Origin: Leidyana gryllorum EB-2025a
Taxonomy: Eukaryota > Protista > Apicomplexa
Assembly (NCBI GenBank): GCA_048772705.1
Contig: JBLWGC010000051.1
Span: 1-64,000, forward strand
DNA length: 64,000 bases
Reading direction: 5' to 3'
This document shows, one piece after another, positions 1 through 64,000 of this stretch. The notes below the pieces were generated by a model, which made no database searches, had not been told where the DNA came from, and saw only the letters and a program-made list of their open reading frames with translations. The number at the start of each line of letters is the position of its first letter. Within the stretch, counting starts at the first letter, position 1. The position numbers and the translations under genes were made by a program.

Positions 1-1720
1 GCTTACAGTGGCAAGTAGGCGATCGACTAAACCAATTCACAACACATCGTAAATGGAACAAATGTCCACACGGCAAACGCACAATTTCGTCTTCTCTCTG
101 GTCACCCAGACACACCGCACAACAGAACTCCTCCTCTGCACCCAGTGGTTCCGTCAACAGATAACGACGACATCGAGCTTCCACTTCTTCAGTCAACTCC
201 CGACTCGCACTGTCTCGCGCGGCACCACCTGTTCCGTCAAGAGCCATCATTACACGCTCTACATCCTGAGGATGCGCTTGCGAAATCAATTGCACCAGAG
301 CCATCGTCTGTAAATGAGTCGGTAGATCTCGTATGGTCAATTGCTGCTGCGGCTCCAACACGTCGATCCAGTGCGGCAAAATAGGTCGGCCCATGTGAAT
401 CGCTGTCAACGGACCAATCCGTCGCCGGACGACCCGCCGATTACCATTCGCCCCCGACCGGTCCATTGGCGTCATTGGATCAATCAGCAACACCATAGGA
501 GAAATTAGAAGGGGGTTCTGTGCAATCGAACCTGCTCGCTCGGAACCAGATGCTGGCTCCGTGGCTAAGATCTTGAATTGAATGCCGCAGACTGTGAACG
601 TTTCAGCTTCCCCGCGCAGGACATACGCGTGCTGCAAGGTAATGATCATCACATCCTAGAGAACACACGTGTGCTGGCAACCATTTGGCCCAGGAAGAAA
701 GGCTCATAGTCAATAAATGTATTGAATTACCTGATTCAGATAAGGCGAAAGGACATCGGTGAACAGATTCAATTGGTATGCCTGTGGGACTGTGTCTCGG
801 AACGGTGATATGTGGACCCGTTTGAACTGTCCGACTGCGTCTTCTTGGATATCAAGAACTGTCGATGGACCCAAGAGTTGCGGTGATTTTTCCGGTGCTG
901 TATCCTTGAACAGACCCGAGACCTCCGATGACAGCTCAAGAAACATCCCTGGATAGATCAAGAGACTATTGGTGCGCAGGCGCCGTTCCAACTTGTGTTT
1001 GGCCATCTCAAACCAGTTTGATACGTTCATGGTGGCCATACTACCTTCGCTGCTTGACATTGTGCCTCGTGCTGCTGCTGAAATGGGTTGCTCAAAAGAG
1101 GCGGATGCCGCAGGATTCTCGGAATGTGGTGACGAAGGGGATTCGGCAGAGGTCCCAGCCCGGGGCTGTTCGCATGAAGGTTGCTCGGTCGTATTGGCGG
1201 GTGTCTGATCAGGCGTTGGCCCGGTTGTCCAATCGGCTAATATCCCCTTGATGTGACTAAAGAAGCCGTGTCGTCTTTCGCTCTGTGCGGGTGCCCCATT
1301 CGATGGAGCAGCGGGATCCTGGGCAGCGTTCCACTTCTCCCATTGATACTTGGACGATAGCAGGAGGTTTGCATGGCTAGCTAGACCTACAGGCGGTCCC
1401 TCAAAGAAGAAGGATGATGAGTGGGTGATCAATACGTGTCCAGAAGGATGTGTGCCCACAATGATCCAAGCCAAGAGCCGATTGGCGTGAGTGGTGAGCA
1501 ATAAAGAGCTGTGAGCAACCCTAACATGGGCAGCAACAGCGGCTTGGATCATGGGTTGGACGATAGATCGACGCGTTTCAGCATTAAGATCGTCATCATT
1601 CGAATAATAAGGGGATTTGGGGTCAACATCATTGTGGCGGAAGGCTATTTTCAGATGGGAGGCAGTTTCGGCATAGGCCTGGGCCGTCAGGGGGAGGAGA
1701 TGAGCTTTCAAAAGGTCCAT
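1..1720 (-). CDS. RING-H2 E3 ligase-like protein with CDC48/p97 N-domain-like segment (multi-exon, runs off window start)
   Basis: ORF 710-1720 ends RVHISPFRDTVPQAYQLNLFTDVLSPYL. The next exon gives FTVCGIQFKILATEP (p97 N-domain-like). Reverse strand of 1-130 reads CAVCLGDQREDEIVRLPCGHLFHLRCVVNWFSRSPTC (RING-H2 spacing). Confidence 0.75.
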
Positions 1721-1823
1721 TGACAGATGAGAGACAGCATCAGCTGGATTGATTTTTCAATTAGAAATAAGTGGGCGACCGCATTGGTGCTCTCTTTGCT
1801 CTCTACTCTGCTTCTTGTTCTGC

Positions 1824-4800
1824 ATGTATCAAGTGTATTGTTGGTTCGGTCTGGCCGTTGCTTGGACAACGGTCGATGGAAGCGTTTTGCTGTCCGAGCT
1901 GTCAGGCGCTCAGCTGAGGCAACTGCTTGATGTGACGGGGAAGGTCAGCTCGGAAGAGCTAAGTTTAGCGACTCCACCTCCCAGCCACGAGTACGGCAAA
2001 TTTGACCCAGCAGTCGAGAAGCCCGACTTTGACGCGGTACGAGCGTCTATCGAAGAAGAGCTGAGTGCGCTTAATGTTGATGAAGTTTCAAAAAGAGTGT
2101 TAGATATTATACAGTCGTTGAGCAAAGTCTCGATCAAGGGTTCCGAGAAAGAGGACTCGGTCCAATCGCAAGGACAATTATCTGATGAAGACGGCAGCGA
2201 AAAGCGCCGCAGATTAAATGCTTTTGATGTCTATGGGGCGCACGGACTCGGTGGCAACGTCTTGTCGGCTGTGCCTGCTGTTACCACCGGTTGGGGGGCC
2301 GCCGCCAATCCCTGGGGTTACAATCCTTACGGTGCCTATGCGAACCCTTATGGGACCTATGGCTACGGACTCGGTGCAGCTCCATTTGGTGCGGCCAGTA
2401 TCTCGGATCCGTGGGCCTCCGTCCGCCCGATGGCTTACTCGGCAGCCCCGGCGGCTTACTATAGCCCACCAATCGTACCAGGATTGAACATGATGCCCTA
2501 CAGAGGTCTTGCATCACCCCAAGCCGCTTCCAGTGCATTGCTAAATATGATGATGCCCACCCCCCTGTATGCTGAGTTTGCACGTACCCCTGCCTCCCCC
2601 GCGGATCCTACGACTGCTGCCGCGGCCAGCGCGATCAATCCGTCGCCTTCGCCCGCAGTGGAAGGAGTCCCAGATATTCAGTCATTGATCTCTTCAATGA
2701 CTGCTGACATGGGAAACACGCTTGGTGAGCGAGTGGGAAACACCCTTGGCACAAGTCTAGCTGCAGACTTGAATCTTATCAATGGTGTTGCCAACAGTGC
2801 TGCGACAAACTTCAGAAACCTGATCAATGGTACTCAATATTCCCCTCTTGGCCTCTATCCTGCGCCTCCAACCTTCGGCGGCATGAAACGCCGCCTGGAG
2901 GGCCTGACTGCTGAAGAGATACTAGCAGCTCTCAATCAACTTGCTGGTCTCGCTGCTGCTACCACCACCACTACCACAACAACGACACCGGCCCCCATAG
3001 TCAGTGACGGTGTGAATGCGAATTCCCTCAGTCTGGACTCTCTGTTGTCAAGTCTGCTCAACAGCTCATCCTCACTCACGCCGACCACCTCGGTGACGCA
3101 AACTAACGCAACTGATGCTCTTTCGTCCCTCTTGAACCCAGAATTCCCAACGCCCATACCTTTGGAAGCCATCACAGCCGAAAGTGTTGCCAGTGTCTGG
3201 AACAATGCTATCGAATCGTTGACGAACACCAGTCAACAGCTCTCCATTCCTACTCTCGATGGATACAACGCCTCGCTGCCCGAAATTGATACCATTGGCA
3301 ACGCTGCCGGTCTTCCTCAAATCAATGAGCTCGTTGGTCAAAACCTCGGTACGTCGCTCGGGAGCACCGTCGGCAATCTGGCATCAAGCACGTCAAGTCT
3401 TATCAGTAGCTATATCAACGGTGCCAAGGAAGCATTCCTGGACTCCTTTTCGCCCAGTCTCGCTAGTCTATTCAAATCAGACTCAAGCAGTATCGCGCGA
3501 CGAAGGTTGGCCGCTGTGGCTCACAAAAGAAAATTGGATGCCAGCACACCATCGTGTGCACTGGCGAACACACTATATCGCTCCGCGGATTCTATCTCGT
3601 TCAACAATGTTGACAGTCTCACAGTGTGTCAGATGATCTGCCAAACCTATTCTGATGCCGGTGTGTACTTCGGGAACTGTGCTTCACCACTCAGTGCCTC
3701 CGAGAAGCAGTGTGTGGGAGCGAGCTTCTCAGAGGTCACCGGTCGATGTTCGATATTCTTCAGCATTGAAGATCAATTCACTATTGAGGGTTATGGCTCT
3801 GTGCCTTTGCATTGTGATGAGTCTATGTTTGTGCAGACTCAATCCCGGGTCAACGCAATCACTGCAAACACGCAATGCTACGAGCAGATCGACTGGACCG
3901 TTATTCGGACGGTTGCAGACTCAGCCTCGCCGGAAGCTCCTAATACTCTTTCAGTCACTGCCTTCCCGGAGTTGCCTGCCTTCTCGAACGAGGAAGTTTC
4001 GGTTTCCAACATGTGGCACTACAATCCTGGTAAGAATGCCTTTAACCAGAGTCGCCAATGAATAAATGATCATAAACTCCTCAGATACGCCTGTCAAGTC
4101 GGCGGACGGTGAATTTAAGGACAATGTAATATATCAAGTCGGCTATGGTGTGAGCAATACTGATGGTTACTGGGGCCAGAGCTTCAATATAACTGACTGG
4201 CGGTATTGTGCTTGGCTGTGTACACAGCAATCACTGTGTACGCACTGGACGTACTACTTCAATCCGACCACTTATGCGACAATGAAAGGTGGCTGTACTC
4301 TGGCAACCAACACTGAGCCTGCGGCGTCGGCTGTATCATCTGTGCAGACGGTCAGTGGCCCTCGCATGACCCAATTGCCAGTTGATCTGTTTGGATCCTA
4401 CGGCAATACAGGTCGTAGGCTTTTCGTAGCTGATCCGGAGCAGAAGAAGTGGGTGGCGGCGGCAAATCCGCCGAAGAGACGATTGGATAGTCCCTATGTG
4501 TCTTCGATCGTAGACCCCAAGATAATGACAAAGTATGGATTGAGGCAGTTGGAAGGGGAAAGTGAGGTGGCCGAGAGTACAGCCAGCGTCACTGGGGCGA
4601 GTGTGAGAGCGTGTGAGGATCCTGGATTCGCGTACCGCAGTTTGTATAGTTCAACTGCCACGGCCGCACGGATGGCAGACACAGTCACCTCTTTCGTAGC
4701 CCGCACGCCAGAAGCATGTGCTGCTTCTTGCAAGGAGGCCAGTGGATGCGTGGCATGGCAGTATGTGCCGGAGTACACAATTAGTAGCGATTCGCGACTG

Positions 4801-6310
4801 CAAGAAAGTCAACTGACGACTTGCGCTCTGCTGAGTTCAGTGACGTCTGCGAAGGTACCATCGGTCCCTCAGATGATTTCTGGGTTGAATGTCGATGGGA
4901 CCTGCAACGATGCTGACCTGCCTCAAATGGGTGCCGCTGTAGCTGCCGTCAAAGTAACGTCAGCCACGAACAGTGTGTCTTCGACCAGCAACACTACCAC
5001 AGCAGCGCCTACTGATGAGTCGGAGCTGCCAACGGACGAGTCCAGCGTAGTTTCCTCGGTGGTCAAAGACGGAATGACGAATGTCACTACCTGCTTTGAT
5101 GCTGATGGGCACGAGAATCATTTCGCTAATGGCGTCAGTATCCGGGGGCGATTATTGAGTGAGGGAAACAACGTGATCCGGGACACAGAGTCGCCCGAGA
5201 AATGTCGTCAGGCGTGCGAAAGTGCATCCAATTGCACAGTCTTCAGTTGGGGACAATGGCAGGGATGCTACTTGATGGAAACTGTTGAGGCATTTGTTGC
5301 CGATACCAGTGGATTGGTTTATTCAGGCTATGGCGCGTGTCATGAGAATTCTCGAAACGAGGCCGGCCGACGTCGTTTGGAGGAGGCAGCTGCTGCGGAA
5401 GAAGACGACCGTTCAGTGGTCACATGTGAAAGAGCGCAACGAGGAGTCATCTATTCTGATGGGACTATATTGGATCAAATCGAGAATCAGCACTCAGACG
5501 CCGATAGTTGTTGGGCAGCATGCCGCGCTCATCCGGACTGCTTCTACATGACTTACATCAACAATGAAGGGTCAAATGTTTGTGTATTCTTCAGCGAGGT
5601 GGAAGGCACTACTGAAGTTGGCACGAGTATAGCGACCAGTGCAGAGAGCAATTGTGATGTGCTGGGTGATCTTGGTGAGTTGGCAGCCTTATGTATGTGG
5701 AATGGTCCTACCGCTGCCTAAGCTGAAGGCGGCGGGTGGAATTATGCATCAATGTTTCCTGCCTGCTCGGTGTCACCGTGTGTGCTCGGGTGTGTGCGTA
5801 TATGCGGCAGGCTGGTGGTATGGGCTGGTACGCTTTTGACTGTTGTTGGGGGGTTCGTGGGGAAAGCCAGATTTGAGTTAAGACGTTGTATTAGATTTTG
5901 AGAGCGGATGGTGGAGGACGGTGAAGAAGACTGCGAAGAGCAAGACAAGTGCGGCCGTGGGAGGCACCATTGCTGGAGCATTCGTGGTCGGACTGGTGGT
6001 TGTGGGAGGTGTAGAATATTCGAAGAAGCGCAAAGCCAAGGCTACGAGCGGTGAGGGGAAGGCAGCCGCACGTACGACGTTCTTGGCCGATCTGACTCCG
6101 AGTGTGGACGGGGACGACGACGACACGGAGGGTGTGACATCGCAAGGAGAAGCTAAAAGCGGTTCTCCGCTGCGTGTGAAGAGAAAAAGGAACATGTTCG
6201 GAATGGCGAGTCCTGGGGCTCTGGAGCGTGGAAGTCCGTCACTTCATGTTGACGACTTTGAGAAAGTGGAGCCCAAGTCAACAGGCAAGAGACTTCGTCG
6301 ATACTTTTGA
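1824..6310 (+). CDS. Type I membrane protein with signal peptide, Tyr/Gly-rich and Ser/Thr-rich segments, about five PAN/Apple-like Cys domains, TM helix and cytoplasmic tail
   Basis: Signal-like MYQVYCWFGLAVAWTTVDG at 1824. CxxxC...C..W/F modules: CAWLCTQQSLCTHW, CAASCKEASGCVAW, CRQACESASNCTVF, CWAACRAHPDCFYM. Intron about 4030-4084 joins the ORFs. A second intron near 5691-5890 leads to TM AVGGTIAGAFVVGLVVVGGV followed by KKRK. Confidence 0.75.
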
Positions 6311-6460
6311 ATTTGGTGCTTTGTATTATGGGAAGGGGATGTGATCATGAAGTGAGATTGAAAAACAGTGATGCGGTGAGCAAGCTCTGGGATTCATTGT
6401 AAAGTGCATTCAAGGTGTCTGTACGTCCAGGAGGAGGAGGATTGGGCGCGCAGACAGCAA

Positions 6461-9434
6461 TGTTGGTGGATGATGGGGGAGAAGAGTTTAGTCTACGGAG
6501 TCGTCACCGTCCTCCAATGGGTAAATCTCCCCCTCCCGCAGTTCGTGATAGTGCAACGGACGAGACTGGCGAGGGTGACGGAGAAGACATTTTGTCCGAG
6601 GAGGAAGTAGGGGGGTTACTATGTCCTGTGATGTGGGAGGCACAGGACGGCGTGCTGGGTCGGTGCGGGGATGTGGAATGCTGCGGTAGCGCACAGAACG
6701 AGGTGAGGCCACACACGACCTGGCGCAAAGACCTTTATCAGTAGGAGGGCGGACGTTTTGTACGACAGAGTGACGAGCGTGCCCTTTTCGAGTGCTCAAG
6801 GCGATGTAAGTTCTGGCAGCATTTAGGCTGTTTCAGACGGAGATTAAAGGAGTATCACTCGTTGGTTGACCGACGGATGTGTGTCACCCCCGACTGTGGC
6901 GGCTATCTGCTGCGCGCAACCGCGATCGACCCGGACGGACAAGTTACGCGGAAATACGTTGATTGTGAGTTACACCCCCACTTAGTTGATTGATTGTATA
7001 CGTACAGACAAGATGGCCCTGGAGGACTATCGTCAGCTGCAATCAACTACCGCTGCAGCCGCCTCTCCCGTCGCAAACACACCCCAATCACGACAAATAC
7101 CTATCCTGCTCAAGAGTCAACGGCAGCCACCCTTCAGCGGCGCGGCTCAACAAAAGGGGCCGCAGCGTACACTGGCCGATTCAACTACCAAACGAGGCCG
7201 GGTGGACCCGACCAGGCGCTATCTCACTGCACTCGCACGGCGATTACCACCCGCGGACAGCAAGAGTGGTACTGGCACTGGTGGGAGCAAAGATGAAACA
7301 GATTCGGCCCTCTCCAAGACTCAACTTCCTGCCTCTCCCCTCCTATACATTGATGACACTGTATCGTCGACCAGCGCCATGCGGGAAGGAGGAGGCATTG
7401 ACGAGGTCGTCTCCGAGAGGTCCCCACCGTGCCATTCTCCGCCATGCCCGTTGCTCCTAATGCTGATGAACGGGGCTATTAGCCCCTCTGCAGTACGGCA
7501 CAATGCTGCTCTACGGGACCTCGCTGTGGCAAATCTACACGCTAAAGCTAACGCCACGCCACCAGATGACTTCTCCACCAGACAAGCCATAAACACTGTC
7601 GCAGTCTCCCTTTCCGCTCCAATTGTCAGTGAAACCGGATGGGAGAGCAGTTTGCCTTCGCAAGTGACCGCTCCCACTCCCGGGCCCGAGAGAACCCTCA
7701 ACCCCGATGCTGCCCCGTTCGTACCTGGTGCCATACAAGATACAGGCAACGTCCCCATACTCGACAAGAACACAGCGAAAGCTCTATCCTTCGAGGACTA
7801 TCAGCATTCCCCCAGCGAAATGGATTGGATGCACATGCGGCACCTCTCTGGGTCTGCTGAAGCCGTGCTCTATCATCCATCGCCCTCGATCAGACCTATC
7901 GACTTCCCTCCCTCCACGACTGCCGAAATGTCGCACCCTTCCACCTTACTGGCCCGAGACATCGGAGCGCCAGGAGGACCTGTCGGACCACTCTCAGATC
8001 CTGAACAAACTGACACTTCTCCCGTTCTCAGCACTCTCAGTGTGCATATGAGCACATTAGAACGGAAGGATCTCCTGCCTGACATCTCCGAAGGTCTTCC
8101 ACGGCGAGTTCGCGAAGATCAGCCGTGCCAGTATATCCCGAATGGGTCATTCTATCCTCCCCATTCCTCTCCGCTCCTAGTCGCCGGACCCACAAACCAC
8201 AACCGGATACCCACTCGGCCACCCTCGGTCGAACCGCACTTTACACATCCAAGACGGAGACAAACGTCCATTTCTATACATATACCTCCCAATAATGTGC
8301 TACCACGGAGCACAGAACCGAGACAAGGCACTGGCGATGACGTCTTAAGTGGCTCTGTCCATCCAGCCGCCTCCGAACTGAAGGGAAATACTGAAACTCA
8401 GGTGCTACCTCCCAAACCCAAACCTCCACGAATGCCTGGGCTCTTCAAAACTTCATCCTGTCCTGGTAAGTATTACATCTGCACCAACCTCAAAGCTCCC
8501 GCTCCCCGATCCTATACGCTGAAGGATAGTCGCGATCACATCACTGATCTGTCGGCCGGGCGCTGCTGGAGCTCACTCTCGCATTACCGAATTTTGAGCA
8601 ACTCACACCTTTGCAGATGGGAACGGAGTATTACATGTGCGAGGGTCCGGCGAAGAGCCCTCTGAGCCAGAAGTCGCGACAAGCGAGAAACCTCAGGTCT
8701 CACGGACGATATCTGCTGACATTGTTGTCACTTACAAGGCTTCAATTGTCCCCACTTATCGGCCCAAAGACACGAGCTATAACCGCTTACGGAGAAGAGC
8801 TGAGGAAATACTACGGCAGCAGCGGAAACGCGAGTCTTTCTCCATAACACAGCTGGCTTTGGCCTCCTTCACCAGCACAGCTGCGGTCATCAGCAATTGC
8901 CACACGCTCCCTCAGACCCTCTCCGGGCCGACTGCTATCATGAGCTCGGTGGGGGGCGGGTCTACAAGTGAAAGCGGCAGTGCACAGCAGACCGGCGGTC
9001 CCCGCAACACTTCCAAGAGTGCTAACAGCAACAATGAGTCAGTCGCCACTTCGAGTCAAGGCAGCATCTCGGTTGCCCAAGGACCCCATCACCCTACCAT
9101 GGCAGGGGGATCACGCGACATGACTGGTGGCGGGTCCTCTGACGGGGTCCATCAGCCACAGCAATCACAGCAAGGACAGCCACCAGCCGGAAGCAGTATT
9201 CGAGGGCCCAGTCCAGTGGCGGCTGACGGCATGGGTAGCTGGTTGTCTTCAGCTGCGAGCAGGTTATCTGTGGCTGGTCCTGGTTTGGGAAGAGCGTCCG
9301 CCGCAGCTTATCATCATCCTACTACTGCTAATACCGGTGGCATTCCCGGAACTATTATCAGTGGCATTGATGGCAGCAGCACAGGATACCATTCAATGAT
9401 ACAACAGCAGCAACAAGCCACATCCGGTAAGTAG
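6461..9434 (+). CDS. Hypothetical protein with N-terminal Cys/His zinc module (TTC3/DZIP3-like), PAM2 motif and long disordered region; ends uncertain
   Basis: Exon about 6760-6960 reads FECSRRCKFWQHLGCFRR...CVTPDCGGY. LNPDAAPFVP near 7697. Intron about 8466-8616 joins ORFs 6986-8665 and 8637-9434. Confidence 0.5.
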
Positions 9435-9797
9435 TACGAGTTGCTTGGAAGCTCTTGCTTTGACTGCTGTGAGCGACTGCGCTGGTGACTGTTGAGGCAA
9501 GCACTCGCCCGCGGAGTGCGTTGCGTGTCCATGGTGTGTGGTGTTTGTGATGTGTATATGACGTGAAGTAACAACGAGAGTAGGTGGAGTTTGGCAGCCA
9601 GAGGAGGAGGTAAGCTACGGCTACGACGCGGCGGGGATGGTTGCTGCCCCGTACCACCACTTCCCTTACCACCAGCAACATCAATGGTCTTCATTGACAT
9701 GGGGCCACTACGACAGATACTATACAGCAACAGATGGTATTATGTGGTGGACAGCTAAGGTCAACGATGAACCGAAACAAGCCGAACTACATATGTC

Positions 9798-10902
9798 TTA
9801 GTTGTCATCTTCGTTTATCATTGCAGCTGCAGTAGGATTTGCCTTTGTAGACGACTGCACGGCTATCAACCCCCCCATCACCCCTTTCAGTTCTTCTTGA
9901 ATCTGCCGTAATTGAGCAGTTCGTTCTTCGTGCACTTTTCGGCGATTGTCTATTTCGGCGAAACCGATGCGAACCTGGTTGTGTGAGGCGGTGTCGTCGG
10001 CTGTACTGTCGGAGAGGTGTACTTACTTTCTCTGACTCTAAATGTATCTTTTCCTGGAGCACAGGTACTGATCGTCGTTGCAGCACTTCGTGAGCGGTTT
10101 GATCACATTGTTCAAGTCGTCTACGTTCTTCTCTGACACTTTCCAGCTCCGCCCGCAGGGCAGTTACATCGGCTTCCATTTGAGCATTGGCAGCCGCGGT
10201 CTGCTCATATACTTCAGCTAGAGTGATGAGGCCGTCCAGGTCTCGTACGAGCATCAGTGCATGATCAATGACATTCTCTTTCACCATGAACTCTATATGA
10301 CTGTCAGTATTGCCAGCCGCGGGCGGATTGGGGATAGCCGTTGTCTCCTCAGAGGAGCCCATATCTTGTCCAGCTGCTGCTGGAGCTGAGTTGACGCCTC
10401 CAAGCGTCCTGACGACGGCGCAGAAGGCATTGCGTATCAAGGTGGCGAGGGGTGTGGCATCAGTTCGCCAAATCTGTTGAGCCCGCAAGCCGACCTGGAT
10501 GAGGTATCTGTGGGCCGAGAGATGTATAGAGTCTTAAGAGTGGTATGGGTGTGATCATTGTTACCTATTGCTGAGTCCATTGTGCTGTTCGGGAGCTGCA
10601 TGACGTTGAACAAACGGTTGGGTGCCAGCGATTTTCGGGGCGTTCGGACAGGCGGATCCTCCGAGAACGTCCAGCATGTTCTGTTTGGTGGGGAGGTCCC
10701 CATACAGCTTAGGTACGGGGGGTGGTTTGAGGCGCACTGCTCGAGGCATACCGCCACCTCCACCATGGCGCACCCTGCCTGAACCAGAGCTTATGCTGCC
10801 AGTGCTCATCATGGAGTCCTTCTGGTGAAAGCTCCTCGACGAGGATTGAAAGCCTCCTCCCCCACTGTTGGTGCGTCCTCCGCCCCCTTGTTCAAACCTC
10901 AT
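9798..10902 (-). CDS. THO complex subunit 7 (THOC7/Mft1)-like coiled-coil protein
   Basis: Spliced product (introns about 10510-10564 and 9977-10026) contains LRAELESVREERRRLEQCDQTAHEVLQRRS...RRKVHEERTAQLRQIQEEL, resembling the THOC7 C-terminal coiled coil. Confidence 0.5.
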
Positions 10903-10952
10903 GTTATATATGTATGTGGTCAGTCCAAAAACCAATTTTCAAAGAGCCTAAA

Positions 10953-12451
10953 CTACATCCACAACTTTGAGGTACTGATATTAACAGACTCTGTCACAGA
11001 TTGTCCATCTTTCAATCCATTTTCCCAACAACTTACTCCAATTCTTCCCTTCTCGATACATTTTCAGCGCTTCAGCCGGAAGCTGAAGGTGATACATTGC
11101 GACGAAGGGGAGGGGATCATCCCAGGTGAAAAAGCCTTCCGTGCCGAAAAGTAAGAGTTTGGCCAGACGCTTGAGGTTGCGATCACCAAAGATTGCGTCA
11201 TAAATAACGTGGCCCAGCCAGTATACGTGCATTGACTTGTTGAGTGGGACGATCGGCCATTTTGGCACATCCAACGTTCGTTCTTGCACCAACTCCTCAT
11301 CATCCACAGAGGTGCGCAAAGACTTCTTGGTCGGATAGTACGCTTCCGACAGCCACGGGTGGTCTCTAAATAGACATATTGCCGTGTGACACCGTGGATT
11401 GCACTCAATTGGGAGCAACACCGTCTTGCCGTCCTCTTCCGTCATGATAAAGTCAAAACTGATGTGACCAGTGATCCGCAACGGAGCCACAAACTTTCTT
11501 GTGAACTCGAGAGCCTCTGGAACCATCACCTCCTCGTATTCCAGGAGAACGTCCTTGCTTGGAACACAGCAATAAGCCTTCACCTCGCCTTTCTGCACGA
11601 TACTGTATGTGGCCAACTCTCTCCCTTTGACGAACTCCTGCAGCACGAAAGGATCCCGTTCACCAATTCGCAAGTGCGCCATCGCAGCGCTAATTTCATC
11701 ACGACTCATCGAAGCGTCCAACACCACAAGGGCGCGTACGTCATCAGGTATCCAATTTGATCGCTTCAATACAAAGCGTTTGGTCGGTTGGTCGGTAAAC
11801 TTGAAGTCTAATACCTCCTCTTTGCTGCCGATAGGATACGTCGCCGGCACTCGGAGACCCAATTCTTTGCACTACATCAGCGATCATCCCAGTCCGGGCT
11901 ATCAGAGCCGTCACAATCCTTACCTTAGATATAAATGGCGCTTTCTGGTCCAAATCACGCACCAGATCCGCACCATAGAAGAAGGTTTCCACTCCCATAT
12001 CAGCCAGCACCGGAGCAACCAAAGCATCGTGATAGGAAGTTGCCACAGGACTGACCGGAATAAACAGTTTGATCTGTTCCTCCTTGCAAATGTTCGCGAG
12101 TGCCTGTGCGTAGCCCCTGTAATCCACAGTTGGATCAGGAACAAGTAGGAATCTAGCTACTGCCCCGCTGTATTTGGAAGCTATGTAGGACACGTGTGTG
12201 TCAAGCTCCACCATAATCACGCGATGGCCCCCTTTGTACATAGCTCGGGCAACATCCAGTGCCTTATTCATAGAACCCCCGTTAATCAGAACGGTTATTC
12301 CCTCCTTGCTCTCAGGGTCGGCCACATGGTTCGCCCAGAATGTGCGTCGTACCCATGCAATCAACAGGAGGAGCAACGACAGCGGGAGGCCCGCTGCGGT
12401 TGCGAGCAACACAGCAGCAGTCTTTACCGCGAGCTCACGCGATGGCTGCAT
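10953..12451 (-). CDS. mysC: ATP-grasp ligase of the mycosporine-glycine synthase (MysC) family
   Basis: Hydrophobic N-terminus then TVLINGGSMNKALDVARAMYKGGHRVIMVE, YAQALANICKEEQIKLFIPVSPVATSYHDA, LQEFVKGRE, GHISFDFI, PIECNPRCHTAI, FTWDDPLPF. Introns 11872-11923 and 10991-11036 give C-terminus WKSVNISTSKLWM*. Confidence 0.85.
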
Positions 12452-12576
12452 CCGTATCAACCCGAAATCCTAACAAATTACAGGCGCTGACTGACCACAC
12501 ACACATACACGTATGGTTGTGCGTACTGGGCGTGTGGTATCATTAGCTGTGTGTATATGTTGATCGTGGTCGAGCA

Positions 12577-13728
12577 TTACAAGAAATACCGATCTACGAA
12601 CTGTTGCTGGCTTTGAAAAGCGTTCCTCGACAGGTCGGTCTGCAAGGTGGGCAGGTCTCGGGGTGGCAATGAGAGCGATCTTCGTCCTTACCTCATTGAA
12701 ATCCTCAAACATGGGATCCTTGTCTTCACTGAGTCTCATGATAGCACCAACATTCCCGCATCTGTGAGAGGAGACAAGATTGACACTTGAAAAGGGGTAA
12801 GCCGGACGCTGACCTTTTGCAGTAGTTGGGCGCCGACCACACTGTTACAAGGTTACCACTGGGGAAGACATGTTGGTAACCCTGCATGGCCAGCTGGTGA
12901 GCGCGGGCGATCAAACTTATATCATTCAGGTGGCAGAATTCGTCCGCCACTTGAGCACCGAATAACCAGCCAGCACCTCGAGGGTTGACGGCCCAGCCGT
13001 CAATGCTCGGGTCGGGGTCAGACCATAATATATCTGCAGCAACGAGTAAGAATGGTAGTACAAAAGTGCCGCTTACCCCCAAAGGCCCCGACATGTGGAA
13101 TTTCTCGTGCGCGATGGATGATACGGAGTTGGTCGATAAGTCGTACATCAGGGGAAAGGCCGCCATGGACGCAGAAGACCTTTCCATTCACTACGGCTGC
13201 CAGAGCCAGATAGTCGAAAAGTTCAGTACAAAGTCTCCAAGCGTTTGCGTTACCATACTTCCTGAGACACTCATCGTAGAATCCATACACCTGAGTGATT
13301 TGACGTGATTCGTGATTGCCGCGGATCAACGTTATCCGTGAGGGGTAACGGATCTTGAGCAACACGAGCAGCAAGAATGTCTCCACAGAGTTGGATCCTC
13401 TATCTACGTAGTCTCCCAAGAAGACATAACTGGTTTGAGGGACTTTGCCGCCCACACAGAACAGCTCCAGCAAGTCAAAGTACTGCCCGTGGATATCACC
13501 TGCCACAACCACAGGCGCCGGCACTGGTTGGACGTTATTCTCCTCTAACAGGATCTCTTTCGCCTGCGGATGACAATATAAACGCACCTCTGCTTTGTGC
13601 TCGGTGGTACTCACCTGTCGACATATGATTCGAAGTTCTGCTTCAGTGATGATGGGGTGGTCTAGGTCGTCGATATCACCCTTCTGAAGAACTTCAAGAA
13701 GTTCATCAATGCTTCGCCTTTTTCCCAT
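12577..13728 (-). CDS. PPP6C: PPP-family Ser/Thr phosphatase catalytic subunit, PP6/Sit4 type
   Basis: GDIHG, GDYVDRG, RGNHE, HGGLSP, RAHQL, SAPNYC motifs; YGNANAWR and GAGWLFG are PP6-like; spliced C-terminus ends DRYFL*. Confidence 0.9.
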
Positions 13729-13813
13729 CACAACTCCAACCAGGAGGCATGTGTTGGTTCTTTTTGGCCACCAGCCTTTCGTTTCGAGTTCGTTTAGTAT
13801 GATTGTCTAGCCC

Positions 13814-15527
13814 ATGACCGATTTCATCACCGTCTTAGAGGGAGAACTGCCCTATAAAAGGGGACTTAAAGCCAAAGGATGCTTGGGTTTCACCAATTGT
13901 AAGCATGTGCTCCTTTCCACACTTCTATGTCGATCTGCGGATTGGACTTTCGCACCTCATTGCTTGCTAATCATCGGACAACGCCTTGGAGCGTCTGAAC
14001 AATAGAAAGGACAATGTTCTCGCAGATTGCCTGGAAGGCCCTACAACGGGAGAACTGGTTATCTGTTTTCACGGTCTCAATGCGTCTTTATCTCAATGGG
14101 AACACCCTAACCAATCACTGCATCTCCAAGGCTATCGCACACTCAGATTTGGTGAGAATCGTGACCTCTCACCCCCGGATCACTTATCGTGTCTCCGTTG
14201 CGTGTTTCGTGTGCACACGTGAAGATTTGGCCACTGGGAGGAAGAGAGTCAATGACGCAAACCTACACTATATTTGTTGTGCACCCTCAGACTTGTGGGG
14301 CCATGGTCTTTCGTCACCCATTCCCTCACGACCCAAACGGCCGTTGGTCGATCTGTTTGTGGAACAGGCTGAAGCTTTGCTGTCTGCTCTCAACCTTGCG
14401 CATGAGCCAATAGTGGCCATGGGGTTCTCATTAGGGGGTTACTTGGCCGCGGAGTTCGCGGGCCGTAATCCTCGAGTGTTCAAATGCATACTCTTATCTC
14501 CAGCCGGTCTGATCTCTGACAAGCCCAAGAGACTAAAGTAAGCCTTGTGGACATCTGTGTATTGCACGGTGGACCTGTTGCTTCTTTTGTAATACACATT
14601 CCGGTAGGATGCTCGAATACCGGTGTATCCGAGCGCTGTTCGAATGTTTCGTGGGAGTAATGATTCGCTGTTTATATGTGTTTGTTGGAGCCAGGAAGAC
14701 CAAGCAGGAGGTGGACGATGACTGCCCCTCCCCATGTGAGGAATTTTCACCAACTGATACGATTGAAGCAATGCAAGACGACAGACGGGGCTTGGTAGGG
14801 GTAGATGGATGTTTCGTGTGCGATAGCGATTGTGCAGATTATCCGCAATGCTGAGAGTGCTATCCGAATTGCTAGTTATTTGCCTCTCTGGGATAATCCC
14901 GGAGTATTTGATCGATTATTCCTGCGCAACATCCCGACAATGATCGCTTGTGGGTGAGGCCGACAACGGATTTGAACTGAAAGAAAGCGAACGATTGCTG
15001 TATTATATCGCAGTGGCCAAGATCGATTGACGCCGGCTAATCTGCTGGTGGCTCATGTGGACAAGTTTCCCACCGCTCCGTTGGCACTGAAAGTGTATCC
15101 GGGCCAAGGACACTGTTTGCTGGTGGACAAGCCTGGCCCTCTGATGTTCGACATGTTGCGGTTCTTGAGACATCACCCACAATCCCCTTCTTGGGGCAAA
15201 TCTATTTGTGTTACCTGTTGGCAAAGGCGAGAGGGAGACGAGGCAGTGGACAGCCCTTCATCTGAAGGCGGCATAAGTTGTGTCAGTACTTCGAGCGCTC
15301 TACCCAAGTCTCCTGGTCTGCTTCCTTTGAACGTCATTGTCAATCTGGGCGATAGAGCAACGCGTCGGCAAACGCTCCCTCACTTTTCGTCCCCGTCGTC
15401 ACCATCATATCTACAGCCCTCACCCGCCCTCACACAGCGAACAAGCGGTGTACAAAGTATGGAGCGCTTACTTAGCTGGATTTTCCCCCCCACCCCGAGC
15501 GTCGCTTCGAACAATGCCCCAGACTGA
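13814..15527 (+). CDS. Alpha/beta hydrolase (multi-exon)
   Basis: CFHGLN, RFDLWGHGLS (after splicing), nucleophile elbow GFSLGG, later VYPGQGHCL. Confidence 0.8.
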
Positions 15528-15542
15528 TTTTTTTTTCGTCCA

Positions 15543-16762
15543 ATGGACCCGAACGCAACACCTCCTCAACCTTCACAGGAACCCCCCAATAAAGTCCGTC
15601 GTCTCGATGCCGACCAGACCTCTCCACACATCACCAGCTACAAGTCGACGCTCCTCCCCGACACAAACATCCGTGTAGCAGCAAGCCCGCAGGTCAAGCC
15701 GTCCACATCACCGACTCCGGTCAAAGAGGAACAAGTGTCTACACAAGCCGAAAACGGTCCTGTCGTGGAGAACACCGCCCCTCCTCCGACGGTGGATATC
15801 GCCGCCGATGCTGTCAAGCGAGAGATGCCCATGGAACCAGTGCCCCACATTCCTCAACCCCTCAAAGAAGAGGTGAAGGCGGAGAAGGGCGCTGTCGAGG
15901 GAGATCCTACTATAAATACTGAACTCCGTGCAAGCGGAGAGGGTGTTGCAGCCGAGGCTGCTCAGGGCGAAGACGAACGAGAGAACATTTCGGTGGAAAC
16001 TCGGGTACAGTTGTCCCTGATGGAAGGTGAGTGTGCCGTTTCGCCGCCGCGCGCGTTGTAGCTGGGTGCAGCTGTTGAGCAACTGAGCACTGTCGCTCGT
16101 TGCCTGGAACGATGGCAACCGTTCCGTCCTTCAATCGGAGTGTCGGAAGAGCAACGACAACGGGAACGAAAACGCTATGATGAAGTATCACAAAAGTCGA
16201 AAGCTCGGGTGGCTGAGCATATGTAAGGCAGTCTCGCGATTCGATCACGTTACACTCTCGGCACGCAGAAAGAAGTTCTTGCGTAAAGATCGCAAACTTA
16301 TCGAAATGGTGGACGGAACTAACGTGTTCGATTCGGCCAACATTCCGGTTGATCTGATCGCCCACGTTGACCACTACTTGAGTCCCAATTCTTGGCTACG
16401 AGCTCTGTACGAAGAGATAGAGTACATTAACGCCATAGCGCGTGGCGAACTCGAAGCGTTGGGGGTAAGTGTTCGGTGGTACCCAAGCTTACACACATTG
16501 GCCCGTCTTTTTGTGCCACTAACAGGCGTTCCACTCGACCCTCCGCGTCTACATAGCTTTGATAGATCACCTACGCAGTAAAAGTCTCCTCAAGATACCA
16601 AAGTTCGAAGAGGCGACTTTGCCTCCCACAGCTTTGAGGAGTCCTATGTATCGCAGTGAGGTACAAGTGGACCTGATGCAGGTTCTGGGGATTGTGAGGG
16701 CACCTCTGGCACCTGTGGGATTGGGGAAGGATCTTTCACTGCGCAAAAGGAGGTTGCTATAG
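15543..16762 (+). CDS. Putative Mediator subunit MED10/Nut2-like protein with acidic N-terminal extension
   Basis: IPVDLIAHVDHYLSPNSWLRALYEEIEYINAIARGELEALG resembles MED10 IPLEV..YID.GRNP...LE......N....GK..A; multi-exon. Confidence 0.45.
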
Positions 16763-17075
16763 AAGTGTGCAAAAAGGGTTTGGAGCTGTGGCTGGGTAGT
16801 TGGCACATAGAATTTTTTGCCCTCATTTTTGTAGCGTTGCTGGGAACGCTGCGCCGTAGCGATCATTACGGCCGAGTGACCTCCAATCGCTAAAAATTCA
16901 TTAACTTCACGGCGGCAGGTTTGAAGTCGCCGCGCGACTCCTGTAAGAATGGAGCCAGCAGATCAAGCTGCCACGCCTGCGAGTCCTTGTGTGAATGTCG
17001 ACCAGGCTTCCAACCCTCCCCCAGAGCATTCCACCGGCGATGGGTCCTTAGTGAGTCGAAAACACCTCTCATGCA

Positions 17076-20000
17076 TTGCCCTATGCTCCCAATATGTCCC
17101 AGCTCCCCTCACACTCCTTATTGCAGGTTCGCCACCCCGCCTCTCACCGCTACGAAATCCCGTATCTCCTATCGCTGCGGAGCTTGCCGGCGTCCCAAAA
17201 GCCCCCTGAAGGCTCCTCACAGTTAAACTCCGCCATGCGTTGGGCCAATAACAGCCGTCGTGCCGACAGCGGCCTCAAGGTGAGCCGCGGGAAGTCAATA
17301 ATAGAGGAGACTCAGTCGCCTCGACAGCCGCCCGTGCGGTCAGGCCGGTTCGGGTCAGACGAACTTCAACAGCCCAACAACGCTCAACCTCTGCTCTCGT
17401 ACCAGTCGGAAGCTGGTCAAGGTTCTCTCTTAGGCATGCCTGCCCACCTCCGTCCCCAGCAGCAGCAGAAGTCTGCCCTCAAAGCTGCAACTGGCGGTGC
17501 TCAGAGAAAAGCCGCTGCCGAGAACGCCGAGTCCGAGGCGCAGCCACCCGAGCAGGCGGAAGAGGAATTTGGGAGGCGTCCAGATGTTATTTTCGGCTCT
17601 GAGAACAACACCTTCCTACCTCCTGCCAACAAATTCGTCGACGAGGACCTCAAACAGATTGGAAAGTCGCAACTGGGTCTACACCCAGCTGGCTTCCAGT
17701 GGGATCAACGCCAGGGCCAAGGGTTTGCACACGCTACCAACAACTCTGCGTCTCCCCCCAGGGCTCCAGCAGTGAATGCGGCTGGTGGAGCTTTTGGTGG
17801 GTATGTTCCTCGACTGATCGACATGGGTCCAAACTCCCGTCCATTCGACAACAACTACTACCCGGAGCCTCAGAACAGTTGGGAACATGACCCTTGGGAC
17901 TCACCTGTGGATCAGTAAGCAGCTTCTGCCATCTGTCGCAACCTCACAACCAACTTCAGAGGCGATGTGAACGACATCTTCACCTTGGGCGATATTCGGC
18001 AGGCTGAGCACACTATCGAAACGCAGGGTATTACAGCCGAGAGCTACGCCAATTTCCGAACGCGCAAGATTCTGAATGATCAGGCGGATCGCCGGCGTCC
18101 TGCGAACGGTCCTGGTGGAGAAGCCCCGGGCTTCGCAGCTCCAGCGAAGGGCATGTCCCCCGACATTTTCTTTGGCGATGGACGTCCCCCTGCTATGGGC
18201 GGGGATCGGGCTCCACCTGGCGAAAGCCGTTTCTTGTCCATGTTCAATGAGAACGCTCAGTCCGCTGCTGCGCATGATCAAAGAGCTCCGACTCCTCGTA
18301 CCATGACGGCTACCCGCGAGCAGCTCCAAAATCAAGCTATTTCAGTTCTACAGAACCTTCCCTACGTAAGTATATTGTCCGGCTGCTACAGCCGAACGAA
18401 AAAGGCTTGTGCCTTCACTCATTGAGGGATACTGATCCGGATCCAGCACATCGCAGCCTTTCCGGCCGGAGGCGGTGTTGTGTGTCTCGCGTGTGTGCTT
18501 CGGTTAATGCGCGCGAGCTCACTGCTCATGCTACTTCATCTTGTGTGCTTGATTGCTTGAATGTTGGCTGAATGTCATCCGTTCTCCTCTTCAGCATCAG
18601 CAACAGCAAATCGCTGCAAACTGGATGGCTCAGCAAGCTGAAAGCAAAAGCGCTGGCGAAAAGGCTCAGATGCGCGAGCATCTGCTGAAACTCCTGGGGT
18701 TGCAGAAGCAACACCCGCAGCAGAATGACCTTCCACCTCAAGCCGACCCAGTGTACAAGCAGTACCAAGCAAACGCTGCTACTGGTAAGCACACTCCGAG
18801 AAGGGCACAGAATGGTAAATTCTCGGGTGCTCACATAGCTGCCACTCGCCCTCCCGGAATGACTTTCTCCAAGCCCCTAAACCCTGCGGCTCCGAACTTC
18901 GCTCCCTCTGGTAGGTCTCGTGATTCGGGTTTGTGTGTTTAATCTGGTTTGACAGGTCTATATAATCCGAATGTGAACAATGATCACATGAAACGGGGCA
19001 ACGGCGCCAACATGGCTCCGGTGGGTTCCGTCATGAACAATAAGGGGAACTATTTTGCCCATCAGCCTCCGATGGACTTCCGCCGAGGCCAGATGGGGTT
19101 TGATCACTCCCCAAATCATCATATGGGACCGAATCAGTCTGGCCACTACCCTCCTGCCGGATGGAACCAGCGCGTACCGCATCCGCATTCTCCTCCTATG
19201 GATGATTATGGAACGGTGGGCAAGGGTAGTAATGGTGGTACAGGCAATCACAACCCACGACAGATGGGGAACCACCAGGCTCCACCCATGAACCCCTTAC
19301 CGGCCCACCCTGATATCCAAGATTTGATCCAGAAGCTCCTTGCACGGCAAAAGGTTGGGAATCAGCACCCCAGCTCCGATCAGCGTAAGGTCTCGCGGGG
19401 TAGAGGGGCGTCTATTCCCGTCACACCAGATATGGCTGCGACTCAAGCTCTTCACCGCAGTTTGGCACAAGCAGGTAATCTCACTCACGAGAATGTTCAG
19501 GCTGTGCTAAACTACCTGAGGACCACGAAGCAGTTCACGATGAATCCAGCTGCGGCGAACCAAAACGCGCGTCGAGGCGCAGCAATGCAGCAGCCGAAGC
19601 CCGAGAGTATGATGGGTCAACAAGGACGACCAGGCGCATATTCGCAACAAGCGCCTCAAACTGTTGGTGCCAACCCGCAGAACCCGCAGGGTATGCAGGG
19701 TGGTCCTCAGATTCCTGCTGCGGCTTTGAGTCAGCTGTTGAGCAATCCAGGTCTGCTTTCACACGTCAATAACACTTCTCCTCATGGGAATAGAGGTGGT
19801 CCTCGAGGAAATGAATCTCAGAAGACTATGGCTGCTCTGATACACACTCTGACCAAAGCCACTCAGCAGCGGGCTGGTACTCCCGGAGCCCCGGGTGCTG
19901 GTGGTGTTGCGGCACAGTCGAAGCACATCCAGCTATCTAACTGTTTGGAGCAACTGCAGAGCAATCAATCTGTGCTGAAGAAACAGGCAGCTGTCGGGGC

Positions 20001-20811
20001 GGCTGTCAATCAGCAGCAGGCTCGCAGTGGCGGCTATGTGGGTGGTCCTCTGTCACAGTCCCAGCAGCAAGGTGGCGTGCCTGGACAAGCCGGTGTGCTG
20101 AGTTCGGGAGGGATGCAGCAGCAAGGTGGAGGATCTTCTGGTGCGCCGCCCCAACGGCGGCACGGTCCACCATCGAATTTTGGCATGGACTCGGAGTCTG
20201 GAGCCCCCTCCATGAATCCTGCGGCCGTGGCGGCCCTGGGTGCCCTCCCCACGATGAGCAAGCCCGAGCAGCAAGCCGCTCTTGCTACGCTTTTGCGAAA
20301 CATGCCGACAAATCACCCTCTCTACAACCAGATCCAACATCTCTTGAGGCAGCAGCGCGAACTGCAGGAGCGTCAAGAGCGTGAGAGACTGGCGGCGGAA
20401 CAGCAGCAGCAGCAGCAACAGCAACAACACCAGCAACAGCAAGTGGCTGCGGGTGTGTTTGCCAATGCAGCAGCTCCCAGCACCACGGCTAGCTCCAACA
20501 ATGGCGGTTCGACTGCGCCTCCCACCACAACTACCAGCACCACTGGTCCCCATACTTCTAATAGCTGTGAGAATAAGGAGAACGGCGGTGGTAGTGAAGT
20601 CGCAACGACTGAAAACTGCTCCAGTCCTACCACTGCTGCCCCACCTGCCAAAGATGAGGTTGTGGCAGCTGAACAAAATGAACAAAACAGCCCCAGACAA
20701 GTCTCGGCTGATGAGGTAAGGAGCGAGAACCACCAAGCCAATATGCTCCCACCTGGCCTTGAGTGTGCCCAATCCCCATCGATTGTTGAAAGCTTCTCTC
20801 AAGACTGTTGA
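17076..20811 (+). CDS. 4E-T/Eap1-like eIF4E-binding protein with PAM2 motif and Q/N/G-rich low-complexity C-terminus
   Basis: RYEIPYLLSLRSLPAS fits the YxxxxL-hydrophobic eIF4E-binding motif; ESRFLSMF; LNPAAPNFAP (PAM2); polyQ; several ORF pieces joined by introns. Confidence 0.6.
20401..20442 (+). repeat. CAG/CAA polyglutamine tract
   Basis: cagcagcagcagcagcaacagcaacaacaccagcaacagcaa within the CDS. Confidence 0.9.
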
Positions 20812-21565
20812 CATCTTATCATCTACCTTCTGTGATTGCAAACTGTTTGATCATTCTTCTTAATATGTGGTATATCACTCTCAACACTCTCTTAAGCTAG
20901 CGCCTGCGCCAGATGTCACCCTATTTCGCGCTCTTTCACACCAATTTGTCCCCTGTCGTGCCCAACCAATACCCCCAGTGGCTCTCGAGAACCTACAATT
21001 CTCTCCGCCGTTCTGTGCTATTCATTCATCATCCCACACTCGTGACACTCGCACACACTCTCAGCAATTGAGCAGTGACCGTCCCCAATTCTATGTCTGT
21101 CTCTCTCTCTCTCTCTCATCACCCCTTGCAGTAATCATTGAAGGTCTCCTGAAACAATACTTTTGCTTACTTAACTGCTACAACCATGTCCTCTCCAGTG
21201 CGTTCGAAAGTGAGTACCGTTCCTCGATTCGATAGGTTCACACACACAAGCTTCCAGCTAGTATTCCCGCTTGCAGACCCCCTCATTTGGACTCCTTATC
21301 TTTGCCTGCTTTCGTTTTCAAACCGTTAAATGATTGACGACACCCCATTGATCAATAGTCGTGGTGGAGGTGTAAGTGGTTACCCGGCGGCCTGGCTGAG
21401 TTACGCACGGGTTAAGATGGCAAGGCTTCCCATTCCAGGCTCCAGTGCAGTTCACCATACTTACCATCTATCATCCACCATTATTGAACCCACCAAAGAT
21501 CAGTCCTCGCGTATGTCCCAAAAAAGCTCACCTTCTGGAAAAAGGCCTGGTGGCGTTTTCGCCTC

Positions 21566-22232
21566 ATGGGGATGCGCACTTGGCACGATGACCAGGACAC
21601 TGACGTCTTTCAAGCTATTCCAGCCGATGACGACACCAGCAGCAGCGGCTCTAACATCGCACCCGAGGCAATAGGTGAACCTGATCAGCCTCAAACGGAG
21701 GCAGATCCCGTCGCTCCCAGACACAATCGGTATTTTCACCATGATGAAAGAAGTGAAGCAACACCCACTATCGACTTGGCACAAGCCAGTAGAATGGGAA
21801 AGCTCTATAGTAAATGGGGTGACGAAGTGTCGTCAGATGACGACACAAAAGCCTGTACCCCGATGGGGAAGGAAGACGGCCGCACTACTTTGGAAGAAGG
21901 AGGGTGAGTACTGACTGGGTGACCAGTTATTTCCGACCGTCAACTGAGGCACGCAATGGCCACACACGTGTGCAAGCCCTCACGCGTCTCTGACAGAATG
22001 CTGACCGCTAAACGAACCAATATTCCTCTTTATTCTCAGGCGAAGGCGATACTTGTTCGATCCAGACCGTCTGGACAACATGTGGTCCCACGATAAGTTC
22101 GACGAGCTTGACCGAGGCCCCTCCAAAGGCCGTGGGAGCAATGGTCGAGGATTCCGACGAGGGTTCCGAGGAGGTCGTGGTAAACGCCGCGGGGTGGCGA
22201 AGGCTGCTCAGACGGCAATGGCGAGCAGCTAG
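21566..22232 (+). CDS. CASC3/Barentsz (Btz domain)-like EJC protein; 5' end may extend upstream (possible first exon at 21186)
   Basis: DPVAPRHNRYFHHDER, intron 21904-22039, then LDNMWSHDKFDEL and an RG/RGG-rich tail: the two conserved halves of the Btz domain. Confidence 0.65.
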
Positions 22233-22500
22233 AGCATGTGAGTAAGATCAAGAGTACGGCTTGTCCGTTTGCTGAGGTTCCGAAGAGTGGGTATTCTCAA
22301 AATCCCCATTGCTGGCCCGTTCCCGCCTTCAAACTCGGAGAGCTCGAAGCTCTGAGGACTGCTTAGTTCGGGCAGTCCAGTGGTCTTCTCCTGAGAGAGC
22401 AACTGTCCATTGGTATGCGATGGCATATGAAGAAGTGTGAAGTTCGGACTGCCGTGTTGGCTTGTTCCAGTACGGGAATTGCGAGCTGAGTCGTTTCAAT

Positions 22501-22966
22501 ATGAGTGCTGACTACATTACAGTAAGTTGAGGTGGTGTGAAGCCGAGCAAAGCAGCCAGCGATTCAGGCTCGGGTGCGCGGATTCGCGCGCATGATCGGA
22601 TTTCCCCGTTGGGCGTTTTCCGGGCCATTGTCAGTATCTGAGGACATACACTTGCTGTTGCGGAGTTTACTTATCACCCATATTACTTGCTACGAGCTTG
22701 ACCAATAGAAAATGACTTTCTGTCCCTTTGCGAACTCCAAGTTAGACGGCTACAAGCAGAGCTCAGAAACTGTCGCCAAGCTGAAACGTTCGGTGATGAC
22801 GATTGAATCGAGAATACCCGAGGTTGGGGGTCCTCAGACCGATGCCAATGTTGCTGCTTTGTGTACCCAATGCCTTGCGGAGATAACTTCACGTCGAGGA
22901 CACGTGAAGTACAGTACCCCGCCCCCGTCCGCTGATTGCAGTGATGCTACCACCAGTGATGCCTAG
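22501..22966 (+). CDS. Small hypothetical protein (multi-exon, tentative)
   Basis: ATG at about 22501 followed by a GTAAGT donor; terminal ORF 22712-22966; no motif recognised. Confidence 0.3.
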
Positions 22967-23022
22967 CCTTCTTTGCGTTGTGTGATGAACGTTGTAATAA
23001 ATAACCCACTATTTATGGTTCA

Positions 23023-26000
23023 ATGTGCCGCTTGACGGTGAGGTCCGATATTGTAACTAAAGAGTAATAAACCCCCAGGCGATTCTCTCGACCAAGCAAC
23101 CCGTTTGCGTGGGTGATGTGGTCACCAAGCCTCGGCTGAGTGAGTGCTGTTCTCAACAAGTTATTCTTCAATTCCCGCCGCTATAGGTATTATATACCAA
23201 TCGTTCAATTGTCATGAGCGTATTCCACGAGATAGACCCCGCTGGGCCTACGAGCAGAGTACGCTCAACGGAGACGGTTTTGGAGTCGGGTGGTATGTAC
23301 CCAAAGAGCAAGCGCACCTTATTCCAAACCCGCAACGGCCGTGTGTATTCACATCCCTCAAGCCCGCTTGGGGTGATAGAAACTTGAAACAGCTCTCTGA
23401 GAATACCATCAGCCCCCTGATATTCGCTCATGTCAGGGCAGCTGGGCCGGGCTCTGGGTGAGCCGCTGAGTCTATGTCATCGCAATAATGAATTCAACAG
23501 GGCCCCCACCGAGACAAACTGCCATCCGTTTCGTTGCGGACGCTTCTTATTCATGCACAATGGCGTCATTGGCAACTGGACGAGTATCCGTCGACTGCTG
23601 TTGGCCCGCCTACAGACCCCTTTGGCGTTCAATTTCGCTATGGAGAATACGCCTATTGACAGCGTTGTGCTCTTTGCCCTCTTCCTCGAGACCCTCGATC
23701 GTGGCCGTAGGTGCTTTCCAGCCTGACGCTCTCAACTCGATTCTCCACAGCCGAGGCGGACTATTCGGCAAACGAGCTGCGAATCCGAATGCAGAGAGTT
23801 CTGGAGTGGGTGAAAGCTGTAAGCCTCCGACGCCCTCACCCTCACCTCACCATCACTCTGTCGCTCACAACAGGTTTTGGACGAACAGAAGATCGAGGAA
23901 GTATCGTACATGAACTGTATGGTCTCTGATGGGGTTGATATGGTCGCGACTCGCTATGCTGTTGGGCCCTACAGTAAACGACACAGACGCGTATCAGCAG
24001 CCCCCGATGCCGCAGTCGAATCGTATGAAGAAGTTGATCGCACACAATCGCTCTCATTGTACTTTGCAACTGGCACGCGATGGATTGAGGAATCTCCTGG
24101 CGATTTTCGGATGACACATATGGACAAAAGGAACGAAGTCTGCATCGTCACCTCCGAACCTCTGACCGAAGTCCGCGAGGAGTGGGTCCCAGTCCCCCAC
24201 AATCACCTCATCATAGTTAGTTCCAAGTGTGACGTTTTACTGCAGCCACTGGGCAGAATCGTCCAGACGGCTTCGTCTCCTCGAGGAGGGAGGAATCCGG
24301 GCAGTTTGGGTATATTGGATCATCTGGTCGCCTTGCCCCTCCGGCCACCTGATGCCACTGCTGCCATATACCGCTCACTCCTGTCGCTAGGGGCTGCGAG
24401 CTCTTATTCCCCTGCTGCTCATTCCCCCTCCTCCTTTCCAGGAGACGGATCAGCCACCGGAGGCGATGGCAGCACACGCCGATCCGTACAGTGGCCTCCC
24501 GTTTACCCGCGGGATCGCTTACACACTCAAAGTCAAGATGCCCCTGACCATTTATTGTGCCGAAGGCTGTACAAGGCTGATGGTATCCCAATACTGTGTG
24601 TTACCACCGTCGCTGTGCACAGTGCCAGTGGGCAGCCACAACGGTTACTTGTCACAGGCGATCAGGTGGGTAACATTCGGGTGTGGTCGTTGGAATCAGG
24701 GGACTGCTTGACAACCATTCACGGCCATAGAGGATCCGTGCTGGCTTTGGCGACATATACAGAGCATATAGACTGCGACAACGACGACTCGGACACGAGT
24801 GAGAGCAACAGCGGAGACAATCATGTCACTGCCTGTCTGCCGTCAAGCGGTTTCCCAACGCACACTTGGCTCTTCTCGGCCTCCGCTGATACGACAGTGG
24901 GCGTCTGGGATTTGGGTAAACTGGTGAACTGCCCTGGAGCTCAAGCACACGAGTATTTGAGTGTTCGCCTATACTTTGAGCCGCTTCAAGGGGATGTCCT
25001 GTCGCTCACAGTGACCCACGGGCCCAATAGGAAGCAGGACTGCATCTTCATGGGGTACCAATCTACAATGATAGGTTACATGAAGCTGTATTCCCTCTTC
25101 ACACGGCTGCGGGCGTGTCGACACTTTGTTCCCAATCGAAGCCCAGACGATCCTCTCTGCTCCCCCGCTTGCCGCTCGGGCCAATGTCCAATAGGAATCC
25201 ATATGACCTTTGATTACATGGGGGCCCCGCAGCTGGTCCTCTCAGCTGCGACAGAAATACTCCCAGATCCCACAGCTGAAGAGTTCTTCACACCCACCAT
25301 CATGAACGATGCTTGCGCTCAGGGGTTAGCAATGTATAACCCATCTATGAGCATCGTGACCCCAGGTGGAACCTGTGAGAGTGTCCCAAGGCCAATTCCG
25401 CCCCGTAATTCTGCCAATCGAGGCACTTCGGAGAGCCTTATGCAGCATTCAGGTTATCGTGGATCCAATCCCCACTCAATGCCAATGTTATACTCTGCTC
25501 CCTGTGGGAGCGACCTGGAAAAAGGCACTTCAGAGTGCGACACACGTGTGTGCCAAGGAGGCGGAGGCAGCACCAACCGTTTCGTCAGTGGGGTTCCAGC
25601 TCGCGAAAACTTGAAAGCTGAGAGTGATGATGTGAGCTCACATACATCTCTAAGAACCCACTGCCCGTGTACTTTGGATTGGTATTTACTGCGCCAAGAT
25701 GGACAGGAGCACCACTGCGGCTTCATCGAGGCCTTAGCCGTCGCCGGACAAGGCGACACAGTAATCAGTGGTGGTGGCGACGGCTTGGTGGTCGTCTGGC
25801 GCCGAGGCCGCCATGTGGCCACCCTTTCTGGCCACACAGGAGGTGTCCTTTGCCTCGCGGCGACTGTCCACAATGGCCACCCATTGGACGGGGTTTCCAA
25901 CGCCCCGTTGTCGTCGGAGGAAGTGCGTCGAGCCACGAGTGAGGGCATTGACCACAACACATTCTATAGCGGAGCCCGTGATAAAAGCATCCGAGTGTGG

Positions 26001-28699
26001 GATCTCCAAAGTCTGAGCTGCAAACAGGTCCTGAGAGCACATACTCAGGATGTGATGGCCCTGACGTTGACACCGCACTTCCTAATCTCTGCTTCGAATG
26101 CATGGGAAGTGTATGTCTGGAGCCGAAGATGGCACGACATATGCTATGTGCTGCACATAGACAAACCTGACCGGGGTCCCTCAGTCGACAATGGACGCTT
26201 GCACAGCACTGTAACACATCTGACAGCAATGACTGACGAGCAGCAAACCATTGTTTCTACGGGTAGCGACGGTATCGTTCGATTCTGGACAATCCCGCAG
26301 ACATCCTCCGGGGACAAAATAGTTCTCCCGTCTGATGTGAAAACAAAGGGAGGTGAAATGGTCACTCCCCCTCCCCCCATGGCTCAAGTAGCGGAGGAGG
26401 GAGAGAGTAGTTGTTGGCTGGGAGCGTTGATGGCGAGTCCCAGAACGGGAGGGTCAACACCTCAGTGTGATATCCTCACAGTTGCCGAGGGATTACTACG
26501 GGCTTTCATCCCCATCCGAAGCATCAGTGTCCAGCCAACGTTTGCCAACGAATGCTGGAGAGCAGCAACAACGCTTTGCCACTGGTTCGACGAAATCGGT
26601 GCAGAAACTCAGCTGTGCCCAGTCGGCTCGGGTTCGGCACCCATCATGCTGGCACGATTGGGCCACGACCCGAAGAAGCCCACAGTGCTTCTGTACAGTC
26701 ATTATGATGTCGTGCCGTCTGGAGAAGGCTCGACAGACGATTGCGAGTTGGATACCGCTTGCTTCCACCGGAAGTCACCGCCTAAGGGCAAGACGCACGA
26801 CTATCACTGGGCGACAGACCCCTGGACCCTCAGTACCGTGAACGGCTATTTCCACGGCAGAGGCGTGACGGACAATAAAGGACCTCTGATAGCTCAGATG
26901 CTCGCAGTCGCAGAACTTGCCAGGGGGCGATATAACAAGGCAGAATATGCTGAGGCCTTCGGTCTAAGCACAACCTCTGGCAGTAAAAAGAAAAAGCGAA
27001 AGGAGTATGGTGAAGATGTGGAACGGATAGCCTCCGTGTCTACCTGCCCGACTACCGCCGCTGCCGGCGGAGGCGCCCAAGAGATGCCTGTGAACGTTGT
27101 ATTCATCAGTGAGGGAGAAGAGGAGAATGGCAGTTTAGGATTCGATGCCTTCTTGGGCGAGAGAGAGGATATACTGCGGGATGCCAAATATGCCATCTTC
27201 ACCAACACGTATTGGCTTGATGATGAAACACCCTGTTTAGTCCACGGGATGCGAGGGGTGATCGATCTACAGGTCACAGTCAGTGGAGGGGATGATCCCT
27301 TGGGACTTCACTCAGGTATCCATGGCGGAGCAGTTGTGGAACCATTAGTGGTAAGTGAACCCAGATTGACCTACTTTCTGTGCGATTCATACCGTTCGCC
27401 GTGTGTGGTGTGTGTCTCCCGTATCTTCCAACGGCCGCCGAACACATTGAAACGATGAATACGGCAATCTATTTTGGCCTTTCAGGATGCATTGGCACTG
27501 GCAGCTGGGTTGGTGGATAATCAAGGCAACGTGCTTGTTCCGGGATTCTATGACGACGTCCTGGGTATGGCCCGCGGGGCCTCCGAGGGGGAACTATCGC
27601 CGACAGATCCACGACGACCTGATCTAACGCGGTGTTTTGATTGTTTCGATCTGGAGAAGTATCGGATTGAGACAGCAAATGCAGGATTACGTAATTTGGA
27701 TGGCAGGGACTTGCTTAGGCGACGGTAAGACGAGTATGCTAATCTATCATTAAGTTGGATTAGATGGGTAGAGCCCTCCCTATCAGTAACGGAAGTGTGG
27801 TCCTCAACGCAAACTTCCAAAGAGAACGTTGGGGGCAACTACCGTATAATACCCTCGCGGGTGGGCTTCAATGTATCAGTCCGCTTTGTGCCGAACCAAG
27901 TGAGAGCTTAGAGAGAAGTTGACTGTTAAAATTCATCGTTGTGCAGCGAGCGGACAAATTGGTGAAGCGACTCAATGCTTTACTTGAATTCGAGTTTGCC
28001 AAACGAAGAAGTCCGAATCGGTTAGAGATTAAGTTGTTGAAGTGTCACGAATGGTGGCAAGGAGACACCACGAGTGCTCTATTCCAGTAAGGTTGTCTGC
28101 TAACTGCTCTTGGGACACTGGTGATAGTGCGGCTTCTCGGGCAATGACTCGAGTGTGGGGTGCTGCTCCGATGTGTACGCGTGAAGGCGGAACAATTCCT
28201 GTCATTCAACGGGTACAGGAGAAGCTGGGTGTGTCAACGATTCAGATACCAATTGGTCAAGCATCTGATAACGCACATCTTCCCAATGAGAGGTTGCGGG
28301 TGACAAATCTCATCAATGTAAGTTCCCAATTGTCTGTCTATACATCTGTGGAGGGGGTGGTACGGGCGGATCGATGTCTTTTGTGCCACACGCTCGTACT
28401 CCGGCCACTATTTGGCTGCTGTTTGAGAGCGCTGCCGCTGGTCTGTTGATTGGTGATGCTGCTCGTACTAACGGCTCCCGGTGTATGGACTGCACTGGAT
28501 GACTCTTCGAATTGTGTTTTGGACTTGGCCCATGACTTGTGGTGACGACGATGTTTGTGGCTCTGTGTACAAGCTGAAGTTGACACTTGCTGTGATTGTA
28601 CAGGGTATCGAAGTTCTGAAGATGACTCTATGGGGTTTGGGCCACTGGAATGAATGGGACTGGGGAGCGTCCCCAACCCTACCCTTCCCAGGAGCATAG
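23023..28699 (+). CDS. Dug3-Dug2 fusion: class II glutamine amidotransferase + WD40 repeats + M20 metallopeptidase (putative glutathione gamma-glutamyl hydrolase)
   Basis: N-terminal MCRL (Ntn Cys2), KPR..IIYQSF, NGDGFGVGWY, PAWGDRNL, FAHVRAA, NCHPF, FMHNG, IVTSEPLT..REEWVPVP. WD repeats GDQVGNIRVW, SASADTTVGVWD, SGARDKSIRVWD. M20 motifs YSHYDVVP, GRGVTDNKGP, EGEEENGS, LHSGIHGG, REGGTIP, DNAHLPNE. The GATase C-terminus, WD40 and M20 N-half lie in one uninterrupted 1193-aa ORF. Confidence 0.88.
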
Positions 28700-28982
28700 T
28701 CGGTACAAACTCGGCTGCATGAGGATTCAAGTGGCTGCTGAATGGCGAGTGACACTCGTCTGTGGTTGTGTGATTGCGACCAAACTCGGTCTGATATCGT
28801 GCGAACTGCTCTTGACAGTACGCGTCCAGATCAAACGTATCCTCAGGGGATGTAGTGCAAGTCATCATTCCATCATCTGACTGCGTCATTCGATACGATT
28901 CATCGTGCTCCAACCGGTCAGTCGTCAAGTCTACGAAGGTATTCTTCGTCGGCAGTGCTTCAGACGGTGCGAAATCCAGCAT
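28338..28982 (-). CDS. Hypothetical protein with KNTF and PAM2 motifs
   Basis: ORF contains LPTKNTFVD and LNPHAAEFVP; overlaps the 3' end of the Dug fusion on the opposite strand. Confidence 0.5.
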   Translation of the reverse strand: MLDFAPSEALPTKNTFVDLTTDRLEHDESYRMTQSDDGMMTCTTSPEDTFDLDAYCQEQFARYQTEFGRNHTTTDECHSPFSSHLNPHAAEFVPTMLLGRVGLGTLPSPIHSSGPNPIESSSELRYPVQSQQVSTSACTQSHKHRRHHKSWAKSKTQFEESSSAVHTPGAVSTSSITNQQTSGSALKQQPNSGRSTSVWHKRHRSARTTPSTDV

Positions 28983-28992
28983 CCTCTCTTGT

Positions 28993-30261
28993 TTATCTGC
29001 CCTGATTCGCAAACACGCCGATCAACCACTTAAGATTTATCAGAAATTGCTTCAGCGCACTTGTCCACCTGCAGAGTCCTCTGTTGACCAACGGACCGGT
29101 GTAACTCACTCCACCTCCTCGCCAGTCTTGTATTTCAAGCTGTAACCACCAACCTTTTGACCTTGCACCCTGACCAACAATGTGTGTTCCACCCCCAACC
29201 TCACTGTATGACAGGTTCCAAGTTGGGACTACTCTTCCGTAACACTCCTACAATGTCCTGACGGAAAAACTCAAGATAAACACTTCGGCACCTACCTCAA
29301 AGATGCTCAGCAGTCCACAGAGACCCTCGTTGAAACGGGGCAAATGAAAGTACCACTGTAGGTTACTTTCCGTCAGATATAGCGGCCATTGCTGATTGGG
29401 GTCGTTCCACTTCGCCAAGTAGCTCAAGGACCCCTTCACGTAAATCCTCCCAGCACTCGGTCGGAAACCTTCCCCACCCAAAGCCACAGGGACTTCTTCT
29501 GAGGAAGTGTCCACTCTTTCTTGTTCAACCAACACCTCGTCAACCCGCCGGCACATGGTATTCAACAGGGCCGCAACCTCTCCCAGTGCAGCGTTGATCT
29601 CACTAGTTGGAACCTATGGCGGCATATACTGATGAATAAACAGGAGACAGTACCTGTAGATTGGGCAGTCGTCCCAATCGCAAGCCGTTGATGGTTCCGA
29701 GATCGCCATCTTGCCTGAACTGCTGGCTCATCTGTGAACATTAGCGTTACCATATGTAGAAGCACTCATTCAACAAATGCATCCGGGCGATGCGATTTGC
29801 TTCATTGTTCGCATCCTTAACCCAACGCTGATAGCAGTCTGTACGGCCGAACTACCCACGGCCGCTCTCACATTCAAGGCTTCAATATCGTCGGTTCGCC
29901 GTTTTGCAGCCTCCCAAGCTTGATGTTGCTCAACAACATGGCTGGTAGCACACACGTGTGCAGATGTGGAGGTTACGACATCACAATCACACGCTTACTT
30001 TATGGTGTCAACCCACAGACGGACACCGCGATTCTGAGCTTCAGTTAACTCAGTCATGGCGTTCTGCACGGTGTCGTCGGAGATTTGACGGGTTTGTGCC
30101 AGCAAACGCATTTCTTGTTGCTGGGAGCATGAATCACACAAAGGGTCATCTTCTGGAAAAGTGGGTTGATTGATGAGAATGGCGTGGCAATCACGGCAGC
30201 GCAGATCGAATTCTCTTTTGAAGATGCTCATCTCATGATCTGTACTTGGCTTATCTGTCAT
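28993..30261 (-). CDS. ATG6: Beclin-1/Atg6 (Vps30)
   Basis: Spliced motifs GTINGLRLGRLPNLQVPTSEINAALGEVAALL, KGSLSY, WPLY, FNEGL, WTSALKQFLINLKW; N-terminal CxxC...PLCDSC. Confidence 0.85.
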
Positions 30262-30332
30262 AGCATGATCAATTCACACACACAAAGGGCAGCTAGTGGC
30301 CATATTTGAGCTAAAATTATTGGTTGTTGAAT

Positions 30333-30999
30333 ATGCGTCTGACTCCAGTAAGTTTCCCGTCGATCGGTCTTTAGTAATCGGTTGCAGCTTGCCCTAGGTC
30401 TTGTAGCGGTTGGAGCCGCTTCTGCTGCGTTGCCGAAATGTCAGCAAGGGCAGGTCGGAAATGTTATCCAGATGAAGCTGGAACGTAGAAAAGATGGGGA
30501 GACTACTCCCCTGGGTAACTTGCACTTGGGTTTATTCAACGAGGCTCTGCCCAAGACCAGTGAGAATCTGGAGTGGGCATGCAAGAATCACTTCAAGGGT
30601 TCTCCATTCCATCGTGTAATTCCTAACTTCATGGCTCAAGGAGGAGATTTCACTCAAAGGAATGGAACTGGTGGCAAATCCATGTATGGCCCCAAGTTCA
30701 AAGACGAAGCATTCCTATACGGTCATGGCGCGTACTGTTTGTCCATGGCCAACAGCGGTCCCAACACTAATGGCAGTCAGTTCTTCGTGACCTTCACTCA
30801 AACGCCATGGTTGGACGGCAAGCACGTTGTCTTCGGGTGTGCCACTGAGGGACGGGACACTTTGGCTGCTCTGGAGGCCTACGGATCCCAGAGTGGAAAG
30901 ACCAATGGGGAGATTATCATTTCTTCTTGTCGTGTGGTTGGCGCCGACGAGGCCACCAAATGTCTTTCTGCGGAGACCCCTTCCCATGGGGACCTCTAG
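30333..30999 (+). CDS. Secretory-pathway cyclophilin (PPIase, CypB-like)
   Basis: Signal peptide after an intron about 30348-30387; FHRVIPNFMAQGGDFT, SMANSGPNTNGSQFF, WLDGKHVVFG; ends HGDL. Confidence 0.93.
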
Positions 31000-31022
31000 A
31001 TTCTTTTTAGTGCCCGAATGTG

Positions 31023-32730
31023 ATGCCTCCCCGAACTCGAAAACGGAAGCTGCTTCCTAACACCACCAGCACCTCGGAGGGTCCGACTTCCGCCTGTCTA
31101 GACACACGCCCGGCGGCCAAAGTACGTCGAGGTGCTGGCAGCTCGCGGCTACACCAGCAGCAAGCCAAACTATTGACCTTTGTGCAGCGGGAGGCCACGA
31201 GCGAGTCATTGAGTTCTATCAGCAGTAACACCACTGGGAACGCCAGTTGCATTCTATGTAAAGACAAGAAGTACTTCCCCTTCACACCTCGGTCCTACCC
31301 CCTATTTGAAGATGTATTGAGTCAATATCAAGCTCAGGAAACCCGTATGCAGACCACCGGAGCTATCCGGGGTCTCTGGATGAGACAATGGTATCGCTGC
31401 CCCTTCTGCGCACCATCCGCAACACCTCCCGCTCCTGCCGCCGACAGCGTTCCAGAAGACGGAAATGTCGAGGTGAAGGAAGAAGACGCTTCACAGGGGC
31501 CGAGTTCTGTGCCGACATTGCCGGATGACGCACCACTCGACATGCCCGCCGAGGAGTTTGCGGACGTCAGATTTGACACCCACGGAACGTCACAATGGCT
31601 CTCAGCAAAGCTCATCCACAAAGGCTATCCGCCGGACATCTGCTTTGCCATCGCCAAAGACCCAAAATTAGACTTTGTGTCGGCTGAGCGTAAGGTCGAG
31701 GATGTTGTACTGGGGAGGCTGGAACAGGCGCAACTGGTAAGTAGCTTTGCTGTTGCAGCTGACTTGGTGAGCGTTTGGCAGACTTTGGCCCAGAACGAGA
31801 GCAAAGAAAAGTCTGCTGATGAGGCCAGATTACGTTACGACTCCGATATGGCTGAGGTGCAGGGAGGCGACCCCACAGGTGAGTAGTGAGTCATCCTTAT
31901 TGCACTATTATCACCCCCACACAGCTCTGAACAATTTCGATCGAGAGGCTGCGCGACAGCTACTCTCTTTACGGACAATATGGCTCTTATTTAACACCCC
32001 GAGCCACGTCCTCGCAGGGGCCGAGATGGACGTGCGAAGTCGCTTGAACATCATAATGGACGCCCGCGGAGAGATCCTCAGCTGGTTAAAGTTACGCAGA
32101 GATGGCATTCGATGGTACAAAGAGGCCTCACAGCACTACTTTGACCTCCGTTCCCAATTCATCAAAACAATGATCAGAGCTGCCATCACACCCGATGAAG
32201 ACAACGCCATTTGGATGGTTTCTCGCTTTGCCTTCGTCCGCTCTCTCCTGCAATACGAGCAAGATCTGGTTGTCAACCACTTCTTCGCTTTCAGACCCCA
32301 AGCCCTCCTAGAATTGCCCCCTATCTTACGATTCGCCCAGTCTATCGGCTTCCCGGCGAACGTCGATCTTGAGTTCATTGCCTGCTACCTCGTTGAGGGA
32401 CCCTTAGGGGCTGCTTCTTGTGCCCATGATGAGCTCGTGCAGTCCATCAAACAGGCAGAGAGCTTCCTAGGTATCACCTACTACAGCGAAACCGATGATG
32501 ATATGCTTCCTCTCGCCAACTCCGAAGATCTTAGCGATCTCCATCATCAACAGGATGATGACGACGACGACTGTGAAACTCTCACACATCCTAGCGTACT
32601 TACTACTGCCAACGACATCGACTCCGCTGCTGTCCTCAGAGCTTGTCAGACGCAAAGACGCTCAAGTTTTGAGGATGATATGAAAAGAAATATCCCAGTA
32701 ATTACTCTCGATGATGATGATGATGAATGA
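31023..32730 (+). CDS. Hypothetical protein with N-terminal basic NLS-like stretch, CxxC pairs and acidic C-terminus
   Basis: ORFs 31020-31886 and 31819-32730 joined by introns; CILC...CPFC. Confidence 0.55.
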
Positions 32731-32753
32731 ACTTGATTGACTACTCAGCCCAA

Positions 32754-32777
32754 ACATACATACATACATACATACAT
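32754..32777 (+). repeat. (ACAT)6 microsatellite between convergent genes
   Basis: acatacatacatacatacatacat. Confidence 0.9.
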
Positions 32778-32964
32778 AAGCAACCCTCTTGCCCCAACCT
32801 GATACTTCTTTCACTAATACTTTACATTCATATTTGGAAGTAAAGGGTATAAGTCCTCCTCATTTCGGTTATCCAATTCAGCTTAACTCAATTGTTGGCA
32901 TGGACATCCAATGAGCACTATTCTCGTCACATAAAGCGGCACACGCCATGTATCATTAGATCAT

Positions 32965-34014
32965 TCAGTGGTTGTAGCAGTTCTTGCCCTGGCAGGTGAG
33001 AGTCACCTGGACAGTAGGCTGAACGGTCTCCTTGCCCAAGCAGAGGTTGCCAGAGAGCTGAGTGCCAGGAGGGCAACGGGGGATGGGAGCCAAGGCCTTC
33101 ATGCAGACGCCACCCTTGCCTTCAACAGTGCCGGGAGGGCAGAAGGTGTTCTTGGGCACAGCAGTGGTCTTAGTGCACAGCTCGCCGTTGAGCTGGTAGC
33201 CAGGGGGGCAACGGCGGTTGGCCGGCTGAGTCTGAGCAGGGAAGCAGAGATGGGGCTCGCCAAGAGAGCAGTCGATGGTGGTGGGCTCGTAGGTCTTGGT
33301 GACACACTCGTTGCCGACGTGGTCAGTGCCAGCAGGGCAAGAAGTGGCAACGTGGAGAGGAGCCTCAAGCTTGACCTCGCACTGCTTGCTGGTGACGGCA
33401 AGCTTGGCCGGCTGGGGAACATAACGCGGCTGGGGCATGGGAGGAGGCTGGGGGATAGCATGGCTCTTGCCCATCGGCACAGGGACACCCTTGGAGTGAG
33501 CCTGGAGCATACGCTTGCCGACGTGAGGAGGAGTGCAGTCCATCTGGATGTGCTTCCAGCAGCCGCCCTTCTGCTCGTTGTAGCCGACGGGGCAGCTCTT
33601 AGCAACAAGCTCGGGGACAGCCTCAACGATCTCACATTGGCCACCAACAAGGACACCACGCTGGCAGATCTCAACAATACCGGTCACGGAGTAGGTCTGG
33701 CATTCACCACCAATATCGTGAGTGTTGGGAGGGCAGAACTTCTCAGCCGGGATGGTCTCGGTGGTAGTGCAGCCGGATTTGGTGGGGGTGGTGCCTGGGG
33801 GACACTGAGAGTCACGGGGGGCGGGGATCAAACATTGGTCGCCGCTCAATTGACCCTGCTGGCAGAAGTTGGTGGCGGGAACGGAGGTCTGGCGCTCGCA
33901 AGTCTTGCCGACCAGAGTGAACTGGGGAGGGCAGCTGTACACGGGCTCGGTTGTCTGACGACCCTTTTGAGCCGAGGCAAGTCCGAAGAGGGCGATAGCA
34001 ACGAAGGATCTCAT
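32965..34014 (-). CDS. Oocyst wall protein (COWP/OWP-type Cys-repeat)
   Basis: Signal peptide; repeated CPxG(Y/T/F)xxxGxxC units with regular Cys spacing; strong codon bias; intronless. Confidence 0.85.
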   Translation of the reverse strand: MRSFVAIALFGLASAQKGRQTTEPVYSCPPQFTLVGKTCERQTSVPATNFCQQGQLSGDQCLIPAPRDSQCPPGTTPTKSGCTTTETIPAEKFCPPNTHDIGGECQTYSVTGIVEICQRGVLVGGQCEIVEAVPELVAKSCPVGYNEQKGGCWKHIQMDCTPPHVGKRMLQAHSKGVPVPMGKSHAIPQPPPMPQPRYVPQPAKLAVTSKQCEVKLEAPLHVATSCPAGTDHVGNECVTKTYEPTTIDCSLGEPHLCFPAQTQPANRRCPPGYQLNGELCTKTTAVPKNTFCPPGTVEGKGGVCMKALAPIPRCPPGTQLSGNLCLGKETVQPTVQVTLTCQGKNCYNH

Positions 34015-34323
34015 TGTCGTGCGATAAACTTGCGATTCAAAGGGTCAGGGAGTTGCCGCACCTTACCCGTGTTTGTATCACCGGCTGTGTGCACGAAGTC
34101 TTTTGGGACACCATGGGACATCGAGGGTGCGACTGCTGATCGATCCGCTAGAGGGCCCTCGTTTGCCGCGCTCGCTGAAGCGGCGCTTGCGCCAACAACG
34201 ACAACCGCTTTAGATAGGTGAGAGAGCCTTATACACCGATTTTGGCTTAATATGAAATACTACCACACGCGTGTGCACCTGTATAAAGTCGCTCTTGGGC
34301 GCACTCTACGAATTAGAGAAGCT

Positions 34324-37300
34324 TCAATATAGCTTGATTCTCGTCATTAAACGACGGAGAGCCACATTTCGGCACGATGACTCAGTCAGATCTTCTGAAA
34401 ACTCGATTCTCGCTGCTGCTCGCGCACAAGTCACAAAGGAGGACGAGAAGCTCAGCCGGTGTGCTTTAGAGCCCTGTGGAGTGTCTGGGTAGCCTACCGC
34501 CGAATGAGAAGGATCATGACAAGATTTATTCCACAGGTGCATTGATCTGCATTTTGGACGCTGCCGGGAGTTGGGTGGGATCGACCACCCCCACAGAGGT
34601 CCGAGCGAGCTGTTTCTTCTTCCATTTCGCCGCATTGGGGCCGGTAAACGAGTAGTGGGCGTTCACTCGTCGGTAGCGTTGTAGCACTGCATCACAGAAC
34701 AGTCGAATGTCAAGTCGTTGCTGCTGAGTTTGAGTGCTTTCTCGACTAGCAACTGGTCGACTCTTCTTAACAGGCCTGCCAAAGGCGATCCGTACAGTGC
34801 AGGAGTTACCAGACCCAAATGTAAGTTCGGCGGTATCGTCGATATCGAATAGTCTCCGATTCGTGTACATCGTTTCCTGCGCCAATGCCAGCCCATTCTC
34901 GTAAGCTAGCCGGGCCAAACGAGCCTTGTCAGGTAATATCTGGCCGAAGGCCCAAGCGGGCAGGGAAGCGATCACGTCGTCCGAAGTGTCGGGGGGGTTC
35001 ATCGCCTGGGGTGATTAATGAAGTGCTGGAGAGAGTCCTTACGTTGACGCGTTTTCGGAGTTCTGTGAGTCGCTGCATCTCAGCCGGTGAGCTCATATCG
35101 TACCCCATGAAGTTTGTCAGTCCCTTAGTCATCTCGCTGAAGAAAGGTCGATGAGAGCATCACATTTCTCCTCACGTTTCATGGAAGGCCTCTTCACCCT
35201 GCGCATCCGCCAGAGCCCAGGCCAGGTCGTTCTTGTTCAGACCGAGGGGAAGAGGGGCAAACCAGGGGGCGAAGTCGCAATCAACTACAAGAACCATTTT
35301 GTGGAGAATAACCATTGCGCAAAGCCCTTTCGTCTGCTCGTTCACGAATATGGCTGCGAAATCCAGGGTAGCACCCCCTTTGATCCACTCGGGTATGAAC
35401 TGCTTGATGCATTGACGTGAAATCAAATCCCGCATCAATGAAGCTCGCAGCTGATCCGTTGGACCCGATAAAGCATGAACCACTGTAGCGAATCGTTCTG
35501 CCACTTCGGGACGGGCAAACACCAGTACATCATGAAATTCTGCATCAGGAGAATCTCGAGCTTCGGTATTTAGCGAACTCAAACCGATAATCTCTGAGAA
35601 GGGGAACCCTCGTACAATTCTGGTGACTTGTGACGATGGAATTGCGGACAACAGAACGGGCGCCAGCTCCAGTGACTCCGGATCTACAGGACCTTTGTGG
35701 TCTGGATCCACGCTACGTAACTCTGTCACGTTGGCAAGCGGATCGCGTAGGCTTACACTCCAGGAGGTCGCTCGAAGATGTACACGCCAAAGGGAGTTAC
35801 CGTCACGATGGCCGGTGTATACGTAGCGCTTCCATTTCGCCACCATAGAGCGTGTTCGGCCAAAATGGTTCGCTCCAATCGTTGATTTTTCATGCTTAGA
35901 TCTTCTTGGATTACATCCCCCAGGATCCCCAGGAAGTATTCGGACATTACATCAAACAGAAAAGTCTTACGGATGTCCTCAGCTAAGCCTGTGATCCATC
36001 CAAAGACCTCTTGCCGTTTGTCAGGCAGATTGAGTAATACCGCCAAATAAACGTTCACCACGTTCATCACGACCTCTTAAATGGGACATAGCCAACTTCT
36101 TGATCCCTTTAGCATCCAACTTACCTTCCCGGAATCGAGGAGCAGTGCCCTCCATGAAGCTCACGAAGTATCCCCCAAGCGTGCCGGTCTCCACAGCGAA
36201 GTCGTACGCAAGCATGGCTCCCAGGGCGGTCATCAGGCGGGACGGAAACCATTTCTTCATGCACGAAATACGGCATTTGTCCTGCCACACACATTTGAGG
36301 CGACAGCACACGCGTTACCTGAACAGCTCGCACGTCTGAAAACTTGATAAAGGGCGTTTGAACAGCTATTGTGCTGGACAGATAGCTCAACGCTTGGACA
36401 AACCGCTTTGATATCCGTGATTGGGTGCATCAGTTTTGGCTCACCACTTCGGCCCCAGTTAAGCTACGTATGTAGGCACTGCGCATCAGACTTTCGATAG
36501 AATAGTGGTAGGATGTGACCCAGCGCACGGCAAGACCGTAGGGGATGATTAAATCCATAGATTCCACATATTGATGTGGTTCCATCTTGAGGGCTGTGCT
36601 CAATACCCGGGCCAATTTGGCAGCAGCAGTGGCGTCAGTTTGACCACAGTCCAACTAGGTGAGTAAATCAGTGATCCGCGGAAGTAGGTACGGGGGGTGA
36701 GTAGCTCACAAATAGTATCAAAGCTCTCAGGTGATCAGGGTTGCGAATGAGCTCAAGGGCTCTATTGTATTGACGGCGATTGAAGGGAGTGACCAATGAG
36801 TGAATGAGAACGCTACACAGCAATATTGGGCTGGTGTAAGTCGTCTCGTCTCACCGCAGGTAGGCTGAGACTATGAAAAGTGAGCGGATCTCGTCTCGCT
36901 GCATATTGCTTGCCAGCGTTACCACTGGGATCTCGATCTGGCGCTTTTTGAATGCCGCTTCGATACGTCTCGCTGGAGGTTTCTACTTTGGAGGACAAGG
37001 TGGATGGCTTACATTTGTGGCGCACGAGATTATTCTTATGCAGGGCATGAGAAATCTCCCAGTCGCCGAGCATTCCTTTGAGTCTGACCTCTGGAGGATT
37101 GTCTGGGTCATCCAGCGCGCTTAGATCGGCATTCATTGCAAGAGTCTCGAGATCATCAGTAGATGGGATTTCTGGCATGACTCCAATGTCAGCGAGTTTC
37201 TCCTTGACCACTCTATTTTCTTTCTCTACGAGTTGTTTCATGACTTGACGGTCCGATGTCTGTTGCTCAGCTTTCTTCCGAGCCAATCGCTCCTCTGCAA

Positions 37301-40300
37301 CGGCTTCTTCCGCTCTGTCCAGCTGTCCCTTGAGCCTTCCTGCCCAGTGCTCGACATCTCGATAGCTCCGTCGTTCCTCTCTGGTGAGGAGATGAGGCGG
37401 CCTCCTTGGCCACTAAGCTTACGTGAAAGCTTTGTGGAGCCTTTGTGGTATGATGCTGACCAAATAATTGTGGATCACCGCCAGGCCATCGAGATCCATA
37501 AAGCGTCGCAACATGGCTTCCCTTTCCTCTCTTTCCTGCTTGTCCATGAGATGACTGTAGCGACGGAGAGTGCGGTCGTCCACCCACAGCTCCGTCTCCT
37601 TCATCGCCAGATGCTAATGAGGAACGATGGGACAGCCTTCTGGGCGTGACCTACCCGGGCACTGATGTTTTTGCGGTGATTGAAACGATCTGATCGGCCT
37701 CCGAGGACATCAGCGATCCTCGCCATTATGCGAAACGACATTTTCTTGTGGACGGAAACTCTCAGGGGGTCGGTCTTGGAGCTTGGGCGGCTCGAGACGT
37801 TCACTGAAGTTGTGGCCGCTGGACTGACGGCGAGCCCAGACTCATCCTGATCCTGCGTCCGCATAAAACTCCGCAAGAGGGTCTCGAGGTCTCGACCTGC
37901 CCAACAGTACTCGAGTCCCGAATCGGGCATCATTATTCTGAAACTCTCTTCAGCTTTGATGATCTGAGGGAAGAGGGTCAGTAGCGTTTCCTGCCTGGAG
38001 TGTGTGTGTGTGTCTAATAATAAGACTCGACTTTTCACAAACCGCGTACCGTAAGGCGAGTCGCAGGTCAGCCTGAAGGCTCATTGTGCGAAGAGCGTTG
38101 GCTATGGCTACGCCGACGTTGGCACGTTTCCGCTCTCGGGCTGAGGGCTCTCCGACGAATCCACTACGGAATACGAGGAGCATTTTCTCGGCGGCAGCGA
38201 CCGCGAATTCAGGGGCGAAGCGGCTCTTGAAAGCGGCGCCGGGTGATCTAACTACTTGCATTGATACTTCATCCACTTTGGCAGCGTCGAGGATTATCTT
38301 CTCCATGATTTGATAGTACAGCTCCAGATGATAGAGGGTGTTTCCTGCGAGCGAGCGAGAGAGAGATTCACCTTTGAGCCGCTCTGTGCTGTGTGTGTCG
38401 CCCACCTGCATCCAGAGCCCGGAAATGGGACGGGAGTCTCATTAGGGCCTTAATTTCTGGTTCCCAAAGAGCCTCGAGGGACACTTCTTTGAGTATTCTG
38501 AGACATCTATCACGGATTCGATCATTGGGGACTCGACAAATGTCGAGGACCAACTGCTCTCGTTTCCCTTCGATCATTCGACGGTTGAATTGTTTGCAGA
38601 TATCCAGTCGGCTGTCCCAAGCTATGTAGAAGAGCATGACATCGAGAATACTGGCGTACACATCCTGTACTCGTGTGTCTATCAACGAGTCGAACGACGG
38701 GGCTAATCGGCCTTCAGTACGCCTCGGCAGCTCCATACTGCGGATAATGTCGAGATCGTAATGCGCAGACATTCGATCGAGCAGATTACTGAGTGCGCGT
38801 TTATTGAACAGAGACAACATGGGCATATGAGCGTCATCAATGCTGTTAGTGATATACATTATCAGAGTCTTATCGCGAGCGCCACGAACGCCTTTGTTAC
38901 CCATTGTTTCCTCTCCTTCGGCCAAAACACTTCGCATATCACAGCTGTCCAGCAAGTCGTGGTAGGCCCCATAAGCAGCACCCAAACACAAAGGGTCCGG
39001 ATCCTCTTCTTTGAGGACCGTAAGGATAACATCCTCGAATCGCAGACTCTCCAGATACGTCGTGCGCGCCTGACGGTCGTGTCTACAGATTGCGCTCGAG
39101 AAGTTGAGGAGAATGGCGAAGAAATACGCTCGAAGGACTGAGAAACTCCGAGTGGCTTGGGTTCGTTGACAGTCTCGAATATACTCAAAGACATATGTCA
39201 CGTGGAAGTTGGAGTTCCGCAGAGTCACAGCGGCCTGACTACTCGCCCGACAACAGTTGGCAGCCACTACCAACATTGACATGAATACATCCAAGCGGTC
39301 CAGCGCGTTGCCGTCCATCTGGGTGACGTCTCCTTGCGTTTCTAGTCTTGCCAAACGTTCCATCGGCGCCTCGGCGCCGGCGTACCACAGTAACCATTCC
39401 GCTATCCGACCCGTAATACCCTAAAGTCAAAGCGCTGTCTCGAGAAAGTCCACCTCCGCAACTCACCGTCATACACAAGTCTTGAGCACCTTCCGAGTCT
39501 GAGGTTGTGTGGGCCAGCAGCCGGGCAACAAAAAGATCGATCGCGTTACTTTCCAGCCGTTCCAGCAACGCCGGGACCATTTTCCGCATCAACGCTGGGA
39601 AAGATGCGGGCATTGGCAATGTTGAAGCGCTAGTCACAACTTACAGCAGAACTGGGGGTCGGGATTGAAGAATGATAGGGCTTTGATTCCATACGTCAGA
39701 ATGGGATCCTCCTCAGTCCGAGTCACCAGGAACGGAAGACATTGATGTTCTAAGGCGTCGAAAATGTACCCGGCGACCTGTCCCGGTCGACTCTGCGCGG
39801 CTTGCGTCAAAGTCTTGGCAGCCTTCACTCCGATCTCCAGCGGTTGGACGGTCAGCAGCTTCGCCAACGCCCGGATGACGAGGGGCTCAGCGGGCGTGTC
39901 TTGGTATCGACCGCTCATCAGTTCGCTGCACAATGCCATCGAGTCCTAAAACGCAATGCGTGTGTCAGCAGCTCTTATCGCCGCTCACTCGGATGTCTTG
40001 TTCTGTCAAGCTATCAGATGCCTTAATCACATCGTCCCAGTTGGCACGTTGGAGGGCATGGCAGGCGAGATAGAACCTCCGAGAGGCCCGAGTCCTTTCA
40101 TCATCAGCGGTATCAGGTTGGGTGGCCACCCGAATGTAGTCAAACACATCCCGTCGCACACTGTCCTTTGGGAACACAGGGAGCAAATTAATGGCTCCCC
40201 AGTCTTTCTCACTGAGAGGCCAGAGACCAGTTGAAGGGGACACCGACGGTGTTTAAAGCGTCTTACGGGTCTTCAGAGTCTCGGAGCCCAGCGGTGTTCT

Positions 40301-41356
40301 CGGTAGGATTCACGTACATGTAGTCCGCTCTGGGGCTGCTTTCGGGAGGAGGAGACGCAGAGGAGGAGCTCACTTGGGAAGAGCCATTATGATCTCATCT
40401 GAGGTGAAAGACCCCCAGTCGGGGTGAAGATTCTGCAACTGGGCATAGGTGATGACCGCTTGAGTCTCTCTGTGTACATAGCCCTCGCGTTCATCCTCCC
40501 ATTGCCATTTATCTAAGACCAACAGTGAGGGAATGATGCTCAGAACGTAATATACATATTGTGGCCATCGACTGTGCATTCACAACTGGATGTCATCCCT
40601 CAATTCGTCACTCACACGGTGACGGGGTTGCCGTCGAGATACAGCTCTTGTAATTCTGGCAACTTGGCCGCAATACTCTTGCAGGTCGCATACATATGCG
40701 ACGGCCACATGTCAATCAGATTGTCCCGGAGGTCAAAGTACTTCAACGAACGCGGCTGATCCACGAAGGTGTCATTCAGCTGCTCGATCTGATTCTGTCG
40801 CAGGCTCAACACCTGCACGACGACGGACGGTAACCGCTGAACCACTGTCACAGTTGGGGGTGGGGGAAGGGAGACGGAGACAGACACAGAGACGCGCGGA
40901 GGGTCGAGAGGGAGGGAGAGGCTCTTTGTGCGTCCCTACTTGCAATGACTGCAGACGACTGATTGAGGGGATAGCAGAAAGGAGATTGTCACGCAAGTCT
41001 AAGACTTCCACGCTGGCGAGTTCGATATCAAAGTCAGTGAGGACATTGTGGGCGAGTTTGAGTGTTCGCAAACCACTAAAGCGTTTGCTGGCATTAGGGC
41101 CACCGAATACGTAGTCCACATTGCGAAGTTGATTGTTCTGTGCCCTGAATTCTCTCAGGTCAGTGAATCGAATACTGCGCACAAGATCCCCTTTTGGGTC
41201 CACCAAATCATTGAGGGTCACAAGATTGAATAAGGGTCCATCGAAGTTTAGTTTGTGAAGCACCGTACTACTGCCGTGCTCATGACGCCACTTTTGATCG
41301 AGACATCGGTCCAACACCGCGGCCGTCAGCCTTGTTGCCCCCCTAAGATCCCCCAT
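34324..41356 (-). CDS. Large multi-exon protein with N-terminal leucine-rich repeats followed by helical (ARM/HEAT-like) and coiled-coil regions; 3' end uncertain, may be more than one gene
   Basis: LRRs LREFRAQNNQL, LRTLKLAHNVL, VEVLDLRDNLL, LSLRQNQI, LQELYLDGNPV and LRRcap-like YVYYVLSIIPSLLVLD; chain of minus-strand ORFs separated by GT-AG introns. Confidence 0.6.
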
Positions 41357-41384
41357 GGCTCAAAAAAAGTTGTTACGGTGAGCA

Positions 41385-42008
41385 ATGGTGGAGAGCTGGA
41401 GGAGGAGAGGGGGAGGGGTTGTCTGGCGGAGCCCATCATCGTCTTCAGCCGCGTCATCGGCGTCGCCCCGACGTAAGCAAATGCACAAATCGGTCACATT
41501 CTTTCACAGGACGACGACGCGAGAGCGATGACGAGAGTTCACAGCCTGAAAGGGAGGCCCCTTCTGGGGGACGCCGTTCAGCTGCCAAAGAGAGTCCTCG
41601 GGACGAGGACGGAGGCGACCCTGGTGCTTCCTTCTCGCCCCGGAACAAACGCGCCTGCGTCTTGGTAGCCGGGCTGACCCCCAATGTCAGTGAAGAGCAC
41701 ATTATCGAGATATTCGGAGTCTATGGACCGGTGTTGATGGTTCAGATGGGAAAGGTAAGCCAGCCGCACACGGAGACATAGCACACACCAACATTCGAAC
41801 AGACCAAATCAGGTTGCCGCTACGCGTTTGTGGAACTTGCGACAGCTGAAGCTGCAGAACAAGCCACGGAATGCCTCAACACAGTGAGTTTTTCCCCCCA
41901 ACCTGCGAGTAGTCAGACAACGCATAACAGGGACAGATAAATGGGAAGTCCGTGGCTCTGATCGCCTATACAAACACCGCGCGGATCTCTGCAATGCTCG
42001 GTAGATGA
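41385..42008 (+). CDS. RNPS1/SR45-like RRM protein
   Basis: Ser/Arg-rich N-terminus; VLVAGLTPNVSEEHIIEIFGVYG, RYAFVEL..AEAA..A, GQINGK. Confidence 0.7.
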
Positions 42009-42733
42009 TCGCTATAAGACATTATTGACGATGTGACCGTGAGTGGGGAGTCACGTGTGGGACACTGCCTGTTGCTAGAAAGCCCCCGAGGCAAAAGAGT
42101 TGGCACATCTCGTTGTTTAACACTGGCCGTATTTTCGTCGTCTCTCAGTGTAGACACAACCATTCTTTCCCACATTGATAATGGCGCCTGAAGCGCCGCG
42201 CTGGGCGAGCCGGCTGGTTGCCTGCGACCCACCCCACTTCCCACCAAACCTCTTGCCGAGGTCGACCACCCTTGGATTGGACCCGGTCGTTGTCAGCACA
42301 AAGACCGACCGCCCTGGTGATTTTTGACTCCAGCGTTAGAGCCGGACTGAGTGATGGGGATTGGGTACTTGGGATTGAGGCTAAGATGTACCTATCGGGA
42401 TCAGCAGGTTGATTGACCAGATATCACAAATTGGAATTAAGGAGGCACAGATATTATTGCGAATGATCAAAGCATCGCGAAACAAAGGACTATCCAACAA
42501 GGGTGGAATTGCCAGCAACTCCGACTTGGGACTTGGAATAATTGATTACAAATCGAGCACTCGTGCTCCGTCGAACTTGGGACGCCAGATGCGGCAGCAC
42601 CCACGGAAGTCATTAGATTGGGTTAACCTTTTGCAGTAGATGCGGTTGGTAAAGACACTGCAAGCGGTTAGGAAAAAATCTCGTTGGGAAGATAACCCCC
42701 TCACGTATAGTAAATGTAGTAGCACTGTTGTTA

Positions 42734-43741
42734 CTACAAAGTCTTGGTGGTGACCTCATTGACAAGTTCCTTCTTGCTCTTATAAGCTTCGATATTCTCC
42801 AAAGTAGTTTGAGCAATGGAGGTCAACGCTTCCACAGTGAAGAAAGCCTGATGGGGAGTTAGTACAACGTTGTTGAAGCTGAGCAAACGGGCCAAGGTGT
42901 CATCCTGGATAACCTCCTTGGACTTGTTCTCGAAGAAGTACTCTTGCTCGTACTCGTAAACATCGAGTCCGGCACCACCAATCTTCTCACTTTTCAGGCC
43001 GTTGATTAGGGCTGAGGTGTCGATCAGACCTCCGCGGCCAGTGTTGATGATGATCACACCTCGCTTCATCAAAGCGATGGTGTCTTTGTTGATCAGGTGC
43101 TTAGTATGTTGATTCAGGGGGCAGTGAAGAGTAAGAATATCGGCGTTCTTGAACACTTCTTCTTGAGACATATACTGCACACCCTTAGCCTTTAGCGCTT
43201 CCACGGGATACAAATCAAAGGCCACAATCTTCATACCAATACCCAGCAAAGCATTCAGGAAGATCTGGGCAATCCTTCCGGTGCCAATGAAACCGGCAGT
43301 CTTGCCGAACAGATCGACTCCCAGCAAGCCATCCAGGGAAAAGTCTCCAGTACGCCCACGAGTTGCTGAAATGTGGGTCTTGCGGTTCACAGTCATCAGT
43401 AGTGCGAGAGCATGCTCGGCTACCGCATTTGGTGAATAGGCAGGAACTCGGGCAATCTTGATACCAGCCTTCTCAGCCGCCTCCCTATCCACGTTGTTGA
43501 ACCCCGCACATCGTAGCGCAAGGAACTTGACCCCCACCTCCTTCAATATCTCAATTGTAGAGGCATCACAGGTGTCATTGACGAATATGCACACCACCTC
43601 TGATCCCTTCGCTTGAGCGGCGGTCTCAGGTCCGAGATGCGGCTCGATGAAGCGGAAGTTGAAGCCGAACGATTTGTTCAATTTGTTGAAGTACTCAACG
43701 TCGTAGGCCTTGCTACCGAAACAAGCAACAGAGACAGTCAT
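42734..43741 (-). CDS. ldhA: NAD-dependent fermentative D-lactate dehydrogenase, bacterial LdhA-like
   Basis: VCIFVND, ALRCAGFNNVD, RVPAYSPNAVAEHA, GTGRIA, LHCPL, INTGRGGLID, GLDVYEYE, NVVLTPHQAFFT; intronless. Confidence 0.92.
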   Translation of the reverse strand: MTVSVACFGSKAYDVEYFNKLNKSFGFNFRFIEPHLGPETAAQAKGSEVVCIFVNDTCDASTIEILKEVGVKFLALRCAGFNNVDREAAEKAGIKIARVPAYSPNAVAEHALALLMTVNRKTHISATRGRTGDFSLDGLLGVDLFGKTAGFIGTGRIAQIFLNALLGIGMKIVAFDLYPVEALKAKGVQYMSQEEVFKNADILTLHCPLNQHTKHLINKDTIALMKRGVIIINTGRGGLIDTSALINGLKSEKIGGAGLDVYEYEQEYFFENKSKEVIQDDTLARLLSFNNVVLTPHQAFFTVEALTSIAQTTLENIEAYKSKKELVNEVTTKTL

Positions 43742-44189
43742 CGTGGTGTGTGTCGTAGACTGAAATATAAGAGCAAATCAAGGAGTACACAAGCTTTTTA
43801 TCCTCGCTTTCTTTTATTCTAAGTGTGTGCACACGTGGAGACTTGGAAAACTGTCTCCACTTTTCCCGTTGCGCAAAAGGATTGCGGTCCGGCAGCACTC
43901 GCGCATCCGCGCGACCACTGACCCGAGGATCGAGTCACAGACTGGCAGAGTCACAAACTGGCACACCAAACTGGCAGATCTCCGCTGGACGAAAAATCTA
44001 TGTGGTCACAAGCGCTCCAGGTTTGAGGGTTTAACGTTATTGCTATACGATGATGTGGATACTTCTGTTGCAGTCAGCGATTCTCAGTGTCCCAGATCCG
44101 CTCCCATTTTTGTAGAGCAAAAACAGATTTAGGCGAGCAGAGGCAAATCAATCTGTTTAGCATTTTTGCAACTTTAGGTCGCAGGCAAG

Positions 44190-44713
44190 ATGTTGCGCTT
44201 AACGCCAGTTGACGTAGCGAGACACGGCTCACTGCCCAAGCATTCTCGGAGTATAATCGCGGTATTACATGTACTTGCAGGGATCTGGGGGATGCTGGCC
44301 ACCCCCGTGGGGCACGGGCCGGTATGGTGGTTGGATGTGTGCTTAACACTCCACATTCTCAACCTTACTGCTATGATACCGATCTTTGTCTGCCCGACGT
44401 GGTATCTCTTTGGTGAGCGAACCGGTATTGGTGAAGAGTTGGTCGCCTAATGGTAGAGTGTGTCATCATCGACGTGTTGTGGCAAGTTATATTCGTCGAG
44501 TGGTACACGGACCTGAAGCTGGTAGCTGAAAGCCGTAAAGAAGAGATAATGTTGACAGTTTGGTTGTGTACAGGAGCGGTGGCTACGTCTCTCTTCATCA
44601 TGTCCCTTGGGCTCATTGTTAAGGCCATGCATTATCGGGAAATGTGGGCTCTCGCTGAGAAGGAGGCCGCTGCAGCGGTCGGCCCAACGGAGCAAAAACC
44701 GTCTACCGTCTGA
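44190..44713 (+). CDS. Small multi-pass membrane protein (tentative, multi-exon)
   Basis: Hydrophobic segments IIAVLHVLAGIWGML and IMLTVWLCTGAVATSLFIMSLGLIV. Confidence 0.4.
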
Positions 44714-44979
44714 TCGCAGAAATATGAGCTGATCCGCCTGATCGAGTTCAGACGCTTTGTGTCTACGTCCAAATAAAGACCCTGAGCCTCAATCTCAAGT
44801 GACGCCAACCTGATTCTGGGTTGCGTGGTTTGCTTTTCTCTCTCTCGAGCTGTCCTGATGCACAGCTTTTTCAGGTGCCAAACCGTTTGGTAAGGCTTCG
44901 TTTACACTCTCCAATGTGATCTGCAAACACTCACTCCGTACTTTAAGTGTACTTGACTGATCTCTTAGCAGTGAACTGT

Positions 44980-45900
44980 CCCCCCCCGAGCGTCTTCAGC
45001 ACCGTCCGATCATAACCCAACGACTAGCCGGAGGGCATCCAGTCTTTCGATGTCGTTGGAAATTTCGACCAATGTCGTTTGGATGGTACCTTGTAGCTGA
45101 CCGAGGTGACAACACAGTTGGCAATGTCTAACTGAGTGTAGCCGTCGAAGGACCTTTTTCCCCCAAGGCACTCGTACTCGAAGGTATTCCCAATGACACG
45201 ACCTGAACGGGATAAAGTGGAAGCATTGCGGCTGGCTGAAGTCCTCGGCCGCCAAGTCTCGAGGAGATTTTCTGTTCAAATGGTGGGGACGCACAAGACA
45301 TATATGGGCATTTGTGTGCCTAACCAATGGTAGTCTCGCCCTCATTTTTGCACCCTGGAATAATCCTGAAGTCAAGGGGCTCCTGGGGTACACGATCGCG
45401 TTGGTATCATTGCTAATCCTCTTTGCTGGCCAGGCGTGGCTTGGGTATTCTTGGTGGTGCCCTCGTCTTCATTTGGCTGAGCTATACTTTGATAGTGGTG
45501 ACTGCAAGGAACCTAATCCCCGAGCAGGGGGATCGACAGCAGCAAATAAGTTTCCCGAAGAGGTCGACTCCGACATCTTTCGCACACACGGAGCCCAGCA
45601 CGACGCACACCCTTTTTTGACGGCAGCTGATCACCATTCACACCCGTCTTTTAGATACATCGGCACAGACGAAAGCCAATTTATCATATCCCATCTTCGA
45701 AATGTCACACACTTCTACCAACTATTCCGTAGACATTTACATTATCATCGCGGAATAGATACCCAAAACCGGTCGGATCCGCAACCAACTGCTCCTCTGG
45801 CCATCCAAATCGAACCAAAATAGTCTCGATGCGATATTGCCCCTGTGTTCGAGTGAGTGCTTTGTTGGAGGTGGTTCTACGTCGAGTATGATTATGGGAC
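44980..45900 (+). CDS. Hypothetical membrane protein (boundaries uncertain)
   Basis: ORF 45314-45823 with TM GLLGYTIALVSLLILFAGQAWLG; upstream splice signals. Confidence 0.35.
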
Positions 45901-45968
45901 AATTGATGGGGTTACGTTTTTGTCAGCAAACACGACTCATTACAGCTGACAGTGATGGTGAAGTGATA

Positions 45969-47863
45969 TTAGTTGGTAACTTGGAGAGTTTTCAGTTGTA
46001 GAGAAGCAGACACGAAGGGATCATAACGAAGCACTACGTGCTCATTGGAGCTCCAAACTTCAGCGCCTTCGCTCGATGCCCCTGATGCTCCCCAGTGGCG
46101 AACGTACAGCCCAAACTTGTCGACCAGAGTGGGTGGCGATGCACAGTGGCGCTTGAAGAGTGGTTGAACTAGCGCGTCTGTATTTGACAGCCGCCTTTTA
46201 CGCTTGCCGTTCGGTGTAATGTCGGCAGATTCGGTGGTGGTTGATTCTTTTGTTGGGCTGCTAGGAAAAACCGCTTCGTAATAAGGCCGGGTATGTGCCC
46301 AGTGATCAAAGAGCGGACGGGTTGGTGGTTTTACCCACTTTTGTAGGAGCTGTGAAGCTTCAAAGAAGTCCTCTTTGACTTTGGTCCAGGCCTGTTCGCA
46401 ACTATATATCCACAGATTGTGTACAAAGTGTGTCCCCTTGTTGCACAGGGATTTGGCCTTATCCGTGGACACAGTTTGACGCATTACCAAGACATGAGTG
46501 ACTTCAGCACACGGCTGGTCAACAACTCGAGCACCTAACGCTTCGAGTCGTCGACGATGCTGGGGGCCGTTATCAAACATGGCGAACTGGCTATTGCCTT
46601 GTTGCTCCAACCTATTATACCCGGTCATCAGACACACACAACCATCAAGGATACGTTTCTTGTAGTCCTGTAATATAGCCCATATCCTAAACAGGTAGTA
46701 ACAGAGTAACTATATTGGTCGGGGCACTTACGATTTGGGCGACCCGGATTTCAGCGAAGCATAGTACTCCAGCGCACACTTTTCCATCATCTCGCCAAGG
46801 AAGGGTAACTGACGATCCAAGTCCTCGAGACCCGCTTCCGTGGGGTCTGTTTCGAAGGCAGAGTCGGCAGGACAGTAGGTGTCCAGGACTCCGTCGCTCT
46901 CGCCGGCCAACAGTCCTCCAGGCGCCATCTCGTCACTACGATTGCCGTACTTGCGAGCCAAAAGCTCTTTCCGAGACTCAAAGTACTCATAATAGTTACA
47001 TTGAATGATGTTTTTCTCAAAGATAGGGTTCCACACGTCTCGTCGATCATCGAGAATCAACAGTTCGTCCCGAAGTTCGTTGACGTCTTTGGTGAAGAGG
47101 CTGGAAAGGATGAAGATTGGTGATTCAATAAAGGTAGACATAAGTTGACGACTTACCGAGACATATCTTTCCGGTCACTTTGATTGTTATCGTCTTCACG
47201 CGCTGCGAGGCGCGCCCCAAAGAGTGTCCGGTCGGGGTCTATGATAGACATGACAACGTCGGCGTACTCCCGAGTGGCATTTGTGTGGACCGCCAAATCA
47301 AAGTATTGTGCCATCTTGCTTATAAAGTCGCGAACGCCAGGTCTGAATTTGATATAGTAGCTTTGTTGCCTCTGACGGGGTAGAGTGAATCGATAAAGTT
47401 CCGGTCTGCCCGCAGCATCTTGAAAGTCTTCAAGGGTCAAGTCAGTCCCATTGAGTTTATGCTTCGACAATGCGTGTAGAAGGGTGTTATCAAGGTCAAA
47501 CACTAACTTGAGTCGGTTGGGAACAGCAGTTGTGGGAGCTGTTCCTGCCGAGGGAGACTCTTCATCACCAGAGGGCGTTAAGGGACTACCCAATTCACTC
47601 CCGCCGTCCTCCTCGTCCTCAATGTCACTGACTACCTCTAAGTCGGTTTCCACCTCAGCAGTATTCACAGCAGGCACGAACAGACCGCTAGCTTTGATGG
47701 GGTTGACTGGACTAGCTACTGGAGCGGGAGTTGCCCCTGGCTCAATAATGAAGACTTTGGGGTCATATTGGTGCTCCTTGAGCGACTGCACAAAGGCACT
47801 CCGGAACACGCCCACTTCGAAGCGCCCCTCGTGGTTCAATATACTTGGATGGTAGGCTGTCAT
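45969..47863 (-). CDS. FCP1: RNA polymerase II CTD phosphatase FCP1-like (NIF/HAD + BRCT)
   Basis: KLVFDLDNTLLH, KFRPGVRDF, TREYA...IIDP, LILDDRRDVW; BRCT LGARVV...VTHVLV..TDKA...VHNLWIYSC. Confidence 0.88.
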
Positions 47864-47871
47864 ATATTTTT

Positions 47872-50347
47872 TTATATAATCTTCGGGATCAAATCGTCAG
47901 GATAGAGCCGCCGTAGGGACGAATTTTCAGGCGGAATGAAAACTATCTTTCTCTCATCGTCTACGTGAGCAAACGCACTGAAGGCCTCCGGTTGCCACCC
48001 ATTCCCTATCTTTTCAACCACCTTGTTGGCCTCCTCCTCTGTAGCTAGCCGTAATATGCCCTCTGGAAGATAGACTTTCCCACTGAAACTGTGACGATCA
48101 CGCTGCGAGGCAACAGAATCACAACAAGTCGTCCCCTATTTTCCGGAACTCACCAAAGCCGGAATCTCCACCAAATACCACGGACGCTGCAAATAACGAG
48201 CCACCTCACGGCGACTCGCCATCTTCCACAAACTCATCACCCACAACAGCCAGTCCTCTGTCACTTGACCAGTCGAGTCCCAGCCAGCCACCACACCAGG
48301 ATAACCTGACTTTCGGTTGTACACTATGTCTCCCACTCGATATCGAGGGGCTTTATCCTGACTTCGATGTCGGGGTAGCACTCCGCTCGCAAAGTGACCC
48401 AGTCGCATGTCGTATGTCAGAGGCAAAGCTTCCACAACACCGTTCTGTTGCACTCGTCCCATAGTCATCGGCAACGGAGACGGAAGTTCGTCTGGGTCGG
48501 CGATACATTGTTCACTATGTCTGCCCAGAGCTTCCAGCGCGAGTTGCGTGCCTCTGGAGAGTGGAATCCAATTGAGATCCTGAATCAGACCGCTTTCCCA
48601 CAAATGCCTCTTGGCCTGAGCCACAATGCCTCTGTCGTCATGAGCATCTTTCGAGGTTGCGATGAACTTTGACAGCGCCTCCACCGCTGCAGGACGCAAA
48701 CCTAAGCGTCTGTCTCCTGTGAGTATATTGATGGGCTCAGATGTTAGATTCTGGCGCTTCGCGAAGCACTGAATTGTCTGCAAAACCGTACCATTGTGGG
48801 AACAGCGATATACGGGAGAGACACACACGCACGCGTTTGCAACACGACTCATGCGCCAAATGACGGACAGCAGCTGCACTTTGTGATCGAAGCTCACCTC
48901 CGGCAGTTCAGGGAAGGGTGGAATCAAGGCGGGATGCGCACAGACTGCGGTCGATTCCACAAGGAGATCATACTGACATGTGCGGGTTTCCATTGTAGTC
49001 ATCACCCTCAGAGTTCGCCCCTCCGCCATGCTTGTCGGACAATAAAATATCACTCGAGTACTTCGGACTCCCGATGGAACCTCGGGACATCTGGACCCTT
49101 CATCTAGGTAAAGAGCCAAACCTTTCGCCCCGGCCTCGCGAGGCCATTGGTTCGGGCTGGCAGCTGCCAGAAGCTGATAGGGTATTGGGACGATCAGCAT
49201 GGGCAAATTCTTGAAGCTTTCGCGCAGTCTCTGGTAGGCTTCTCGATCTCGATTCCCAGCATACGCTGAACGAATCACTGGGAAGACAGGTGACGGAGGA
49301 GGCATGATGTCTCTCAGGGACTGATGTCCCAAACCGACTGGTTGTCTTAGAGCCCCCATAACAAACATCGGAGTCTTGACGGTACCTATTAGACGGCGAG
49401 ATTGTTTCCCGAGATCTAATCAATTAGTTACCATCACGTTCGAGATGGAACTGTGTGAGACTGTCAGGGTGACAATACTCGTATGTCCAATAGTCGGTGG
49501 TGAGATTGAAACATTTTCCCATATCCTCCACCAACAGTCGATCCAAATGAGGCTTCAAGACGGACAGAGTCAGTTACGGTTCGATCGAAGTGGGTGTGAG
49601 GCTTACTCTGTTGACGGCGTCTGGCAACCAATTACAGAACTGTGGAGCGCCAAGCTCGAAACGATAATGGTCGTTGAGAACAGCCATTCGTGTAATGGTA
49701 GGGATATCGTCATGGCAAGTAAATACAATCTCAGCTGTGCGGTTGCGATGACCTCCGTGATAGTGCTGGACTAAAGTGCCATTCATATAGACTTGATCCA
49801 GAGAGGGGTCGTGATAGCCCAGAATGGTCTGACGATCCATATTCGGGTTGAGCTGCACCACATCGCGTCTACGTGATCAACAGTGTCGTTCGCAGATGCA
49901 GTGCTGGTGTTGCGTACCCGATACACAATGAGTAAGACCTATCATGGTCATGGGATGGTTTGAATGAATAGCATTTTCCGACGAATGGAGCTATTTTGCT
50001 CAGAGTTAAGAAGTCGCGTCGCTCATTCCGGAGCTTTTCAATCGCGACTTTGGATAGATTTTTGCTGTCACTAGTGTGACAACGGAATGCATGAGCCCCC
50101 ATCTGGATGTCAACAGTCTTCCCCCCCTCCAATGGGCTCAACTCGTCTTCATAGAGACTGAAGTCGAATATAGAGGTCTTCAGTGCTGGCCTTTGATACA
50201 CAAGGGGCACCAACTCATGATGAGTTCCTGAATTCAATTAGAGAGTCGTACAGAAGCGCCGCTGTATAGTGTGGGCTAACCTCGGATCGTTGCGCAACAC
50301 GGAGGGGCAGCCAGAAGCAGCTGAAGCGTCCACAGAGCTGCCCTCAT
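47872..50347 (-). CDS. OS-9/XTP3-B-like ER lectin (MRH/PRKCSH domains) fused to a C-terminal YccV/HspQ-like domain
   Basis: Signal peptide MRAALWTLQLLLAAPPCCA; CYSF...YSLCIG, LVQHYHGG..RTAEIVFTC; second copy LYLDEGSRC...RSTRVIFYC...ETRTCQYDLLVESTAVC; then RYRVGDIVYNRKSGYPGVVAGWD...RPWYLV...LRRLYPDD. Confidence 0.7.
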
Positions 50348-50947
50348 ATTATCCCTATCTGACTATTTTTTATTACTCCCTAGCGCACTGAGGGTTCCTG
50401 CCTTCGATGGTTGCCGAGAGCAAGTGGTCGGAACTTGCTTCGTGGTGCCGCGACATCAGAGCTTCAGAAGCCTGTAATCAAACCGAACCGATCATCCCAA
50501 ACCATCAGATAGACTCACCGACCTACCGTCGGAAGGCGGCGCCAGTTCTGCCGCGTTAAAATCCACGCGAACCAACGCCCCTGCTGCAAGTTCCGTCACA
50601 CGATGAACAATATACACCAGGCAGGGGGTGGGGGGGATCTCCTTTACAGCAGTACTGTTCTTTGATCAATCCGGAAATGAAGGTTTGACGGTATCTATCT
50701 GTATATACACTCTTTCAGCTCAACGCTGTGAAGGGCCAGCCGGCGTGTGGGCAGCGTTAAAGTGAATCAAGTGTGGGGGCTCCAAGCCGCGAGCCGTGCC
50801 AACTCAATGACGTCCGACCTCCTCCGACGTAATGAGCACACTCACAGATGGACAGGGGAGGGATGAGACGACGTGTGGGAAGGGCTGACAGAGGTAGGTA
50901 GCAGGCAGGTAAAGCAGGCAGGTAGGTAGGTGGGTTAAGAAAGGTGC

Positions 50948-53206
50948 TCAGTCTTTACCCATTGCCTGTTCTCGTCGGAACGGCTCCAAGTGGAGCATAT
51001 CCAGAGCTTGAGAGATGTTCGAAAGCTGAGGTTGACTTAGGGTATTTGCAGAGTATAACTGTGACGAAGGAGAGGAAACTGCTTGACCATTCATTGTCGC
51101 CTGCGAGACGGGGAGCGATCGCGGCTGTGGCCTCGCCACATTTTCCGCGGCTCCGCGCGCCGCTAAGAGCGCAGCCATAACATGCAGTGGGTGTGGGGGA
51201 ATTCGGACCCTGGATCCGTCCATGTTGGGATTGCTTCCATATATGTGCTGCTCGTCACCCCCATCGAACTGAGCTGCAAAGACATTATCAGAACCTCTTC
51301 AAACGCATCCGTATACACTCAGACCACGTAAAACTAGCATCAAAGGACATATACTAACAAAGCGCAAGTCATTATGTACAAACACACGGGATGCACACGC
51401 GAAAATAAGTCAAATCACAATAGGCATTTGGTGATCAAATATTAGTACATGGAACATCAGCCGCACTTTCATGCAATACGAGCGTAAATCGACGAACGAG
51501 CATCAACAAGCCTACGCGTAAGCAACTTACGGGCTGCAGCGGACTGAGAGTGAAGCTGATGTTGGGGAGCAGTAGACTGCTGAGGCGGAGGTCCAGTGCC
51601 AGGCCCTTGTGAAGCATTAGCAGCGGCCTGTGAGCCTTGCTGCTGGCCTTCAGGGGCCCCAGCATCTGTCTGACCCTCTGCCTGATCCGCGACTTGTGGA
51701 ATCTCTATCACTTCATCGGACAAAGAGCTGGCAGGCGTGTCGGTCAGACTGAGTTGTAAAACGGTTCTTCCAACCTGGACAGCCAGCATGTCTGCAGTAG
51801 AGAAGATAGATTGGAGAGGGGTTTGTAGCGGGGAAACGCACCGTTCTCGACCTGTATAGGACGTCTCAGAGCTACCAAGGTACCGAATTTGGAAGTATGG
51901 TCCTCCAAATAGAATGTTCCTCTCTCAAATCGGATCATCGCGTGGAACCTTGATATCGAAACATCAGCAATGCGAACATCAGACTCATGCCCTCGTCCCT
52001 GGAGTGCGGTAGTACATAGAATGTTGGGGTTTATCACGTACCAATTTGCAGTCTTTCTTCACTGCCATGCTGCACAGATGCACTCCCTTGTTGGTCGCCT
52101 GAATTAGAAAATTGACACATCAAGCGATGATAACGCAAACTGCTCACCCCGACCTGGTTCTCGAGCACAATAAAGGGTGGAGCCACATTAGGAATCTTGA
52201 CCACATTATATCGCACTGAAAGATTGATTTGACGGTAAAATCTTGCACTGAGTGTCAGCCTTACCACCGCGGTGGACAACAGAAGACGGGAACGGCGACT
52301 TGCACAACTCGCACTGCAGTTGCCTAATAAAGAAGCACGACCGTTGTGGGTCTTCCTGCGGTAGATAGAAACAAATGTGCCGATGGACGGATTGTCAGAA
52401 GCAGCTGCTTACGTTTAGATTGAGTCGGCTGTTCACCCAGTGCTGTAGACAGCCGAGATGAATATACATTATAGACCCTGGGGATGAAGCAGCAGTAGGT
52501 TGGCGATGGATGCTTGGTGTTCGTACCTTTGCATTGGCAGGCTCTGACCAGCGGATCCTGATCGTTATTACCCTCCAGCAGACAGATGCGGCACTGTTGC
52601 GTCCGGCTGTCTTCATTTGTGAGGTCGGATATGGGCACTTCGACGTCATCGAGCTTGAAGTCCACCGTCTGCCCGGCTGATTCCTCGGTAACGAGCTGTT
52701 TGACACGCAGCTTGAAGCGGCCCAGCTTGATTATGTCACCCTCGACCAAGGGATACCGGCCTTCCTGGAGATGTTTGATGATCAGCCAGAGCTTCCGGTG
52801 TTGTATATTGATTCCGCCAATGCAGGAGGCGCGATCGGCCGGGTAAACATAATAGCGGCCTGTAGAAGAAGGTTAGATGCAAGGCTGGAGCCCCCAGAAG
52901 GCTTTACCTTCACGGGAACGTATGGATAACAGGAAGTCGGTGCCGTTCGGTAGTTCGCGGCCGTCAGGAACGACAGACACCTCTAGCTGATGTCGAAAGA
53001 CACGGCTAGCCCGACGGAGGAGGAAATGTTTGTTATAGACATGGCGTGACTCGTAGTCGAAGAGTTCGTGTGAATCACGATTCCATGTTGTACTTTCGAT
53101 CCTCAGTCTGCGTCAGAGTAATGTAAAGATTGGTTCGGGCGACTCACACTTGGTCGGCGTGGTGAGAGGTGGGCTGCTGCATCCGAGGGTCGGGGGGGGG
53201 TAGCAT
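50948..53206 (-). CDS. FHA + RING-variant (RINGv) protein, alveolate family
   Basis: TWNRDSHELFDYE, GDIIKLGRFKLRVKQ, CRICLLEG...PLVRACQCKG(S)IMYIHLGCLQHW, CELCK, GRGHESDVRIADVSISRFHA...DHTSKFGT. Confidence 0.88.
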
Positions 53207-53356
53207 GTTTGTGGGCAGTTTGGGACGTCACTTTGACCTGGAAAATATTTGTTGAACGCTGAGCGGAACTCTTGCACCCCTACATGTGGTAACACTACTG
53301 AGACACCACTCTGCGCATGCAATGACACCGGACTACACCAGGTAAAAAGACCACCG

Positions 53357-53945
53357 TCACTGTCTACGTCTCCGCCTACTACCACGAGTATGACTTCTCT
53401 TCTGATACAGACTCGCTCGCTCACTTTGTGTCAGGGCGACCTTGGCGGGCGCCCCCTCGGGGTCGCCTCGGTCGGCGCCTCTCTGATGTCGTTGAAGTCC
53501 TTCTGGGCTCCGAACTTGGCGGCGGCGAAGCGATTGGTGTCTCATCGGGTCTCTGGAATCCAGGGGCGTTGGTGTCAAGTAAAGAATCAGATTTCGCCAG
53601 TTTGATGACTATGAAAGGGACCATGCGGGTTCTCGTGATAGGCCCTTCTTCGGCGCTATGATCTTCGGGTTCGTACGTATCAGTCAACTCCGTCATGCCG
53701 ATTTGGCATTCCTGAAAGAGTCCTCCAACCTTGCGTTTCAGCGTCTCGACGGTCGTCACTGCAGTCGCGATAGCGAGACCAGAGGCGCGGATCACAATAA
53801 GTTCTTTTTCTTGTTCCTTAAGAACGCGAGTGGCATACGAAACGTACTTTCCCGCGCGCCCTGAGCCAGTAACACGGATCTCATTCTCGGCAGACTCCTC
53901 TTTGGGCCGCTCCACGCGTCGATACTTTCCCGTCTTCGAGTCCAT
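53357..53945 (-). CDS. ALBA: Alba DNA/RNA-binding protein (Rpp25/PfAlba1-like) with Arg/Gly-rich tail
   Basis: YRRVERP...NEIRVT...KYVSYA, ASGLAIATAVTTVETLKRKVGGLFQ, TDTYEP, PGFQRP. Confidence 0.88.
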
Positions 53946-54068
53946 TATCACAGGTTATCAAAAAAAACGTTTCGCAAAGGAGACAGAGTTTCACAAAGTA
54001 GACACCTTCAATATCGATTTGAGGCAGTGTTCTGCACACACGCACCACCGCACACACTATCGTCCCCT

Positions 54069-55318
54069 TTATTCTTTCTGTGCTTCTGCAGCACTGAGCA
54101 ACCACTCAACGTTTGACTTGACCGCGAAAACCGAGGCAGCACTAGCCAACCCGAACAGTATCAAATCGCATACCACTGACTGACACAAGGCACTAATCCC
54201 CACAACACATACCAGAAGGGCGATTGAGCATCTTTTCTGTACCTGCCATAGTCGCACACACCATAACACACCATCGGTTGCACCATGCCGTCGTACCTGC
54301 CAGGCTGAAGTTTTTATGGCGAATTTGCCTTTACGGTAGATAGTGCTTGCGCGGTCGAAAATTGCCGATGAGCAGAGTAGGGAGAATATGGGGACGAGTA
54401 AGAACAATGGCGGATTCATTACCAATGTCTGGCAAACGTGGAATTAGTCTGCACCTTTCACTTACTATGAGTAGGTAGCAGGCGAGTGACACCACATAAC
54501 GCATACTGTGCTCATCCTTTGCCCATCCAAGCGACCAGGCCAATCTGTAGCAAGCCACATAATCAGTGGTCCGCAAGCAATACGTCGAGCCGCTTACCTC
54601 ACACTGGAGTAAAGGCAGAACAAATTGGCGAGATATAGAAACACGGGTCCGGGAGCAAAATTGCCGTACAAAGTTGTCGTGAATATATTGGGTAATAGCC
54701 ACTTTGTCATGCAGAGCACTGGAACCAACAAAAGGTTCACTTCGTCAACAGTGAGCCGTGATCCTTCCTTGCGGCCCAAGAGCACTCGCCCAGTTGACTG
54801 ATGAGCCCAACAGCCAATGTAGAAAGGGATCTATTGGTGAGGGGATCTGTGAATTGTTTGCGCATACTCACTTGGCTAAAGAATAAAGTCATCAGCGTGC
54901 ATCTCGACTGGACCAGATGCTTCCGGTCGCCAATGCCCAAAAAGAGGCCATATTCACCTTCGATAGGCATAACGGCAGCTACGATGATCACCGACAGCAG
55001 TGTGCTCACAACGGAGTCCACAAAATGATCGAGGTAGTCACCAGCAGCACTCGACAAACCCCTTAAACGGGCTTGTTTACCATCACAGTTGTCGCAGATG
55101 GAGTAAAGCATCCAAAAGACCGCCGTCAGCGGCCATGAGTCATACTTCACTGCAATCCAAGCCATGATGGTGAAGGCACAGCCCAGACATGTCAGCTGAT
55201 TTGGTGTCACTTTCGGTGGGATCACTCGCTCGCATAACCAGTCACATGCTGGGCTAACCACGGCCCGGTAAAAGGGCGAGGTTGTAGGGGTGTGGTATAC
55301 GTACACTGTGCTTGCCAT
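54069..55318 (-). CDS. CDP-alcohol phosphotransferase (choline/ethanolamine phosphotransferase-like)
   Basis: PPKVTPNQLT, DNCDGKQARLRGLSSAAGDYLDHFVD signature, multiple TM segments; 3' end approximate. Confidence 0.85.
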
Positions 55319-55337
55319 CCCCCACTGCCCCAAAAAA

Positions 55338-56898
55338 ATGGACTCTGAGGAAGATGAGCGGCCATATATAGACAGAGCTGCGTTGAGGAGGGAACAGGAG
55401 GCGCGCTTGGCACGTGAGACTCCTGATGAGGTCCATGCCAACTTCACCAAGCTGGTGGCTCAAGGGAATCCAGATGGAACCGACGATGACCAGTCGCACC
55501 TCATTCATGGACTGGACCGTGTGCTGCTCGAAGAGCAGCGACGCAAGATGGCCGCTACTGTCCGCCCAGAGGACATAATACCTATGGAAGACACAGCGTT
55601 CGATCCCGAAGCAGTCGCCTGGGCCAAATCAGTACTCACACCCATCACTACCAAAATTCACCCACATTCCGTGAATTGCAAACCGGCCTTGCAGCGCTTG
55701 CAAGACTTTATCTCCGGAGGTGGCCGGTTCCGGGGGAACCCAAAGGTCTTTCTCCCCGGCCGAATGACCTTCATGTTCGATTCTTCATCAACATTGAAGC
55801 TTAATGATATTCCTCGGGCCGTACACACGCCCAAAGAAGACACCGAAATAGAAGAGAGCTCGATCCACTACAGAAGGACCGTCTGGCCTTCGGAAGTCAC
55901 CAAAGGTATATTACGCGACGCCTTCAAAGGCCTCCAAACCGTAGGAGGAGGCGGGACCAGCCTGGCAGCCTTGATGCAAAATGGTGGCATGGCTGAAGAC
56001 GCTCGCGAGCATCGAACATCTGACATTGCTGAAACGTCGAAAGCCAAATCCAAGGCGATCGCCGCGGAACCCGCTCCCCCGGCCGACGAACCCATGGATG
56101 ATGATATATTTGCTGATGTGGGTGGACTCGATGTTGGAGCCGAACTCCGGAAAGCAGCTGCTGGGCAGAAGAATGCTTCTTCTCGTGTGAGTGGTCAGAA
56201 ATCCAAGCTCTTGGCGGAGAAAGAGAAACTTCGACTAGAAGTTGGCCTTTTGAAGCTCAGCGCCGCCGAACAGGAACGAAAGGCTGCTGAGCAAGCGGAA
56301 GAAGAAGAGAAAGCAGCTCATAAACGCCAATTAGAGCGTCCACCTGAGGAAGCACTATCGCCAGCCGAGAACCCCTTCAGCCTGCAGAATGCTTCCCTGA
56401 TTCCTTTGATCAATCAAAGAGCTGCGGACCATAAAGCGCGCGTTGCCCGTGCCACGACCCAAGAGCTTCAAGAGGCTAGTGAAAGGGCTGACGCCGAGTA
56501 CGGAATTACTACTTATGACTTTGACGAATGGGCGGACGAGAATGACGTCTTGACTGCGGATGATCGGGCTAGATATGCTCTGGGGAAGAAGGTGAGTGTG
56601 TGGTGTCTCTTTGCGTGTTTGTGTGTTTGAGTGTGTGCGCGCGCGGGGGCGTCAAGGATCAATTGCTTGTGATCTTCAGATGGCAGCCAAGTACGGGAAG
56701 AGTGAGAATGATCCTGAAATTTTACGCCGAGTGGAGGCGGCCTTGCGCAGAACGAAGGAGGCTCAACACAGCGTTGACCGGCAGCTTACTAAAATTACAA
56801 AAATCCTCGAGGGAAAACGTGGTAGATCGGACGATGCAGGACCATCAGAGCCGAAACGTCCTCGCTTAGGGTCTGGATTAGTATCCGATGGTGAATGA
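55338..56898 (+). CDS. RED/IK (SMU2)-like spliceosomal protein
   Basis: YIDRAALRRE, SHLIHGLDRVLL, FLPGRMTFMFD...DIP, DDDIFADVG, DRQLTKITKIL. Confidence 0.8.
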
Positions 56899-57034
56899 CT
56901 TGGTTAGAAAAGCTCGCTGGTTGGCCAGAATTCGTTGCATAACTCATAGGTAGATTCATCCATTCATACAGTGCACCCAAGAGAGTGGGCCGAAGTTTAA
57001 TTCCAGTAGGGGCATTTCAAAAAGCTGACTTTGC

Positions 57035-60000
57035 TCAAGCGGAGACTACATCTCTTCCGATCTTGTTGAGACCGTTAGTTTCAACATGTGACAACTTGAT
57101 ACCTCCCATGTGTTGAGCCACAACCTGGGGTCCTCCGAGTTTGCGGACAATATCGCAGATCCGTTTGTCGATGCCAGCATTGGAGTTGGCGGATTTGTAG
57201 ATGGCGCCGAAATACCTCATGATAGCGGGCAGGTTGCGTCGCTCTGGGCCTCCCCAGAACATGGAGTCGAGACTCTCATCCAATATCTTGGAGAGCTGTT
57301 CGTTGACAGTTTGTGCCTCTTCGTCGTCGTTCTTGAGAGGTTGGCTGTTGATGATGAGATCGGCGAACTTTTGTAAAACGGCGGGTTCGAACAAGTTGCT
57401 GTGGTGTACGAAGACGCTGAGAAGAGCGCTTATGGCGTTCTCTGAGGCGTCGCGAGACTCTCTGTCCCAGGCCTTGCTGTCCTCGAGCACGGCGCAGAGA
57501 CCTTTTGCGGTTTCCAGGACGAGAGCAGTATCGCAGTTGCTCAACTTGACAGCCACAGAGAGAGCGAAAGCGCAGGCCTGACGGACGGCTGGGGAGTTGT
57601 CGCGGAGCATGAGGACAATTTGAGGGAGGGTGTTGCCCAAGAAGACAATGCCGTCATTTCCCAGCTTGTCCAGAATGTCACAGCAGACATATACAGCCAA
57701 AGAGCGGTCGGCAGAGTTGCGGGTGGGAACGATCATAGTGTTGATGAACTCCAAACAGAGTGCAGCGGCGTGCTGGCAGAAGAGTTGGGGATGAGTGCTC
57801 AATAGGGACTCGAGGACTTGGAGGAGTGTCTCACGATAGATCTGCTCGCGTTCGGCTTCTTCGTCGCATTGGTCGCGGTCCTCCTCGTCGCAGTCGGCAC
57901 CCAACTTCATTTCCTCGAGGTGTGCGCGACGTTTGGAGCTTTGCTCGATGAGCTCGAAGACCTTCTTGCAGATGGTCTCGACATGAGGGCCGGTGAGGAC
58001 GCCGGGGCCAGCACCAGTGATACACTGAGCCAATCCACTGGCGTTGGCGATGAGATGCTCGACTCCACGGAGAGTGACTTCCTCTTCGTCAGACACAGCC
58101 TCGAAGATTGTCTGCATGACCTCGAGCATCCAGGCTTGGAGCTGGACGGGACCAACGCCTCCGTCACGGCCGGCGGCGAAGAGGTGAGACATGGCGACAA
58201 GAGCGAGTCTCTGGACGCTGTCACTGTACTTGAGTTTCAAGAGAGGGGCCACAGCAGTGACTGTTTGTTGGACATAGGGGCCAAAAGTGCCTTCCATACT
58301 CTCGACAACGGCTGTGAGTAATTGGAGTTGGAGTTCAATGTCATTCAAGAGACTGGTCTTGACGCCACTGTATCCACCGCTGGACAAGCAGATGAGGGTA
58401 TAGTCGACATCGCTGCCTTCTTCGGGGTTGATCTGCTCTTCAGGGACGCTGAAGCTGGCGAGCATGGAGGGGAGAATCTCGCGGATGTATGGACCAGAGG
58501 CTTTACCCAAACACTTCATCAGGCGTCTGAGTCCTTCAAAGACGTACTCCTTGACAGGATCGTCGGAAGCCATTGGGATCTGATATAATTGAATCAATGC
58601 ACTGACAATGCCCTGAATGTCGTTGGGCACAGCTTGGACGCCGACCGAATACACAATGATACTCAAACATTCCAGAGCTCGGCCACGGAGCTGACGGTCT
58701 TGTTGGGCAACGCAGACCTCGACCAAATGTTTCATCAGAGGAACGATAGTCGCGATCCACGGAAGGAACTTCTCACTCAGAACACCGCTGATGACGGCAA
58801 CGCAGGTGACACACTGTTCGCGGATGCCACGATGCTGTTTGGCAACGCTCTCGGGTGTCATGTTGACGTCGCTGGGCACGTGGAAGTTGTCTCCCAAACG
58901 AACCATAATCTTATTCATGACCTCCTGGACGTGAGGCAAGAGGTCGTCGCACTCCACCTCCTCGGCAAAGTTGACAAAAGCAGCGAAGGCCTGCATCTGA
59001 ACTCTGGCCACTGGATCGTCGAAACAGCGAATGAAAGCCGGGAGCACAACTTGGTGATAGGCCATTTGGACATGAGGCTGATGATCGAGAGCAACTTGAC
59101 CCAAAGCACGCAGTGCTGCGAACCGCACGCGATGGTGGTCGGCAGCTGTCTGTTGCAACAACAAATCAACCACTTGTGCCAAGTCGTGTTCGACCTTCTC
59201 CTCCGGCATAAACTCGATGGTCTGAGAGATAGCAACAATACCGGCGACTTTGTGGTGCCAGTCGTTCTGTTTCAAATACTCCCCGACGCGAGCGAAAATG
59301 AGCGGCAGAGCAATTTCGCCGCCAACGGCTCTGGCGACGCGGTCGAGACCGGCTTCACCGACGTCGTAATTCTGAGTCTGCAAGAAGGAGAATAAACGTC
59401 ACCACAGTCCCGGCGAAACAATTAGAGCGCTCACCTCGTCGTCGTTATCGGTGGTCAACTCGCGGTCCATCCAGGCGGAATCGTCCTCAGTGTCCAGCAT
59501 AAACTTCATCAGAGTGTCCAAAAGGCTGTCTATGAAACCGGCGGTCTTGCTGGCCATCTTGGGCTTCGCCTCGACGATTGTCAGGAGGAACTCGGCGCTG
59601 AACTGACGAGTAGAGTCATCGCACTCCTCGTTGTTGGCAATCTGCAGAGCAGTGGCCACAACGTTGACGAGGTGCGGCTTGAACCACTCGGGACTCAACT
59701 CAGCGGCTTCAATGAGACGCTGGAGCACTTCGGCGCACCGACCCTCGTCACCAACAGCCATCTGTTGGGTGATGGCCATAATGGCGGGCACGAACTCCTC
59801 GAAGATCTTCCATTTGGATCGGGTCTCGTTGGACACATATTGGACCACCAAAGAGATGGCAGCCACTTTGAGGTCGGGGTCCTCCTGAGTCAAGCGGTGC
59901 TTAAGCAACTCAGCGAGGGGAGCGATGCCAGCGCCGAGGTATTCGCGCAAATTGGGCATCAGCTCGGCGCAAATGTTCAGACCGAGCACTTGGACGGCGG

Positions 60001-60427
60001 GGCGGGCGTGATTGATCATGTCACTGATATGCCGAGGCAGCTCCGGCCACTCTTCATTGTCTAAGAGAACCCTTCCGAGGTCAGAGATGAGGTCTCCGAT
60101 TGCTCGCAACACAGAGGACTCGGTCTCGGAGGCTGCGATGGCCAAAAGTTGAGTTTTGATGACATTGCGCGTATCTTCCGAGATCACAATCCAAACGTTC
60201 TCGGGGTTTCCGAGGAAGAAATCACGGAACAGATTCCGGAACGTTATGGCTGCTTGCTGACGACGTTCATTGGCAGTATCAGACTGCAGCACAGTGAGCA
60301 AAGCCTGGGCCAAGTGGTCAGGTGCAGTGGCTTTCAGATTGTTGAAGGTTGCCTCCGCCGCTGTTCTCACACCGGCGTCTGTGGCGAGGAAGCCCTCTAA
60401 CATCTGGGCGATCGATGAGACGTCCAT
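57035..60427 (-). CDS. IPO5: Importin-5 / karyopherin beta-3 (Pse1/Kap121)
   Basis: HEAT repeats; RTAAEATFN, WPEL, GEAGLDRVARAVGG, HHRVRFAA..ALGQ, LRGRALECLS, SENAISAL; one intron near 59382-59434. Confidence 0.9.
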
Positions 60428-60512
60428 CCTGCTGCCTCCTCTCTTCTCGGACTCCCTCGCTCTTAGCAACAAAAAAAAAGTTTCGGCACTGGCAGTGAGA
60501 CACCCAAATTTA

Positions 60513-61339
60513 TTACACAGGACATAGGCTGCTTTCTGTCAGAAACTCCTCAACATCAAAGACTTGGAGGTACCTGCAAACAGACAACGCCATATCTCTT
60601 CCTCCTCGCACACACACACGCACGCACGCACACCCAAACTACCAGTGCTGCTACTTCACACACTTACCCTTGCTCTTTGATCGTGTGATTGATTAGACTT
60701 TCGCGCACGGTGCCCGAAACAGTGACCGCTGCCACGTCAGTTTCCGCCCACTCGGTCTGGTTGGCTTGTAGCGCCACGGCCTGCAGCAGTCAGTAGTATG
60801 TCTGGAGAAGCGCTTAGCTTAGACTTTGAACTCACACTCCAGCTCAGGTCGCCCACATCACCCTGCAGCAGTCGTCGAATTTGATTGAAAGTTGATCGAT
60901 CAGTCATTACTCACCTTGAGAACCAGACAGCTCCCCTGCGTCTTGCTGATGGCGGTCGCGAGATTGCGCAATGTGGCGTGCTCGAGTGCATTCTTGGCTC
61001 CCTCATTGTTCACATCAGAGACCGGGAAGAAATATAGGCCCATGATGCTCTTCTCCGCACCTTTGACATCGCCCTCGACGCCCATCACTTTGCAATACTC
61101 TTCGATCTGCCAGAATTCGTGGAAAGAGACTCCCTTCTTGCCCGTACCATCGCCAGGGAGACTGTGATCGGGGCCCCGACAAACAAGTTGTGACTCATCG
61201 GCACTGCATCCGTAATCGTCCATACATCCTTCTCGTGACTCCCGATCAGTACACCGATCACGACCTTCAAGGAGTGTTTCAACGCGTGGCCAAGGCTCTT
61301 GGCAGCAGCGTACTCTCCCAGCGTGACCTCAAGGGGCAT
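60513..61339 (-). CDS. EMC8: ER membrane complex subunit 8/9 (MPN-like, UPF0172)
   Basis: AAAKSLGHALKH...VIGVLIG...ITDAVPMSH...VSLAM(I)EEYC...IMGLY; last exon LQVFDVEEFL. Confidence 0.75.
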
Positions 61340-61419
61340 AGTGTTTTGTCCTGTGTTATTTGGCGTGGGTTTTTTGAAGAATTTTTTGCTCTGCAGGCTC
61401 TCAAATCACAGGCACAGCA

Positions 61420-62318
61420 ATGGGTAAGCAGTTAAATTATCGATAAAACCGTCAAACAATGTGTGTTCTGCAGCAACTACTGAGACTCGCGGACGTGGCG
61501 GATTCGGAGGCGGCTTCGGTGACCGCGGTGGAATGAGCGGTGCCCCTCGTGGCCGTGGCGGTGCTCGCCCCCCTCGTCCCCAGAGACGTGGACAGGATGA
61601 GAAACAGGCCTGGATCCCCGTTACCAACCTCGGCCGTCTGGTCAAGGCTGGTGCCATCAAAAGCATCGAGGAGATATACCTTCACTCCATCCCCATCAAG
61701 GAGCACCAAATCGTTGACCACTTCTTCGCCAGAAGCCCCATGCCCGGCCAACCAGCGGAAGACAGACCCGGCCTCCCCGTCTTGCTCGATGAGGTCATGG
61801 GCATCAAGCCCGTCCAGAAGCAATCCAGCTCTGGTCAGCGTACCCGCTTCAAGGCTTTCGTCATCGTCGGTGACTCCAAGGGCCACGTCGGATTCGGTGC
61901 CAAGTGCGCGAAGGAAGTTGCCACCGCTATCCGTGGTGCTATCATCGCCGCCAAGCTCTCCATCGTCCCCGTCAGAAGGGGCTACTGGGGTAACAACATT
62001 GGTCTCCCCCATACCGTGCCCATGAAGGTCAGCGGCAAGTGCGCTTCCGTGCGCTGCCGTCTCATCCCTGCCCCCCGTGGTTCGGGTGTTGTTGGTTCTC
62101 CCATCGCCAAGAAGCTCTTGCACTTCGCTGGTGTCAATGACTGCTTCACCAGCTCCTCCGGTCACACCCGTACCTCTGGTAACTTCATGAAGGCTTACTA
62201 CCAGGCTTTGAGCCGCACTTACGGCTTCCTCACCCCCGACCTGTGGAAGGAATCCTCCTTCACCCAGTCGCCTTTCGACAAGCACGCCAAGGTGCTCGAG
62301 AAGGTCGCCGAGAAGTAG
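61420..62318 (+). CDS. RPS2: 40S ribosomal protein S2 (uS5)
   Basis: RGG N-terminus, [44 protein letters not shown]; intron right after ATGG at 61424. Confidence 0.97.
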
Positions 62319-62529
62319 GGTGTGTGAATCCTCTTAGTTGCTTGCCTGTGGCTTTCGAATAAAACTAAGTACCTGTGTCAGCACGAGATGCCTGCTGGCT
62401 GACGAAACGATTAATCCGTTCACCATTGTATCACCACTGGCCCCAGTCAGTCTTCAGTCCACTACTTGGCACTTTCACCCCCCCACTTTGGCTTCATTTC
62501 GTCTCACTCCATGGTGGATTTTTCCGCTC

Positions 62530-63465
62530 ATGTCAAAACGGCAACGTGAAGCGGACCGGTATTATGTCTTTCGGTCCAGTCCTGGTCTTGCGGGGCCAGC
62601 CATCTTCACGGACTGGAAGGATTGCGAATCGTATGTAGTTGGGTCTACGGGTAAGTGAATGTGGTTAATGCGAGTGAGCACACACGTGTGGTGAAAGCTG
62701 ACAAGCCTTGCGAATTCCGCAAGTTCTATTGCCTCGAAGAAGCCACGGACTATCTGAAGAACAGATCATTGTTTCCCGTGAAGGTAGGATTCGGTCTGTG
62801 TAAGTAACTAACTGGCGGTCAGGATGAAGAGCAAGAGCTGAGTAATGACGTAAAACGTCCTAGGGTGGAAATCGTGCCATCCACTAGCTCAGGATCAATA
62901 TTAGATTGTGCTCCCTCCGTACCGAATGCCGCTCCTAAGAGCCAGCCAAGTAAACGTAAATTGAAGCGCGAGCAGCATCAACCTATAACCGTGAGAAAGT
63001 GGAACTGGTTTGACTTGGACGGGTGGTTGGTAGGACGTCTATACGGATGGAGCTTGCTCCAAGAACGGATTTAAGGGTGCTAAGGCTGGATGGGGAGTGT
63101 ATTACGGCCCAAATGATCCGCGTAACATGTGTGGAGAAGTTGGTGGGGCACAGACCAATCAGCGGGCTGAGTTACAAGGCATCCGCGAGGCATTGCAGCA
63201 AGAGCGTAATACCACGTACCCATTGAGGGTGAACACGGATTCACAGTATGCCAAGAAAGCCGTCACCGAATGGTTGCCGAACTGGAAGAACAATGGTTGG
63301 AAGAACTCTGCGGGAGCGCCGGTGGCGAATCAGGATTTGATTCGCGACATTGACAATTTGTTGCAGAGCAGGATGGGGAAGACGGAGTTTCGCTATGTTC
63401 CGGGTCACTCGAATGTTCATGGAAACAATGAGGCAGATAAACTTGCTCGAAAAGCCAGGAGGTGA
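62530..63465 (+). CDS. RNASEH1: Ribonuclease H1 with N-terminal hybrid-binding domain
   Basis: YYV...IFTDWKDCESYV...FRKF; VYTDGACSKNG, AGWGVYYG, QTNQRAEL, TDSQY, WKNNGW, VPGHS..GNNEADKLA. Confidence 0.92.
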
Positions 63466-63542
63466 GGAGCTTAGCTGTTACGGAGTGTGTGCACCGGTCC
63501 CCTTGGCACTTTCTTTCGTCTAAACAAGGATTTTGGGTAGAG

Positions 63543-64000
63543 ATGAAAGTAGCTGTTTTTGGTGCCACTGGAGCAGTCGGGAAAGATGTGGTGAACGGGC
63601 TGATTGAGATTGCCCCCTTCTTCCCCGAGCTGACCGAAATCAAGTTGTTTGGGCGGAGGAAGCCGGCAGCTGTTGACAAGTCGACAGACAAGCTTCAAAT
63701 TCGGTATGAAGAACTTGACTTTGAGAATCGTAAAGTCGTCCAGAGTGACCTGGAGGACTGTGATGCTGTGGTGTGCTGCCTCGGGTCACAGATGACCAAA
63801 TACGGAGTGGAGATGCTAAAGAAAGTTGATCATGACTTTGTGCTCCAGATAGCACAGGTGGTGAAGGATTGCGGCGTTGCGCGATTTCTGCTGTGTTCAT
63901 CGGGCGGTTCAAACGCCAAATCTAAACTCGGCCCCTATCTGCGGATCAAAGGGCAAGCTGAAGACGACTGCAGAGCTCTGAATCTGCCCTTCCTGGGAAT
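63543..64000 (+). CDS. NAD(P)-binding oxidoreductase, HTATIP2/TIP30-like (partial)
   Basis: MKVAVFGATGAVG, DAVVCCLG, KVDHDFV, SSGGSNAKS...YLRIKGQAE; runs off window end. Confidence 0.85.
   Translation, partial: MKVAVFGATGAVGKDVVNGLIEIAPFFPELTEIKLFGRRKPAAVDKSTDKLQIRYEELDFENRKVVQSDLEDCDAVVCCLGSQMTKYGVEMLKKVDHDFVLQIAQVVKDCGVARFLLCSSGGSNAKSKLGPYLRIKGQAEDDCRALNLPFLG

What the first reader, a model, noticed from the sequence alone, without database searches (positions are those of the whole stretch)
10953..12451. Mycosporine (UV sunscreen) ATP-grasp ligase MysC in an apparent apicomplexan
Seen: the spliced protein carries MysC-type motifs along its length (hydrophobic leader, G.M.KAL..AR....GHRVI.VE, Y..AL..I...E.I....PV, IECNPR.H.AI, F.WDDPLPF, C-terminal W..VNIST.K). 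It has two short spliceosomal introns and sits between native genes (PP6, THOC7-like), which argues against contamination. Known: MysC ligates glycine or another amino acid to 4-deoxygadusol in cyanobacteria, fungi and algae, downstream of DDGS (MysA) and O-methyltransferase (MysB). Inference: this lineage may make mycosporine-like amino acids to protect environmental cyst stages from UV, oxidation or desiccation, or may ligate host-derived gadusol-type precursors. I am not aware of this pathway being described in apicomplexan parasites. mysA and mysB are not in this window.
Basis: partly seen in the sequence, partly recalled or inferred. Interest (0 to 1): 0.88.

Follow-up and report, generated by a model that had tools for sequence, protein, structure and literature searches.

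The report
Mycosporine sunscreen ligase in a gregarine
A gregarine-like apicomplexan parasite carries an intact, intron-bearing gene for the enzyme that joins an amino acid to the UV-absorbing core of mycosporine sunscreens, and the two upstream enzymes lie elsewhere in its genome, so this parasite lineage can probably make a fungal-type sunscreen.

Summary
A three-exon gene on the minus strand (12451..10953) encodes a protein of about 466 residues. It belongs to the MysC family of ATP-grasp ligases (NCBIfam NF005315).

- **Gene model:** both short GT-AG introns (52 and 46 nt) are supported because the exon junctions line up with homologues without any gap.
- **Bacterial relatives:** 68 to 71 of the 80 best lie in mysA/mysB/mysC clusters.
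- **Conservation:** 33 of 34 family-wide conserved residues are kept.
- **Phylogeny:** the gene falls in the fungal/amoebozoan MysC clade (bootstrap 100), whose fungal members sit in DDGS-OMT-ATP-grasp clusters. It does not group with the chromerid Vitrella.
- **Rest of the pathway:** the same 15.5 Mb genome, whose nearest named relative is a Gregarina species, holds one DDGS (about 60% identical to known DDGS). It also holds one O-methyltransferase of the fungal cluster type (46-50% identical) and a transketolase. The three pathway genes lie on different contigs. No MysD and no EPSP synthase (a shikimate-pathway marker) were found.

Enzyme activity, product and biological role are inferred, and no RNA data were listed. 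I found no paper describing this in apicomplexans. It is a new member of a known kind. First readers of this scan noted the DDGS and the methyltransferase separately, on other contigs.

The parts
11924..12451 (-). Exon 1 (176 codons, phase 0). It holds the start codon, the hydrophobic leader and the N-terminal pre-ATP-grasp domain.
   Evidence: Translation. NF005315 positions 5-122, E = 1.2e-24. It aligns from the first Met to MysC homologues.
12353..12427 (-). N-terminal hydrophobic segment (residues about 9-33), probably a membrane anchor.
   Evidence: The strongest 19-residue Kyte-Doolittle hydropathy window scores 2.45 at residues 14-32. An equivalent hydrophobic stretch is present in bacterial, fungal and amoebozoan homologues.
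11872..11923 (-). Intron 1 (52 nt, GTAAGG...TAG).
   Evidence: Sequence. An in-frame TAG lies just before exon 2. The exon 1/exon 2 junction aligns to homologues with no gap. The neighbouring phosphatase gene has a GT-AG intron of similar size (read by eye).
11037..11871 (-). Exon 2 (278 codons plus 1 nt). It holds the ATP-grasp core and the family-specific C-terminal region.
   Evidence: Translation. NF005315 positions 125-369, E = 6.7e-44. It is 36-41% identical to MysC homologues. The AlphaFold2 model matches ATP-grasp enzymes.
11392..11409 (-). IECNPR motif, which in ATP-grasp enzymes carries the Mg/ATP-binding Glu and Asn.
   Evidence: E, N, P and R are conserved in 100% of 55 family members from three clades, and all are present here. 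Their role is taken from established knowledge of ATP-grasp enzymes.
10991..11036 (-). Intron 2 (46 nt, GTAAGT...ACAG, phase 1).
   Evidence: Sequence. Only the spliced reading gives the family's C-terminal motif.
10953..10990 (-). Exon 3. It encodes the last 12 residues (K)SVNISTSKLWM and the TAG stop.
   Evidence: it aligns with WSRINVSTSRVF (Planoprotostelium), WTRINASTGKVF (Saitoella) and W.RIDFNIGKLV (bacteria).

Best explanation
The gene encodes a functional MysC-type ATP-grasp ligase of the fungal/amoebozoan branch. It is resident in the nuclear genome of a gregarine-like apicomplexan.

It is the third step of a complete, unlinked three-gene mycosporine pathway:
1. Transketolase supplies sedoheptulose 7-phosphate.
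2. DDGS (G000:C104) cyclises it to desmethyl-4-deoxygadusol.
3. A COMT-type O-methyltransferase (G000:C216) makes 4-deoxygadusol.
4. This enzyme uses ATP to phosphorylate the C3 enol hydroxyl of 4-deoxygadusol. An amino acid's amino group then displaces the phosphate, giving a mono-substituted oxo-mycosporine that absorbs near 310 nm.

The conserved N-terminal hydrophobic helix probably anchors the enzyme to a membrane.

Shown here: family membership, intact conserved residues, ATP-grasp fold, presence of all three genes, and residence in the parasite genome. Inferred: the chemistry (from characterised MysC and the Phaffia ATPG gene), which amino acid is used, and the role (UV, desiccation or oxidative protection of environmental gametocyst or oocyst stages).
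For: - **Profile:** NF005315 is the only strong profile hit. Cluster-encoded bacterial MysC score above its cut-off.
- **Bacterial relatives:** of the 80 best, 68 have DDGS/EVS, 71 have MysB and 61 have MysD within 7 kb.
- **Phylogeny:** the exon-2 piece lies in a clade with Planoprotostelium and ascomycetes, with ultrafast bootstrap 100 and SH-aLRT 99. For the exon-1 piece, the tree that holds it in that clade is 15.9 log-likelihood units better than the free tree.
- **Clade context:** members of the clade sit in DDGS-OMT-ATP-grasp clusters (Orbilia) or are fused to the methyltransferase next to DDGS (Aspergillus crustosus). In Phaffia such a cluster is proven by knock-outs and by expression in yeast (PMC10057719).
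- **Integrity:** 33 of 34 residues conserved in at least 90% of the family are kept. The fold is ATP-grasp.
- **Own genome:** the ligase gene is single copy. There is one DDGS, about 60% identical to named DDGS and below the aroB cut-off. No EPSP synthase was found. There is one PF01596 methyltransferase, 46-50% identical to fungal cluster methyltransferases. Of 37 metagenomic relatives of that methyltransferase with at least 9 kb of sequence, 34 have DDGS and/or the ATP-grasp gene within 6 kb. Transketolase is present.
- **Native, not contaminant:** the gene has spliceosomal introns of the local size. Its GC content (0.51-0.53) matches the window's (0.528). Genes on the same contig are apicomplexan. 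The DDGS locus is syntenic in a related organism.
Against: - No expression data: no sequencing run was listed.
- No biochemical test of this or any closely related protein. The nearest homologue is only 39-41% identical.
- The terminal branch is long (1.5-1.8 changes per site).
- The two exon pieces together score about 237 bits on NF005315, below its 406-bit cut-off. Planoprotostelium (322 bits) and Saitoella (235 bits) also fall below it.
- The three genes are not clustered, so co-regulation is unproven.
- In the two nearest named relatives the ligase is also unlinked from DDGS.
- The methyltransferase subfamily test used search patterns built partly from a cluster methyltransferase, which biases it toward that subfamily.
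- The full spliced protein was never analysed as one chain.
Confidence: 0.78

Rival explanations
1. The protein is an active ATP-grasp ligase descended from MysC but has changed substrate. The DDGS/methyltransferase pair would then end at 4-deoxygadusol or a gadusol-like antioxidant, or the ligase would work in an unrelated pathway.
For: The branch is long. Some locally common residues differ, for example ELATYS where most homologues have EYCTHS, and CNPRCH where most have CNPRTH. The genes are unlinked. The nearest relatives (Planoprotostelium, Saitoella) also have the ligase away from DDGS.
Against: 33 of 34 family-wide conserved residues are kept. No ATP-grasp subfamily unlinked to DDGS appeared among the bacterial relatives. 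A 15.5 Mb reduced parasite genome keeps exactly one copy of each of the three pathway genes.
Confidence: 0.12
2. The gene is a decaying or silent relic of an old transfer and no longer makes a working enzyme.
For: No expression evidence could be obtained. The branch is long.
Against: The reading frame is open across all three exons and both splice sites are canonical. Conserved residues are kept. The partner DDGS is 82-88% conserved at protein level and syntenic in a related organism, which suggests the pathway is under selection.
Confidence: 0.05
3. The locus is contaminating fungal, amoebozoan or bacterial DNA, or a misassembly, and not parasite DNA.
For: Its closest relatives are non-apicomplexan. 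No close apicomplexan homologue was returned by either protein search.
Against: The gene lies inside a contig whose other genes are apicomplexan: an importin whose nearest named relative is Gregarina sp., followed by Cardiosporidium, Babesia and Theileria, and a PAN-domain protein. Its introns are of the local size and type, and its GC content equals the window's. It is at most 41% identical to any database protein. The DDGS lies on a 1.27 Mb contig and is syntenic in a related organism.
Confidence: 0.02
4. Rival on origin only: the ligase was inherited vertically from the photosynthetic ancestor shared by chromerids and apicomplexans, and was not acquired from a fungus-like or amoebozoan-like donor.
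For: The chromerid Vitrella brassicaformis has a family member (P0063). Long branches can mislead trees.
Against: The window protein is separated from the Vitrella/algal clade with bootstrap 100. Forcing them together costs 26.7 log-likelihood units, AU p = 0.032, though the group was named after the tree was seen. The methyltransferase is of the fungal cluster type. The DDGS tree does not resolve the question.
Confidence: 0.1

Closest known systems
Fungal mycosporine ATP-grasp ligase. Examples are ATPG of the Phaffia rhodozyma DDGS-OMT-ATPG cluster (PMC10057719) and the ascomycete homologues P0067 (Orbilia) and P0057 (Aspergillus crustosus).
   Same: It falls in the same clade in the exon-2 tree (bootstrap 100). 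Length is similar, and the hydrophobic leader, the IECNPR motif and the C-terminal W-x-R-I-N-x-S-T-x-K tail are shared. The same two partner enzymes are present, including the COMT-type methyltransferase that fungal clusters use.
   Different: Identity is only about 28-31% to crown fungal members and 39-41% to Planoprotostelium. Here the three genes lie on three different contigs instead of one cluster. The host is an apicomplexan parasite. Phaffia's own sequence was not in my data set, so its place in the clade is assumed from the gene order of its cluster.
Cyanobacterial MysC (Ava_3856 of Anabaena variabilis; NCBIfam NF005315 / PRK06849).
   Same: Full-length collinear homology at 36-40% identity, the same conserved residues, and the expected same chemistry: phosphorylation of the C3-OH of 4-deoxygadusol followed by amine attack (PMC10666671).
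   Different: It scores below the model's cut-off and falls in a separate clade. It has spliceosomal introns. No operon is present and no MysD or MysE partner was found, so a di-substituted product such as shinorine is not expected. Its methyltransferase partner is only 25% identical to cyanobacterial MysB.
Algal and other eukaryotic MysC homologues (Vitrella brassicaformis P0063, Fibrocapsa, Rhizophlyctis, Batillaria).
   Same: Same family and a comparable domain layout.
   Different: They form a distinct clade (bootstrap 99). Joining the window protein to it is disfavoured (AU p = 0.032), even though Vitrella is the closest free-living relative of apicomplexans in the set.
MysD (D-Ala-D-Ala-ligase-type ATP-grasp that adds the second amino acid).
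   Same: Same ATP-grasp superfamily fold.
   Different: It is a different family (PF07478). No member was found in this genome.

Membership tests
MysC (mycosporine ATP-grasp ligase, NF005315/PRK06849) | Full-length match to the family profile | tested here: inconclusive
   The exon pieces cover model positions 5-122 and 125-369 of 389, with E = 1e-24 and 7e-44. They total about 237 bits against a 406-bit cut-off. Bacterial cluster MysC score 449-499 bits. The eukaryotic homologues score 322 bits (Planoprotostelium) and 235 bits (Saitoella), also below the cut-off. The cut-off is tuned to bacteria.
MysC (mycosporine ATP-grasp ligase, NF005315/PRK06849) | ATP-grasp fold with the Mg/ATP-binding E-x-N-P-R motif | tested here: met
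   The AlphaFold2 model of the exon-2 piece has mean pLDDT 73.6, and about 90 over residues 1-160. All top Foldseek matches in the PDB are ATP-grasp enzymes such as CPS1, VanA, LysX, PurK and Ddl. IECNPR is present.
MysC (mycosporine ATP-grasp ligase, NF005315/PRK06849) | Family-wide conserved residues retained | tested here: met
   33 of 34 columns conserved in at least 90% of 55 members from three clades are identical in the window protein. The one difference is Pro to Ala.
MysC (mycosporine ATP-grasp ligase, NF005315/PRK06849) | Phylogenetic placement among ligases that are genomically linked to DDGS and a methyltransferase | tested here: met
   The gene is inside the fungal/amoebozoan clade with support 100/99. 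Clade members sit in clusters. The neighbouring bacterial group is made of mys-cluster genes. The exon-1 piece is consistent with this placement.
MysC (mycosporine ATP-grasp ligase, NF005315/PRK06849) | Physical clustering with mysA (DDGS) and mysB (methyltransferase) | tested here: not met
   DDGS is on contig C104 and the methyltransferase on C216, while this gene is on C51. All three do co-occur in the genome. Clustering is typical of the family but not required: Planoprotostelium and Saitoella also lack it.
MysC (mycosporine ATP-grasp ligase, NF005315/PRK06849) | ATP-dependent condensation of 4-deoxygadusol with an amino acid | not testable with these tools
   This needs an enzyme assay or heterologous reconstitution. 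The chemistry is known for Ava_3856 (PMC10666671) and for the Phaffia ATPG gene (PMC10057719).
DDGS / MysA (partner enzyme, G000:C104:751086-752462) | Sugar-phosphate cyclase of the DDGS type, not a shikimate DHQS or the EVS type | tested here: met
   It has PF01761 and PF24621 and scores below the aroB cut-off, 188 against 305 bits. It is 56-64% identical to proteins named demethyl-4-deoxygadusol synthase. It lies inside the DDGS clade, against an EVS-type outgroup, with support 100. The genome has no EPSP synthase.
Mycosporine-cluster O-methyltransferase, fungal COMT type (partner enzyme, G000:C216:167678-168472) | Orthology to the methyltransferase encoded in DDGS-OMT-ATP-grasp clusters | tested here: met
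   It is 46-50% identical to the methyltransferase of the Aspergillus crustosus fusion and of the Orbilia cluster. 34 of 37 long metagenomic relatives carry DDGS and/or the ATP-grasp gene nearby. It is only 25% identical to cyanobacterial MysB. The search patterns were partly derived from a cluster methyltransferase, which biases this test.

The most novel reading that the evidence does not exclude
A gregarine lineage took up the fungal-type three-gene mycosporine pathway (DDGS, COMT-type methyltransferase, ATP-grasp ligase) from another eukaryote. The genes were then scattered, at least the ligase gained spliceosomal introns, and the parasite now makes its own mycosporine to protect gametocysts or oocysts outside the host. 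This would be the first small-molecule sunscreen pathway in Apicomplexa and a multi-gene eukaryote-to-eukaryote transfer into a parasite.
Probability: 0.45. Interest if true: 0.78.

Novelty: new member of a known kind. Interest (0 to 1): 0.64.

Why it matters
Apicomplexans are usually seen as metabolically stripped parasites. How their environmentally exposed cysts withstand sunlight, drying and oxidants is explained mostly by wall proteins and lipids.

A complete mycosporine pathway in a gregarine would add a small-molecule protectant to that picture. It would give an easily testable marker (absorbance at 310 nm, LC-MS). It would also extend the known range of mycosporine producers to a non-photosynthetic parasite.

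The case documents genes of apparent fungal/amoebozoan affinity that are now scattered across the genome, one of them with introns. The full-text searches found no paper linking mycosporines or deoxygadusol to gregarines or other apicomplexan parasites.

Tried and rejected
- **RNA evidence:** The look-up of sequencing runs listed no run for the locus. Splicing rests on homology alone.
- **Solved structures:** a PDB sequence search with the exon-2 piece gave nothing relevant. No MysC structure is deposited.
- **Pfam:** it gives only sub-threshold ATP-grasp_3 and PylC_N hits, so Pfam cannot name this family.
- **Methyltransferase, first reading reversed:** I first read the single PF01596 gene as an unrelated COMT. 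It is only 25% identical to cyanobacterial MysB and did not match the methyltransferase next to Planoprotostelium's DDGS. It then matched fungal cluster methyltransferases at 46-50%.
- **Methyltransferase near DDGS:** a generic Methyltransf_25 ORF lies about 6 kb from DDGS. I considered it as MysB and set it aside: it is a different family and is separated by two unrelated genes.
- **Codon usage:** the correlation with neighbouring genes was uninformative for such short pieces, and the reference set included the larger genes themselves.
- **DDGS tree:** it does not resolve the donor.
- **Exon-1 tree:** the free tree was unresolved and joined two long branches. A second AU test on exon 1 against the algal clade did not finish.
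- **18S rRNA:** the Rfam search of the genome for it failed with a tool error, so the organism's affinity rests on one importin search and the PAN-domain protein.
- **Joined protein:** the spliced protein was never assembled, searched, folded or put in a tree. All analyses were done exon by exon by reference.

Full report
**Gene model.** The finding's coordinates hold a minus-strand gene. It starts with ATG at 12451 and ends with TAG at 10953.
- Exon 1 is 12451..11924, 176 codons.
- A 52-nt GT-AG intron follows (11923..11872).
- Exon 2 is 11871..11037, 278 codons plus one base.
- A 46-nt GTAAGT..ACAG intron follows (11036..10991).
- Exon 3 is 10990..10953.

Every search, fold and tree used the exon pieces by reference, and the joined step is left out.

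Both introns are supported by homology. The exon 1/exon 2 junction (…LDQKAPFISK|CKELGLRVP…) aligns with no gap to bacterial …LDDKYRFIKTAESLGLPVP…. The exon-3 peptide (K)SVNISTSKLWM aligns with the family's C-terminal motif: WSRINVSTSRVF in Planoprotostelium, WTRINASTGKVF in Saitoella and W.RIDFNIGKLV in bacteria. The unspliced tail matches nothing. The neighbouring phosphatase gene has a GT-AG intron of about the same size.

**Family.** Pfam gives only sub-threshold ATP-grasp hits. NCBIfam NF005315 (PRK06849, named 'hypothetical protein') matches both pieces collinearly, with E = 1e-24 and 7e-44.

That model is in effect the bacterial MysC model. Homologues P0001 and P0045 lie in DHQS-like / methyltransferase / ATP-grasp / D-Ala-D-Ala-ligase operons and score above its cut-off. 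A scan of one genome per prokaryotic species returned 80 best relatives, mostly cyanobacteria. Of these, 68 have a DDGS or EVS-type cyclase, 71 a MysB and 61 a MysD within 7 kb. Most of the rest are cut by contig ends. So no sizeable subfamily unlinked to mys genes is near this protein.

In an alignment of 55 members from three clades, 33 of the 34 columns conserved in at least 90% of members are identical in the window protein, including K, E and the invariant E-C-N-P-R. An AlphaFold2 model of the exon-2 piece is confident over the first 160 residues or so. It matches only ATP-grasp enzymes in the PDB. No MysC structure exists.

**Place in the family.** An exhaustive HMMER search of 1.84 billion representatives found nothing closer than 41% identity. 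The best hit is from the amoebozoan Planoprotostelium fungivorum.

Trees of the exon-2 region show three groups:
- bacterial MysC;
- a eukaryotic clade with Planoprotostelium and ascomycetes (Saitoella, Orbilia, Morchella, Kalaharituber, Xylariaceae, Aspergillus);
- a second eukaryotic clade with the chromerid Vitrella, the raphidophyte Fibrocapsa, a chytrid and a mollusc.

The window protein lies in the fungal/amoebozoan clade with ultrafast bootstrap 100 and SH-aLRT 99, on a long branch. Forcing it into the Vitrella clade costs 26.7 log-likelihood units (AU p = 0.032), but the group was named after the tree was seen. The exon-1 region alone is poorly resolved. Even so, the tree that holds it in the fungal/amoebozoan clade is 15.9 units better than the free search result.

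Members of this clade are mycosporine-cluster genes. Orbilia has DDGS, methyltransferase and ATP-grasp side by side. Aspergillus crustosus has a methyltransferase-ATP-grasp fusion next to DDGS. In Phaffia rhodozyma such a cluster was shown by deletions and by expression in yeast to make mycosporine-glutaminol (PMC10057719).

**The rest of the pathway in the same genome (G000, 15.5 Mb, 237 contigs).** The ligase is single copy.
- **DDGS.** There is exactly one DHQS-family gene, a stand-alone ORF at C104:751086-752462. It scores below the aroB cut-off. It is 56-64% identical to proteins named demethyl-4-deoxygadusol synthase from fungi, cyanobacteria, Planoprotostelium and rotifers. It falls inside the DDGS clade against EVS-type MysA. 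No EPSP synthase was found, so this gene is not a shikimate enzyme.
- **Methyltransferase.** There is exactly one PF01596 gene, at C216:167678-168472. It looks like a catechol O-methyltransferase and is only 25% identical to cyanobacterial MysB. It is, however, 46-50% identical to the methyltransferases inside the Aspergillus and Orbilia clusters. Among its metagenomic relatives with at least 9 kb of sequence, 34 of 37 carry DDGS and/or the MysC-type ligase within 6 kb.
- **Substrate supply and later steps.** Transketolase, the source of sedoheptulose 7-phosphate, is present. No D-Ala-D-Ala-ligase-type MysD was found.

The expected end product is therefore a mono-substituted mycosporine, as in fungi.

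**Host and authenticity.** An importin on the same contig has its nearest named relative in Gregarina sp. (43%), followed by Cardiosporidium, Babesia, Theileria and Cyclospora. A PAN-domain protein lies nearby. Other agents of this scan also call the genome gregarine-like.

The gene's GC content (0.51-0.53) equals the window's (0.528). The upstream neighbour is a PP2A-family phosphatase. The 'THOC7-like' neighbour was not confirmed.

The DDGS locus is syntenic with a 3.1 kb contig from run ERR10900105. There DDGS is 82-88% identical at protein level and the next gene 73%. DDGS has therefore been inherited within this lineage. Contamination is very unlikely.

**Mechanism.** From the characterised MysC (PMC10666671), the enzyme should phosphorylate the C3 enol hydroxyl of 4-deoxygadusol with ATP. 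The amino group of an amino acid then displaces the phosphate and gives the enaminone chromophore. The hydrophobic N-terminal segment is shared by bacterial and eukaryotic members, which suggests membrane anchoring. Which amino acid is used, and the proposed role in protecting gametocysts or oocysts from UV, drying or oxidants, are inferences.

**Known or new.** Full-text searches found no paper linking mycosporines or deoxygadusol to gregarines or other apicomplexan parasites. The family and its chemistry are well known, so this is a new member of a known kind in an unexpected host, with an apparent fungal/amoebozoan affinity.

**Limits.**
- No run was listed, so there are no RNA data.
- There is no biochemistry.
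- The branch is long.
- The donor is unresolved for DDGS.
- The methyltransferase subfamily test is somewhat biased by how the search patterns were built.

Noticed in passing
G000:C104:751086-752462 (L001:853-2229, minus strand): A stand-alone DDGS, the only DHQS-family gene in the genome. It is syntenic with a Logan contig from run ERR10900105: DDGS is 82-88% identical at protein level and the adjacent integrin-beta-VWA-like gene 73%. A related organism therefore carries the same locus.
   Followed up: yes
G000:C216:167678-168472 (L002:1264-2058, plus strand): A COMT-type O-methyltransferase, the only PF01596 gene in the genome. It is 46-50% identical to the methyltransferase of fungal DDGS-OMT-ATP-grasp clusters but only 25% identical to cyanobacterial MysB.
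   Followed up: yes
G000, whole genome: No EPSP synthase and no D-Ala-D-Ala ligase family member were detected. The absence of EPSP synthase suggests the shikimate pathway is missing, although a DHQS-like cyclase is kept.
   Followed up: partly
L009:2311-3099 and L009:4128-5801 (G000:C104, about 2-7 kb from DDGS): A generic class I methyltransferase (Methyltransf_25/11) and a sugar transporter lie on the same strand, downstream of DDGS. An earlier first-reader note proposed a mini-cluster. I see no need for this methyltransferase in the pathway, but co-regulation was not tested.
   Followed up: partly
L098:8001-10672 (Aspergillus crustosus, P0057): A natural fusion of the mycosporine methyltransferase and the ATP-grasp ligase in one 745-residue protein. 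It is transcribed divergently from DDGS, and a transketolase gene lies about 3 kb downstream.
   Followed up: partly
L008:8802-9665 (Planoprotostelium fungivorum): The amoebozoan's DDGS has an adjacent PF01596 methyltransferase. tblastn at E 1e-3 found no similarity between it and the gregarine/fungal COMT-type methyltransferase. The amoebozoan's MysC-like gene is on another contig.
   Followed up: partly
P0063 (Vitrella brassicaformis, 558 aa): The chromerid has a MysC-family protein in a separate 'algal' clade with raphidophyte, chytrid and mollusc sequences. I found no paper discussing it.
   Followed up: partly
Its identity is open.
   Followed up: partly
From my own recollection, this layout resembles the vertebrate MT-Ox enzyme of gadusol synthesis. 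A link to the DDGS pathway here was not examined.
   Followed up: no

What the first reader, a model, noticed from the sequence alone, without database searches (positions are those of the whole stretch)
23023..28699. Single-gene Dug3-Dug2 fusion: a one-polypeptide glutathione degradation complex
Seen: an N-terminal Ntn GATase II (Met-Cys-Arg start) continues in frame into WD40 repeats and an M20 peptidase. The GATase/WD40/M20 junctions lie within one uninterrupted ORF (23877-27458), so the fusion does not depend on my splice predictions. The M20 part keeps HYDV, DNKG, EEE and the C-terminal His, but has TNTYW where Dug1/CNDP2 has an Asp, as I recall for Dug2. Known: in yeast, Dug2 (WD40+M20) and Dug3 are separate proteins forming a GGT-independent gamma-glutamyl hydrolase, described as fungal. 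Inference: a Rosetta-stone fusion that lets the parasite recover cysteine from glutathione, possibly with channelling.
Basis: partly seen in the sequence, partly recalled or inferred. Interest (0 to 1): 0.82.

Follow-up and report, generated by a model that had tools for sequence, protein, structure and literature searches.

The report
Fused Dug3-Dug2 glutathione-cleaving enzyme gene
This gregarine parasite encodes, in one intact 11-exon gene, the two proteins that yeast uses as a complex to start breaking down glutathione; the same fusion occurs in many protists and algae, so a pathway that papers call fungus-specific is widespread.

Summary
A + strand gene of 11 exons (23023-28699, 1,632 codons, ten GT-AG introns) encodes three parts in order. 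First is a Met-Cys-Arg class-II (Ntn) glutamine amidotransferase. Then comes a WD40 propeller. Last is an M20A peptidase-like domain. The junctions between the three parts all lie inside one 1,159-codon exon.

Every exon is colinear with a transcript-derived protein of the gregarine Blabericola. All 67 invariant columns of 34 fused homologues are kept.

The M20 part is of the Dug2 type (TNTYW and TDNKG). The Dug1/CNDP2 type has SDNYW and TDDKG.

- The fusion is not special to this parasite. It occurs in Eimeria, Cyclospora, chromerids, dinoflagellates, green, red and streptophyte algae, Euglena and an amoebozoan.
- It is not the whole degradation pathway. A separate Dug1/CNDP2 Cys-Gly dipeptidase gene sits on another contig.

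The assembly has gamma-GCS and glutathione synthetase. No GGT, ChaC or OPT transporter was detected. Turnover of the cell's own glutathione is therefore the simplest role.

No RNA run was listed for this organism. Activity is inferred, not shown.

The parts
23023..23037 (+). Exon 1: Met-Cys-Arg-Leu-Thr. Cys2 (23026-23028) is the predicted N-terminal nucleophile after Met removal.
   Evidence: Read from the sequence. The MCRLT start is shared with Vitrella, Eimeria, Chromera and P0006. It aligns to P0006 residues 1-5.
23079..23139 (+). Exon 2 (AILSTKQPVCVGDVVTKPRL + 1 nt), GATase N-terminal strand.
   Evidence: 55% identical to P0001 residues 21-40. The split codon A|GT gives the near-invariant Ser24.
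23187..23457 (+). Exon 3: GATase core with NGDGFGVGWY and FAHVRAA motifs.
   Evidence: 82% identical to Blabericola P0001 residues 42-130, E 4e-52. Invariant N43, D45, G46, H101 and R103 are kept.
23501..23706 (+). Exon 4: GATase core with NCHPF and FMHNG motifs.
   Evidence: Pfam GATase_6 1e-5. 68% identical to P0001 residues 133-197. C116, H117, H128, N129, G130 and D161 are kept.
23751..23818 (+). Exon 5: GATase helix (EADYSANELRIRMQRVLEWVKA).
   Evidence: Aligns to P0001 residues 202-219 and P0006 residues 181-194. This is the weakest exon (E 0.004).
23874..24260 (+). First part of exon 6: C-terminal third of the GATase domain (SLYFATGT, TSEPLT, VPHNH).
   Evidence: Aligns to P0006 residues 200-309. 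Weak Pfam GATase_4 hit at profile positions 216-248. N212, D217, G218, S274 and E275 are kept.
24261..26468 (+). Middle of exon 6: linker helix, then a WD40 propeller (about 24600-26291) with lineage-specific loops, then the linker to M20.
   Evidence: Pfam WD40 4e-16 and many beta-propeller families. Aligns to the P0006 propeller at residues 350-680.
26469..27350 (+). End of exon 6: M20 catalytic domain, N-terminal half. Key residues: His 26700, Asp 26706, Asp 26871, Glu-Glu 27120-27125, and Asn 27204 in place of CN2 Asp195.
   Evidence: Pfam Peptidase_M20 1.6e-10. PDB CN2 5.5e-26 with alignment. Residue mapping.
27486..27724 (+). Exon 7: M20 lid (dimerisation) domain.
   Evidence: 39% identical to P0001 residues 1271-1352, E 6e-14.
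27764..27899 (+). Exon 8: M20 lid domain (RWVEPSLSVTEV...).
   Evidence: 53% identical to P0001 residues 1354-1398.
27947..28086 (+). Exon 9: end of the lid and return to the catalytic domain.
   Evidence: 47% identical to P0001 residues 1400-1444.
28128..28317 (+). Exon 10: M20 catalytic domain, C-terminal part, with REGGTIP and GQASDNAHLPNE (His codon at 28276).
   Evidence: 64% identical to P0001 residues 1446-1506, E 4e-27. H1133 and E1137 are kept.
28604..28699 (+). Exon 11: C-terminal helix (GIEVLKMTLWGLG...) and stop TAG at 28697-28699.
   Evidence: Read from the sequence. It matches GVEVLKMTLFGIG at the end of P0001.

Best explanation
This is one intact, vertically inherited gene for a cytosolic 1,632-residue enzyme. 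It is the single-chain counterpart of the yeast (Dug2p-Dug3p)2 complex.

Inferred mechanism:
1. After removal of Met1, the free N-terminal Cys of the class-II (Ntn) amidotransferase domain attacks the gamma-glutamyl amide bond of glutathione, and probably of other gamma-glutamyl peptides.
2. This releases Cys-Gly. The thioester is then hydrolysed to glutamate.
3. The WD40 propeller holds the GATase domain. In yeast this contact is between two proteins; here it lies within one chain.
4. The Dug2-type M20 domain keeps four of the five CN2-type metal ligands, with Asn for Asp195. It acts as a dimerisation and scaffold module, possibly also binding substrate, and not as the dipeptidase. The active form would then be a homodimer.
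5. Cys-Gly is cleaved by a separate Dug1/CNDP2 enzyme encoded elsewhere in the genome.

The genome makes glutathione, and no GGT or ChaC was detected. This may therefore be the organism's main route of glutathione turnover.

Shown here: gene structure, domain identity, conservation, distribution, and the separate Dug1 gene. Inferred: substrate, activity, dimer, and cellular role.
For: Gene and fusion:
- One 1,159-codon exon spans the GATase end, the WD40 repeats and the start of M20.
- All 11 exons are colinear with the transcriptome-derived Blabericola protein P0001. Exon 3 is 82% identical and exon 10 is 64% identical.
- All 67 of 67 invariant columns and 69 of 74 near-invariant columns of 34 fused homologues are kept.

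GATase identity:
- Pfam GATase_4/GATase_6 hits on the homologues P0006, P0001 and fungal P0207.
- The closest solved structures are the class-II GATase 3MDN (2.6e-29) and the gamma-glutamyl amidohydrolase EgtC (1e-14).

Dug2 identity:
- Fungal WD40+M20 Dug2-like proteins are hits along the length of the query.
- The window and all fused forms share SN[ST]YW and TDNKG with fungal Dug2. The genome's own Dug1 has SDNYW and TDDKG.

Dug1 and the rest of the pathway:
- A separate Dug1 gene is present.
- Gamma-GCS and GSH synthetase are present.
- GGT, ChaC and OPT were not detected.

Vertical descent:
- The M20 tree and the GATase tree each give a Myzozoa clade (SH-aLRT 99) with the window sister to Blabericola.

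Structure predictions on homologue P0006:
- The AF2 model of P0006 has pLDDT 84.6 and pTM 0.82, which points to a defined three-domain packing.
- The homodimer of the P0006 M20 part scored ipSAE 0.85 against a best control of 0.00. The mark was reached by 21 of 30 solved homo-pairs and 0 of 23 single chains. On eukaryotes it was reached by 17 of 29 homo-pairs and 0 of 30 single chains. Runs agree in at least 97% of contacts, and pLDDT is 90. The interface lies in lid residues 900-1060.

Yeast biochemistry:
- The (DUG2-DUG3)2 complex cleaves GSH to Glu + Cys-Gly, and (DUG1)2 cleaves Cys-Gly (PMC9804317, citing Kaur 2009 and 2012).
- The complex also cleaves gamma-Glu-Met (PMC7617739).
Against: - No RNA or protein data exist for this organism. 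No sequencing run was listed, so the splice model and the single transcript rest on homology.
- No activity was measured for any fused form in the papers searched.
- Individual exons give only weak Pfam GATase hits (1e-5 and 0.16).
- The six-frame own-genome search with PF13230 missed this very gene. 'No GGT/ChaC/OPT' is therefore weak evidence of absence.
- The dimer pass may be from memory of solved CN2/Dug1 dimers, and it was run on a homologue, not on the window's protein.
- The statements that yeast Dug2p lacks peptidase activity, binds Dug3p through its WD40 domain and dimerises through M20 come from my memory of Kaur et al. 2012 (JBC 287:8920). That paper is not held.
Confidence: 0.8

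Rival explanations
1. The enzyme is a gamma-glutamyl (or other amide) hydrolase whose main substrate is not glutathione. Candidates are gamma-glutamyl dipeptides, glutathione conjugates or an ergothioneine-type intermediate.
For: The yeast complex also cleaves gamma-Glu-Met (PMC7617739). The nearest solved characterised relative of the GATase domain is EgtC, which cleaves a gamma-glutamyl-cysteine derivative. Stand-alone bacterial relatives of about 285 aa, at 43-47% identity, have no known role. This genome carries unusual arrays of GST genes according to unchecked scan notes.
Against: The whole Dug2+Dug3 architecture and its motifs are shared with the fungal proteins whose GSH activity was shown. 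A Dug1 Cys-Gly dipeptidase and GSH synthesis genes co-occur with it.
Confidence: 0.12
2. The M20 domain is itself an active Cys-Gly dipeptidase. One chain would then carry out both steps with channelling.
For: His, Asp, Asp, Glu-Glu and the C-terminal His of the M20 active site are all kept. The predicted three-domain packing is compact, with pTM 0.82.
Against: The CN2 Asp195 ligand is Asn in at least 90% of fused forms and in every fungal Dug2-like protein checked. The window has it too. A canonical Dug1/CNDP2 gene is kept separately. From memory of Kaur 2012, yeast Dug2p has no peptidase activity.
Confidence: 0.06
3. Gene-model artefact: two neighbouring genes, or a pseudogene, read as one.
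For: No transcript data exist for this organism.
Against: The domain junctions lie inside one uninterrupted 3.5-kb exon. There are no frameshifts or stops in any exon, and all family-invariant residues are kept. Single 'complete' transcripts with the same order exist in Blabericola, Euglena and several Trinity assemblies.
Confidence: 0.02

Closest known systems
Saccharomyces cerevisiae (Dug2p-Dug3p)2 glutathione-degrading GATase complex (DUG pathway)
   Same: It has the same three modules: a class-II Ntn GATase with an N-terminal Cys, a WD40 propeller and an M20A domain. It has the same Dug2-type M20 signature (SNxYW, TDNKG). A separate Dug1 dipeptidase is also present.
   Different: Here the modules form one polypeptide in the order GATase-WD40-M20, not two proteins. 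It carries long lineage-specific loops and totals 1,632 aa, against my recollection of about 880 aa for Dug2p and 360 aa for Dug3p (untested). The host is a gregarine, not a fungus. Activity is untested.
Uncharacterised fused homologues in public databases (Blabericola P0001, Vitrella P0003, Chromera P0122, Eimeria P0004, Cyclospora P0126, Symbiodinium 'DUG2' P0146, Euglena P0149, Prototheca P0007)
   Same: Same architecture, same motifs and the same MCR start. The window branches with Blabericola inside a Myzozoa clade in both domain trees.
   Different: Only 42% identity overall to the closest one. The insert loops differ. None has been studied experimentally in the papers searched.
Dug1p / CNDP2 (CN2) Cys-Gly and non-specific dipeptidases, M20A
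   Same: The M20 part has the same fold and lid-mediated dimer. The best Foldseek match of the homologue model is yeast Dug1p 4G1P, E 3e-41.
   Different: Asp195 is replaced by Asn and Asp133 by Asn. It is fused behind a WD40 propeller and a GATase domain. The genome has its own true Dug1/CNDP2 elsewhere.
EgtC and bacterial stand-alone class-II GATases (PDB 4ZFJ, 3MDN)
   Same: Same Ntn GATase_4 fold with a Cys1 nucleophile. EgtC also hydrolyses a gamma-glutamyl-cysteine type bond.
   Different: They are stand-alone proteins of about 230-290 aa without WD40 or M20 partners. Their substrate is different or unknown.

Membership tests
Dug3-type class-II (Ntn) glutamine amidotransferase | Mature N-terminus is Cys (Met-Cys start, no presequence) | tested here: met
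   ATG TGC CGC at 23023. The MCR start is shared by fused homologues.
Dug3-type class-II (Ntn) glutamine amidotransferase | GATase_4/GATase_6 domain with conserved NGDG, HVRAA, CHPF, HNG and SEP motifs | tested here: met
   All family-invariant residues are kept. Pfam hits on single exons are below or near the cut-off but clear on the homologues. PDB 3MDN and EgtC match.
Dug3-type class-II (Ntn) glutamine amidotransferase | Works only in association with a Dug2 (WD40+M20) partner | tested here: met
   It is covalently joined to that partner inside one exon. A functional requirement is not testable here.
Dug3-type class-II (Ntn) glutamine amidotransferase | Cleaves glutathione to Glu + Cys-Gly | not testable with these tools
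   Needs an enzyme assay or yeast complementation.
Dug2 (WD40 + M20A, non-peptidase) | N-terminal WD40 propeller followed by a C-terminal M20A domain with lid | tested here: met
   Pfam WD40 and Peptidase_M20. Fungal Dug2-like proteins are hits across both parts. Exons 7-9 match the lid.
Dug2 (WD40 + M20A, non-peptidase) | Dug2-type active-site signature: Asn in place of CN2 Asp195 (SNxYW) and TDNKG in place of TDDKG | tested here: met
   The window has TNTYW and TDNKG. All 12 fungal Dug2-like proteins checked have S/A-N-x-Y-W, and 10 of them show TDNKG. The genome's own Dug1 has SDNYW and TDDKG.
Dug2 (WD40 + M20A, non-peptidase) | Homodimerises through the M20 domain | tested here: inconclusive
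   A model of the homologue P0006 residues 700-1165 x2 scored 0.85 against a best control of 0.00. The mark was reached by 21 of 30 solved homo-pairs and 0 of 23 single chains. At least 97% of contacts agree between runs, and pLDDT is 90. The pass may reflect memory of solved CN2/Dug1 dimers, and it was not run on the window's own chain.
Dug1 / CNDP2 Cys-Gly dipeptidase | Full set of M20A metal ligands including Asp195, in a stand-alone protein of about 480 aa | tested here: not met
   Asp195 is replaced by Asn, and the domain is fused. The true Dug1 of this genome is at G000:C230:307588-309141.

The most novel reading that the evidence does not exclude
The single-chain GATase-WD40-M20 enzyme is the ancestral eukaryotic form of the DUG system, and the fungal Dug2/Dug3 pair arose from it by gene fission. 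Within Apicomplexa it survives in gregarines and Eimeriidae as the only gamma-glutamyl-cleaving route of glutathione turnover. No Toxoplasma, Plasmodium or Cryptosporidium protein appeared in either long-protein search, so it may have been lost there.
Probability: 0.45. Interest if true: 0.55.

Novelty: new variant of a known kind. Interest (0 to 1): 0.45.

Why it matters
Held papers still describe DUG2/DUG3 as a fungus-specific, two-protein system (PMC9012958, PMC7617739). This gene and its many relatives show the same machinery as a single chain across alveolates, algae, Euglena and an amoebozoan.

That has three consequences:
- It widens the known reach of GGT-independent cytosolic glutathione breakdown.
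- It supports, in the Rosetta-stone sense, the yeast Dug2-Dug3 interaction.
- It offers a one-gene construct for structural and enzymatic work. No Dug2 or Dug3 structure turned up in the PDB copy searched.

For parasitology, it marks a difference in thiol metabolism. Gregarines and Eimeriidae have the fused gene. No Toxoplasma, Plasmodium or Cryptosporidium protein was listed in the searches.

The gain is moderate. Fusion of known partners is a common event, and the proteins are already in databases, though unnamed.

Tried and rejected
- RNA evidence: the look-up of sequencing runs listed no run for 23000-28720.
- Kaur et al. 2012 could not be read, by DOI or by PMC3308760.
- Two Pfam calls failed on wrong frames and were corrected.
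- A six-term paper search ranked only apicomplexan cell-biology papers and gave nothing on DUG outside fungi.
- The PF13230 search of the own genome returned nothing, even for this gene. I therefore treat the blanks for GGT, ChaC and OPT as 'not detected'.
Exons were searched one by one by reference. The compact homologue P0006 stood in for the fold and dimer jobs.
- Considered and rejected: horizontal transfer from fungi. Both domain trees follow organismal groups, and fungi form their own clade.
- Considered and rejected: a targeting presequence. It is incompatible with an N-terminal Cys nucleophile.
- The root of the M20 tree is unresolved, so fission versus repeated fusion is argued from distribution only.


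Full report
**What is in the sequence**

The + strand between 23023 and 28699 carries a multi-exon gene. Its translation begins with the last third of a class-II amidotransferase domain (EVSYMNCMVSDG, SLYFATGT, IVTSEPLT, VPHNH). It continues without a stop through WD40 repeats and into an M20 catalytic domain (YSHYDVV, GRGVTDNKG, SEGEEENGS, FTNTYW).

Pfam finds WD40 (4e-16) and Peptidase_M20 (8e-9, or 1.6e-10 on the sub-region) in this ORF. The three-domain continuity therefore does not depend on any splice call.

**Gene model**

I read the flanks by eye and by three-frame translation. The exons are:
- 23023-23037
- 23079-23139
- 23187-23457
- 23501-23706
- 23751-23818
- 23874-27350
- 27486-27724
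- 27764-27899
- 27947-28086
- 28128-28317
- 28604-28699

This gives 4,899 nt, or 1,632 codons before the TAG. The ten introns are 39-286 nt long and all are GT-AG.

Translated one by one, the exons align in order to a transcriptome-derived protein of the gregarine Blabericola migrator (P0001). Exon 3 is 82% identical, exon 4 is 68% and exon 10 is 64%. The codon split by intron 2 (A|GT) restores a near-invariant Ser.

Against an alignment of 34 fused homologues (A1), the window's exons keep 67 of 67 invariant columns and 69 of 74 near-invariant columns. The gene is intact and under the family's constraints.

Every search was exon by exon, by reference.

**Identity of the parts: GATase**

- Single exons give only weak Pfam hits (GATase_6 1e-5, GATase_4 0.16).
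- The homologues P0006, P0001 and a fungal stand-alone protein (P0207) hit GATase_4 and GATase_6 clearly.
- The nearest solved structures are a class-II GATase (3MDN, 2.6e-29) and the gamma-glutamyl amidohydrolase EgtC.
- The start Met-Cys-Arg-Leu-Thr is shared with Vitrella, Chromera, Eimeria and others.

**Identity of the parts: M20**

- The M20 part aligns to human and mouse CN2 and to yeast Dug1p.
- In that alignment the Asn of TNTYW stands opposite CN2 Asp195, and TDNKG stands opposite TDDKG.
- A motif survey shows that all fused proteins and all fungal WD40+M20 (Dug2-like) proteins checked share SN[ST]YW. Those in which the second motif was found share TDNKG.
- The CNDP2-like protein of this same genome has SDNYW and TDDKG.

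The M20 part is of the Dug2 type, not the Dug1 type.

**Distribution**

The word search with the big exon and a search scored on the GATase part but restricted to long proteins found the same GATase-WD40-M20 order in many lineages:
- Gregarine: Blabericola.
- Coccidia: Eimeria brunetti, flavescens, stiedai, maxima, magna and intestinalis, and Cyclospora.
- Chromerids: Chromera and Vitrella.
- Dinoflagellates: Symbiodinium (named DUG2 by its source), Prorocentrum, Effrenium and Amoebophrya.
- Red alga: Agarophyton.
- Green and streptophyte algae: Prototheca, Auxenochlorella, Bryopsis, Chara and Closterium.
- Others: Euglena gracilis and the amoebozoan Planoprotostelium.

Several of these are 'complete' single transcripts. 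No Toxoplasma, Plasmodium or Cryptosporidium protein was listed.

Stand-alone relatives of the GATase domain, about 285 aa and 43-47% identical, are common in bacteria and in zoopagomycete fungi.

**Trees**

Trees of the M20 part (rooted on the genome's own Dug1) and of the GATase part both recover a Myzozoa clade (SH-aLRT 99), with the window sister to Blabericola. They also recover separate green-algal and red-algal groups. The fungal rows form their own clade in each tree (99 for the Dug2-like rows; 100 for three zoopagomycete stand-alone GATases).

The two halves have therefore travelled together, and there is no sign of transfer from fungi. The deep root is unresolved. The idea that the fusion is ancestral and the fungal pair a fission rests on distribution across supergroups, and is an inference.

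**Pathway context in the same 15.5-Mb assembly**

| Component | Result |
|---|---|
| Dug1/CNDP2 gene, G000:C230:307588-309141 | present; E 2.6e-143 to 2ZOF, 1.3e-133 to yeast Dug1p 4G1P |
| ILR1-like M20D gene | present |
| Gamma-glutamylcysteine synthetase | present |
| Glutathione synthetase | present |
| GGT | not detected |
| ChaC | not detected |
| OPT transporter | not detected |

These blanks are weak. The same kind of search with PF13230 missed this very gene, because its domain is split over exons.

Taken at face value, the organism makes glutathione, and this enzyme plus Dug1 is its recognisable way of degrading it. Uptake of host glutathione has no detected carrier.

**How it most likely works**

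From held papers: in yeast, (DUG2-DUG3)2 cleaves GSH to Glu and Cys-Gly, and (DUG1)2 cleaves Cys-Gly (PMC9804317). The complex also cleaves gamma-Glu-Met (PMC7617739).

From my memory of Kaur et al. 2012, which is not held: Dug3p's GATase Cys is catalytic, Dug2p has no peptidase activity, it binds Dug3p through its WD40 domain, and it dimerises through its M20 domain.

Applied here, the free Cys1 attacks the gamma-glutamyl bond. The propeller holds the GATase domain in cis. The M20 lid makes a homodimer that corresponds to (Dug2-Dug3)2.

Two predictions on the compact homologue P0006 agree with this:
- AlphaFold2 with alignment A1 gives pLDDT 84.6 and pTM 0.82 for the whole 1,165-residue chain, which implies a defined domain packing.
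- Two copies of its M20 part dock through lid residues 900-1060. The score is 0.85 against a best control of 0.00. The mark was reached by 21 of 30 solved homo-pairs and 0 of 23 single chains. At least 97% of contacts agree between runs, and pLDDT is 90.

The dimer pass may be memory of solved CN2/Dug1 dimers. It shows likeness, not binding of this copy.

Foldseek finds Dug1p, CN2 and WD40 proteins for the separate parts. No chain covers more than about a third of the model, and sequence searches found no solved Dug2 or Dug3.

An N-terminal nucleophile leaves no room for a targeting peptide, so the enzyme should be cytosolic.

**Novelty and verdict**

The interpretation needs trimming:
- The fusion is the first step only, with Dug1 separate.
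- It is a widespread, database-visible but unstudied architecture, not a peculiarity of this parasite.

In the library searched, papers mention DUG2/DUG3 almost only in fungi and call the pathway fungus-specific. One Euglena paper notes 'degradosome' orthologues without comment on fusion. No paper describing the fused form was found.

I rate it a new variant of a known kind, of moderate interest.

No RNA run was listed for this organism, so expression as one message is inferred from orthologous transcripts. Other notes of this scan call the genome a gregarine, which agrees with my own best hit.

Noticed in passing
G000:C230:307588-309141 (L002:1111-2664): An intronless 518-codon ORF encoding a canonical Dug1/CNDP2 dipeptidase (SDNYW, TDDKG). 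E 2.6e-143 to mouse CN2 and 1.3e-133 to yeast Dug1p.
   Followed up: yes
whole assembly G000: Gamma-GCS (C230:1626625-1627728) and glutathione synthetase (C104:285802-287226, split by introns) are present. GGT, ChaC and OPT-family transporter models gave no hit. These blanks are weak, because exon-split genes can be missed.
   Followed up: partly
window 28341-29012 (-): A 224-codon minus-strand ORF overlaps intron 10 and the last exon of the Dug gene and carries a PAM2 (PABP-binding) motif hit (E 2.9e-5). This may be a convergent overlapping gene. Another scan note flags the same overlap.
   Followed up: partly
window 23038-23078 versus P0001 residues 6-20: The Blabericola transcript has 15 extra residues (VRQKTTHEGYDTYTQ) exactly where the window has its 41-nt intron 1. 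The insert starts with Val (GTN) and ends with Gln, as an in-frame retained intron would. This suggests a conserved intron right after codon 5.
   Followed up: no
P0007, P0008, P0009, P0163 (green algae): These database gene models start at MAF/MAY, where other fused forms read MCRLMAY. A tiny first exon encoding the catalytic Cys has probably been missed in those annotations.
   Followed up: no
P0218, P0235, P0245, P0280, P0298 (bacteria): Stand-alone class-II GATases of about 285 aa from Planctomycetes, Rhodospirillales, Gemmatimonadetes and Acidobacteria are 43-47% identical to the eukaryotic Dug3-type domain. Some are auto-named EgtC. Their substrate is unknown.
   Followed up: partly
G000:C35:167751-169184 (L001:1111-2544): A third M20 gene of the genome, of the ILR1/M20D amidohydrolase type (E 4e-64 to Arabidopsis ILL2, PDB 1XMB).
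   Followed up: partly
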